From assembly GCA_038087875.1 (NCBI GenBank), contig CM075991.1, forward strand, positions 8,186,001 through 8,250,000: 64,000 bases of DNA. The letters are read 5' to 3'. The stretch is from Malacoraja senta. Lineage: Eukaryota. The position numbers and the translations under genes are program-made. The notes below the pieces were generated by a model, which saw only the letters and a program-made list of their open reading frames with translations, was not told the DNA's origin and searched no databases. This document shows, in pieces, positions 1 to 64,000 of this stretch; within the stretch, counting starts at the first letter, position 1; every line of letters begins with the position of its first letter.

Positions 1-142
1 AAAAAATGACACAAAATGCTGGAGTAACTCAGCGGGTCGGGCAGCATCCCAGGGGAACATGGATAGTTGACGTTTTGGGTCAGGATCCTTCTCAGACTGA
101 TTGTAGGGGGATGGGGTGGGGGGGGGGGGGGAGGATAGGGAG

Positions 143-372
143 GTATGAGAGAGTTGTGAGTCTGTGGAATTCTCTGCCTCAGAGGGCGGTGGAGGCCGGT
201 TCTCTGGATGCTTTCAGAGAGAGCTAGATAGGGCTCTTAAAGATAGCGGAGTCAGGGATATTGGGAGAAGGCAGGAACGGGGTACTGATTGGGGATGATC
301 AGCCATGATCACATTGAATGGCGGTGCTGGCTCGAAGGGCCGAATGGCCTACTCCTGCACCTGTTGTCTATC
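143..372 (+). mobile_element. CR1-clade LINE 3' fragment
   Basis: RVVSLWNSLPQRAVEA..; 3' UTR GAAGGGCCGAATGGCCTACTCCTGCACC plus (TATTGTC)n tail. Confidence 0.85.
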
Positions 373-454
373 GTCTATTGTATTGTTCAAGCTTACCTAA
401 AATTGGAGAATAGCTAAGGTTGGCCACCAGGCCCCACAATACCTGCCTCACCAT

Positions 455-978
455 TCACTGGTCAGGCCGCATTTGGAGTACTGAGAGCAAATTTGGGCCC
501 CATATCTGAGGAAGGATGTGCTGGCTCTGGAGAGGGTCCAGAGGAAGTTTACAAGAAAGATTCCAGGAATGAGTGTGTTCGCATATGATGAGCGTTTGAC
601 AGCACTGGGCCTGTACTCGCTGGAGTTTAGAAGGTTGAGGGGGACCTCATTGAAACTTACAGAACAATGAGAGGCATAGTTAGAGTGGATGTGGAAAGGA
701 TGTTTCCACTGGTGGGAGAGTCTAGGACCAGAGGTCATAGCTTCGGAATTAAATGGCGCTCTTTTGGAAAGGAGGTGAGGAGGAACTTCTTTAGTCAGAG
801 GGTAGTTAATCTGTGGAACTCGTTGCCTCAGAGGGCTGTGGAGGCCAAGTCAGTGGATATTTGTAAGGCAGAGATAGAACGTTCTTGATTAGAACGGGTT
901 GTCAAGGGTTATGGGGAGAAGGCAGGGAAACGGAATTAGGAGGCAGAGATCAGCCTTAATTGAATGGTTGGAGTGGAA
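455..978 (+). mobile_element. CR1-clade LINE 3' fragment
   Basis: LVRPHLEY..WAPYLRKD..LERVQRKFT..LYSLE..MFPLVGESRTRGH..NFFSQRVVNLWNSLP. Confidence 0.9.
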
Positions 979-1648
979 CCTTTGAACTATTCAATATATC
1001 ATAGCGGATTAAGGTGACCTCAACTCCTCGTCTGGCCCAGATCCCAACAACCGGCAAATCCCCATCCTTTGATAAACATGCATCTCCCTCCTCCCCCTCC
1101 CTCTTGCTGCGACTACCAGCATGGTTACTAGGGGGACCAATAACAGCGACCCCTATTTATAGAGTGCCATTTAATGTCACGTCACAGGAGTGTTTGACGG
1201 AAATCTCAGGACAGGCCGACTGAGAGGAGACCGGAACTGATGGTTGAGGGTGTAAACAAACTAGTAGGCCGGGACGATGGGATGAATTGTTTCGTCCCCC
1301 CCCCCCCCATCTATTACACTTGCTAACTTCTAGCTTTCGTTCAGCGATACAGCACGGAAACAGGCCCTTCGGCCCACCGAGTCCGCGCCGACCAGCGATC
1401 CCCGCCACACTAACACCATCCTACACACACTGGGGACAGTTTACAACTATTCCAAGCCAATTAACCTAGAAAACTGGGGAGTGTTGAGAACTGGGGAGAC
1501 AAAAACACCCAGACCTTAATGGGATGAGTTGGGAAGATGGGATTCCATAGCTGCAGGTGGAGTGGAATTTGGAATGGGCAAGAGGCCAGAATCGAGGGAC
1601 AGAGAGACCTCATAATGAGTTTCAACACAGGTTCCCAGGTTCAGCTAA

Positions 1649-1939
1649 CAGGCCTGTCCCACTTGGCGATTTTTTAGACACTGCCGGCGACTGTCATAGT
1701 CGTAGCAGGTCGCCGAAAAAAACGGCGACAACCTACGTCAGAAGTCGAGCTACGCTCATTGGCGTCAGACCCACTCTCGGCGAAAATTTTCCAACGTGTT
1801 GAAAATTTAGCGAGAACCAGAAAGACGCTACGACATTTGCGCGACTGAGGAGACGACTCCCGGCCGACCACCGGCGGACATGTGGCGACAAACTAGTCGC
1901 CTGTAGTTGCCTAAAAAATCGCCTAATTGGACAAGCCCA
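1649..1939. mobile_element. PIF/Harbinger-type MITE (family A)
   Basis: TIRs GGCCTGTCCCACTTGGCGATTTTTT / AAAAAATCGCCTAATTGGACAAGCC; TAA on both flanks (1646-1648, 1940-1942). Confidence 0.8.
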
Positions 1940-2419
1940 TAACTCCGTGAATTTGGAGACTCAGATTTCTGACTTTAGTGCGCAGAACCAGGCCCTTCAG
2001 CCCACCGAGGCCGCGCGACCAGCGATCACCCCATACACTAGCACCATCCCACCCACAAGGGGCAATTTATAATTTTACCGATGCCAACTAACTTACAAGG
2101 CCTGCACGTCTTTGGGAGTGTGGGAGGAAACCGGAGCACCCGGAGAAACCCACGCGGGTCACAGGGAGAACGTACAAACTGTGGAAAGACAACACCCATT
2201 GTCAGGATCGAACCCAGGTCTCTGCACTGTAAGGCAGCATCTCGACCTCTGCGCCACTGTGCTACCCCAAGATTTTGAATCTTTTCTCTCCTTTATTATT
2301 TTTAATACATTCTCTGTTTACATCCCCCCTTCTCCAATGTCAAGTAACGTGGCCTTCTGACAATTACTTTGTCCATCCTCCGTTGCCCCACTTCCCCCCA
2401 TAAAGTGCACTGTGAATGG

Positions 2420-3387
2420 ATTAGGAGGAGGAGCCATCTTGGGGAACCGTCCGTTTAACTCACTTTTGTTTGTAGTTTTGGTGAGTCTGTGTCTTGTCTG
2501 TGGAGAATTCGACTTTTTAATGTAGGCGAAGGGGTAACTATATTTCTAGGTCCCTACCTGGTCGGGTGAGGCAGCTTTTCTCCGGGCTGCCCCGTCGACC
2601 CGTCCTCGTGGCCTACCAGCGGGCGTGGAGCGCCGTTTACTGGCGGGGACCGCCCAGCAGCTCGGCTTCGGTGGCGGCACAGCGCTGGAGCGCTATCGCG
2701 GAGTGTAGCGGGCGATGCCTTGCCTGGGTCGCCGCGCTGGATCAACGCGCTGGAGCTCCGGTGAGCTGTGACCGCCGAGGTCAACAACTCCGGGCTGTGG
2801 GTCTGCGGAGAGAGAGTGGGCGGCGCCGACTTCAACATCGGGAGCCTGGAGCTCCAAACCGGCGCGGCCTTGTCGGCTTCGGAAGCCGCGGCCTCCGGTA
2901 AGGAATGCGGCCGTTCCAGGTGGCCCAGCCGCTGAGTGGACTCTCCTGACGCCGGGGCAACAGCACCCGGTGAGAACGGCCAGGAACATCGGGCCTCCGT
3001 AGAGGCAATAGCGGAGGCCTCAATAGGCCTGACTTTGGGAGAACTGGGGATGGGGACTGGACATTGTGCCTTCCCCCACAGTGGTAACCATTGTGGGTGG
3101 ATGGTTTTTGTATGTAGTGTCTCTTTTAGTCTGTGTCCAAGATGGCGGTCGGAAGGGAGAGTGGACGCTGGCGCGGTTTAGCTGCCGCTGCTCTCTCTTC
3201 ACATTGTGTTTCTGATTTTTTTTTTTGTCTTTGGATCGAATTCTGTCCTTAATTTGTGTATTGGTGATGTCTTTTACAATTTATTTTACTCCGATATATG
3301 TTTTCTTACTTGTTAAATTCTGTAAGGTGTCCTTGAGACTTTGGTATAAGGCGCCCATAAATAAAATGTAATATTATTATTATTACT
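2420..3387 (+). mobile_element. GC-rich non-autonomous retroposon with L2-like tail
   Basis: CpG-rich non-coding body; tail TGTAAGGTGTCCTTGAG..AAGGCGCC..AATAAAATG(TAT)n; the 3' ~260 bp recur at ~45985-46260. Confidence 0.7.
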
Positions 3388-3582
3388 TATGGACCGTCAC
3401 ATGACAAGTCACAGTGATATTAAGGTCATAAGGAATAGGAGTAGAATTAGGCCATGCGGCTCATCAAGTCTACTCCGCCATTCAATCATGGCTGATCTAT
3501 CTCTCCCTCCCTTACCAATCAAGAATCTGTCAATCTCTGCTTTAAGAACATCCACTGGGCCTCCACTGTGGCAGGGAATTCC

Positions 3583-3915
3583 AGGCGGCACTGTGGCGCA
3601 GCGGTAGAGTTGCTGCCTTGCAGCGCTTACAGCGCCAGAGACCCGGGTTCGATCCCGACTACGGGTGCTGTCTGTACAGAGTTTGTACCTTCTCCCCTTG
3701 ACCGCATGGGTTTGCTCCGAGATCTTCGGTTCCCTCCAACACTCCAAAGACTCTCATACTGGTCTGTAGGTTAATTGGCTTGGTATAAATGTAAATTGTC
3801 CCTAGTGTGGTAGGATAGTGTTAATGTGCGGGGATAGGTGGTTGATGTGGACTTGGTGGGCCGAAGGGCCTGTTTCTGCGCTGTATCCCTAAACTAAACT
3901 AAAACTAAGCTAAAA
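3583..3915 (+). mobile_element. HE1-type tRNA-derived V-SINE, near full length
   Basis: A box TGGCGCAGCGG, B box GGTTCGATCC, V-domain (CTGTACAGAGTTTGTAC..CTCCCC..), and CR1-shared tail GGGCCGAAGGGCCTGTTTC..(CTAAA)n. Dozens of copies occur in the window. Confidence 0.88.
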
Positions 3916-5660
3916 GGAATAGTTGACATTTGTCTGAAGAAGGGTTCTGGCCCCAAACGTCACCTATTCCTTTTCTCCAGAGACCCTGCTTGACCCGCTG
4001 AGTCGCTCCAAGAATCTTGTGCCATGGTTAGAGTTTAGAGATACAGCATGGAAGCAGGCCCTTCGGCCCGCCGAGTCTAAACTAAACAAAACTAAACTAC
4101 CCTCTGGCTGAAGAAATTCCTGCTCATCTCCTTTCTGAAGATCCATCCTTTTATTCTGAGGCTGTGCCCCTCTGGTCTAGACTCTGCCGCAAGTGGGAAC
4201 ACCCTCTACACATACACACTACATAGTCCACAGATGCAGTGGCCCAGACGACTGCATCACCTCCCACCTTCTTAACCCTACACCGAGGTTAACAAACACC
4301 TGGATGATGACGAACACCTATGGTTCGTCGGGACTGAGAACCATGTTAGAGCATGGAGCAGTATGAACACAAGAACAGGCCCTTCGGCCCACAGTGTCTG
4401 TGCTGAACGTGATACCAGGACCATATCTTCCTGTTCATAACCCATATCCATCTATACCCTGCATATCCATGTGCCTATCCAAATGTATTTTAAATGCCAC
4501 TAACGTATCTGCTTCCACCACCACCGCTGGCAGTGCTTTCAAGGCACCCATCATCCTCTGTGTATAAAAACATGCACCGCAAACTTTGCCCCTCTCACCT
4601 AAAGGTATGCCTCTAGTATTTCATATTCCCATCCTGGGATGCAATCAGCCAGCTCAAACAAGAAAGGTTCAATACACGTTAATACACACTTTTTCCATTC
4701 TTCCTAGGATTTTTCAAAGCACTTTGCAACTAAATAAATGATCCGCTGTTTCAAGGTAGGTTTAATTGGCTTCTGTAAAATTACCCCTAGTGTGTAGGAT
4801 GCGAAACTGGGATTACATAGAACTAGCGTACGGCGCGGACCTGGTGGCCAAAGGACCGGTTTCCACCCTGCGTCTCCAAATTAAAATTCACTCCCACTCA
4901 CAAAGCCCGCACACTGTAGCGATGGTGAGATGGTGTGTTGATTTTTAAATGAGGCTATTGTTGCCAGCACCAAGGTTAAAACTCTGCCATTTCAGATGTC
5001 CCTTGGATCTTTTACATACAATAGGTGTTTGATAGATCTTGGGTTTATAATTACTGCTGTGCACTCCCTCAACGCTGCCTCTGCTGTCACCTCCGGAATG
5101 AGACTTTAACCCAGATCTTCTACATTTCCTTATTTCACAGCAGCAGGCCATTCGGCCCATCCTTCCTCTGTTAGTTCGCAGAACAAACACCTGCGCTCCC
5201 ACTAGATTCAAGATTCAAGAGAGTTGATTGTCATGTGTCCCAGATAGGACAATGACATTCTTGCTTTGCTTCAGCACAACAGAATATAGTAGGCATAAAT
5301 AAATAAATTCCTTGCGAGATCCATGAGAAGATTGATCCGGCCCTTCGGCCCACAATGTCCCATGCCGAACTCAATGCCAAGTTAAAACTAATCTCCTCTG
5401 CCCGCACATTCAGTTTAGTTTAGATGAAGAGATACAGCGGAGGAAACTGGCCCACCATCGGTCCCCGTACACGAGCACCATCCTACACACTAGGGACAAT
5501 TTACAGAAGCTAATTAACCTGCACGTCTTTGGGACGTGGGTGGAAACCGGAGCACCCGGAGAAAACCCACGTGGTCACGGGGAGAAGGTACAAACTCCGT
5601 AGAAACAGCACCCATAGTTAGGATGGAACCCGGGTCTCGGGCGCTGTGAGGCAGCACTCT

Positions 5661-6625
5661 ATGTTACAATACTTACCTTCAGCGTCGCTACAATTCTGCC
5701 ACTGGCCGTGTGCGCGATTTCTCCTACCTTATCCTGTATTATATTTCGTTGGAGTACAAGCGTTTGCTGAAAAATCGTTCCTACGGGCGGTTGTGTATTT
5801 TTATTTTTATTAAATCAACAATGTCAGCGCTGGAGTTATTTTAAAATCAGCTTCGAAAGCCGTCAACGCCGACAACGGGGACGGATTTCACACACGGGAC
5901 AAGTAAACGAAAGTAGTTATTTTTTTGTATAAAAGTGCTTCTTAAGAGGCCTTTAATTCACAATTATTAATGCGAAACGGTGATTCTTTTCCCAACTAAC
6001 TAGGCAGAATTTTTCATGCCGATACGGGGTTAATTTCACCGCAAATCAACGTCCAATTGATCGCGTTCAAGAAAAAACCACTCGCAAGATGATTTAAATG
6101 CCATTAATTTACAGTATTAAACATTCAATTCTTCCATTTGGCTGTAAATTCATGACAATGAGATTAAAAATTATGTTTATATTGTGATTACTTGTGTGAT
6201 ATGTTATTTGGACACTTAGACTATTTAAAAATGTTAATCTATTCTTAAGAAATTGATAGATGTTTAGATCTAGGAATTAGTAACTAACTAATTATATGCT
6301 TTAATTTATGTCATCTAAGTAAGATTGTTTCATATTTGTTTCAGAATGGCTTCAATCTATAATAACTGAAAATTTCTTTCAGTTCTCTTAATTTTTAAGA
6401 AAGTTATGGGCTTTTAACTGTCCTCGATCACAGCTTTTGTGTCAAGTTAATGGGAAAACAATAGGGAACAAAATGCGAATTTCCGAGTATGAAAATGGCC
6501 ATAACTTTTTTAATACTGAAGATATGAAAGTGAATTTAGGTGTCAAATTAAACTTCTTTTTATGCTTTATCTGATGGGATAAATTGCAGACTTTATTTTT
6601 AAATCTCAAAATGTTGTAACATTGC
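5661..6625. mobile_element. AT-rich non-autonomous DNA transposon inserted in a SINE
   Basis: Terminal ATGTTACAA / TTGTAACAT; the SINE motif (a)actct is repeated on both sides; no ORF. Confidence 0.6.
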
Positions 6626-7454
6626 TAACTCTACTACTGTTCCATCTGCCGCACATGATCCATATCCTCCATTTCAGAAATATCAACGTTCCCATCTAAA
6701 TGCCTCTATTACACCTGCTTCCACTACCACCCCTGGCAGCATGTTCCAGGCACCCGGCACTCTGTAAAAAATGATGCCGTACATCGAACAGTACAGCACA
6801 GGAACAGCCCTTTAACCTACAGTGTCTGTGCCGAACATAATGTCAAGACCGACTCTTATCTGCCTGCACGTAATGCATACCCCTCCACTCCCAGTACAGC
6901 CATATGCCTATCCAATCGTCTCTTAAAGGCCACCCATTTTATCTGCCTCCACCACCACGTTCCAGGTACTCACCGCCCTCTGTTCACTCACAACCCCCGT
7001 CACCTTAAAACTAAGCCCTCTAGTCTTTGACATTTTCAACCTTGGAAAAAATACCCTAATTTTGCATCTATTCCAGCACCCACCTACATTGGGGGCGATT
7101 TATAACGGCCAATTTATCGCCAGTACGTGTGTGTGTCGTCTGTGGTAACGTACACAGCCGCAGGGAGACCACGCAAACCCTACCTCACCGGAGGTCAGGA
7201 TCGAACCTGGGTCACTTGGGTTGTGAGGCAGCGGCTCGATTGGTTGTGCCGCTGGGCTGATCACGACCTACCAACCAGGGGGTAACGGGGTGCGAACAAA
7301 CCGCTGGGTTCCAGTCAAACGAGATGCTCCCTTCAGTAATAGCAAACAGCCAATATGCTTTCAGGCAGGCTGTGACAGTTGGAACATAGAGAGGTACAGC
7401 CCCCAATATTTATCACAAACATGATGGCAAGATGATCACATCTCCCTGTACATA

Positions 7455-8300
7455 GAGCCATACAGCGTGAAATCAGCCCCTTCGGCCCAACTTGCCCACA
7501 CTGGCCAACATGTGCCATCGCTTGGGTAGTCTGTATCCCAGCGGCATGAACATTGACTTCTCCAATTTCTCGTAGCCCTCACTGTCTCCACCCCTTCTCA
7601 GCTCTCCCTCAGCCCTCTGGCTCCTCCTCTTCCTTTCTTCTACCCCCCCCCCCCCCCCCCCCAACATCAGTCTGAAGAAGGGTTTCGGCCCGAAACATTG
7701 CCTATTTCCTTCGCTCCATAGATGCTGCCTAACCCTCTGAGTTTCTCCAGCACTTTTGTGTACCATCTACAGTAGTTCCACCTGCCTGCATCTAGCCCAT
7801 ATCCCTCTAAACCCTGTCCTATCCATTTACATATCTAAATTCTTCTTAAATGTTGCGATGGTACCTACCTCAACTACCCTCCTCCGGCATCTCGTTCCAT
7901 ATATCCACCACCTTTGAGTAAAAAAGGTTATTCTTTGGGTTGCTATTAATTCTTTCCTCCCTCACCTTAAACCTATGTCCTCTGGTTCTCGATTCCCCTA
8001 CTCTGGGCAAGAGACTCTGTGCCTTTATCTGGTCTATTCCCCTCATGATTTTCTACACTCCATCAGATCACCCGTCATCCTCCTGCGCTCCGAGCAGAGA
8101 GTCCCGGTCTGCTCAACCTCTCCCTATTGTTCAGGTCCTCGAGTCCCCGAAAATCCTGTAAATCTTCTCTGCACCCTTTCCAGCTTGACACACCTTTCCT
8201 ATAACACGGTGCCCAAAACTGAACCACAATACCCTAAATGTGGGCACACCGACACCTTGTATAACTGCAACATGACCTCCCAACCTCTGTACTCAATATT
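7455..8300 (-). mobile_element. Degenerate CR1 3' fragment (interrupted by the PLE piece)
   Basis: Reverse complement of the CR1 RT C-terminus and 3' UTR, with many indels. Confidence 0.75.
7519..7760 (+). mobile_element. Penelope-like element 3' fragment (GIY-YIG C-terminus plus terminal repeat with hammerhead motif) nested in a CR1 tail
   Basis: 7519-7575 encodes RLGSLYPSGMNIDFSNFS*, the typical end of a PLE GIY-YIG ORF. It is followed by a pyrimidine tract and CTGAAGA-A-GGGTTTCGGCCC-GAAAC at 7672-7696, and flanked by tgtgccatc/tgtaccatc. Confidence 0.75.
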
Positions 8301-8893
8301 GGATGATGCACGATCCCATATCCCACTATCCCTGCACTTGTATGTGCCCGCCTAAAATCCTCTTCAACGTCACTTTCATATCTGCCCCCTTCACCCCCCC
8401 CCACGGTAATGTGTTCCTAGCCCCCGCCACTCTCTGTGTAAAAAAAACCTTCCCCCCTCTCACCTTATAGCTGTGCCCTCTAGTATTGGACATCTCCATG
8501 CCTCGCAGAATTTTATAAAATTCTCAACCTCCGACGTTCCAGGGAAAACATTCCCAGTCCGTCCAACCTCTCCCTGGATTTAAACCCTCCAATCCAGGCA
8601 ACGTTCGGGTAAACCTCCTCTGCACCATCTCCATAGCCTCCACCATTGATGGGGCGGCCTGGACTGCATGTGTTTCACCAAGTACAGCCCAACAAAAGTC
8701 CTATGGAGCTCACAGGTTCACGTTCATAAGCTCTAGGAACTGAATAAGGCCATTCGGCCCACCGAGTCTACTCCGCCATTCTATCATGTCTGATCCATCC
8801 TTCCCTCCCAGCCCCATTCTCCTTGCCTTTGTCCCCATAAACCCCCCGACACCCCCATACTAATCAGGACTACAGAGGAAGATGAGGATTTAC

Positions 8894-9603
8894 CTGCTGA
8901 TGTGGCAGCCAGTTGCTATTGCCATCTGTGTTCACCGGGTTGTCTCCATCCAAGATTTGGGGGTTAATCCCGGGCGGCTTCTGTTCAACTTTGGGGGCAA
9001 CAGGACGTGACTGGAGAAGGGCTCTTGGAGGAGCAGGAGGGGATCGAGTTCGAGACTCCCATCGATCTTCTCAAGCCCCTGCTGCAGGTGGCGTTGATGG
9101 ATCCCCAGACTCCACCGCCACCTCCACCTCCACCGCCGCCGCCTTGCTGCTGGTGGCCTCCCCAGTTGTACGCCCTGAAGGCTGCTGCTGCCCACTGAGC
9201 CCGTTCCTCTGGGTGAAGGTCGCTTGGTGGGGGTGTTGGTGCTGGCTAAGGGGCGACTGCCTGTGCTGCTGGGACAGCCCCATCTGATGGGCCGAAGGGA
9301 AGGTCCCTCCTCCGAAGAGAGGCCCCAGGTGGACCATCTTGGGTAGAAGCATGGCGGTGGGCAGGACCCTTTGTTGCAGAAGGTTCTCCTCGCCCGCCTG
9401 GCTGGTGGACCAGCCTAGGCTGTTGTGGGATGAGCCACTCCCTCCCAGATCCTGCAGCACCAAGTTGGCAGTGGTTGTGGTGGTGGCAGTCCAGCTGGGT
9501 GTTCCCCTCTCCACTCTGCACCTCTGCACCCTGGAACGGCTCCAGGTCGGGGCTCCAGATACGCGTTGCAAACGGCTTGTCTTTTGGTGTCATTCTGGAG
9601 CAT
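8894..9603 (-). CDS. CPEB3: First coding exon of a CPEB3-like gene (CPEB2/3/4 subfamily, low-complexity N-terminal region); four apparent -1 frameshifts in this assembly
   Basis: Polypyrimidine tract, then cag|ccATG (ATG 9603-9601); donor CAG|gtaaat at 8894. Joined frames give ...GWSTSQAGEENLLQ..AMLLPKMVHLGPLFGGGTF..QMGLSQ..RQSP..QATFTQR / ..VWGSINATCSRGLRRSMGV..SSK / KPFSSHVLLPPKLNRSRPGLTPKSWME / DNPVNTDGNSNWLPHQQ. This parallels recalled CPEB3 (WSTGTTNAVEDSFFQ..TMLFQNFPHHVNPVFGGTFSPQIGL..RRSP..KKPFSSNVIAPPKFPRAAPLTSKSWMEDNAFRTDNGNNLLPFQ). 710 nt + 4 = 714 nt = 238 codons, phase 0. Orthologue versus paralogue is unresolved. Confidence 0.85.
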
Positions 9604-9689
9604 GGCTGGAATTGGGCAGAAGGTGGGGGGGGGGGGAGAGGAGGAAGGGAAGGCAAATCCTTATATGAAACAAAAAGGAGGTGGCGGGT

Positions 9690-10596
9690 GAGAAGGGGAG
9701 AGGGGGTTGGTTGGTTGTGGATGGGAAGAGAGGAGGAGGAAGGGAATTCCTTATACTAAAGGAGGGGAGGGTGTTGGGGGGAGAGTGGAGAGGGTATGAA
9801 AGGAGAGGAGAGAAGAGGAATTTCTTGCAAAAGGAGGGTTGGGGGGGGAAGAGGGGAGGAGAGGAGAATGGGAGAAGAGGAGAGGTGAGAAGGAAAGAGG
9901 AATTCCTTGTAAAAAGGAGGAGAGGGGAGTAGGTTGGGAGGGAGAGGAGAGATGAGAAGGAAAGAGGAATTCCTTGTAAAAAGAGGGGGAGGGAGGTAGG
10001 TTAGGATTGAGAGGAGAGGAGAGATGAGAAGGAAAGAGGAATTCCTTGTAAAAAGGAGGAGAGGGGAGTAGGTTGGGAGGGAGAGGAGAGATGAGAAGGA
10101 AAGAGGAATTCCTTTTAAAAAGGGAGGGGAGTAGGGTTGGGAGGGAGAGAGATGAGAAGGAAAGAGGAATTCCTTGTAAAAAGGGGGGAGTGAGGTTGGG
10201 ATTGAGAGGAGAGAAGGAGAGGAGAGGAGAGGTGAGGAGAAGGAAAGAGGAATTCTTGTAAAAAAGGATTAGAGGTGGGGTGGTTGGGAGGGAGAGAGAG
10301 GAATTCCTTGTAAAAAGGGTTGGGGGGAAGAGGAGGGAGAATGGAGAAGAGGAGAGGTGAGAAAGGAAAGAGGAATTCCTTGTAAAAAGGGAGGGGAGGG
10401 AGGTAGGTTGGGAGGGAGAGGAGAGGAGAGGAGAGGAATTCCTTGTAAAAGGGGGTTGGGGGGAAGAGGGGAGGAGAGGAGAATGGAGAAGAGGAGAGGT
10501 GAGAAGGAAAGAGGAATTCCTTGTAAAAAGGTTGGGAGGGAGAGGAGAGGAGAGGAGAGGTGAGAAGTGGGGGGTTTGGAGGAGAAGGGAGAGGGT
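9690..10596. repeat. Purine-rich minisatellite (~55-65 bp unit with GAAGGAAAGAGGAATTCCTTGTAAAAAG core) in intron 1 of the CPEB-like gene
   Basis: About a dozen recurrences of GGAATTCCTTGTAAAA separated by G/A-rich spacers. Confidence 0.9.
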
Positions 10597-10599
10597 TAA

Positions 10600-11010
10600 G
10601 CCAAGCCTAGCCCAGTAACCCAGCCCGGCTCTACCCCCGGCGATCCTCGGCCACTGAGCTAGCTGCCCGGGTTGTGTAACAGCACAGTTTCAGCCAACGC
10701 CGCAACGAACGCACGAAACGACATGAAACTAACCTAGCAGCATAATGCGGGCAGCGCTGGTCCGCTGCCGCTGCCGCTGCTGCTGCCTCCGCTGCTGCTG
10801 TGTTGTGTTGTGTTGTGTGTGTCTGTCTCTGCGCTGTATGTGTGTGCTCGCGTTCTCTCTCCTTCTCTCCCGTCCCCCCTGTCCTTCCTCATCGATCGCA
10901 TCAAAATGGAATAACCAAGATCACAAGATTGTGTTTAATGACCCCACTCCTCGCCGCTTTACTCCGGAACTAAAGCTGCAACACTCCGGAGCATTCTGGT
11001 CGATTCAGAT
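10600..11010 (-). promoter_or_regulatory. CpG-rich promoter/TSS region of the CPEB-like gene
   Basis: Local CpG enrichment in non-repeat sequence around the putative first exon. Confidence 0.45.
10734..10880 (-). other. Putative non-coding first exon (5' UTR) of the CPEB-like gene
   Basis: CpG-rich unique sequence with (CAG/CGG)n-type repeats on the minus strand, ending at donor TAG|gttagt (10734/10733), about 1.1 kb upstream of the coding-exon acceptor. The upstream boundary is approximate. Confidence 0.55.
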
Positions 11011-11598
11011 ATTTTAATTACTCTCCCCTCTCTCTCTATTTAAAAAACCCTATGTTGCAAAACACTGCACCTGATCCGGCAATTTTAGCCCGTCAGTTCA
11101 ATTCAGACCCCGTGCAGAATTTTATTAATTTAAAAAAACAAAACACGTTTGACGTTTTTATTGACATTTCTGAAATGCATTGCAGTTTTTTTTTTGGTTT
11201 GCGCTCTTTGCTTCGGCGCAGTTCTGTGCCCAACCACCCCCACCTCAACACAGCCAGACTCATTGACATGGGAACACAAGGGGAGATGACGGCACAGAAA
11301 AAAAACAGGCCCTTCGGCCCACTGAATCCATGCTGGCCACCAACCCACACATCCACTTGCACCAATTTCTACATTGGTCTAATTTTTTTTTTTAAACTCA
11401 CCATATTCCAATCAAATCTCCCCCCCCCCCCACTTCCTACACCCTGGAGGCAATTTACAGTGCCCATTTAATGTGCCAACTGCTGGGATGCGGGGGAAAT
11501 CGGAGCACCCGGGGAAACCCACACGCTCACAGGGAGAACATGCAAACTCCACGCAGACTCTGCCTGAGGTCAGGATTAAACCTGGCTCTTCATAAATT

Positions 11599-11634
11599 CA
11601 GTCTGAAGAAGGGTCTCGACCCGAAACGTCGCCT
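11599..11634 (+). ncRNA. Minimal type I hammerhead ribozyme motif in a Penelope-derived repeat
   Basis: CTGAAGA-A-GGGT(CTCG)ACCC-GAAA-C-GTC at 11603-11630: intact core boxes, helix II, palindromic ACGT helix III and a GUC cleavage triplet. Helix I is only ~2 bp, so activity is uncertain. Confidence 0.55.
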
Positions 11635-14600
11635 ATTCCTTCCCTCCATAGATGCTGCCTCGCCCGCTGAGTTTCTCCAGCATGTTTGGTTTACTTCTTC
11701 ATAAATTCATATGTTCGGAAGTGATAGGAGCAGAATTAGGCCATTCGGCCCATCAAGTCTACTCCGCCATTCAATCATGGCTGGTCTATCTCTCTCTCCT
11801 AACCCATTCTCCTGCCTTCTCCCCGTAACCCCTGACACCCGTACTAATCAAGATCGAACTCTGCCTTAAAAATATCCAATGACTTATCCGCCACAGCCTT
11901 CAGTGGCAATAAATTCCACAGACTCGCCACCCTCTGACTAAAGAACGTCCTCCTCAGCTCCTTCCTAAAAGAACGCCCTTGGTCTCCGGCGCTGTGAGGC
12001 AGCGCTCTACCAGATGCGACACTGCACTGCCAGAGTATTTTCAACTCAACCAGTTCTGTTGCTGAATACGATGCAGTTATTATTTGCTGAGAGTTCGAGG
12101 CAGTCTGATGAAGGGTCTCGACCCGAAACATCACCTAATCCTTTTCTCCAGAGATGCTGCCTGACCCGCCGAGTCACTCCAGCATTTTGTGTCTATCTTT
12201 GGTGTAAACCAGCATCTGCAGTTCCTTCTCACACAGTTATCATTGCATTGCTGCTTGTGAGACGCTTGTGAGACAAATTGATTGAGTCATGACAATAGAC
12301 AACAGGTGCAGGAGTAGGCCATTCAGCCCTTCGAGCCAGCACCGCCATTCAATGTGATCATGGCTGATCATCCCCAATCAGTACCCCGTTCCTGCCTTCT
12401 CCCCATATCCCCTGACTCCGCTAGTTTTAAGAGTCTCCTACATTTTTCAGCAATGATTAAACTGCAAATGCTGTGCCAATGGACATAAGGCCATTGAAAT
12501 CTCCGCGAGGTGCTATATATAAATGGAAATCGTTTATTTTAACAATACATTTTTATTGTACAGGATGTGGCGAGGCCACATTTAGAGTATTGGGTTCAGT
12601 TCTGGGCACCATGTTAGATGAAAGGTGTGGTTAAACTGGAAAGGGCGCAGAGATGATTCACGAGGATGTTGCCAGGACTCGAGGGCCAGAGCCACAGGGA
12701 GAGGTTGAGCAGGCTTTGGCTCTATTCCTTGGAGTGAAGGAAGATGAGGGGGGATCTTATAGAGGTGTGTAAGATCATGAAAGGAATAGATAGGATAGGT
12801 AGAGGCGCTGTTGTGCCTCTACCTATGTTGTGATAGTACCAGCCTCACCTACCCTCTCCGGCAGCTCGTTCCATACACCCACCACCCTTTGTTATTTAAA
12901 ATTTGCCCCTCAGGTGAAAATGCCACAGGTAAAAATGTTGCCCCTCATTTTAGTTGTTGTTGTTGGTAGAACTCTAACCTTCCCTCGGTGGGGATTTGCT
13001 CAGCTAAAATAACACATTAATAAATTTGCAATCTATCAATTAAATCAATAAAGGCAGGCCATTCTACAGCTATGTGGGTGCCACATAGCTCCTGCACTGC
13101 CTTGTGGGAGTTGGAGTGTTTGTATGCTTACACCAGAGGAAGTGACAGAGGCACGAGACAAACTAGAGCTCCCAGCAAGCAGCTGCCTGGCACCAGAGTT
13201 TCCTTGTAGTTCCTGATATTAGCTGACGTAATGACCCGAGCCGGTCATAGCTCACACACACCCTCTTTGACACAGCGCATTTTAAAGGGCCAATGTCCAC
13301 AACCCAATCCATGTTTCTTCACAGATAGAGTGGATGTTTCCACTAGTGGGAGAGTCTAGGACCAGAGGTCGTAGCCACAGAATTAAAGGACGTTCCCTTA
13401 GGAAGGAGATGAGGAGGAATTTCTTTAGTCAGATGCTGGTGAATCTGTGGAATTCATTGCCACAGAAGGCTGTGGAGGTCAAGTTAAGGGATATTTCTAC
13501 GGCAGAGATAGATAGACTCTTAGACACAAAAAGCTGGAGTAACTCAGCGGACGGGCAGCATCTCTGGAGGGAAGGAATGGGTCGAGACCCTTCTTCATTA
13601 GATTCTTGATAAGTACGGATGTCAGGGATTATGGGGAGAAGGCAGGAGAATGGGGTTAAGAAGGAGAGATAGATCAGCCATGATTGAATGGCGGAGTAGA
13701 CTTGATGGCCTAATTCGGCTCCTAGAACTTATGGACAAAGCAAACATTGATCAAGTTCATTTGAAGCATTGCTCCTTACTAACGCTACCTAGATCATTGT
13801 TATCATGCCTTTGTTTGTGGGATCTAGAATTCCTTCATCGCAGTGGTGTCCCCACTTTAAAAAGTGAACCAAAGCCATTAAATACATGATTTATAAAGGG
13901 AGGTGCAGCGACGCAGCGGTAAAACTGTAAGCCTGGGTTCAGTCCTGACTACAAGCGCTGTCAGTGTGGAGTTTGCACGTTCTCCCTGTGACCGCATGGG
14001 TTCTCCGGATGCTCCAGTTTCCTTCCACACCCCAAAGACGTATAGGTTTGTAGGATAGTTGGCCTCTGTAAATTGCCCCTAGTGTGTATGAAATAGAATT
14101 AGTTGGTCAGCATAGACTCAGTGGGCCAAAGGGCCTCTTTCCATATCATATCTCCTCTACGTTCTAACCTCTATACGTATTCTTTCTTTCCTAAATTGGC
14201 AGTAAATATATATCGGGCGGCGCAGTGTCGCAGCTGCTAGAAGTACTACCTCACAACAGATATCCAGGTTCGATCCTCAACTCGGGTGCTGTCTGTGTGG
14301 AGTTGGCAGGTTTTCCTTGTGACCGCGTGGGTTTCCTCTGGGTGCTTTGGGTTCCTCCCCGTCCCAAAGGCGTGCGGGTCTGTAGGTTAATTGACTCTGT
14401 AAATTGTAGGGAGCGGATGAGAAAGTGGGATATAGAACTAGTGTGAAATGGGTGATCAGTGATTGGTGTGGTCTCCGTGACTGAAGGACTCAGTCACCGT
14501 ATATTCGAGATTTTAATAGGAACCTGAGGGGTAAAATTTTCACACAGAGGGTGGTAGCTGTATGGAACGAGCTGCCGGAGGAGGTAGTCGAGGCAGGTGC

Positions 14601-14759
14601 TATCACAACATTTAAGAAACATTTGAACAGGTACATGGATAGAACAGGTTTAAAGGGATATGGGCCAAAGGTACATAGTTGGGACTAGTGTAGATGGGAC
14701 ACGTTGGTCGGTGTGGGCAAGTTGGGTCAAAGGGCATATTTCCACGCTGTATGATTTAA

Positions 14760-15072
14760 GTTTTAGTATTAGGGATACAGCACGGAAACAGGCCCTTCGG
14801 CCCACCGGGTCCTCGCCGACCAGCGATCCCGCACATTAACACTATCCTACACCCACTACGGACAGTTTTTACGTTTACCAAGCCAATTACCTACAAACCT
14901 GTACGACTTTGGAATGTGGGAGGAACCGAAGATCCGGGGAAAACCCACGCGGGTCACAAGGAGATCGTACAAACTCCGTACAGACAGCACCCGCAGTCGG
15001 GATCAAACCCAGGTCTCCGGCGCTGCATTCGCTGTAAGGCAGCAACTCTACCGCAGCGCCATCGTGACTGCC
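14760..15072 (-). mobile_element. HE1-type V-SINE
   Basis: Reverse complement of the 3583-3915 family, full length. Confidence 0.85.
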
Positions 15073-17014
15073 CTTATTTAATTAGATTTTATGACTTTAA
15101 ATAAAGAGATTACAAATTCTGGGATTACAAGAATTTACTGATAATGCCAAAATACTCCTTAAAGGATTGAAGAAACTGTACGCATTACAACCGAAAATGA
15201 ATCTCTAAATATGCAGCTTTGATTGAACTGACTGATTAAAAAAAACATGTAATATTCATTTTCAAATGCTCTTAATAGCTAAATCAAATACCCTTTAATG
15301 GACCAGAAGAGGGATATGGGCCAAACGCAGGCAGGTGGGACTAGTGTAGATGGGACATGTTGGTCGGTGTGGGCAAGTTAGGCCAAGGGCCAAATTCCAT
15401 GTCGTTTTCTTAGTTTAATTTAGAGATACAGCGTGGAAACAGGCCCTTTGGCCCACACTGGCCAGTGATCCCCGCATGTTAAAACTATCGTACACAAACC
15501 AGGGACAATTTTACAGTTATATTGAGCCAATTAACCTACAAACCTGTACGTCTTTGGAGTGTGGGAGGAAACTGAAGATCTTGGAGAAAACCCACGCAGG
15601 TCACGGGAGAACGTACAAACTCCCTACAGATCCTGGAGCTGGCACGAGGGAGCAGGCGTTAAAAGGCTGACGCATGCTTCTATCTTTTGTTCCCTACCAG
15701 AACATGTCTTATTTATTTGGCAGTATAAGCAGCAAATAGTTGTCACTGAACCAGCAAACAGATGTCCAGATCAATGTTCTGCAGTCATAATTCAAATGTT
15801 AGCCTGGAATGTAATTTGTTAAATTTTATTAAGTTTTTAAAAAGCCCATAATTAATGGTGACCGCGAAGGCCCATACTCTTCACCCTCTCTTGTTTGGAC
15901 ATCCCTTCCAAGCCAGGAATTACCTTGGGGAATCTCCTTTGGACTGCCTCGAACACTTCTATGTGTGGGAAGGAACTGCAGATGCTGGTTTAAACTGAAG
16001 GTAGACACAAAATGGTGGACTAACTCAGCGGGGCAGACAGCATTTCTGGAGAGAAGGAATGGGTGATGTTTCGGGTCGAGACCCTTCTTCTGTCGCAACA
16101 TGAAACGTCATCCATTCCTGCTCTCCAGAGATGCTGTCTGTCCCACTGAGTTACTCCACCATTTTGTGTCTATCTCCAACACTTTTGTGTTCCATTTTAG
16201 GTAAAGTGGCCACAACTGTGCACAATATTGCAGGAATGTCCTCACCAACATTCCTCGCAAGTTCAACCAAACCTATAAACTCTGACCATTTTCCAATAGA
16301 AACCAAAATACCAATTGCCTTCTTAACTACTTGTTGGATCTGCCTGAATTACTTGTGATTGATGCATTAGTTCACCTGGGGCCCTCTGAACCTCACTCAT
16401 TTGCACAGTCCCCCTTCATTTAAGCCACTGTTTGTTTCACCTTCCCGAAGTGCGGAATCTTACGTTTAAGACCATTTGCCAGTGTTTCACCCAATCATTA
16501 AATCTCAGGTTCATAATGTCCTCACCATAACATTCATCTGCGTTCATTTTTGTATCATCAGTAAGCTTGAGAAGCCTTACTTACATTTTGTTCCATCCTT
16601 CCAGACATTAACTGCTCCCTGGTACCCTGGTATATATATATATGTGTGTGTGTGGGAAAGAATTGCAGATACTGTTTTTAATCGAAGGTAGACACAAAAC
16701 ACTGGAGTAACTCAGCAGGACAGGCATATATAAGTCTGCAAAGTTTGCTGCGAATGACTGAAGAAAATCTCATAAGAATATTGATTCTAAGAGAAAATGT
16801 ATATAATATAAGGGTCTGAAGAATGTTGCCTATTTCCTTCGCTCCATAGATGCTGCCTCACCCGCTCAGTTTCTCCAGCATTTTTGTCTACCTTCGATGT
16901 TCCAGCATTTGCAGTTCCTTCTTAAATATAATATAAAACAGCTATGTTTATGTGAATATATATACACACACGCACACACACATATATGTGTATATATTTT
17001 AAAAAAATGTTTGA

Positions 17015-17935
17015 ATGCTATTTATTGCCATTCAAACCAAGGCTTGAACGAAATTTCATTACTACAGTTTTTTACATTACAAAAAAAAACAAGACCCACA
17101 CTTAACACAGTTTACATAAACATCCATCACAGTGAGTCTCCAACACCTCCTCACTGTGATGGAAGGCAAAGTCTTATCTCTTCCCTTTTATTCTTCACCC
17201 GCGGTCCAACAGTAGCGTCTAGGCGAACTGGGGCTCCGGTGTTAAAGCCCCCGGCGGACGATGGTAAGTCCTGTGGCCATTTAGCCACGCCGGGCGATGC
17301 CAGGCCCCGGCTCCGTGTCCTTTAAACCCCGCGGTCCAACTGCAGCGTCTAGGCGAACTGGGGCTCCGATGTTAGAGCCCCCTGCGGGCGACGGTAAGTC
17401 CCGTGGCCGCTAACCCGCGCCGGGCGATGTTAGGCCTCGCTCCGTGTCCTCCAAACCCCGCGATTCCAGCGGGAGAAGTTGCCGTTGCGGGAGCTCCGAA
17501 AAGCCGTCTCCCACCAGGGACCTGGAGCTCCCGATGTTCCTGTCCACCGGGCCCGCAGCCGGAGCTTCCGAAACTCCAAAGTCGGGTCGCAGCCGAGCGC
17601 CACCACAGCTCTCCCCGCTCCAAAGCCGGCCAGCTCCGCGATGTCAGGTCCCAGGCTCCGCGACTGGAGCCCTCAGGCTGGTCCCGGCCGGAGGCCGCCG
17701 CCGGCTCCACGATGTTAGGCCCAACGACATCGGAGATCCGACAGGGAAAAAGTTGGGTCCCCGTACAGGGAAGAGACTAACGGTTTCCCCAACATCCCCC
17801 CCTCCACCCCCCACATATACACAGCTAAAAAATAATAAAAACTAAGCTCAAGACATACATTTAACAAGACAAAAATTTAAAAAAAGACGGACGACTGTAG
17901 TCGAGCCGCTGCCGTTAGGCTCCACCACACCCACA
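17015..17935 (-). mobile_element. GC-rich non-autonomous retroposon with Rex-like tail and an internal 130-bp tandem duplication
   Basis: Reverse complement is homologous to 32418-33036; duplicated units start at 17198 and 17328; AATAAA tail at ~17021. Confidence 0.75.
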
Positions 17936-18267
17936 TTATGCACACACATACAAATATGCACACACATACATATATAATATATATGTACATTCTTCTGTTG
18001 CAACTGTAAACTCCTACCTCTCCAGGGACTAACTTTACTGAACCAATTTACTGTTGTGTGGTGTTTTTTTAAAATTGCTGTTTTGTTCCTTTTTCTTCCC
18101 TCCCTCCCTCCCTCCAACAAATATGTGAGGTGAATATGTGATTCTGTTTGTAGTTTGTTTTTTGCACAATTCGCAAGCATCGCCACTTTTCATTTCATTG
18201 CACATCTCGTATGTGTATGTGATAAATAAACTTGACTTGACTTGACATATATATACACTTTATGTGA

Positions 18268-18300
<33 letters not shown>

Positions 18301-19322
18301 TGTATATATGTGTATACAGTATATATTCACGAACATTTATAGCTGTGTTTAATATATGTGCTTCTTTCAGAATCAATTTTCTAATGAGATTTCCAGTCAT
18401 TTGCAGGAAGCTTTAGCAGATTTCTATCCTGCCACCCTGCCCTTGCCACTTTAAATGCCCTACTTTTCTATTTAACGTTCCGCTTCACTGACCTCCTTTG
18501 CCGACCAGATTGTGCCCCTCTCTCATGCAATCCTTCTTTTTAATTGGGATAAATTCCAGCCAAGCATTATCGTCCGGATTTTTTTCATCCGGATATCTGC
18601 CACTGTTGGTCGACCGGCCTGTCTCTTGGCTTATTGTTTCCAGTCCACCTCAGACAACGCCACCTTTATCCCATTATAATTGCCCTTATTTCAGTTGAAG
18701 ACTGACTGGGAAAACTACCAGCTGAGCACACACCAGGTTAACCTGGCATAGGTACTGCATTGAAATGAGTCAAGAAATACACTGCCAGAATATTTACTGA
18801 AACTTTAAAAAATATATTTAATTTGGTTAAGTCACATTAAATATTTATATTAAAATGTATGAAATATTAGTATATTATTCAATTTTAATTAAAAAGTGTT
18901 CTAAAATAGTTAATTGATTTATTTTAAACAGGTCCTGAATGATTGCACATGTTTGTAAAAAGAGTGTTAAAATGCAGAGTTTTGCCTGGGAAATTGGGAG
19001 CGGTTTAGGTCCTGACCTTGTTTTGTTGGCCTTCAATTTTGTTCCTTCCTCTCAGTAACTTAGCTCAATGACCAGCCTTGACTTGCAAAACCTTGCTTGA
19101 GCCCTCATGGTTAGACTCAATGGTAATCCTGGTTCAAACTCAATGCCGTCGTTGTTCGGTCCTCTTTCCAACATGCATCACTCGATAGTACACACTAACT
19201 GGGTTATTTGCTTATATTTCAGGATTACAGCAAACATGTCTGAGACCGGGCTGGGCATTAAACTAGATGCCTAGAGAGGCACTTGGGCGGTAGTATGGCA
19301 CCGCGGTAGAGTTGCTGCCTTA

Positions 19323-19607
19323 AGCCCCTGTCCCACGATGCGAGTTTACCCAAGAGCTTTCCCGAGTTTAAAAAAAAAATCAAACTCGTGGTACTTCATC
19401 ACGAGTATTATTTTACTCTTGGAAATTTTTCACACTGTTGAAAAAACTTACGAGTTTCCGCGTTTCCCGAGTACCTGTCGTTAGCGTTACGAGCCGCTAC
19501 GAGACATCCACGAGCTCCGACGTACCCGCTACGTACTTACCACGAGTTTGATTATTTTTTTAACTCGGGAGAGCTCTTGGGTAAACTCACATAGTCGGAC
19601 AGGGCCT
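19323..19607. mobile_element. PIF/Harbinger-type MITE (family B) inserted in a SINE head
   Basis: Long TIRs (CCCTGTCCCAC..GAGTTTACCCAAGAGCT..CCCGAGTT); TTA duplicated at 19320-19322 and 19608-19610, splitting SINE sequence GCTGCC-TTA-yAGCGCCAG. Confidence 0.85.
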
Positions 19608-20356
19608 TTATAGCGCCAGGGATCCTGGTTCGATTCTGACTATAGGTGCTCCCCATACGTTCTCCCCGTGACCTGCATGGGTTCTCTCCGGAAGCTCCAG
19701 TTTCCTACCACACTCCAAAGACGTACAGATTTATAGGCTACTTAGCTTGGTAAAAGTGTAAATTGTCACGAGTGTGTGTAGACTGCTGGTTGGCGAGGAC
19801 TCGGGGGGCCTGTTTCCACGCTGTATCTCCAAACTACACTAAACTAAATAAATTAATAGAATATTTAAACACTATAATCCACTGGTACGTCACCGGATCA
19901 AACCAGTAGACCTTAGCACTTGTAACCTCATCTGTAAGATGAGCCTTCAGCTTCCTACACTACAAAGATTAAAGTTCTAGCCTATCCAATCTCTCCCTAT
20001 AGCTCAAGCTGAGTCCTGGCAATATCCTTGTAAATCATCTTTGCACCCATTCCAGATTAATGGCATCTTTCCCACAGCAGGGTGACCAAAGCAGAACACA
20101 ATACTCAAAGTGCAGGTTCACCTTGTACAAGTGAAACATAATGTCCCAGCAACCATACTCAGTTTCTTAACTGATGAAGGACGATGTGCCAAAAGCATTT
20201 CTAACTGTGCCACCACATTCATGGAATCATGTACTTGCACTCCTAGATCCTTAGCTGGATGAAACTCCCCAGGGCCCTATTGTTCACCGCGAAATCCTGC
20301 GCTGGCTAGATGTCCCAAAATACAACACCTCACACTTTGACTGATAGAGCATGGAA

Positions 20357-20782
20357 CCTCTCCGTGGATTGTCACCTTGACGTGGTGGAGAAGCTTGTGA
20401 GGACCTGAGATCCTGAGAGCGATGCCGTCTGGAGCTATGCTCCTGGCAGGGCCACCCATGGCGGTAAGGTCAAGGGGGAGGTCTCTGACAAAGAGCAATC
20501 CAACCACGGTGGAACAGGCGGAGGACGATGGCTGACCTTAGTGGAGCGTCACAACGGCTGGGAAGGCGGATGAAGGCTGCAGCAGAAAAGGGTCTCCGGT
20601 CGTCTTGGACTCCATGCCACTGGATCCTGACCCAGATCTGTCAAGGACCGTGGGGTGGCTGTCTGTGCACCAGTCTCCCCATGTTAAACAAAGTCACGCA
20701 CAGGCGTCCTTCATATAGGGAATAGCACCCTGGGTACACCCATGGTCAGCCATGAACGAAGGGGGGCTAAGAAAGAAGAAAT
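20357..20782 (+). mobile_element. Bipartite RTE-derived non-autonomous retroposon
   Basis: The 5' part resembles the recalled BovB/Sauria-SINE RTE 5' UTR (CACCTTGACGTGGTGGAGAAGCTTG..AGGGCCACCCA..GGTCA..TCTGACAAA). 8-bp TSD gcatggaa at 20349-20356 and 20783-20790; GAA-rich tail. Confidence 0.7.
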
Positions 20783-21270
20783 GCATGGAAACAGGCCCTT
20801 CTGCCTACTTACACCATCGATAACACTAGTTCTGTTATCCCACTTTTGCCTCTACTCCCCACATACCAGGGGCAATTTAATGAAGCCAATTAACCTACAA
20901 ACCTGAAGATAGGACACAAAACGCAGCGGGACAGGCAGATAGAAGGAATGGGTGACGTTTTTGGGTCGAGACCCTGCTACACACCGTACAAACCCGCACG
21001 TCTTTGGGATGTGGGAAGAAACCCGGAGCTCCCAGAGGAAACCCATGCGGTCACAGGGAGAACGTGCAAACTCCACACAGACAGCACCCGAGGTCAGGAT
21101 CGAACCGGGGCCTCTGGCGCTGCGAGGCAGTGGCTCTACCAGCTGTGACACGGTGTAAAGAGAGATAAAGAAGAAAGAGTGTGCGACTGTTAATGTTTTA
21201 GAAATATCCCAAATTAATTTGCTTGACTGGTTAAAATGGAGCAGAAGGACAATCAATTCAGAGATGGCAT

Positions 21271-21276
21271 TTTATT
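21271..21276 (-). terminator. Polyadenylation signal AATAAA of the MARCHF5-like gene
   Basis: tttatt on the + strand at the end of the AU-rich block. Confidence 0.55.
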
Positions 21277-22035
21277 CAATTAAACCTCCAGAATCCTTAT
21301 TTTTCACCAGCTATATTATTCCAAACAGCTTTATATAAATAAAAAATAAACACATTTTACAGCAATTATGGTCATTGTCATGGCAGCATGCAAAAGAAAT
21401 GTAATTAAAAATAAATTTTCTACAGATAAAAAGAAATGAAGATTCTGTAAATTTGTGAAACTGTAATATTCTGCTTTTAAAATGTACATAAAATGATCTT
21501 GGTTTTTACGCTGCACAATTTTAGCGTGGTGCTCGCGGGCGAGGTTGAAAGTGCTGTTCCAGCACACAAGGTCAGTCGATGCAAGATCCTTGCCTGATGC
21601 AAGGATCTTGGAGCTATCCGCATGGTAGCCAATGTACTGAGCACAGATTGTGAACAGGTTTGTGAAGCTCTGGTTCATTGCCAACTTTAACTGTGCTCCT
21701 GCCTCATTTCTGTTCTCGGTTTTGACCCGAGATATCACAATGTGCGGGAAAAAAATTCAGAGTCTGAACTTCCAACACAACCCGGCAGCTGAGCGGAGCC
21801 ACGGGTAGACTCCCCAGTTCTTCGCTCTTGGGGCAAGTTTGCAACCCGACGGGGCACCAAATTTGAACGACTGCCTATCTGAACGACTGTGGGTATATGA
21901 CTGAGCTTCGGCACGAGGGGTGGAAAACGATAGGATTATCCTGCTTTTAATACAGCCAGAGACAAAGGGCCTTGTTGCAGTAAAAAAGGTATTACACAGA
22001 CACACACAACCTCGAGCAAGAATGTTTCCACCTGC

Positions 22036-22340
22036 ATGTTTCCACTAGTGGGAGAGTCTAGGATCAGAGCATACAGCCTCAGAATACCAGGACAAACCTT
22101 TGGGAAGGAGACAAGGAATTTCTTTAGTCAAAGGGCGGTGAATCTGTGGAATTCATTGCCACTGAAGGCTGTGGCGGCCAAGTCATTGGATATTTTTAAG
22201 ACAGAGATCGATCTCGATTAGTATGGTGTCATTGGTTATGGGGAGAAGCCAGGAGAATGGGTTAGGAGAGAGAGATAGATCAGCCATGATTGAATGGCGG
22301 AATGGGCTTGATGGGCCGAATGGCCTAATTTTGCTCCACC
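22036..22340 (+). mobile_element. CR1 3' fragment inside the MARCHF5-like 3' UTR (antisense)
   Basis: MFPLVGESRIRAYSLRI..NFFSQRAVNLWNSLP. Confidence 0.85.
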
Positions 22341-22712
22341 AAATTATGAACAAGGACCAACAAGGACTTGGGGAAAGTAGGTTAGGGAGAGCGGCTGAGA
22401 GCTTGAGCTGGATACTGCTCGGGGGTGACGTCAGGAAGTTGTTTCGTGGCATTAGCCCAAAGTAGTCCCCTAGCTACTAAATCATAATACGAGCAATCGA
22501 AGGAGAAACCAGCAGTTTAAAAAGTATCTGTCCAACAACAAGCTGACGGGGTGACTGAACTCCACTGGGCTGGTTGCAGACACCAGTGAATGTGGCCACA
22601 GCGCACGCCCGACGCAAGTGGGGTAATGTCAAATGCCAATTCCAGCAATCACGAGAGTGGGACGTAAACCGGGTCTGCGTCGTTCCTGACAACCAATCTC
22701 TCGCTCTCTCTT

Positions 22713-22871
22713 CTAGTCACTTCCCGAGTCTTCGTAGGCCTCCTGCGTATCCTCCTGTTCCTCTTCCCTCTCGGGGTAGTTGAGAATGCGGCGATTGGCT
22801 TGGATGAGGTACTGCTGTTGCCGGAAGTAAACCTTTAAAGCCCCTTTGATAGCGACAAAGGCAATCCCTCC
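22713..22871 (-). CDS. MARCHF5: MARCHF5-like, last coding exon (not shown in this frame by the ORF track)
   Basis: ttgcag|GGA GGG ATT...; encodes GGIAFVAIKGALKVYFRQQQYLIQANRRILNYPEREEEQEDTQEAYEDSGSD* (TAG 22715-22713) versus recalled human GGIAFVAIKGAFKVYFKQQQYLRQAHRKILNYPEQEEA. Phase 0 fits the preceding exon. Confidence 0.95.
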   Translation of the reverse strand, partial: GGIAFVAIKGALKVYFRQQQYLIQANRRILNYPEREEEQEDTQEAYEDSGSD

Positions 22872-23057
22872 CTGCAACGAGAATAATTACAACTAAACAA
22901 GGCCAAGCAGGTGAATGATGCTCTGAAGATTTAAACAACATCGGCAGTGACGACTCTTCCCTTAAGATATTTCCCTTCAGATTATTTCCTTTTTTCCCCC
23001 ATGCTGCCAACCCTTCTGTCCCACTGGAATTGTCAGATATTACAGCACAGCAGTCTT

Positions 23058-23430
23058 TTGAAACATATAAGATTGTTAAGGGCTTGGACACGCTAGAGGC
23101 AGGAAACATGTTCCCGATGTTGGGGGAGTCCAGAACCAGGGGCCACAGTTTAAGAATAAGGAGTAAGCCATTTAGAACGGAGATGAGGAAACACTTTTTC
23201 TCACAGAGAGTGGTGAGTCTGTGGAATTCTCTGCCTCAGAGGGCGGTGGAGGCCAATTCTCTGGATACTTACAAGAGAGAGCTAGATAGGGCTCTTAAAG
23301 ATATCGGAGTCAGGGGATATGGGGAGAAAGCAGGAACTGGGTACTGATTGGGGATGATCAGCCTTGATCACATTGAATGGCGGTGCTGGCTCGAAGGGCC
23401 AAATGGCCTACTCCTGCACCTATTGTCGAT
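23058..23430 (+). mobile_element. CR1 3' fragment (young subfamily)
   Basis: ETYKIVKGLDTLEAGNMFPMLGESRTRGHSLRIRSKPFRTEMRKHFFSQRVVSLWNSLP; nearly identical to 41930-42320 and 49980-50297. Confidence 0.9.
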
Positions 23431-24443
23431 AATAGAAAAGTGTTGGAAGGCGCCAGTCAGCATCTGGAGAACAGGGATAGGCCATGTTGCAGATCAGGAC
23501 CCTTCTGCAGACCAGACCGGAAACATCACCTATCCATGTTCTCCAGAGATGTTGCCTGATCCGCTGAGTTACTCCAGCACTCTGTGTCTTTGTGAGAGAC
23601 TCATGTAGGGCGTGGCCACTGTTGAGAAGGTTGGAGAATGTGCACCAGCAGGAAATTCACCCGCTGGGGTCTCCCTCTCCTCATCTGTCAGCACCTCAAA
23701 CCGCATGTACCTAGGTACAGTGAAGTGCTTTGATTTGCATACAACCTGGTAAAATCAGACCGAAGACCTCACCTGGGCAGTGCACAAGTGTGGCTAGGTT
23801 TCTGGGGCAGACAAAAGTTCACCGAACCGTCCTACCTACTCCCCGCCACTCTACATCAGAAGGAAATGGAGTAGAATTAGGCCATTCGGCCCATCAAGTC
23901 TACTCCGCCATTCAATCATGGTTGATCTATCTCTCCCTCCTAACCCCATTCTCCCGCCTTCCCCCAATAACCCCTGACACCCGGACCAATCAAAAATCTA
24001 TCTAGCTCTGCCTTAAAATTATCCACTGACTTGACCTCCACTGCCTTCTGTGACAAAGAATTCCACAGATTCACCACCATCTGACTAAAGAAATGTCACC
24101 TCATCTCCTTCCTAAAAGAACGTTCTTTAATTGCTCTCGGCGACCCCACCCCCCCAACCCCAGCTGGGCCCCTCTTTGTTCTCAGCGCCCCCCACTCTGT
24201 TCCACCCCCTCCCCCCTCCCCCCTCCCCCTCCCGCCGAGTGGTGGCCCTCCACACTCTCGGCCAGGCGATTGGGAGCAGGAATCCTGGCCGGCTCTTTGT
24301 CCCCTCTCACCCAGCGAAATTAAGGCCAACCAGCGCACCCTACCCCAGTCACGCAGAACGGCCAAGGACCGAGGTATCGATGGTTCCTCTCCACCTGGTC
24401 GTCCCATTAGTATTTCATTCAGAAAAGGGGCCAGGTGAATTCA

Positions 24444-26075
24444 AGTCAAGTGAGTTTATTGTCATGTGTCCCAGATAGGACAATGAAATTCTTGCTTGCT
24501 GCAGCACCACAGAATATTGTAGGCATGAATACAGAACAGATCAGTGTGTCCATATACCATAAATATATATATACACACACATAAATAAACAGATAAAGTG
24601 CAATAGGCTGTTATAGTTCAGAGTTTGTTTGAAGTTGTGTTTAATAGCCTGATGGCTGTGGGGAAGAAGCTGTTCATGAACCTGGATGTACCAGATTTCA
24701 GGCTCCTGTATCTTCTACTTGAAGGCAGCGGGTAGATGAGTGTGTGGCCAGGATGGTGTGGGTCCTTAATGATGCTGGCAGCCTTTTTGAGGCAGCGACT
24801 GCGATAGATCCCCTCGATGGTGGGGAGGTCAGAGCCGATGATGGACTGGGCAGTGTTTACAACTTTTTGTAGCCTTTTCCGCTCCTGGACGCTCAAGTTG
24901 CCGAACCAAGCCACGATGCAACCGGTCAGCATGCTCTCTACTGTGCACCTGTAGAGGTTCCAGAGAGTCCTCCTTGACATACCGACTCTCCGTAATCTTC
25001 TCAGGAAGTAGAGGCGCTGATGTGCTTTCCTTTTAATTGCATCAGTGTTCTGAGACCAGGAGAGATCTTCGTAAATATGCACGCCCAGGAATTTGAAGTT
25101 CTTGACCTTTTCCACCATCGACCCGTTGATATAAACGGGACTGTGGGTCCCTATCCTACCCCTTCCAAAGTCCACAATCAGTACCTTGGTTTAGCTGGTG
25201 TTGAGGGCCAGGTTATTGTGCTGGCACCATATGGACAGTTGCTCGATCTCTCTTCTATACTCTGACTCGTCCCCATCAGTGATACGTCCCACAACAGTGG
25301 TGTTGTCGGCGAACTTGATGATGGAGTTCGCACTATGTCCGGCTACGCAGTCATGAGTATAGAGTGAGTACAGCAGGGGGCTGAGCACGCAGCCTTGAGG
25401 TGCTCCCGTGCTGATTGTTATCGAGGATGACACATTTCCACCAATACGGACAGACTGTGGTCTGTGAATGAGGAAGTCGAGGATCCAATTGCAGAGGGAT
25501 GCGCAGAGACCCAGATCTGAGAGCTTGGTAACCAGCTTGGAGGGGATGATGGTATTAAATGCTGAGCTGTAATCAATGAATAACAGCCTGACATATGCAT
25601 ATGAGTTTTTGTTGTCCAAGTGGTCCAGAGCGGAGTGGAGGGCCAGTGAGATCGCATCCACCGTTGATCTGTTGTGGCGGTAAGCGAACTGCAGTGGGTC
25701 CAGGTTTTTGTCGAGGTACGAGTTGATCTGCGTCATGATCAGCCTCTCAAAGCACTTCATCACCACAGGCGTTAGTGCCACTGGTCGATAGTCATTGAGG
25801 CACGTCACCTTGTTCTTCTTGGGCACCGGTATAATTGATGCCCTTTTAAAGCAGGTGGGAGCCTCAGACCTCAGAAGTGAGAGGTTGAAAATGTCCGTAA
25901 AAACTCCAGTCAGTTGGTCTGCACAGGTTTTTAGAACACGACCGGGTATACCATCAGGTCCAGGCGCTTTGCGAGGGTTCACCCTTCTGAAGGATATTCT
26001 GACGTCGGCCTCTGTGACTGTGACCGAAATACCATCACGGCGAATGGGGGCTCGGGAAGGCACATCAGTGTTTCA
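24444..26075 (-). mobile_element. 5'-truncated Rex1/Babar-clade LINE (reverse transcriptase), inactivated
   Basis: ORFs 25191-26063 and 24618-25175 carry [63 protein letters not shown] (DD to DN), FKFLG and QRLYFLRRL. In-frame stop at 25191-25193; 3' AATAAA plus (CTTGA)n tail; candidate TSD GAATTCA at 24437-24443 and 26076-26082. Confidence 0.92.
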
Positions 26076-27103
26076 GAATTCATCACCTAACCTTCGCTTG
26101 GGTGGTGTTGGGAAGCAACCATGGAATCAGAAGTTTCCAAACCAAATGACCAATGGTTGCAACATGGTTATGCTCCCAGACTCAGTCCTGGAGCCTCGAT
26201 TAGCAGTGACTGATGATCCCAAGTTCAAATACAAATCACTAAATCGGGGTTACTAAAATTCATTTTGTTAAATGACTTGCCAATAAAAGGCTAGTTATTT
26301 GCAGTGGTAGCCACACAGCAACCACATTATCAGAGCTACAAGAAGGAAACTGGCCCTTCGTCCCATCGAGTCTGTGCCGATCATTAACCCCCCCCTTTAC
26401 ACTGAGACAGCCCAAACCCATTTTATTCTTTCCCCATTAAATCACCCCACATTCTAGCACTCACCTTCACACTGGTAGCAATTTACAATAGGCCGAAGAT
26501 CGACACAAAATGCTGGATTCACTCAGCAGGACCGGCAGCATCTCTGGAGAGAATGAATGGGTGACGTTTTGGGTCGAGACGAGGGGTTACTCCAGCTTTT
26601 GGAGTCTGTCTTCGGTTTAAACCAGCATCTACAGTCCCTTCCTACACATTTACAATAACTCATTGATCTACCAAGCCACATATTTTTGGGGATGTGGGAA
26701 GAAACCAGAGCACGCAGTGGGATCTCGTATGGTCACAAGAACATTTGGACTCCGGAGGCTAGGATTGAACCTGGAGCACTGGGAGTTGAGGCAGTACCGC
26801 CACTCGTGTACTTAGGGGAAGCTTAAGAGCGTTTTTCACGGAACAGATTGCTTTGCAGAAACTCAAGTAGCAAGGAGCTAAATGTCTGTCCGATCTATTT
26901 TTAGTGGAGTTGATTAAGGAAGGAACGCAAGACAGCAACTGGGAGACGCGGGTTGGTCCTCCTTCCAGAAGACCACATGGAGAAACAAGGAACTGCAGAT
27001 GCTGATTGAAATGGCAAAGTGACATTGGGAGAAGGAAGAACGGTGAAAGGAGACACGGGCATCTGCAGATGCTGGTTTACAAAGTTCTAGAGTAACTCGG
27101 CGG

Positions 27104-27482
27104 CAAAGATCCTATAGCGGAGCAAGATAGACCACTCCTGCTAAATGCAATGGGCTGACGTGTAGTACGCAACGGAGCGGAAGGTGGGCCTTTTTTTCGT
27201 CCATTTCAGTAACCCGACCCGACCCGCAGTGTAATCAACGTTGCGGGGGAACAGTTTGTGTTAATAAATTATAATTCTGAAAATGAGAAGATTTTTACCA
27301 AAGAACTTTTATTTTTACGAGGATGTTTCCGTAACCGGCTTCCGTGTCCGCACTAGCACCGCTTTGGTGCGGAGACGGAAACCGGTTACGGAAATGGGGC
27401 CGAAAATTACCCACGAATCTGCCCATGACCGTACTACGTCTTTTTCGTCGAGTGATCCATCTTGCTCGCTATAGGATCTTTG
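27104..27482. mobile_element. hAT-type MITE
   Basis: ~33-bp TIRs CAAAGATCCTATAGCG(G)AGCAAGAT..; 8-bp TSD ctcggcgg (27096-27103) / ctcagcgg (27483-27490); interrupts a PLE-derived repeat. Confidence 0.88.
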
Positions 27483-28139
27483 CTCAGCGGGTCAGGCAGC
27501 ATCTCCGGAGAACATGGATAGGCAATATTTCAGTTCAGGACCCTTCTTCAGACAGACGGTGGTGGGGGAAGAAAGCTAGGAGAGAGGAGGACAAAGCGTG
27601 GCAAGTAATAGGTGGACACAGGCAAGGGGGTGGGTCTTGATAGACGGATGGTTGAACAAAGGTCGGAGATCAGAGATTAAATCAGGTGGGAGACAAAAAG
27701 GATTGAAGAGTTGTGAACTGTGAAGCCAGAGGAAAGAATGTGGGTGGAAGGATAGGGGCGAAATAGGAGTTGCGGTGGGGCACAGGGGGAGGAAGGGGAT
27801 GGGGAGGTGGGTTGTAACCTCCCCATCCCCATGTTTAGTTTAGTTTAGAGATACAGTGCAGAAACAGGCCCTTTGGCCCACCGAGTCCGTACCGACCAGC
27901 GATCCACGCATATTAACACTATCCTACACTAGGGACAATGTTTACATTTATACCAAGCCAATTAGCCTGCAAACGGAAGATCTCTGAAACCCACGCAGGT
28001 CATTGGGAGAACGTACAAACTCCGTACAGACAAGCGCCCGTGGTCAGGATCGAACCCGGGTCACTGGTGCTGTAAAGCAGCAACTCTGCCTCTGCGCCAC
28101 TGCGCCGCCCTCATGAAAGAGACAGGATTGCACTCTCAC

Positions 28140-28306
28140 CAAGATAGTTCGCTGCAGATTGGAGCTGACGCTGCTGAATATTAATTTGCCGACCAGGCTG
28201 GAGATGGTTGGGAAGACGAGCGCGCCGCACAGGATGCGGGAGATGGACGCGTGGTCACTTCGGTAGTGCGCGTCGGCAGGTGTGCGAGGAATGGGGCATC
28301 CAAAAC
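28140..28306 (-). CDS. MARCHF5: MARCHF5-like E3 ubiquitin ligase, penultimate coding exon (167 nt)
   Basis: ttag|GT TTT GGA...ATC TTG|gtgaga; encodes (G)FGCPIPRTPADAHYRSDHASISRILCGALVFPTISSLVGKLIFSSVSSNLQRTIL versus recalled human GIGCPVPRIPAEANPLADHVSATRILCGALVFPTIATIVGKLMFSSVNSNLQRTIL. Confidence 0.95.
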
Positions 28307-28504
28307 CTAAACAATGCAGAAGAATCAACGTGAGAACACACAGGACAGGAAACTCCCAATACCGTGGTCGAGGCAAGCTTTTTTTTGGGGCGCAGTCTGA
28401 AAATTAAATTCACCCAGTCATCTTAGTTCAGTTTAGTTTAGAGGTACAGCATGGAAACAGGCCCTTCGGCCCACGAAGACCAGCGAATCCCGCACATTAA
28501 CACT

Positions 28505-28643
28505 CATCAGCGGTCACTCGAAACGAGTATGACTGTCCTCTCATGGAGGACGCCTGTGCGTGACTTTAACGTGGGGAGACTGGTGCACAGACAGCCTCCC
28601 CACGGTCCTTGACAGATCTGGGTCAGAATTGACTATCGAACAG
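28505..28643 (-). mobile_element. RTE-type 3' fragment inserted in a SINE
   Basis: Reverse complement matches ~20627-20712, then ends in a stem-loop and TGATGA; TSD taacact at 28498-28504 and 28644-28650. Confidence 0.65.
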
Positions 28644-29253
28644 TAACACTATCCTACACACATTAGGTACAATTTACAATTTTACCAAGTCAATTAACCG
28701 ACAAACCTGCACGTCCTTAGAGTGTGAGAGGAAACCAGAGCACCCGGGGCTCTGGCGCAGAATGGCACAACTCTACCGCTGTGCCACCGATGGCATCAAA
28801 CTTATTTATTGTCTCAACTGGACACTAACCCCCCCAAGCTGTTGGTGCAGTAACAAAGCTCAGGTCAAACAATCTCAGTATTAAGAGAAATCAATTAATT
28901 TTCACCTGGAGAGTTGTGAATCTGTGGAATTCTCTGCAACAGAAGGCAATGGAGGCCAATTCACTGGATGTATTCAAGAGACAGTTAGCTCTTAGGACTA
29001 ACGCAATCAAGGGATATGGGTAGAAAGCAGGAAAGGGATACTGATTTTGGATGATCAGCCATGATTATATTGAATGGCGGTGCTAACTCGAAGGGCTGAA
29101 TGGCCTACTTCTGCACCTATTTTATATGTTTCTATGAGGATTTATTTGTCAAACATAATTTAACAGTATAAATGCTTAAACAGGGAAATGATATAAGCGT
29201 ACAATAGAGAAGGAATTAGAGGATTCTGCCAACTGGTCTGTCTCTGTGCATTT

Positions 29254-29288
<35 letters not shown>

Positions 29289-29634
29289 ACCTCCTCCAGC
29301 CCTGCCTTTACGAGATACTGCTCATCTTGATTCTGCTTTAAATCACTCTTCCACCCACAGCTGTGCTTTCTGCCACCATGTGGCCAAGTTCTGGAATTCT
29401 CCTTCTGACCATGTCCATCCCCTTCTTGCAAACAAACCTTCTTACTGGTTGTCACAAAAATCTACTTGACAGTTGACTAGTCAGATCTCCTGGGAAGTGT
29501 TACCCAGTCAGGAAGTGTCCGGCAAATGAAAGCTACTGTTGAATTGATAAGGACTTGGATTAACTCGACAAACCTATGGTTGGGGTCACATAAGACTCAA
29601 ACGATATATATACATACATACACATCCATGTATA

Positions 29635-29694
<60 letters not shown>

Positions 29695-29790
29695 TCCCCC
29701 TTTTTGAAGTGTCTCGACCCAAAACGTCACCCGTTCCTTCTCTCCAGAGATGCTGCCTGTCCCTCTGAGTCACTCCTACATGTCCACCCA

Positions 29791-29990
29791 NNNNNNNNNN
29801 NNNNNNNNNNNNNNNNNNNNNNNNNNNNNNNNNNNNNNNNNNNNNNNNNNNNNNNNNNNNNNNNNNNNNNNNNNNNNNNNNNNNNNNNNNNNNNNNNNNN
29901 NNNNNNNNNNNNNNNNNNNNNNNNNNNNNNNNNNNNNNNNNNNNNNNNNNNNNNNNNNNNNNNNNNNNNNNNNNNNNNNNNNNNNNNNNN
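29791..29990. other. Assembly gap (200 N)
   Basis: Run of exactly 200 N; the round number suggests a placeholder length. Confidence 1.
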
Positions 29991-30625
29991 GAAACAGGCC
30001 CTTCAGCCCACCGAGTCTGTGCCGACCAGCGATCCCCACACACTAACACAATCCTATACACCCTAGGGTCAATTTACAATTTTTACCAAAGCCAATTAGA
30101 CAATAGACAATAGACAATAGGTGCAGGAGTAGGCCATTCGGCCCTTTGAGCCAGCACCGCCATTCAATGTGATCATGGCTGATCATCCCCAATCAGTACC
30201 CCGTTCCTGCCTTCTCCCCATATCCCCTAACCTACAAACCTGCACGTCTTTGGAGTGTGGGAGGAAACCGGAGCACCCGGAGAAAACCCACACAGGTCAT
30301 GAGGAGAAGGTACAAACTCCGTACAGACAGCACCCGTAGTCAGGATCGAACCCGGGTCTCTGGCGCTGTAAGGCAGCAACTCTACCGCTGTGCCACACTG
30401 TTGCTCCTTTGTACAACCAAGTAGCAATGAATTCATTGATCACAATATCATTCCATTCAAGGTTCTCGGAGTATTCCAAGCACATTGGCAACCAGTCATG
30501 ACTGAGGAAAGTCCATGAGAATCTCCTGTCCAAATCCAGCAGCAAGCAGCAGGAGACTGGCAGAGTCAGTGCCCAGCTAACCCACACCCACACCTTCCAC
30601 ACACACTGCAGGTTTCACACTGAAA

Positions 30626-31330
<705 letters not shown>

Positions 31331-32206
31331 CGTGTTAGATAGTTACCTCACACACTCACCAGGCGTGCACTACTGGACTTGTCACCATTCACCGCTCCTA
31401 CTGGCAAGGTTGTGAGCATCAGAAGCCCGTTCTTCTGCGTCCAAGCCCCTCGGATGGAATGGGCGGCAGAGCCAAAGCCAGTCGGAGGTGCTGGCTAACA
31501 GGCGCGAGTCGTGGGCTCCGCCAGAGACCGCCCAGACGCTTCTTGTCTGTCACAACTCCCCACTGAGCAATCAAACACAAACCCTCAGCAGTGAGATCAT
31601 TAAACCGCTCGCCCTTTGCATTACACCGAGCGGTTCCCTGGGGAAACTAACCCCCTTGTTGGCATGACGTGCTGGAGATAAATGAGATCATGGCCTGTCC
31701 CCACTTACATCATCTCTGCAGTTTCTCCGGAGTTTGCAGCAAACTATGGCGGGTGTTGCAATTAAACTTCCTTGCCAGTCACAAAATGCTGGAGTAACTC
31801 AGCGGGACAAACATAGAGAAGGAATGGGTGACGTTTCGACCCAAAACTTCGCCCATTCCCTCCCTCCAGAGTTGCTGCCTGTCCCACTAAGTGACACCAG
31901 CATTTAGTGTCTATTTCCGGCGTAAACCAGCATCTGCAGTTTAGTCAGCAAGCCAAGTTTATTGTTCCGTGTACCGAGGTACGGTGAAAAGCTTCCGTTG
32001 CATGCCATCAGTCAGCAGAAAGGCGATACGTGATTAGAATCGAGCAGCTTACATGATATGGGAATGTGGGATGAGAAAATGGCCAACGAGGTTCACTGGG
32101 CAAGTCCTCATCCCGGAACGCCCTGGCCAAGTGGTACACGCAAGACACTAGACTTTTATCAAGTCACCAAACTCTGGGGCGGTGCAGCGGTAAAGTTGCT
32201 GCCTTA

Positions 32207-32417
32207 AGGGCCTGTGCCACTTGCCGTTTTTTTCGGTGACTGCCGGCAACATTGATTGACGTATCAGGTCACCGAAGAATTCGCGGCGGGATGACGTATG
32301 ACGCGCGGGTTTTTTTTCAAGTGTCGCAACGTTTTTTTTGTCGCCGCTGGATTTTGAGATGTTCGCAGGCAGTCGCAGGCAGTCGCCGAAAAAAAATCGG
32401 CAAGTGGGACAAGCCCG
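32207..32417. mobile_element. PIF/Harbinger-type MITE (family A-related) inserted in a SINE head
   Basis: GGGCCTGTGCCACTTGCCGTTTTTTT / AAAAAATCGGCAAGTGGGACAAGCCC; left flank TTA at 32204-32206. Confidence 0.75.
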
Positions 32418-33036
32418 TTGTCGTTGGGGCCTAATATCGTGGAGCCGGCGGCCTCCAACCGGAATCGACCTGGGGCTCCAGTCGCAGAGCCTGCGGATTC
32501 ACCATCGCGGAGATGGCTGACTTCAGAGCGCGGAGCGCTGTGGTGGCGCGCGGCTGCGACCCGACTTGGGAGCTTCGGAGGCTCCGGCTGCAGTCCCTGT
32601 GGACGGTAACATCGGGAGCTCGCGGGTCCCTGGCGGGAGACCGCTTTTCGGAACTCCCGCAACGGCAAACTTCTCCCGCCCGAATCGCGGGGTTTAAATC
32701 GACCCGGAGCAGGGGGCCTTACATCGCCCGGCGCGGCTTAAACGGCCGCGGGACTTACCATCGCCCGCCGGGGGCTCTAACATCAAGAGCCTCGATCAGC
32801 TCGATGCAGCAGTTTGACAGTTTGACTGCGGGAGAAGAATAAAGAACAGAGAACAGGGAAGAGATAAGACTTTTGCCTTCCATCACAGTGAGGAGGTGGT
32901 TGGAGATTCACTGTGATGGATGTTTGTGTGGAATTGTGTTAATTGTGTGTTTTGGTTTTTTGCTGTTATGACGGCAGGAACAACATTTCATTTGAACCTT
33001 GTATGTTTAAATGACAATAAATGGCATTCTATTCTA
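32418..33036 (+). mobile_element. 5'-truncated copy of the GC-rich retroposon at 17015-17935
   Basis: Shared body, hairpin, and tail AATGACAATAAATGGCATTCTATTCTA. Confidence 0.75.
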
Positions 33037-33117
33037 TCAACATCTCTATACTTTAGACATACAGTGAGGAAACAGGCTGTGTCCACACCGACCAGCAATC
33101 ACCCTGTCCCTACACTA

Positions 33118-33207
33118 GGTAGACAAAAATGCTGGAGAAACTCAGCGGGTGAGGCAGCATCTAGATGCTGCCTCACCCGCTGAGTTTCTCCAGAATTTTT
33201 GTCTACC
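33118..33207. repeat. 90-bp spacer-less palindrome (PLE-derived)
   Basis: Centre ct|ag at 33162/33163; one mismatch between the arms. Confidence 0.9.
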
Positions 33208-33449
33208 TTCGATTTTTCCAGCATCTGCAGTTCTTTCTTAAACACCCTGTACACTAGCTCTATCCCACACACTAGGGACATTTTTTTTTACTTTTACCGA
33301 AGCCAATTAACTTGCAAGCGTCTTTGGAGTGTGGGAGGAAGCCCGGAGCACCCGGAGAAAAACGCGCGCAGTCATGGGGAGAAGGTGCAAACTCCGTACA
33401 GACAGGCAGGATCGAAACTGGGACTGCCCTTCCAGGTGTCTCCTCCTGA

Positions 33450-33781
33450 TAGCCCTGTCCCACGGTACGAGTTCATTCCAAGAGCTCTCCCGAGTTTAAA
33501 AAAAAAAAAAAACTCGTGGTAAGCACGGAGAATGAACGTAGCGGGTACGTCGGAGCTCGGGGACGTCTCTTAGCGGCTCGTCACGCTAACGGCAGGTACT
33601 CGGGAAGACTCGCTAACGGCAGGTAAGCACGGGAAGACTCGTGAAGATTTTTCAACATGTTGAAAAATGTCCACGAGAGCCCCGAGTACCGACGAGCGGC
33701 CATTACCGTAAATCTCCGAGTTCGAATCAGGGCAAACTCGGGAGAGCTCTTGGAATGAACTCGTACTGTGTGACACGGGTT
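33450..33781. mobile_element. PIF/Harbinger-type MITE (family B)
   Basis: TIRs CCCTGTCCCACGGTACGAGTTCATTCCAAGAGCTCTCCCGAGTTT and their complement. Confidence 0.8.
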
Positions 33782-35654
33782 TAAGTCTCTTCTCTGGACT
33801 AACACAGTCCAGCCCGTTTGCAAACACACAGTTCAGGGACTAAAGCGAGAATAGTTGACTTGAAACCTCTCCTGTAGCCGCATAATAGACAATAGACAAC
33901 AGGTGCAGGAGTAGGCCATTCGGCCCTTCGTGCCAGCACCGCCATTCAATGTGATCATGGCTGTGACTGGGGCAGTAGATCTCCAAGTGGGGTCTCACCA
34001 AGGCAAGATACAAATAGAAACTTCCACGCTACAAATGTGTTAATCTGAATGTGGACATATAAACCTGCTCTGCAACTTTCAGGTATGTCTCTGTGTAAGT
34101 GCGTGTTTGCATGTGTATATCTGGGTGGGTGACTCCGGCTGTGGGCGTCAGTGCCTCTTGTATGCACGCACGTCCATGTGTGGGAACATAGAAAACAGGT
34201 GCAGGAAAATAGGTCCATTCGTCCCTTCGAGCCAACCGCCATTCAATATGATCATCCAGAATCAGTACCCTGTCCCTGCTTCCTCCCCAAGTCCATTAAC
34301 TACGTTAGACCTAAGAGCTCTATCTAACTCTCTATTGAATGCACCCAGTGAATTGGCCTCCACTGGCTTCTGTGGCAGAGAATTCCACAGATTCACAACC
34401 CTCTGGCTGAAAATGTTTCTCCTCATCTCAGTCCTAATTGGCCTATCCCTTATTCTTAAACTGTGACCCCTGATTCTGGACTCCCCTAACATCAGGCGCA
34501 TTTTTCCTGCATCTAGCCCGTCCAATGTCTTAAGAATTTTATTTCAATAAGATCCCAGCGCACCCTTCTAAAATCCAGTGTCAGGCAGTATCTCTGGGGA
34601 AAAGGATTAGGTGACGTTTCGGTTCGAGACCCTTCTTATCCCAATGGTTTTGTTCGTCTACCCAATTTTGAATCCTAATTATTTAATGGATGCCTCAAAC
34701 TAGGACATGCCTTTATTCCAGCGGGTACATGCATAGGATAGATTTCGGAGGGATATGGGCCAAATGTGGGCTGGTGTAGATGGGGCATCCTGGTCAGTAT
34801 GGGCAAGTTGGGCCGATTTTCGTGCTGTATGAAACATAGAAAATGGGTGCGGGAGTAGGCCATTCGATATGATCATGGCTGATCATCCAAAATCAGTAAC
34901 CCGTTCCTGCTTTTTCCCCCATATCCCTCGATTCCTTTAGCCCCAAGAGCTATATCTATTGAAACTCTCTCTCGATGACTCCAACCCTACGCTGCCATAT
35001 ATCTCAATAAGGACAAAGAAAAGCTTCTTACATTGACGGCGGGTGTAGAAGGCGTTCAAAGCGAGGCCTCTGGATTCACTTGATATAACTCAGTAAGATC
35101 TCTGGAGCAATTGCAGACTGCTAATGCAAAATGAAGATGATGTAATTGGAAGGCAGGCTGTGATCTAATCTGCCGTCACCACGTCAAGGGGACTAGGAGG
35201 TGAGACTCCACTGGGAACGGCTCAACATAATAGAGAGAGTGTCAGCAGTTTAATGAGACGGACAAACACGGAGTTACACGCACGTACATCTGTGTGCGTG
35301 TGTACGCATGCACACGGACACGCGTGTCAGGGCTAAATATAGAGTAGAACATGGCAACCCACGCAATCAAATAGTTCACAGGAACTTGCCCCAGGGTGGT
35401 GAATCTGCGGAACTCATTGCCACAGAAGGCTGTGGAGGCCAAGTCAGTGGATAATTTTAAGGCAGAGATAGATTCTTGATTAGTACGGGTGTCAGAGGTT
35501 ATGGGGAGAAGGCAGGAGAATGGGGTTAGGAGGGAGAGATCAGCCATGATTGAATAGCAGAGTAGACTTGATGGGCCGAATGGCCTAATTCTACTCCTAT
35601 TCCTTATAACCTTATGACTTCAATGCAGAGGAATTGCATTCAAACCAAAGAACA

Positions 35655-35950
35655 AGGGTGGGCACAGCGATTTGAGTTGCTGCCTCACAGCGCCAGAGAC
35701 ACAGGATCGATCCCGAATACGGGTGCTTGTCTGTATGGAGTTTGTACACTTCCCCCGTGACCGTGTGGGTTTTCTCCGGGTGCTCCGGTTTCTTCCCACA
35801 CTCCAAAGACGTGCAGGTTTGTAGGTGAATTGGCTTCGATAAATTATCCCTAGTGTGTAGGATAGAACTAGTGTACGGGGTGATCGCTGGTCGGTGCGGA
35901 CTTGGTGGGCCATAGGGCCTGTTTCCCTGCTGTATCTCTAAACTAAACAG
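35655..35950 (+). mobile_element. HE1-type V-SINE
   Basis: tRNA-like head, V-domain and CTAAA tail. Confidence 0.85.
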
Positions 35951-37405
35951 CACTGTAAAAAAAACAGGGGCTGACTCACATTGTTATTTGTGAATCTGTG
36001 GAATTATCTGCCGCAGAAAGCAGTGGGGGCCAATTCACTGGATGTTTTCAAGAGAGAGTTAGATTTAGCTCTGAGGGCTAATGGAATCCAGGGATATGGG
36101 GGGAAAAGCAGGAACGGGGTACTGATTTTAGATGTTTAAGAAGGAACTGCAGATGCTGGAAAATCAAAGGTACACAAAGATGCTGGAGAAACTCAGCGGG
36201 TGCGGCAGCATCTATGGAGCGAAGGAAATAGGCAACGTTTAGGGCCGAAACCCTTCTTCAGACTGATCTTCAAAACGTTGCCTATTTCCTTCGCTCCATA
36301 GATGCTGCTGCACCCGCTGAGTTTCTCCAGCATTTTTGTCTACCTTCGATTTTAGATGATCAGCCATGATCATATTGAATGGCAGTGCTAGCTCGAAGGG
36401 CCGAACGGCCTGCTCCTGCAGCAATGTTTCTACATTGGTTCGACTCGACAAACATCGGTGAAAAGCAATCTAAACTCTGCCATAGGTCTGGATTCCAGCC
36501 GGGCCTAAATTATTTCACAAAAGCTGAACCTCTACTCTGAATTCGAAACGCAACGTCTTATTAATACCCTTCCCTTCCTGTTTGTACCTGCACTGGCACA
36601 CGTTTAGAGAACTATTCTGGAGCACATCCAACACCATGCAGCCATGCACAATAGAGAACAAAAAAAAAAACTCCACTCTTTTGAAAACACGGCCCACAGC
36701 ACATGAAAACAAACCTTCAGGGCTAGCATAAGTCTTGAAAGATTATTTCCTGAAAGTGTTTTGCCGTCCGAAGTGGGTAGACTACAGAGTCAAATCACTC
36801 ACTCCACCAAGACCCTCCCCGAGTTGTGCATTTGAATTCAATTTGATTTTTCTTCTTTCACTTTTGAAGTTTCTTTTTGAATATGATTTCCTTGGCAGCG
36901 CGTTCTAGATCATATCTCACCGAGTCGTGTTAAACAACATTTCGGTCTCTTCTCCAGTTCCCTGTTCTTTATTTCTTTTTATAAATGTGTGTTTGCCATT
37001 GCTCACAGTCTGTGTGAGGCTCAATATCTATCAGTGGTGACCTCGGTGCACTATGGAGAACATGCAAACTCCACACAGACAGGGCGGCACGGTGACGCAG
37101 CGGTAGAGTTGCTGCCTTAGAGCGCCAGAGGCCCGGGTTCGATCCCGACTGCGGGCGCTGTCTGTACGGAGTTTGTACGTTCCCACCGTGACCGTGTGGG
37201 TTTTCTCCGGGTGCTCCGGTTTCCTCCCACACTCCAAAGAGGTACAAGTTTGTAGGTTAATAGGCTTGGTGTCACTCGTGTTCGATCCTGACCTCGGGTG
37301 CTGTCTGTGTGGAGTTTGCACGTTCTCCCTGTGACCGAGTGGGTGCTTTAGTTTCCTCCCACGTCGCAAAAACGTGCGAGTTTGTAGATTAATTGTCTCT
37401 TTAAA

Positions 37406-37505
37406 GTGTGTGTGTGTGTGTGTGTGTCTGTCTGTGTCTGTCTGTGTGTGTGTGTGGCTGTGTGTGTGTGTGTGTCTGTGTGTGTGTGTGTGGCTGTGTG
37501 TGTGT

Positions 37506-37546
<41 letters not shown>

Positions 37547-37830
37547 TGTGTGTGTGTGTGTGTGTGTCTGTGTGTGTGTGTGTCTGTGTGTGTGTGTGTC
37601 TGTGTGTGTGTGTGTGTGTCTGGCTGTGTGTCTGTGTGTGTCTGTCTGTGTGTCTGTGTGTGTCTGTCTGTGTGTCTGTCTGTGTGTCTGTCTGTGTGTC
37701 TGTCTGTGTGTCTGTCTGTGTGTCTGTCTGTGTGTCTGTCTGTGTGTCTGTCTGTGTGTCTGTCTGTGTGTCTGTCTGTGTGTCTGTCTGTGTGTCTGTC
37801 TGTGTGTCTGTCTGTGTGTCTGTCTGTGTG
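37406..37830. repeat. (TG)n microsatellite turning into a (TGTCTGTCTGTG)n 12-mer array
   Basis: Seen directly; it gives the HRQT repeats in the ORF track. Confidence 0.95.
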
Positions 37831-38354
37831 TTAGTATGTGGGGATTGCTGGTCAGCATGGACACGATGGGCCGAAGGGCCTGTTTCTGCGTCAATAATAA
37901 TCTAAACTGAACCTCCTGTGGAACTGCTGAAGACAGATGAAGATAGATATCAGACGACATCTCGTTCTTTCCCAGCATTTAATGTGAGTTGCCAGTGACA
38001 GAGATAAGCAACCCCTCGGGTTCCTGGCCAGAGTTCCCACAGTCCTGTAAGTGGCTCTGACGTGGGCAGGTCAGTGGGGACCTCCGGCTGCGAGGAGGGT
38101 TAGCGACAGGCAGCTGCCGACGGCACTTTGCACGGGTTCCAGCCGGTCGGTGCCAGCAATTGCCGGGACCGAGCCAGATCCGAACGGGTCCAGTCCAGTG
38201 TTTACATTCCACCCATCCTTCCTTGTCTGATGCTATACGAATAACATTAACTCCCTTCCCCTGGCAAACTTCTCCTTAAATGCATCTGTACTTCCCCCCT
38301 GAACCGTTCCCTGTGGGAATATTCTCCCACTCTCTTGCCTCCGACTTCATGGTT

Positions 38355-38680
38355 CAATTTAGTTTAGTTTTAAACTAGAGATACAACGCGGAAACAGGCC
38401 CTTCGGCCCACCTGGTCCGTGCCGACCAGCGATCCCCGCATATTAACACTATCCTACACGCACTAGGGACAATTATTACATTTACCATGCCAACTTACCG
38501 ACATACGCGTACGTCTTTGGAGTGCGGGAGGAAACCGAAGATCTCGGACAAAACACACGCAGGTCACGGGGAGAACGTACAAACTCCGTACAGACAGCAC
38601 CCGTAGTCGGGGTCGAACCCGGGTCTCCAGCGCTACAAGGCGCTGTAAGGCAGCAACTCTACCGCTGCGCCACCGTGCCA
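38355..38680 (-). mobile_element. HE1-type V-SINE
   Basis: Full-length reverse copy. Confidence 0.85.
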
Positions 38681-39549
38681 CCCCAAAGTTCAGTTCAGCT
38701 CATTATCACATGTACCGGGGTACAGTAAAAAGCTTCTTGTTGCGTGCTAACCAGTCAGCCGTAGGACAATACAAGATTACAATCGAGCCGTTTACAGTGC
38801 CATAGATACATGATAAGTGAATAATGTGTAGTGGAAGGTAAAGCCAGTGAAGTCCCAACATAGATAGTCCAAGGGTGACCAAGATAGTAGTTCAGGACTG
38901 CTCTCTGGTTGTGGTAGGATGGTTCAGTTGCCTTTCTTGAGGTCCTCTGAGGGAGCGCTGTATGTATGTATTTATGTATGTATTAGATCTATGTACCACT
39001 GTATGTAGCATGTTAGTACCTGCACTGATGTAAAGCACTTTGGTCAACGAGAGTTGTTAGAAATAAAATTGACTTGACTTGACGATAACAGCTGGGCAGA
39101 AACTGTCCCTGAATCTGGAGTGGAATTATTCCACATTCCCTGTTTATTTTCCTGACGACTTGAGTTTTAGTTGGGTCATTGGAGACCCTCGGACTATCGT
39201 TAATCGGACTTTATCTTGCACTAAACGTTATTCCCTTTATCCTGTATCTGTACGCTGTGGACTCCTCGATCGCAAACGCGTATAGTCTTTCCGCTGACTG
39301 GAGAGCACGCAACAAAGGTACCTCGATACACGTGACAATAATATATTAATTTGTTTATTATCACACGGTACAGTTCAGTTTATTGTTGTGTACAGAAGTG
39401 CAGTGAAAAGATTTTGTTTGTGTGCTATCCAGTCGAAGAAGACTAACATGAATACAATCAACAGCTTACAGATAAAGGATGAGGCTATAACATTTCATAA
39501 CATTGAAGTCCGACTTTCTTTGAATGGTGGCTTCTAGTTTTAGAAAGAT

Positions 39550-39990
39550 AGAAACATTGGAAAAAAATAGGTGCAGGAGTAGGCCATTCGGCCCTTCCAG
39601 CCAGCACCACCATTCAATATGATCATGGCTGATCATCCAGAATCAGTACCCCATTCCTGCTTTCTCCCCATATCCCTTGATTCCATTAGGCCTAATAGCT
39701 ACATCTAACTCTCTCTCTTGAAAACATCCAGTGAATTGGCCTCCACTGCCTTTTGTGGCAGAGAATTCCACAGATTCACAACTCTCTGGCTGAATTTTTT
39801 TTCCCCTCATCTCAGTCCTAAATGGCCTACCCCTTAGTCTTAACCTGTGACCCCTGGTTCTGGACATGTTCTGGTTCCCCAAAAATGGGGACCATTTTTC
39901 CTGCATCTAGCCTGTCCAATATGTTTCCCCACTCATCCTTCTAAATTCCAGTGAATATAAGCCCAGTCGATCCATCCTTTCATCATATGT
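39550..39990 (-). mobile_element. CR1 3' fragment
   Basis: SRTRGHRLRLRGRPFRTEMR..; CR1 3' UTR and tail. Confidence 0.8.
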
Positions 39991-40934
39991 CAGTCAGTCC
40001 GGTATTCCTCTTCCCCCCACTGGTAGAAGACGTATGTGTGAGATTCGGCTGATCATTGCGTCTGGATATCGTGGGTCAGTTGAGTTTATCTCGGTTCCAC
40101 GTGAGTAGGAGTGGTGGGGGGGTCTTTAAGCAGAAGGACAAGGCACACAAAGAGACGTAACCACATTCTGTTCGACCAGGTGGGCACTTGCAACCCGGAG
40201 CTAAAACCAAACTGCTGGAGTCCTGATGCAGGGTTTCAACCTGAAACGTCATCGATGCCGCTGCCTCCACAGATGCCGCCCGACCCACTAGGTTCCTCAA
40301 GCAATTTGTTTTGTTTTAAATCGAAACACTTCAAGATTTTAAAGGACTTTTAAAATTGAAATGTAATCAAAATTTAAACATTGGGAAAGGTAATGTTAAG
40401 GGCGGCACGGTGGAGCAGCGGTAGAGTTGCCTTCCTTACAGAGCCAGAGACCCGGGTTCGATCCTGACTATGGGCGCTGTCTGTACAGAGTTTGTACCTT
40501 CTTCCCGTGACCGCGTGGGCTTTCTCCGGGTGCTCCGGTTTCCTCCCACATTCCAAAGCCGGGCAGGTTAATTGGCTTCTGCAAATTGTCCCGAGTGTGT
40601 AGAATAGAGCTAGTAAACAGCGCAGACCCAGTGGGCTGAAGGGCCTGTGTTTCAACGAGGTATCTGTAAACTAAATATAACAAGTCTATCGGGAGGGGAG
40701 GGGTCAGCTGGCAAAGAGTACACAGGATATCCTACGCGGCGATCCCTTCCCATCTAACCAGCGCATTGTGCTTCCAGTTTGTTATTTGCAGCCAGGGTGG
40801 ATATGGTCACTCCAACAAAAATTGAACTCTCACCCAAACTTACGGCAAACTACTTTCAAACGCTGTTTCGTTTGCAAATTCCTCCAGCGCTCTGCTCTCT
40901 CCCCATCCCGGGAAAGCGCTCCCACTTTTCCACC

Positions 40935-41390
40935 TGGGCCGAGCTAAAGGCCGCACTGTGCGAGACAGTGGATTGTTCCTGGAGTCGTAGGAGCCGAGGG
41001 CTGGAGGCCCTGCAGCAGCCTGGGGCTCGGCTGGACCAGGCGGCCATTCCAGGAGGCCCAGCACGTGGACCGCACGCGGCCTACAGCGGCGGAGGACACC
41101 AGGGCTGCGCTTGGCCAGGCCGACCCTGCAACGCCGCCAGGACAACGGACCTTCATGGTCAGAACAAGATCCCTGCACATACAACAAATGGGACTTGAAA
41201 ATGGTGCCAAAAACTGGCGACCCTGTACACTGTCTCTGTCTACCCCTGCTATAAACTTGTACTGGTTCTGAGATGCCTACCTAATATGTATCTAAGTGCT
41301 TATGTACAGTGATACTTGTACGGAACTGTATACAAAAAATGAATTGCAATGTACCTCGGTACATGTGATAAATAAAGTACTGTACCATAC
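40935..41390 (+). mobile_element. Probable GC-rich non-autonomous retroposon
   Basis: CpG-rich body followed by a TGTACCTCGGTACATGTGA..AATAAAG tail that also occurs elsewhere in the window (e.g. ~48265, ~39318). Confidence 0.5.
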
Positions 41391-41929
41391 CAGTGGGCTA
41401 GAAGTGATTACAAATCAACTCTGTTGTCATTAAGGGCAAGGGTCTCCGCTTAGTCACCCTGGCAGCTCTTGAAGCCAATGCCTCATTGCCTCAGATGCTT
41501 CTGGCTTCCTGCCTGCATCCTTACATTTAATTAATCCATTAAGGAGATTGACCAAACGGGTCGATAAAAATAAAATCTGACTTTAGCCCAGATTGATAAG
41601 ATTAATGTCTCTGTAGTAGGTCAGAGCTCACTACGAAGCCAGCTCCGGCAATCTTAGTATGTGCTTGTGTAGGAAGGAACTACAGATGCTGGTTTACACT
41701 GGAGAGAAGGAATGGGTGATGTTTCGGGTTGAGACCCTTCTTCAGACTGGTTAGGGATAAGAGACAGCTACGAGATGTTGTGACCATGGAAGAATACTGT
41801 GTTAGATGGTTAGACCTTGCTGAGTTGGTGAAGCTCCAAGCTGTTGCATTCCATGGTGGCCATTGTGTAGGAAGGAACTGCAGATGTGTAGGATGAGGAA
41901 CTAGAGATGTGTAGGATGAGGAACTGCAG

Positions 41930-42322
41930 GATGAGAGGGGATCTTGTTGAAACATATAAGATTATTAAGGGATTGGACAGGCTAGAGGCAGGAAACATGT
42001 TCCCGATGTTGGGGGAGTCCAGAACCAGGGGCCACAGTTTAAGAATAAGGAGTAAGCCATTTAGAACAGAGATGAGGAAACACTTTTTCTCACAGAGAGT
42101 TTTGAGTCTGTGGAATTCTCTGCCTCAGAGGGTGGTGGAGGCCGGTTCTCTGGATGCTTTCAAGAGAGAGCTAGATAAGGCTCTTAAAGATAGCGGAGTC
42201 AAGAGATATGGGGAGAAGGGCAGGAACGGAGTACTGATTGTGGATGATAAGCCATGATCACAGTGAATGGCGGTGCTGGCTCGAAGGGCCGAATGGCCTA
42301 CTCCTGCACCTATTGTCTATTG
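41930..42322 (+). mobile_element. CR1 3' fragment (young subfamily)
   Basis: MRGDLVETYKIIKGLDRLEAGNMFP..WNSLPQRVVEA. Confidence 0.9.
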
Positions 42323-42723
42323 TGTGGGAAGGAACTGCAGATGTGTAGGAAAGAACTGAAGATGCTGGTTGAAACTGAAGATAGACACAAAATGCTGGAG
42401 TAACTCATTTGTGTATTCACGGAGAGGTACTTTGTGTATTCACGGCGTGGTACTTTGTGGGAACGGCTGGGGCTGAAGTGCTTCCTGAACAAGATGGATA
42501 TTGTTTTAATTCTAGTGTTTTGATATGAAATCTTTTAAAAACTTAGGAAAAACAAAATATTGGAGATAAAGATCAAAGAAAAGATTGGGCACAGAGCAAG
42601 TCCCCTGACAACCGCATGGGGCCTCTTTTCGCTCGGGGCCTCTTTTCGCTCGTAGCCAGTCTGAGGTTGGACGCAGAGTGAAGATCCAGCTGCTTTAACT
42701 GTGAAGCACATGACTATGAAAGG

Positions 42724-42874
42724 GGTAGACAAAAGTGCTGGAGAAACTCAGCGGGTGCGGCAGCATCTATGGAGCGAAGGAAATAGGCAACGTTTCGTGC
42801 CGAAACGTTGCCTATTTCCTTCGCTCCATAGATGCTGCCGCACCCGCTGAGTTTCTCCAGCACTTTTGTCTACC
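42724..42874. repeat. Perfect 74-bp inverted repeat (foldback of the PLE-derived repeat)
   Basis: Arm 42724-42797 is the exact reverse complement of 42801-42874, with a 3-nt spacer. Confidence 0.95.
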
Positions 42875-43043
42875 TTCGATTTTCCAGCATCTGCAGTTCC
42901 TTCTTAAAGAATATGAAAGGGGTATTTTGTTGACCAGCCTTCAAATGTGCTCTAAGTCAGCACAGCGGTACAAGTGCTGGGGTAACTCAGGCGGGTTAGG
43001 CAGCATCTCTGGAGAAAAAGGATGGGAGAAGAATCTCTGAAGA

Positions 43044-43077
43044 ATCTGAAGAAGGGTCTCGACCCGAAATGTCACCC
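43044..43077 (+). ncRNA. Minimal hammerhead ribozyme motif (PLE repeat)
   Basis: CTGAAGA-A-GGGTCTCGACCC-GAAA-T-GTC at 43046-43073. Confidence 0.45.
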
Positions 43078-44231
43078 ATCCTTGTTCTCCATTGATGCTG
43101 CCTTACCCGCTGAGTTACTCCAGCATTTTGCGTCTATCTCCAATGACCCTAATACCTCCCAATTGGGTCTGTTAATAGTCAGTGCAAACCCCAATGCCAT
43201 CATAGAAACATAGCACAGGAACAGGCCCTCCGGCCCACAACAGCTGTGTGGGACACAGTGGCAAGATAATCTAATCCCATCTGCCTGCACGTGATCCATT
43301 CCCCATGCATCCATGTGCCTATCTTGAAGCCTCTTAAACACCACCATCGTATCTACCTCCACTGCCACACACAGTGCATTTGGGCACCCATCACAAACCT
43401 GCCCCGCATATTGGTGGCACAGCGGTAGAGTTGCTGCCTCACAGCGCCAGAGACCCGGGTTCGATCCCGACCACGGGTGCTGCCTGTACGGAGTTTGCAC
43501 GTTCCCCCCGTGACTGCGTGGGTTTTCTCCGGGTGCTCCACCACGCTCCAAAGACGTACAGGTTTGTAGCCTAATTGGCTTGGGTAAAAATGGTAAATTG
43601 TCCCTAGTGCGTGTGGGATATTGCTAGTGTACGGGGTGATCGCAGGTCGGAAGGGCCTGTGTCCGCGCTGTATCTCTGCAGTCTAAACATCCTTTTTAAA
43701 CTTTGCGGGGTGGAATCTCAGACCCTCGCGCACGTGTGAAGATGCGTTACTGTGTCTAACCTCCCTGAACAGTTTAGATCCAAGCTCACGATTCATCCCC
43801 ACATCCAACTTTTTGTTTTGCAAACAGCAATCAAATGCCTGATTAGATTCATCTCCAACTTAATTGTGCCTTTGACATTTATTAAATATTGACTGAGTTA
43901 TAATCCAGTTGCATCATCACTTGGACAGATTCAATATTCACCCTGTACCCGGCATCAGAACCGGTCTTCATAACTGACCGAAACAATTACCGCACTTACT
44001 AGAGATTGATAAAAAGGTTCCTGTTTAATTTCTTGCCAGTTTAGCTATGCGCCCCAACCCACCCACCCTTGAGCCAAGGGCCACGGGATCAAGCAGAACA
44101 AGTCAAGAGTGTTTCGCTGCAGTATGTACCGAAATGGAACAATTACATTCTTCCTTGTAGCAGTAGAACAGGTCTATAAACACAATCCTCAGAGGGTTAT
44201 ATAATTTTTTTTTAAGTTCTATAAATCTAAA

Positions 44232-44600
44232 GAATCGAGTCAAGAGTGTTTCATTGTCATATGTCCCAGGCAGAACAATGAGATTCTTACTTGCAGCAGC
44301 ACAACAGAATATGCAAGGCAAGACCAATGCCCCCAAGTCTATGTAGCTCAGAGCTTATTTGGAGGTTGACGTGTTTAATAGCCTGATGGCTGTAGGGAAG
44401 TAGCTGTTCCTGAACCTGGATGTTACAGTTTTCAGGCTCCTTTATCTTCTTCTTCTTGATGGCAGGGGTGAAATGAGAGCGTGGCCAGTGTGGTGTGGGT
44501 CTCCGATGATGCTGGCTGCCATTTTGAGGCAGCGACTCCTGTAGATCCCTTCGATGGTGGGGAGGTCACAACCCGTGATGGACTGGGCCGTGTTCACCAC
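44232..44600 (-). mobile_element. Rex1/Babar LINE 3' fragment
   Basis: VVNTAQSITGCDLPTIEGIYRSRCLKMAASIIGDPHHTGH..PLPS, similar to the 24.4-26.1 kb copy; a related piece lies at ~44930-45092. Confidence 0.8.
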
Positions 44601-46967
44601 ATGGTTGCTGCCTGACAGCGCCAGAGACCCGTGGTCGGTCCTGAACGGCTGTCTGTATGGAGTTTGTACGTTCTCCCTGTGACCACGTGGGTTTACTCTC
44701 CAGGTGCTAGGGTTTCCTTTCACATTCCAAAGACGGGCAGGTTTGTAGGTTAATGGGCTTCTGTAAATTGTCCCTAGTGCGTAAGATAGGACTGGTGAAC
44801 ACTGGTCGGCAGGGACTTGGTGGGCCAAAGGGCCCGTTTCCAAGCTGTTTCTCTGAAACTGAAACAAATCAAAGCCCGATGTCCCGCGTGCAATCAGGAT
44901 AGTTGATGGTTTGAAGTTTAGTCGGTGTTTTGTAGCGTTCAATAGTTTAATGGTTGTTAGGAAGAAGCTGTTCCTGAACCTGCAGATCAGACTTTTCAGA
45001 CTCCTGTTCCTTCTTCGCGATAGCAGGAGTGAAATGAGAGCGTGGCCAGGGTGGTGCGGGGGAGTCGATGATGCTGGCTGCCTTTTTGAGGCATTGGCCT
45101 AGGGTGGGAGCTGGGAGGACCAAGGGAGTCCGTGACGCATGTGTGGGCTCATCGATCTGACCTTCAGCTGCTTAGAAGTGGTTAATACAGCTGCTCTGCA
45201 CATCTGTCCGAGCCCAACGTGGCGTGATGCAAAACAGCACGAGAGAGTGGGTGGTACGGTGGGCGCAGCGGTAGAGCTGCTGCCTTACAGCACCAGAGTC
45301 CCCGGTTCGATCCTGACTACGGGTGCTGTCTGTACGGATTCTCCCCGTGACCCGTGTGGGGTTCCTCCAAGATCTTCGGTTTCCTCCAAAAGACATACAG
45401 GTTTGTAGATTAATAGGCTTGTCCCTAGTGTGTGTGGGGTAGTGTTAATGTGCGGGGATTGACGGTCGGCACGGACTCGGTGGGCCGAAGGGCCTGTTTC
45501 CGCGCTGCAACTCTTAACTAAACCATAAAGTTAAGACCGTGAAATGAGTGAGCAAGGGTCTCGGGGTGAGACTGTGCACACTAACCCCAGAGAGTGAACA
45601 CAAGCCACTCACTCACTGACTGCTTGCAGGCTTCACCAATATAGTGGCCTATTGTTCCCCGTCTCTCCTGGCATCAAACCGTTACAGTACAAAATGGCGG
45701 CCGCATAAAATCTAAGATACTTGCAGTACAGGACGTAGCCATTCAGCCCATCACGTCCATGCTAGCAGGTGAAGCACCAGACAAAACCAAATAAAATCCC
45801 AAAGCCCAGCCCATGGGTGGCGCAGCGGTAGAGTTGCTGCCTTACAGCGCCAGAGACCCGGGATCGATCCCGACTACGGGTGCTGCCCGTACAGAGTTTG
45901 TACCTTCTCCCCGTGACCGCGTGGGTTTCCTCCGAGATCTCAGGTCCCTCCCCCCACACTCCACAAAGATGTACAGGTTTGGTGTCATTGTGTATTGTCT
46001 ATGTCCAAGATGGCGGTCGGAAGGGAGAGTGTACGCTGGCGCGGTTTGGCTGCCGCTGCTCTCCCTTCATGATGTGTTTTCTGAATTCTGTTGTTGTCTT
46101 TTTTTGGATCACATTTCTGTTTTTAATTTATGTATTGGTGATGTCTTTTAAACTTATTTTACTCTGATTATATGTTTATATGTTTCTTAAATTGTAAGGT
46201 GTCCTAGAGACCTCGGTATTAGGCGCCCTTAAAATAAAATCTATTATTATTATTATTATGATTGTAAATTGGCCCCAGTGTGTGTGGTGTGCGGGGATCG
46301 CTGGTCGATTCAGACTCGGTGGACCAAAGAGGGCCTGTTTCCGCTCTGTATCTCCAAAACCATGGATCTGTGCATTAAAGCACTTCAAGTGGTCATCCGT
46401 GTAGCTGGTCACACGCGGTGTCCCTGCCGGCCTCTGGCAGCGGATTCAAGACCCTCACCACACCCCGGGTGGATGCCGTCTCTTCCCTCAACTCCCCTCT
46501 GATCCTCTACCAATTACACAGCTCCTGTAACCCCTTGTTATTGGTAGACAGACCCAAAACGTCACCCATTCCTTCTCTCCAGAGATGCTGCCTGTCCTCG
46601 CTGAGTTACTCCAGCATTTTGTGTCTATCTTTGATTTAAACCAGCATCTGCAGTTCTTTCCTACACTCCTTGTTAATGGTCGAGTTGCAGCCTTACAGCA
46701 CCAGAGACCCGGGTTCGATCCTGACTACGGGTGCTGTCTGTACGGAGTTTGTACGTTCTCCCCGTGACCTGCGTGGCTTTTCTCCAAGATCTTCGGTTTC
46801 CTCCCGCACTCCAAAGACGTACAGGTTTGTAGGTTAATTGGTTTTGGTAAAGTTGTTAACTGTCCCTAGTGTATAGGATAGTGTTAGTATATGGGGGCTG
46901 ATGGTTGGCATGGACTCGGTGGGCCGAAGAGCCTTCCCCGCTGTATCTCTAAAGTCTAAACTACTAA

Positions 46968-47276
46968 TGGGGCCTGTCCCACTGTACGAGCTAATTCAAG
47001 AGTTCTCCCGAGTTTCCCCAGATTCGAACTCGGAGAATTACGGTAATGGCCGCTCGTCGGTACTCGGGGCTTTCGTGGACAAATGTTAAAAAATCTTCCC
47101 GAGTCTTCCCGAGCTTACCGCGTTTCCGAGTACCTGCCGTTAGCATTACGAGCCGCTAAGAGACGTCCCGAGCCCCGACGTACCCGCTACGTACATTCTA
47201 CGTGCTCACCACGAGTTTGATTTTTTTTTAAACTCGGGAGAACTCTTGAATGAACTCGTACAGTAGGACAGGGCCT
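46968..47276. mobile_element. PIF/Harbinger-type MITE (family B)
   Basis: TIRs GGCCTGTCCCACTGTACGAG..; TAA duplication at 46965-46967 and 47277-47279. Confidence 0.85.
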
Positions 47277-48749
47277 TAACAGAGATGGTTTACTGAATTA
47301 CAGATAATTTATTGCATATTATTCACTTTAGACTTTAGAGATACAGCGCAGAAACAGGCCCTTCAGCCCATCAAGTTCACACTGCCCAGCGATCACCCCG
47401 TACACTGGCACTATCCTACACACTAGGGACAATTTTATAATTTTACTAAAGTTTACCAAACCTGTGTGTCTGGAGTGTGGAAGAAAACCGGAGTAAACTC
47501 AGGAGGTCACAGGGAGAACGTACAAACTGCACCCGTAGTCAGGATCAAACCCGGGTCTCTAGCGCTGCGCCACTGTGCCGCCATTGTTGCATCCAACGCA
47601 CCCGTAAAGCAGGGGCCAGCCAGGATCTCATTGTTCCCGTCCATATCCGGTGTACATGAGCACGTAAACACTCTTGAACTTGAGATAATCTACATTGTAA
47701 TGGACTTGGCATGGAGACCTGGGCTGGTCTAACACTCCACGTAGCTTCAGGGAGTTGAGCCAGTTCTTTGCTGATGCTGCAGCCGAGGTATGTGGAGCGT
47801 GCAGCAGCGTTTAGTATTGCAGACAAGAAGGGTTGTCTGAAGGGTGGCACATAGACAATAGGCCATTCGACCCTTCGAGCCAGCACCGCCATTCAATATG
47901 ATGGTGGCTGATCATCCACAATCAGTACCCCGATCCTGCTTTCTCCCCATACCCCTTGATTCCATTAGCCCTAAGAGCTAAGTCGAACTCTCTCTTGAAA
48001 ACGTCCAGTGAATTGGCCAACACTGCCTTCTGTGGCCGAGAATTCCACTCTGGCGTCGGGGGTAGAGTTGTTGCCTTGCAGCGATTGCAGAGGGTTCAAT
48101 CCCGACTGCGGGTGCTGGCTGTACGGAGTTTGTACAGGATAGTGGCCGTCAGTGGGTGGCACTCTACGGCGAACTTGTGCGACTCTGTCGGCTGTAGGAG
48201 CGTGGCGACACTTGTGAACTTGACCGGGTGAATTTACTGGGTTGTTTTCAAAAGAAAGCATTTCACTGTACCTTGGTACATGTGACAATGAATTATCCCT
48301 GGATCATTGAGTTACACCAGAATGTGTGGGGAATGGAACTGCAGATGCTGGTTTAAACCGAATCTTCAGTGACTCCAACATACCTGGTCAACATGAGGAG
48401 CACCTTCAGCAACAGACTGGTTCCACCAAGATGCAGGACACAACGCCACAGGATATCCTTCTTCCCTGTGGCTATCAAGGGCCCCGTTTCCGCACTGTAT
48501 CTCCAGAGTCTAAAGAGCGCGAGACTATTCGGGGGAGCAAAGGTTCCTTAAAATGGAAGCAGAATGCACGGGATTGGCATGAGGGTGCAGCGACATGCTA
48601 CAATGCTCGATGGCACTGATAATAATCAAGAGACACATGTTCTGACAGCTCTGGAAATGACAACTTGTAATTAGCTACAGTGGAATGAAACACATGAGAC
48701 CACAAAAAACATCCAAATCATTGCCAAAGTGCATCTGAACTTTTTGAAA

Positions 48750-49395
48750 GGCACAAGAGGATGTACTTACTACGGCAGCTGAGGAAGCACAATCTGCCAC
48801 GGGCAATGACGGTCCAATTCTACACGGCCATCGTAGAGTCTGTTCTCACCTTCTCCATCACGGTCTGGTTTGGCACAGCCACCAAGCACGACACCCGGAG
48901 GCTGCAGCGAATCGTCCGATCAGCAGAGAAGGTTATCGGCTGCAACCTTCCCTCCATTGATGAACTGTACACTGCAAGGGCCAGGGAAGCGAGCGGGCAA
49001 GATCATCTCTGACCCCTCTCACCCTGCCCACAAACTCTTTGAATCACTTCCCTCTGGAAGGCGACTCCAGACTGTCAAAGCTGCCACAGCCAGACATAAA
49101 AACTGTTTTTATCCACGAGTAGTTGCTCTACTCAACAGCCAAAAATCTGTAGCCTCCCTTTGATCTGGTATTTTGTTGGTTCACATGCTTGATCAATGGT
49201 GTTTTATCATTGACTAGACCAAGTGCAGACCCTTTGGGTTCTGTTCCCCCAACGTGTGGTGTATCATTGATTATTTATTAGTGATTTATTATTATTAATG
49301 TTTAGTGTTTTCTGAGTCATTCGTAACTTGTGGGCGGAGCACCAAGGCAAATTCCTTGTATGTGAATACTTGGCCAATAAACTTACTTACTTACT
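48750..49395 (+). mobile_element. Rex1/Babar-type LINE 3' fragment (second family)
   Basis: MYLLRQLRK..FYTAIVESVLTFSITVWFG..LQRIVRSAEKVIG / IISDPSHPAHKLFESLPSGRR; AATAAA plus (ACTT)n tail. Confidence 0.85.
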
Positions 49396-49979
49396 TAATC
49401 CTTTGACAGCGCCATCCAAACCCATGGCCTCCAGCAACCAGAAGCACAAGGGCAGCAGAGGGTTGGTAACACAACCGATAGACACCAAAAGCTGGAGTAG
49501 CTCCAGCACTTTTCGCCCATCTTCGGTTTGAACCAGCACCTGCAGTTCCTTCCTCCACACGTCCTTTAAACTTTCCCTGCTCGCCTTAAAACAAATGTCC
49601 TCGAGCATTTGACATTGCCTCGTTCAAGAAGGAACTGCAGATGCTGGAAAATCGAAGGTAGACAAAAGTGCTGGAGAAACTCGGTTTCTCCAGCACTTTT
49701 GTCTTTCTTTGACATTGCCTCCCTGGGGAAAAGACATTGCTTATCCATTCTATTTATTCCTCTCAGATGGTTCTCAAATATCTCCGTCATAAACTTCATT
49801 CAGGTTTGCCCTCAATCTCCGACACACCAAAGTAAACAATCCAAACTTGTCCAACCTCTCCCTACAGCTAATACCACCTAATATTAGTAAGAAAGAACTG
49901 CAGATGCTGGTTTAAATCAAAGGTAGGCACAAAATGCTGGAGTAACTCAGCGGGTGAGACAGCATCTCTGGAGAGAAGG

Positions 49980-50297
49980 AGGAGTCCAGAACCAGGGGCC
50001 ACACAGTTTAAGAATAAGGGGTAAGCCATTTAGAACGGAGACGAGGAAACACTTTTTCTCACAGAGAGTGGCGAGTCTGTGGAATTCTCTGCCTCAGAGG
50101 GTGGTGGAGGCAGGTTCTCTGGATGCTTTCAAGAGAGAGCTAGATAGGGCTCTTAAAGATAGTGGAGTCAGGGGATATGGGGAGAAGGCAGGAACGGGGT
50201 ACTGATTGGGGATGATCAGCCATGATCACATTGAATGGCGGTGCTGGCTCGAAGGGCTAAATGGCCTACTCCTGCACCTATTGTCTATTGTCTATTG
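49980..50297 (+). mobile_element. CR1 3' fragment nested in a PLE-derived repeat
   Basis: The PLE repeat ..ggagagaagga | gaatgggcgacg.. is split by the CR1 piece. Confidence 0.85.
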
Positions 50298-51370
50298 AAT
50301 GGGCGACGTTTTGGGTCGAGACCCTTCTTCGGGTCTCGAGAGAGACGTGATTGCACGCACGTCATGTCTACCGCCTAATATAGGCAGCTTCCCGGTGAAC
50401 CTCACCTGCACTCTCTCCAAATCTTTCACAGTGTTTGTGTGACCAGATATTCCAAAGATAGACACAAAATGCTGGAGTAACTCAGCGGGACAGGCAGCAT
50501 CTCTGGAGAGAAGGAATGGGTGACGTTTCAGACAGTAACACCACTGCTTAGGTCAGTCTGAGGAAGGATTCAGACCCAAAATGTCACCTTTCTTGACCTC
50601 TGTGCAAACTCCACACAGACAGCACCATTTCCCCTGTGATCGCCTGGGTTTTCTACGGGTGCTCTGGTTTTTTCCCACATCCCAAAGACATGAGGGTCTG
50701 TTGGGCAATTGGCCTCTGCATAATTGCCCTTAGTGTGTAGGAAGTGGATGAGAAAGTGGGATAACATAGAACGCCACACTATGTCACTGTATGTCATGTT
50801 GTCACTTGTGGGTGGAGCACCAAGGCAAATTCCTTGTATGTGAATACTTGTCCAATAAACTTACTCATTCATTCATTCAACTAGTGGAATTCTCTGCCAC
50901 AGAGGAGGCCAATTCACTGGATGTATTCAAGAGAGAGTTAGATATGGCTCTCTGGCTAACGGAATCAAGGGATATGGGGAGAAAGCAGAATCAAGGGATA
51001 TGGGGAGAAAGCAGGAATGGGGTACTGATTTTGGATGATCAGCCATGATCATATTGAATGGCGGTGCTGGCTTGAAGGGCCGAATGGCCTACTCCTGCAC
51101 CTATTTTCTATGTTTCTATATTTCTAGTCTGAACAGATGATCGGTGATCAGCATGGACTCAGTGGGCCGAAGGGCCTGTTTCGATGCAGTATCTCTATCA
51201 TCTAAGACAAGCCAAAGTCACAAAAGATTTCCATTCCAGAAGCATTTTTGAAAATATGTTCATTCAAAGGATGTGGGCTTCACAGGCGAAACCAACATTT
51301 AATTGCCCAGGTAGACAAAAATGCTGGAGAAACCCAGCAGGTGCAGCAGCATCTATGGAGCGAAGGAAAT

Positions 51371-51407
51371 AGGCAACGTTTCGGTGCGAAACCCTTCTTC
51401 AGACCCC
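51371..51407 (-). ncRNA. Minimal hammerhead ribozyme motif (PLE repeat, minus strand)
   Basis: Reverse complement reads GGGT-CTGAAGA-A-GGGTTTCGCACC-GAAA-C-GTT-GCCT: 4-bp helix I (GGGU/GCCU), weakened helix II. Confidence 0.35.
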
Positions 51408-51634
51408 AGTTGCCTGCTTGAATCACTAGGGTCCCCGAGATGGAAGCATGCCCCACTATGCTATTAGTGGGAGAGTGCCAGGGTGCTGACCCACTGGCAG
51501 TGAAGAAACAGTGATGTTTCAAGTCTGGGTGGCATCCAGGTGAAAACAAGGAACTGCAGATGCTGGTTTACACGAAAAGATACAACGTGCCGGAGTAACT
51601 CAGCCTAACTCAACTCAGGCAACATCTAGGGACC

Positions 51635-51925
51635 AGGGTGGCATAGCGGTAGTGCTACTGCTTCACAGTGCCAGAGTCCCGGGTTCGATCCCCACTACGG
51701 GTGCTGTCTGTACGGAGTTTGTACGTTCTCCCCGTGGCCATCGTGGGTTTTCTCCGAGATCTTCGGTTTCCTCCACACTCCAAAGACGTACGGGTTTGTA
51801 GGTGAATTGGTTTGGTATAGATGTAAATTGTCCCTAATATGTGTGTGGGGATCGCCGGTCGGTGCGGACTGGGTGGGCCGAAGGGCCTGTTTCCGCGCTG
51901 TATCTCTAAACCCTAAACCCTAAAT
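51635..51925 (+). mobile_element. HE1-type V-SINE
   Basis: Full-length copy. Others at ~40400-40680(+), 43410-43690(+), 45250-45525(+), 46676-46962(+), 56250-56525(-) and 58590-58870(-). Confidence 0.85.
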
Positions 51926-53248
51926 CTCAGGTAAGGACATGGATAGGTGACGATTTGGGTCGAGACCCTTCGTCAGACTGGCCAGTGAATAAAGTTAACA
52001 CAGGAGAGGAGGAAGGGAGAAGCTTCTGGTTTGGAAACAAAGATGAAAGATGATAGCGTCGGAGGAGAATTGCAGCTTGGTCACGCAACACGGAACAAAC
52101 AAATGGTCGTTCAAAGAGCGCAAGATTCATCTGTTGGAGATCAGCAGTGATGGCAGTATCAACCGGGAAATCAGTTTTCCCAATATGAGAAAGCTGGAGG
52201 CGGGAACGCTGGGACGTAAGCAATGATGCAGAAAGATCCAAGTGTTTTGGAAAATGTTCCTCGTTGATCCTGTGACGACAAGGCTAGGCCGCTTACATAA
52301 GCACTGTGGCTGTGTGTCAGGTTTCTGGACGGGCATCTGTTACCACAAAAGTTAGGCACAAAAAGCTGGAGTGACTCAGCGGGACAGGCAGCATCTCTGG
52401 CGGGGAGGAACGGGCGATGTTTCGGGTCGAGACCCTTCCCCAGTGTTAAATCTTCGGTTTAAACCAGCATCTGCAGTTCCTTCCTACCCATCTATTACCA
52501 CAGTTGGAAACGAGACGCACACCAGCAGTGAAGCGTCGCTTCCTGCATGCAATTAGCAAACCAACAGGGGTATGTTCAAGAGGAATCTTTCCCATCGAGA
52601 TGCCAGCGCCACCTCTCCCACTCCCATGCATCAGGACTATAATTAGGACTTTAATCCTTGGAGCGCAGGAGATTGAAGTGTAATCTTGTGTATGATGGGT
52701 GAAATGATGATGGGGATAGATAGGGCGAAGGCAGTCTTTTACCAAGGGAAGGGGAATGAGGAATCAGAGGTGGAAAATAGATGTCACCTTGTGCTGGAGT
52801 AACTCAGCATCAGGCAGCAGACTGAAGAAGGGTCACCTATTAATGTTCTCTAGAGATGCTGCCTAACTAGCTGAGTTACTCCAGCACTGTCTTTTTTTCG
52901 GGGTAAACCAGCGTCTACAGTTCCTTCTGTCTGCAAGAACGGAAGGACATAGGTATAACGCGACAGGGGAAAGACTTAATAGGAACTTGAAGGGCACCTT
53001 ATTCCACACAGGGGGTTAGTACAGTAAGTATACACATGGAACAAGTTGCCAGAGGAGGTGGTTGAGGCGGCTAGTATAACAACGTTTAAAAAGCACTTGA
53101 GTAGGCAGAAGGGTTTCGACCCAAAAATGTCACCCAGCTTTTTTCTCTAGAGATTCTGCCCAACCCGCTGAGTTACTCCAGCACCTTGTGTCTATATTCT
53201 GGAATAGGTACAGAGATAGGAAAGGTTTGGAGTGTCACAAAGTGGTTG

Positions 53249-53520
53249 GGAGTAACTCAGCGGGTCAGGCAGCACACCTGGAGAACATGGACAGGTGACG
53301 TTTCGGGTCGGGACCCGACCCGAAACGTCACCTATCCATGTTCTCCAGGTGTGCTGCCTGACCCGCTGAGTTACTCCAGCACTCTGCGAAACGACACCTC
53401 TCCATGTTCTCCAGAGATGCTGCCTGACCCGCTGAGTTACTCCAGCACTCTGCGAAACGACACCTCTCCATGTTCTCCAGAGGTGCTGCCTGACCCGCTG
53501 AGTTACTCCAGCACTCTGTA
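53249..53520. repeat. 62-bp-arm inverted repeat followed by three 66-bp tandem units (PLE-derived)
   Basis: Arms 53249-53310 and 53316-53377 (1 mismatch); tandem units start cgaaacg at 53321, 53387 and 53453. Confidence 0.9.
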
Positions 53521-56500
53521 TCCTTTTGAGTAAAGCAGCATCGGCCGTTCCTTGCTTCTAAGGTTTAGAGGAGCAGGCAAATGGGACTACCTTGGATGGG
53601 GCCGCTTGGTTAGCATGGACTAGATGGGCCAAACGTCCTGGTTTCCCAGCTGCGTGACTCTATCTTCTCTTCCCCATGCCTCCCCAACTCATATACAGTA
53701 GCTTCAATGAGCCTTTCTTCCGTAGACTCATTGTACCCACACCCACCCACCTTTGCTTTTAAAAGTTCCGTTCGGCTTAGAGACACAGCGCGGAAACAGA
53801 CCCCCACACGTTAACACTGCCCTACACACACTAGGGGCAATTTGCATTTTATACTACGCCAATAAATCTGCAAGTCTGTGCGCCTTTGGAGTGTGGGAGG
53901 AAATTGAAGATCTCGGAGCAGACCCACGCGGGTCACGGGGAGAAGGTACAAACTCGGTACGTTCTGTGGCTCCGGTAGTCGGGATCGAACCCAGGTCTCT
54001 GTCGCTGGAAGGCGGCAACTCTGCCGCTGCGCCACAGTGACGTATTTGTCCACCTCCAACCCCTAATACTCCCTCGTGCTCAATCAACCCTTCTCTCCAA
54101 TCTCTGGGCTGCAGGGCTCAGCCAAATAAGCCAGAGGTCCACTTACGAAGGACATTTCGGTGGAATCAACAAATCCCAGTGACTCATTGTGAAGCACAGC
54201 GACACAATCTTGCTGTCAACTGCGGCTGGACTAGCTGGGGGGGGGGGAGGTTTATTTTAAACAGTGCCGTCTCTCAGAAATTGCCACATCAAGCCCACCA
54301 AACCACACACAGTCACATCTGGAAAACAATACCGGAAAAAAAAAAAGTCATGGGAAGATGGACTTGCAAAGGGTTTATGGTGATCTGAAGCACAACAGTT
54401 TAGAACCCTGGCCCCCCGTTGTAAGGCAGGAAGATATGTATTTCTACAGCACCCGTCACATCAGGGAGTCATCCAGCACCTAAACAGGCCCTTCGGCCCC
54501 ATTTGCCCATGCTGACCAACATGCCGCATCTGCACTGGTTCCATTTGCCCGTGTTTGGCCGATATCCCACTAAGCCTTTCCCATCTTTGTACCAGTCCAA
54601 ATGTCCATGTCCAAATGTACCTGAACAAATCTGTTCCCCCCCCTCACCTTGAACCTACACGCTTTGGTTCTTGATTCCCCAACTCTTGATTCCCCAACTC
54701 TGGGTAAAAGATTGCGTTCATTCACCCTTCTAGTCCCCTCATGATTTTACACAGCTCTGTAAGAATAGCCCTCAGCCTCTGGTGGTCCAAGGAACAAACT
54801 TCCTAGCCGGCCAAACCCCTCCCGATTCCTCAGGACCTCGAGTCCTGGCAACATTCTCCATGTCTCTCAAGGGTGTTCTACCTTGCTATGCAGCCAGGGA
54901 CAAAGATCCTGTAGTGTGGTCACTCCTAGAGTGATACAGCGTGGAAACAGGCTCTCCGACCCAACTTGCTCACACTGGCCAACGTGCCCCATCTACACTA
55001 GTAGCCACCTGCCTGCGTTTTGCCCACATCCCTCTAAACCTCTCATAAGGTCATAAGGAGTTAAATTAGGCCATTCGGCCCATCAGGTCTACTCCACCAT
55101 CCAATCATGGCTGATCTATCTCTCCCTCCTAACCCCATTCTCCTGCCTCCCCCCCATAACTCTGACCCCCGTACTAATCAAGAATCTATCTATCTCTGCA
55201 TTAAACATATCCCCTGACTTGCCCTCCACAGCCTTCTGCGGCAAACTTCTACAGCCTTCAGTTCCGACCCATGTACCGGTATGAATGTTTCATAAACGTT
55301 GCGATAGCCCCTGCCTCAACTACCCGCTCCGGCAGCTTGGTCCATACACCCACCACCATTCTTGTGAAAAAGTTACCCCTCAGGTTCCCATTAAAACTAA
55401 TCCCCCCCCCCACCCCACATTCACCTACGTCTTTGGTTTTCGATTCCTGCAAGGAAACGCGGAACCAATTTACGCTGAGTTGCGTCAACAAAGGCTGGGT
55501 GTGATTATTCTCCATCTGGATTGGGAAGTGACTCGAGATGATTCAGGAGTGTCCTGGAGGAACCATGACCCCTCCAGCAGCCTCTGGCCCGTCTCCTGCG
55601 GAAGGGTGGGACACTTCCACCAGGCAGCCTGCACTGTTGGCAGGTGATTCACACTCTAGTTTAGTTTAATTTTCCCCACATCTGACATTAGTGACGCAAA
55701 TACAAAAAAAAAACACAGAGCATGTACAACACAATGCTGGAAGAAGGTCATTGGTGATAGGAGCAGAATTAGGCCATTTGGTCAATAGACAATAGACCAA
55801 TAGGTGCAGGAGTAGGCCATTCGGCCCTTCGAGCCAATGCTACATCAAGTCTACTCCGTCATTCAATCATGGCTGATCTATTCTCCCTGCCTTCTCCCCA
55901 TAACCTCTGACACCTGCACTAATCGAGAACCTATCTATCTCTGCCTTAAAAATATCCACTGACTTGGCCTCCACAGCCTTCTGTGGCAAAGAATTCCGCA
56001 GATTCACCACCCTCTGACTAAAGGAATTCCTTCTCATCTCCTTCCTAAAGGAACGTCCTTTATTCTGAGGCTGTGACCTCTAGTTCTAGAATCTCCCACT
56101 AGTGGAAACATCCTCTCCACATCCACTCTATCCAAGCCTTTCGCTATTTGTGGGTCAGGCAGCATCTGGGAGGGAATTGACAGATGACATTTGACCTCTC
56201 GTTGGACTGATCAGATTATCTGTCCATTCCCAGCTTGACTCGCTGACTTTAGATTTTATAGATACAGCGGTGGAAACAGGCCCTTAGTTCGGCCCAACAA
56301 GGCCGTGTCGCCAGCGACCACTATCCTACACACTAGGGACAATTTACAATTTTACAGAAGGCAAATTAACCTACAAACCTGTACATCTTTGGAGTGTGGG
56401 TGGAAACCGGTGCGCCAGTAGAAAATCCACGTGGTCACGGGGAGGACGTACAAACTCCGTACAGGCAGCACCCTTAGTCAGAATCGAACCTGGGTCTCTG

Positions 56501-58088
56501 GTGCTGTGAGGCAGCTGCGCCACCTTGCTGCCCTCCGGTACGCTGTGTGTTGCTCAAGATTCCAGCACCTGCAGTTCCTTGCGTCTGCACGGCTTTGAAA
56601 CCAGTGTGAGAAAGCAACGAGGGGCCCAGCAGTAATTCAAGTCTTTTATTTGTTTTCCCATTAACTGTGGTCAGGACAAGCCATGTTGAATCCGTTCTGT
56701 GCAGCCCCCAAATTGAACAAGTCTCAAGATGAATTCTGACTGAGCGAATACTATAACCGTGTTCAGTGGGCATGGTGTCAGAGTGGAAGGGGAGAGGCGG
56801 GGGGGGGACGCAGGGAACTAGTGTATATCAGGACAAGTTACCAGCTGAACTGCACGGGCCGTCAATAAAAGGCCGAGACTGTCACACTGAGGCTCCTGGG
56901 TCATTCATAAACAATGATCACGCGAGTTAGGCAGGAGGGAGACAGGAGGAGGTTTGTCTCTGCTGCTGTAACGATATTCCAGCAGGTTCCAATGTATTCA
57001 ACAAGCAGGCTAAGGTAGTGAGGGCAAGGATAACTTCAAGCAGAGTCACTCACGGGCAGAGTCAAACTACTACTGGCGTTCATTTATAGAAACATTCCTA
57101 GCTGAGAAATAAAAGCATTGCAAAGCTCAGCACTGGACACACCAGACATCTATTCAAAGCCAAATTCCAAACTTATGTTAGGAGAGGTAAAGGGTATTGT
57201 GTACTCTTTACTAAAAGTTCTCCTTTCACATATACAATCATCTACTTCACTGTAGCATTATATCTACAAATTGGACTTAGGAGTGATAGAGTTGCTGCCT
57301 TACAGCGCCAGGTTCGATCCTGACTACGGGTGCTTGTCCGTGCGGAGTTTGTACGTTATCCCCGCTGGAGGTTTTCTCCGGGTGCTCCAGTTCCCTCACG
57401 CATTCCAAAGACGTACGGAGTTTGTACGTTCTCACCGTGATCGCGTGACCATGTTGGTCGGCGCGGACCCGGTGGGCCCAGGGCCCAGTTTACGCGCTGT
57501 ATCTCCGAACTAAACTAACCTGCTACCCAAAGGATCCAGCCACCCAGTCCCAACCCTAACATCCCATGATGCAATCCCGAGACCCAGTGGATTCTCTTCA
57601 AGGTGTTTCAGTTTCCCGTCCACATAGGTTAATTGGCCACTGCAAATGGCCATTAATATGCAGGTAAATTATAGAATCTGGGGAGAGATGGTGAGAAAAT
57701 GGGGTCAATAAAAAGTGGGATCAGTGTCAGCATAGACTAGATGGGCCAAAGGGCCCATTTCTGTCAGGGCATAAACAGTCCCAAAGTGCCGGAGTAACTC
57801 AGCGGGTCAGGTGGCATCTCTGGAGAAAAAGGATGGGTGATGTTCGGGCTGGGACCCACCTTTCAGACTGGAGAGTAGAGGGTGGAAACTGGAGATCTGG
57901 GGAGAAGAAAAAAGATCTGTCTGGTATGACCATGGAAACATAGAAAATAGGTGCAGGAGTAGGTCATTCGGCCCTTCGATCTTCGAGCCCATTCAATATG
58001 ATCATGGCCGATCATCCAAAAGCAGTACCCAGGTCCTGCTTTTTTCTCTCATATCCCTTGATTCCATTAGCCCGAAGAGCTTATCTAA

Positions 58089-58386
58089 AGGGCCTGTCCC
58101 ACTGTACCGAGCTAATTCAAGAGTTCTCCCGAGTTTCCCTTGATTTGAACTCGGAGAATTACGGTAATAGCCGCTCGTAGGTACTCGGGCTCTCGTGGAC
58201 ATTTTTCAACATGTTGAAAAATCTTCACGAGCTTAACCGCGTTTCCCGAGTACCTGACGTTAGCGTTACGAGCCGCTAAGAGACGTCCCCGAGCTCCGAC
58301 GTACCCGCTACGTACTTACCACGAGTTTTTTTGTTTTTTTTAACTTGGGAGAGCTCTTGGGTAAACTCGTATAGTGGGACAGACCT
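58089..58386. mobile_element. PIF/Harbinger-type MITE (family B) nested in a CR1 tail
   Basis: Same TIRs; TAA/TTA flanks; CR1 sequence resumes on both sides. Confidence 0.85.
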
Positions 58387-59003
58387 TTACTCTCTTGAAA
58401 ACATCCAGTGAATTGGCCTCCACTGCCTTCTGTTAAAATAACCATCAACTGAGACAGAGATAGAAAGCAGTCCGACACTCCACTCAGAAGGAAAACTGCA
58501 GTTGCTGCTGCATTTATTGCATGTATCGGGCTCTCACAGGCAGCCAGTGTATAATCGAGTGCCAACACTGCATAGTCAACACTTGATGGATTGAAAGATA
58601 CAGCTTGGATACAGGCCCTTCAGTCCCCGCTGACCATCGATCGCACGTTTGCACTAGTTCTATGTTATCCCATTTTCTCATCCACTCCCAGCACAATGGG
58701 AGAAATTTGCAGAAGACCCAACGAACCGACAAACCTCCACGTCATTGGGAAACCCGCGCGGTCACAGGGGGAAGGTGCAAACTCCGTATGCAGACAGCAC
58801 CCGAGGTCAGGATCGAACCCGGGTCTCTGGTGCTGTGAGGCAGCAACTCTACCGCTGCGCCACCGTGCCGGCCCAGTTTCTTCCTTCACATTTAGTCCCT
58901 TGCACCCTTAAACCAAGATGAAGCGGCAAATGGTCCAATGTTTAGCACTGGGTACCGCAAATAGCTTGATAACACATACGGCCATCACACAAGAACACCA
59001 TCA

Positions 59004-59037
59004 CACTGAAGAAGGGTCCCAGCCCGAAACGTCACCC
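59004..59037 (+). ncRNA. Minimal hammerhead ribozyme motif (PLE repeat)
   Basis: CTGAAGA-A-GGGTCCCAGCCC-GAAA-C-GTC at 59006-59033. Confidence 0.45.
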
Positions 59038-59804
59038 ATCCGCATTCTCAGAGATGCTGCCCTACCCGCCGAGTTACTCCTGCACTTTGCGTCTTTAGTT
59101 GTAAACAGGCATCTGCAGTTCCTCGTTTCTGCAGCTTCTTCCCTGCTGTAATCAGACCATTAAGGCCATCAGGGGTTATGGGGAGAAGGCAGGAGAATGG
59201 GCTTGAGAGGGAAAGATAGATCAGCCATGATTGAACGGCGGAGTAGACTTGATGGGTCGTATGCTCATGTAACTTACGGACGTGACAGAGACTGGTCAGA
59301 AGCCAAGTATGATCCCCCTCACACTGCGGCCCTTAAGACTTCATTTAAACATATAACTTTGTGCTACAGTAACACGGCAACACTGCACTCTGCTATATTC
59401 CTCTTTGTATTTCCTGTTGTACCTGCGTACGGCCTGATTATACTAAGTTATGGTCCGATTTGTAATAGAAAGGAACTGCAGATGCTGGTTTAACCCAAAG
59501 ATAGACACAAATGCTGGAGTAACTCAGCGGGTCAGGCAGCATCTCTGGAGAACATGGATAGGTGACGATTCTAGTTGGGACCCTTCTTCAGAGTGAAGAA
59601 GGGCCCCGACCCGAAACCTCACCTATTGATTGCCTCCACAGATGCTTCCTGACCCACTGAGTTACTCCAGCATTTTGTGTCTATATAATTTAATTGTGTA
59701 GCGTGCAAAGCGACATTTTTCACTACTAATACACAATAATATTATGACAATAATAGACCAATCTCAAAGAGCAGCCTATTAACCATCACTTGTAGGTTAA
59801 CCCA

Positions 59805-60240
59805 TGATGAGCTTTTATCAGCACTGGGCCTGTACTCGGTGGAGTTTAGAAAAATGAGGGGGGACCTCATTGAAACGTACAGAATAGTGAAAGTCTCGGA
59901 TAGAGTGGATGTGGGAGGATGTTTCTACTAGTGGAGAGTCTCGGACTGGAGGTCACAGCCTCAGAATTAAAGGACATTCTTTTAGGAAGGAGATGAGGAG
60001 AAATTTCTTTAGTCAGAGGGTGGTGAATCTGTGGAATTCTTTGCCACAGACGGCTGTGGAGGCCAAGTCAGTGGATATTTTTAAGGCAGAGATAGATAGA
60101 TTCTCGATTAGTACGGGTGTCAGAGGTTATGGGGAGAAGGCAGGAGAATGGGGTTAGGAGGGAGAGATAGATCAGCCATGATTGAATGGCGGAGTAGAGT
60201 TGATGGGCCGAATGGCCTAATTCTACCCCTATTCCTTAAT
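59805..60240 (+). mobile_element. CR1 3' fragment
   Basis: ESRTGGHSLRIKGHSFRKEMRRNFFSQRVVNLWNSLPQ. Further copies at ~11715-11975(-), 13325-13730(+), 23865-24130(-), 34190-34580(-) and 55800-56145(-). Confidence 0.9.
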
Positions 60241-61089
60241 ACGTTATGACTTCCCCATGATCAACAATTAAAAATTAAACTCACCTGCCCCTTAGATGTC
60301 CCCTACCTGAACCCCAGATACTGCTGTCGTAATGCTGATTTAAACCGAAGGTAGACTCAAAAGCTGGAGTAACTCAGCAGGACAGGCAGCATCTCTGGAG
60401 AGAAGGAATGGGTGACGTTTTCGGTGAGACCCGAAACGTCACCCATTCTTGACAAGACCCTTCTTCTGATGGAAGGGTCTCGACCCGAAACGTCACCCAT
60501 TCCTTCTCTCCAGAGATGCTGCCTGTCCTGCTGAGTTACTCCAGCTGTTCGTGTCTATCTTATATACACAAAGGATAGGTACAGACTCGATGGGCCGCAT
60601 GGCCTCTCTCTGTGCAAGGAGGGGAAGGGACTGTGCCTTTAAACCCAAAATTACGTCATGCACAGTTTGAACAAAATAGGCAATGAAGTTACACATCCCA
60701 TTGCCTGAAGTCCCATTACAGCACAATCACCTTCATAGCCCTTAATATTTCAGGGGTGGAAATGCCCTTCCATTTAGAAAGCTGATCATTTAAAAAAATT
60801 TGAGGCATGGGGAAATCCCACAAAGAGCTAACGTGGGAATTATATTTTAAAAGACCCGATGCTCTGGGCTGTCTGTGTCTCAATCTGGAGATTCACAAAT
60901 ATTATGCAGATCAGACCAAAAGGTGTTACACATAGCATTCAGGTGCTAGGAATGGGTGGCTTCAGCTGCGCAGCTTGTTCCAATACCCTTCTTCCACTCT
61001 GCTAATCCTGCCTGTGAAATACAATTCAGCTTCCCCTTTTTCTTCCCCCCCTCCCCAAAGCAAGCGGTTGCACCCCCCGTTAAATACAC

Positions 61090-62177
61090 CCTACCTCCCC
61101 CCCCCTCTCTCTCTCCCCCTCCTCTCTTCCCCCCTCCTCTCTCTCTCCCTCCCTACTTCCCTCTCTCCCTCCTTCCTCTCCCCCTCCTCTCTCTCTCCCC
61201 TCCTTCTCTCTCTCTTCTCTCTCTCCCCTCTTCTATCTCTCCCCCTTCTCTCTCTCCCCTCCTTCTCTCTCTCTTCTCTCTCTCCCTTCTTCTCTCTCTC
61301 CCCTCCTTCTCTCTCTCCCCTCCTTCTCTCTCTCTTCTCTCTCTCCCTTCTCTCTCTCCCCTCCTTCTCCATTCCCCTCCTTCTCTCTCTCTCCCTCTTC
61401 TCTCTCTCCCCTCTTCTCTCCTCCCCTCCTTCTCTCTCTCCCCTCTTCTCTCTCTCCCCCCTTCTCTCTCTCCCTCTTCTCTCTCTCCCTCTTCTCTCTC
61501 TCCCCTCTTCTCTCTCTCCCCTCTTCTCTCTCTCCCCTCTTCTCTCTCTTCCCCTCTTCCTCTCCCCTCTTCTCTCTCCCCTCTTCTCTCTCTCCCCTCT
61601 TCTCTCTCTCTCCTTCTCTCTCTCTCCCTCCTTCTCTCCTCCCCCTCCCTTCTTCTCCCCCTTCTCTCTCTCCCCTCTTCTCTCTCTCCCTTCTTCTCTC
61701 TCTCCCCTCTTCTCTCTCTCCCCTCTTCTCTCTCCCCTCTTCTCTCTCTCCCCTCTTCTCTCTCTCCCCTCGTCTCTCTCTCCCCTCTTCTCTCTCTCCC
61801 TCTTCTCTCTCCCCTTCTTCTCTCTCTCCCCCTCCTTCTCTCTCTCCCTCCTTCTCTCTCTCCCCTCTTCTCTCTCTCCCCTCTTCTCTCTCTCCCCTCC
61901 TTCCTCTCTCTCCCCTCCTTCTCTCTCTCCCCTCCTTCTCTCTCTCCCCTCCTTCTCTCTCTCCCCTCCTTCTCTCTCTCCCCTCTCTCTCTCTCCCCCT
62001 CTTCCCTCTCTCCCCTCTTCCCTCTCTCCCCTCTTCCCTCTCTCCCCTCTTCTCTCTCTCCCCTCTTCTCTCTCTCCCCCCTTCCCTCTCTCCCCTCTTC
62101 CCTCTCTCCCCTCTTCTCTCTCTCCCCTCTTCTCTCTCTCCCCTCCTTCCCTCTCTCCCCTCCTCACCCTCTCCCCG
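61090..62177. repeat. ~1.1 kb almost pure polypyrimidine (C/T) tract
   Basis: Degenerate CTCTCTCTCCCCTCTT units with almost no A or G. Confidence 0.97.
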
Positions 62178-62914
62178 GATCCCAGTGTGTAACTCCCTCG
62201 ATTAAATCTGTCTGTTGCAGGATCCCACCCCACCTCGGCACGCTCTTTGTATTTTTGCATTGAACTAACTGCAGGCAACTGAGGGTGGTGGTTTGAATCT
62301 TATTTCCCTTTGCAAGCAGTGGGTGGGTGTGGGGGGTGGGGGTGGGTGTGGGTGGTGGGGATGGCTGTGGGTGTGGGGGGTGGGGGTGGGGGGGGGTCAG
62401 AACAGCACTGAAGACCAACGATTCCGAATAACAGCAGGAAACAGTCCCGACAACACGAGGAGGGAAATACTATTTAAAGCAGAACTGCTCCGGGTGCCAT
62501 GATCACCATCATCAAGATGTCTGCTTTTATATATATATAATTTTTTTTTTAAACATGCAAACAAGGATTACATTGACCAGGGAGAGAATAACAAAGAGCT
62601 TTCACATTGGGGCTCCCACGTTGGTGTAGTTTGGGCCAAATCAATGACTGAATTAACTGGTCTCGCCCATCGCTCGCTTTCATTGTCTCGAATCCAATGA
62701 AGAAATCGGCTAGAATTCACTTTAATTCAATTAAATCAACGTGTCCGGGGCTGGAGGGGGGTGGAGGGGTGGAGGGGTGGAGGGGTGAGGAGAGGAGGCA
62801 GCAATCTGTAAATCCACCACACATATCAACACACTAACACAATGAAGGGTTGCTTGTCCCTACACAAGGACCCATCCGGAATTAGCACGACATGGACATT
62901 TAAAGGCTACTCAC

Positions 62915-62995
62915 CGATGGCCTCGTCCCAGTCCGGCTCCAGTCGCTCTGTATCTTGTCAAACTTCCTCGCACAGATGTCCAGAGGGAAGCCCGG
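62915..62995 (-). other. Candidate 81-nt internal exon of an unidentified gene
   Basis: Strong acceptor (tttcctttctctcctccctctcgctattttgcag|) and donor (|gtgagt); no ATG; two frames are open (PGFPLDICARKFDKIQSDWSRTGTRPS or RASLWTSVRGSLTRYRATGAGLGRGH). No product recognised. Confidence 0.5.
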
Positions 62996-63316
62996 CTGCA
63001 AAATAGCGAGAGGGAGGAGAGAAAGGAAATGCTACATTGGGAGCCTGTCAGCTTGGCGGTGAGGTTGACCAGATGGTCGCTGCTGGATCCAACAAGTCTC
63101 CAGTCTATTAGTTTCTTTCCTCTCTTTACCCCCCTCTTTCTCTCTCTCACTCTCTCCCTAAAAGGGGGCAATGGGCAGAGCAGACCGGCCGCTGTTGGGG
63201 GTGTCACAGCAGAAGCTTTTCCTCCAACACTCGCTCTCCTTTAGAGCAACTTGTTCCATTCCCCGCGCAGCCTCTGATCCAGCCCAGATATTGCCCGCCC
63301 CGTCACAGGCGGCGTA

Positions 63317-64000
<684 letters not shown>

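What the first reader, a model, noticed from the sequence alone, without database searches (positions are those of the whole stretch)
8894..28306. Divergent CPEB + MARCHF5-like pair: candidate extra ohnologous locus (possible fifth CPEB)
Seen: a CPEB3-like N-terminal exon that is short (238 codons) and diverged, ~12 kb downstream of a MARCHF5-like gene on the same strand. Known (from recall): human CPEB3 and MARCHF5 are neighbours but head-to-head, MARCHF5 orthologues are highly conserved, and fishes have a second marchf5-like gene. The YLIQANRRILNY plus acidic tail here looks more like that paralogue. Inference: this is the sister block from vertebrate genome duplication, retaining a CPEB2/3/4-type paralogue absent from mammals. 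I recall such a paralogue being proposed in some bony fishes; retention in a chondrichthyan would date it to the jawed-vertebrate ancestor.
Basis: partly seen in the sequence, partly recalled or inferred. Interest (0 to 1): 0.75.

Follow-up and report, generated by a model that had tools for sequence, protein, structure and literature searches.

The report
Fifth CPEB gene in sharks, rays
This stretch of a skate genome holds the start of a fifth CPEB gene (CPEBs control when mRNAs are translated, and vertebrates are said to have four), a copy left by the vertebrate genome doublings that sharks and rays kept, next to a second copy of MARCHF5.

Summary
The window is skate-like DNA. It carries the last two exons of MARCHF5-like and, 13.1 kb downstream on the same strand, the large first coding exon of a CPEB2/3/4-type gene. 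As assembled, that exon is not an open frame: 710 nt with five frameshifts. Contigs from 4 of 4 runs laid (four studies) lack all five, so they are most likely assembly errors, and two contigs are spliced to the next exon. The gene is intact in at least 18 named shark and ray species (NCBI 'CPEB2-like/3-like'). It forms its own clade, apart from CPEB2, CPEB3 and CPEB4, which skates also have. In little skate it lies with March5-2, Fgfr1 and Tia1 on chromosome 35, the published 2R sister of the March5-1/Btaf1 chromosome 15; CPEB2 and CPEB4 lie on the other two copies. It is most likely the missing fourth ohnologue. It keeps 21 of 23 CPEB4 RNA-binding/positioning residues but has only 2-6 proline-directed phospho-sites (shark CPEB3: 10-12). 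The tree cannot name its sister gene. No copy was seen outside elasmobranchs. Ten paper searches found no description.

The parts
8894..9605 (-). Large first coding exon of the extra CPEB (acceptor AG 9607-9606, ATG 9603, donor GT 8893); encodes most of the low-complexity N-terminal region, 236-237 codons in error-free copies
   Evidence: spliced to the next exon in contigs of runs X7 and X11
8944..9549 (-). Five frameshifting indels in the assembled exon (near 8944, 9021, 9181, 9475, 9549), read as assembly errors
   Evidence: absent from contigs of 4 of 4 runs laid; exon 710 nt versus 711 (X1) or 708 (X2, X7)
10734..10900 (-). Upstream 5' exon (its 5' end is approximate) ending in ATG-CTG-CTA-G|GT; splicing to 9605 gives the MLLAMLQND start of Leucoraja isoforms X1/X3 and of the Amblyraja model
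   Evidence: splice inferred from the protein match, not seen in reads
9801..10564 (.). GA/CT-rich tandem repeat (unit about 67 bp) in the first intron, directly beside the error-bearing exon
22713..22871 (-). MARCHF5-like last coding exon (GGIAF...YLIQANRRILNY...EDSGSD, stop TAG 22715-22713)
   Evidence: 98% to Leucoraja XP_055518230
28140..28306 (-). MARCHF5-like penultimate coding exon
   Evidence: 98% to Leucoraja XP_055518230
24618..26072 (-). Broken LINE fragment (reverse transcriptase) inside the last MARCHF5-like intron; not part of either gene
   Evidence: (Pfam RVT_1, E 1e-25)

Best explanation
The locus is the fourth copy, from the two vertebrate genome doublings, of the CPEB2/3/4 ancestor together with its MARCHF5 neighbour. 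It lies on the 1-beta chromosome of linkage groups I/Q (little-skate 35, chicken 22; the FGFR1/TIA1 chromosome). Sharks and rays kept both genes; bony vertebrates appear to have kept only MARCHF5-like in some lineages. The gene is functional, and the frameshifts here are assembly errors. Shown: separate clade, chromosome position, splicing in relatives, conserved RNA-contact residues. Inferred mechanism: like CPEB2-4 it binds U-rich CPE elements in 3' UTRs through RRM1-RRM2-ZZ and represses or activates translation by poly(A) control in condensates formed by its disordered N-terminus. Because it has few proline-directed sites and a changed outer helix on RRM1, its switching and partners probably differ from those of CPEB2-4.
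For: Separate genes: Amblyraja has CPEB1, 2, 3 and 4 accessions all different from this gene's XP_032869711; Leucoraja and Hypanus have CPEB2, 3, 4 accessions different from theirs. CPEB3 is on another contig in 7 of 7 species where both lengths are shown. Linkage: this CPEB and MARCHF5-like share a contig length in 13 of 13 species where both are shown, with consecutive or near-consecutive accessions in Leucoraja, Mobula, Chiloscyllium punctatum, Mustelus, Heptranchias and Scyliorhinus torazame. Chromosome: the Leucoraja contig is 15,576,883 bp, exactly Leri_35C. Leri_35C carries March5-2, Fgfr1-2 and Tia1; Leri_15C carries March5-1, Btaf1, Fgfr2-2 and Tial1; Cpeb2 is on Leri_1C and Cpeb4-3 on Leri_11C. 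SI Table 3 assigns 15, 35, 1 and 11 to 1-alpha, 1-beta, 2-alpha and 2-beta of I/Q. Trees: own clade at 100/100, long stem, short inner branches; AU rejects descent from elasmobranch CPEB3 (p 0.006) or chondrichthyan CPEB3 (p 0.019). Function: RNA-binding region 97-99% identical among sharks and rays; 21 of 23 residues named by Afroz et al. 2014 kept, the other two E131D and I144V; ZZ Cys/His kept; spliced contigs in two studies.
Against: The trees leave CPEB2, 3, 4 and this gene as a polytomy; AU cannot choose a sister (with CPEB3 p 0.44, CPEB2 0.35, CPEB4 0.47) and does not reject a place outside all three (p 0.20). No shark CPEB2 or CPEB4 sequence and only four CPEB4 rows were in the trees. 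No canonical MARCHF5 sequence was obtained, so no MARCHF5 tree was built. CPEB3's place on Leri_15C was not seen directly; it is inferred from March5-1 and Btaf1 and from recalled human gene order. No copy was seen in chimaera or any bony vertebrate, but one search listed only 120 of 1614 hits. The window's own genome is not held, so its other CPEB loci were not checked. No binding or translation assay exists.
Confidence: 0.85

Rival explanations
1. An old segmental duplication of the CPEB3-MARCHF5 pair, independent of genome doubling, that landed on the FGFR1 chromosome before jawed vertebrates split.
For: The tree cannot place the gene. The two genes are in tandem here, whereas human CPEB3 and MARCHF5 are head-to-head (recalled), so the block was rearranged.
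Against: The landing site is exactly the one chromosome of four that lacks a CPEB2-type gene and is the published 2R sister of chromosome 15; other 15/35 pairs (Fgfr2/Fgfr1, Tial1/Tia1) follow the same pattern.
Confidence: 0.08
2. The ohnologue reading is right, but in the animal or species of this window the CPEB copy is a pseudogene.
For: Five frameshifts in 710 nt, while the two MARCHF5-like exons (326 nt) have none. It is not shown that run X1 is the same individual or species as the window.
Against: The closest run (X1: 4 substitutions in 841 bases) and three runs of three other organisms lack all five indels. Five indels beside only 4 amino-acid changes is not the pattern of neutral decay. 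The one-base losses and gains fall at or beside short runs of one base, and the exon abuts a GA-rich repeat.
Confidence: 0.04
3. These are the ordinary CPEB3 and MARCHF5 orthologues, diverged and locally inverted.
For: NCBI calls some copies 'CPEB3-like'; the RNA-binding region is slightly closer to CPEB3 (85-86%) than to CPEB2 or CPEB4 (84-85%).
Against: Sharks and rays have a separate CPEB3 that is 99% identical to human CPEB3 in that region and groups with it; little skate has two March5 genes on different chromosomes.
Confidence: 0.01

Closest known systems
Vertebrate CPEB3 (and CPEB2, CPEB4; Drosophila Orb2 subfamily)
   Same: Low-complexity N-terminus, then RRM1-RRM2-ZZ; one large first coding exon; SLENSL-type helix before the RRMs; 21 of 23 CPEB4 RNA-contact and positioning residues, including R152 that marks CPEB2-4; MARCHF5-type neighbour as for CPEB3.
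   Different: RNA-binding region only 84-86% identical to CPEB2-4, which are 94-99% identical to each other; 31 of 263 columns differ in all 11 copies aligned, among them RR to CC on RRM1 helix 1. 2-6 S/T-P sites versus 10-12 in shark CPEB3, 15-16 in CPEB4, 19-32 in CPEB2. The GRRR microexon segment is in 0 of 26 models versus 6 of 7 full-length shark and ray CPEB3 models. Different chromosome.
NCBI/RefSeq 'CPEB2-like' or 'CPEB3-like' models of sharks and rays (e.g. XP_055518226-9, XP_032869711)
   Same: This is the same gene: 98% identity in the exon, same neighbour.
   Different: They are automatic labels that do not recognise a separate paralogue; no paper on them was found.
marchf5l / MARCH5-like (second MARCHF5 gene of fishes)
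   Same: All 52 hits of the last exon, among 58 candidates, are 59-98% identical; named ones read MARCHF5, MARCHF5-like or 'membrane-associated ring finger 5, like', and the 15 or so whose ends were printed carry the acidic tail. RINGv domain in the full-length relative.
   Different: A review calls one trout copy fish-specific; the hits here include chimaera, sharks, coelacanth, lungfish, a caecilian, tuatara, lizards, snakes and a turtle. In sharks and rays it is followed by a CPEB gene.
Ohnologues kept in cartilaginous fishes and lost in bony vertebrates (Marletaz et al. 2023: 19 cases; wnt6b and cspg5 named among differentially kept genes)
   Same: Same pattern: a beta-chromosome copy with faster evolution.
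   Different: CPEB is not named in the main text or in the supplement rows that could be searched; the list of 19 was not visible, so it may be among them.

Membership tests
CPEB family | Two tandem RRMs followed by a CPEB ZZ domain | tested here: met
   Pfam RRM_7, RRM_1 and CEBP_ZZ above cut-off in the full-length relative P0176; best PDB hit CPEB4 RRM1-2, E 2.5e-112. These exons lie outside the window.
CPEB2/3/4 subfamily | RNA-binding region closer to CPEB2-4/Orb2 than to CPEB1, with CPEB4-type contact residues | tested here: met
   379 bits to CPEB4 versus 181 to CPEB1; 21 of 23 residues identical, R152 kept
CPEB2/3/4 subfamily | Disordered low-complexity N-terminal region | tested here: met
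   Q 9-10%, G 11-12%; pLDDT under 50 for residues 1-248 and 260-303 (the model is poor overall, mean 44)
CPEB2/3/4 subfamily | Many proline-directed phospho-sites that switch the protein (ERK/Cdk1) | tested here: not met
   2-6 S/T-P sites in 25 sequences versus 10-32 in CPEB2-4; the feature is from Duran-Arque et al. 2022. Motif count only.
CPEB2/3/4 subfamily | Binds CPEs, recruits CCR4-NOT, forms condensates | not testable with these tools
   needs biochemical assays
CPEB3 orthologues | Groups with tetrapod CPEB3 and is the only such gene in the species | tested here: not met
   A separate shark CPEB3 groups with human CPEB3 (93/99); AU rejects nesting with chondrichthyan CPEB3
CPEB2 or CPEB4 orthologues | Is the species' CPEB2 or CPEB4 | tested here: not met
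   Different accessions and different chromosomes in little skate; shark CPEB2/4 sequences themselves were not obtained
2R ohnologue of CPEB2/3/4 | Lies on the paralogous chromosome with other ohnologue pairs | tested here: met
   Leri_35C = 1-beta of I/Q with March5-2, Fgfr1-2, Tia1
2R ohnologue of CPEB2/3/4 | Tree places it as sister of CPEB3, splitting before sharks and bony fishes | tested here: inconclusive
   polytomy; AU p 0.35-0.47 for each sister; late origin from CPEB3 rejected
MARCHF5-like (marchf5l) | RING-CH protein distinct from canonical MARCHF5, with acidic C-terminal tail | tested here: met
   98% to Leucoraja 'MARCHF5-like' on chromosome 35; two March5 loci in little skate
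MARCHF5-like (marchf5l) | Separate clade from canonical MARCHF5 in a tree | not tested
   no canonical MARCHF5 sequence was among the proteins fetched

The most novel reading that the evidence does not exclude
Jawed vertebrates began with five CPEBs. The fifth, kept under strong constraint in sharks and rays, still binds CPEs but has lost most of the ERK/Cdk1 switch and remodelled the outer face of RRM1, so that it acts as a poorly switchable repressor or competitor of CPEB2-4 with its own partners: a natural test of how the phospho-switch and condensates set CPEB output.
Probability: 0.3. Interest if true: 0.75.

Novelty: new member of a known kind. Interest (0 to 1): 0.58.

Why it matters
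The CPEB literature states that all vertebrates have four CPEBs (Duran-Arque et al. 2022), and a 571-species survey sampled sharks and rays for four only. A fifth, intact gene fills the empty fourth slot of the FGFR1-4 chromosome quartet, shows what the jawed-vertebrate ancestor had, and gives a natural variant with conserved RNA contacts but few switch sites. It also warns that 'CPEB2-like/3-like' shark models are not orthologues of CPEB2 or CPEB3, and that this assembly would make the gene look dead. Kept ohnologues in sharks are a known pattern, which limits the surprise.

Tried and rejected
No whole genome is held for the window, so its other loci could not be searched. Pfam found nothing on the four exon pieces themselves. 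Rfam: 0 matches in the window. No further exon of either gene in the window by motif, tblastn or a splice-partner motif. No RNA holder is on record among the 24 runs listed; X7 and X11 are only guessed to be RNA, and their spliced contigs are the evidence used. ESM Atlas on residues 1-300 gave one weak lead (0.79), not used. The predicted structure is low-confidence outside RRM1 and was used only for secondary structure and disorder. I considered loss of the MGDYG-type N-terminal extension as a trait shared with CPEB3 and dropped it, because 6 CPEB3 models fetched carry that start. The first tree fell back to the quick search; the careful tree used 22 rows and LG+G4 without the mixture model, under which the tool reports 5 false AU rejections in 71. 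Earlier findings of the scan: nothing in four look-ups. Paper searches without a description of a fifth CPEB or of this pair; supplements of PMC8302630 had no CPEB or MARCH5 row (one file not searched).
Full report
What is in the window. On the minus strand lie two MARCHF5-type exons, 28306-28140 and 22871-22713, with normal splice sites and a stop at 22715-22713. 13,110 bp further on is an ATG at 9603 and a donor at 8893. tblastn with full-length relatives finds only these three exons in the 64 kb, so the first four or so MARCHF5-like exons lie beyond the right edge or are missing from the assembly, and the remaining CPEB exons lie beyond the left edge. About 44% of the window is self-repeating, none of it in the three exons. 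The closest named proteins are from skates (98%).

The exon is broken as assembled. ATG to donor is 710 nt with stops in all three frames. Six stretches read separately match Leucoraja XP_055518227 residues 1-236 at 228 of 232. I laid 4 of the 24 runs listed (X1, X2, X7, X11: four studies, organisms A, B, C, E). All four carry a base more at 8944, 9021 and 9181 and a base less at 9549; at 9475-9476 X1 has one base less and the others four less. That gives 711 or 708 nt, both multiples of three (X11 has further in-frame gaps). X1 differs from the window by only 4 substitutions, three of them adjacent. The contigs of X7 and X11 leave the window at 8893 and continue with letters that encode the next residues of the Leucoraja protein (EWTQPYDTFN), so the gene is spliced in two other organisms. 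Whether X1 is the window's own sample is unknown. A GA-rich tandem repeat fills the intron beside the exon; that such repeats lower long-read coverage is my recall, not a result.

The gene family. The exon's longest frame found 6 proteins among 385 candidates, all from sharks and rays. Their clusters hold models from 18 named elasmobranch species, labelled CPEB2-like or CPEB3-like, 558-576 aa when complete. With the full protein, five elasmobranch hits score 920-1362 bits and the next 707; 120 of 1614 hits were listed. Among all 420 proteins fetched, none outside this group had more than 2 of 11 signature motifs. So no chimaera or bony-vertebrate copy was seen, but the search was not exhaustive.

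It is not CPEB2, 3 or 4. Supplementary Table 1 of Vaglietti et al. 2025 lists CPEB1-4 and TIA1 accessions; for Amblyraja all four CPEBs differ from this gene's XP_032869711, and for Leucoraja and Hypanus the three CPEB2-4 entries differ as well (columns read from a PDF layout, checked by the CPEB3 accessions that match). Canonical CPEB3 lies on a different contig in Stegostoma, Rhincodon, Heptranchias, Mustelus, Narcine, Pristis and Heterodontus (7 of 7 with both lengths shown). A 44-row quick tree and a 22-row careful tree, with rows chosen by me from the 420 proteins for taxon spread, give four clades: this gene 100/100 with a long stem (0.65-1.12) and short inner branches, CPEB2 100/98, CPEB4 100/100, CPEB3 93/99 including shark and chimaera CPEB3. 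The order among the four is open (AU 0.44, 0.35, 0.47). Descent from elasmobranch or chondrichthyan CPEB3 is rejected (p 0.006, 0.019); a place outside all three is not (p 0.20). No shark CPEB2 or CPEB4 sequence was in the trees.

Synteny decides it. This CPEB and MARCHF5-like share a contig length in 13 of 13 species where both are shown; five other species could not be compared. The Leucoraja contig is 15,576,883 bp, the exact end of Leri_35C in SI Table 8 of Marletaz et al. 2023. SI Table 10 puts March5-2 (8.95 Mb), Fgfr1-2 and Tia1 on Leri_35C; March5-1 (4.48 Mb), Btaf1 (4.69 Mb), Fgfr2-2 and Tial1 on Leri_15C; Cpeb2 on Leri_1C; Cpeb4-3 on Leri_11C. SI Table 3 assigns LER15, LER35, LER1 and LER11 to 1-alpha, 1-beta, 2-alpha and 2-beta of linkage groups I/Q. 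CPEB3 on LER15 is inferred from March5-1 and Btaf1, its human neighbours (recalled). One CPEB2-type gene on each of the four copies is what two genome doublings predict, and the long stem fits the faster evolution reported for beta segments. The tandem orientation, against head-to-head in human (recalled), needs one local inversion.

How it likely works. Relatives have RRM, RRM and ZZ domains. The RNA-binding region is 97-99% identical among sharks and rays, 84-86% to CPEB2-4, which are 94-99% identical to each other; 31 of 263 columns differ in all 11 copies aligned. Of 23 CPEB4 residues named by Afroz et al. 2014 for RNA contact or domain positioning, 21 are identical and two are conservative (E131D, I144V); nine ZZ Cys/His are kept. 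So CPE binding is probably intact (inference). Several fixed changes fall on RRM helices (326-331, 367, 439, 481), which face away from the RNA-binding sheet in RRMs (established knowledge) and may change partners (inference). CPEB2-4 are switched by many proline-directed phosphorylations that dissolve their condensates (Duran-Arque et al. 2022). This gene has 2-6 S/T-P sites before RRM1 in 25 sequences, against 10-12 in 7 shark and ray CPEB3, 15-16 in two CPEB4 and 19-32 in four CPEB2 (0.6-2.0 versus 2.5-4.4 per 100 residues). None of 26 models has the GRRR microexon segment, which may reflect tissue sampling. I put about 0.85 on the ohnologue origin, about 0.8 on CPE-binding translational control, and about 0.3 on a largely unswitchable repressor.

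Novelty. The proteins are in public databases under automatic '-like' names. Ten searches of the open-access library found no description of a fifth CPEB or of this gene pair; subscription journals are mostly missing from that library. Marletaz et al. report 19 ohnologues kept only in chondrichthyans; that list was not visible (one supplement is a picture PDF, the spreadsheet is cut, and the preprint's supplements are closed), so prior notice there cannot be excluded. The name 'Cpeb4-3' in their table suggests their pipeline saw several such genes. What I saw of each paper: PMC11965684, passages and Supplementary Table 1 (header and last part); PMC10115646, passages, SI Tables 1-3 and searched rows of SI Tables 5, 8, 9, 10; bioRxiv 2022.03.21.485123, two passages; PMC4083092, PMC9465852 and PMC4897099, passages; PMC8302630, a supplement search without hits; all others, search listings only.

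Verdict: a real, conserved, apparently undescribed fifth vertebrate CPEB, most likely the fourth ohnologue of CPEB2/3/4, shown here in an error-bearing assembly. New member of a known kind; interest 0.58.

Noticed in passing
window 29791-29990: A run of 200 N (scaffold gap) about 1.5 kb upstream of the penultimate MARCHF5-like exon; no earlier MARCHF5-like exon occurs in the next 34 kb, so the intron exceeds 35 kb or exons are missing or misjoined.
   Followed up: partly
proteins P0008-P0052: MARCHF5-like with an acidic tail occurs in coelacanth, lungfish, a caecilian, tuatara, lizards, snakes and a turtle as well as fishes, although a review calls one duplicate fish-specific. No bird or mammal appears among the 52 hits.
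   Followed up: partly
protein P0053 (Amblyraja XP_032869711): The 414-aa model jumps from the first exon to the end of RRM1 and lacks the exons between, probably an assembly or annotation gap at the same locus in another skate.
   Followed up: no
protein P0054 versus P0175-P0178: Leucoraja isoforms X1/X2 carry six extra residues between RRM2 and the ZZ linker, next to the pocket for the CPE adenine; probably an alternative splice site.
   Followed up: no
window 9606-9700: The spliced contig of run X11 extends through the region upstream of the acceptor at 9606, which suggests a second start site or retained intron end.
   Followed up: no
proteins P0094, P0116, P0118-P0120, P0152: Some CPEB3 models (pig, primates, coelacanth) begin with an MGDYGF extension like CPEB2 and CPEB4, ahead of the usual MQDDLL start.
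   Followed up: no
window 24618-26072 and about 44% of the window: A broken LINE with reverse transcriptase and many short interspersed repeats and microsatellites.
   Followed up: no
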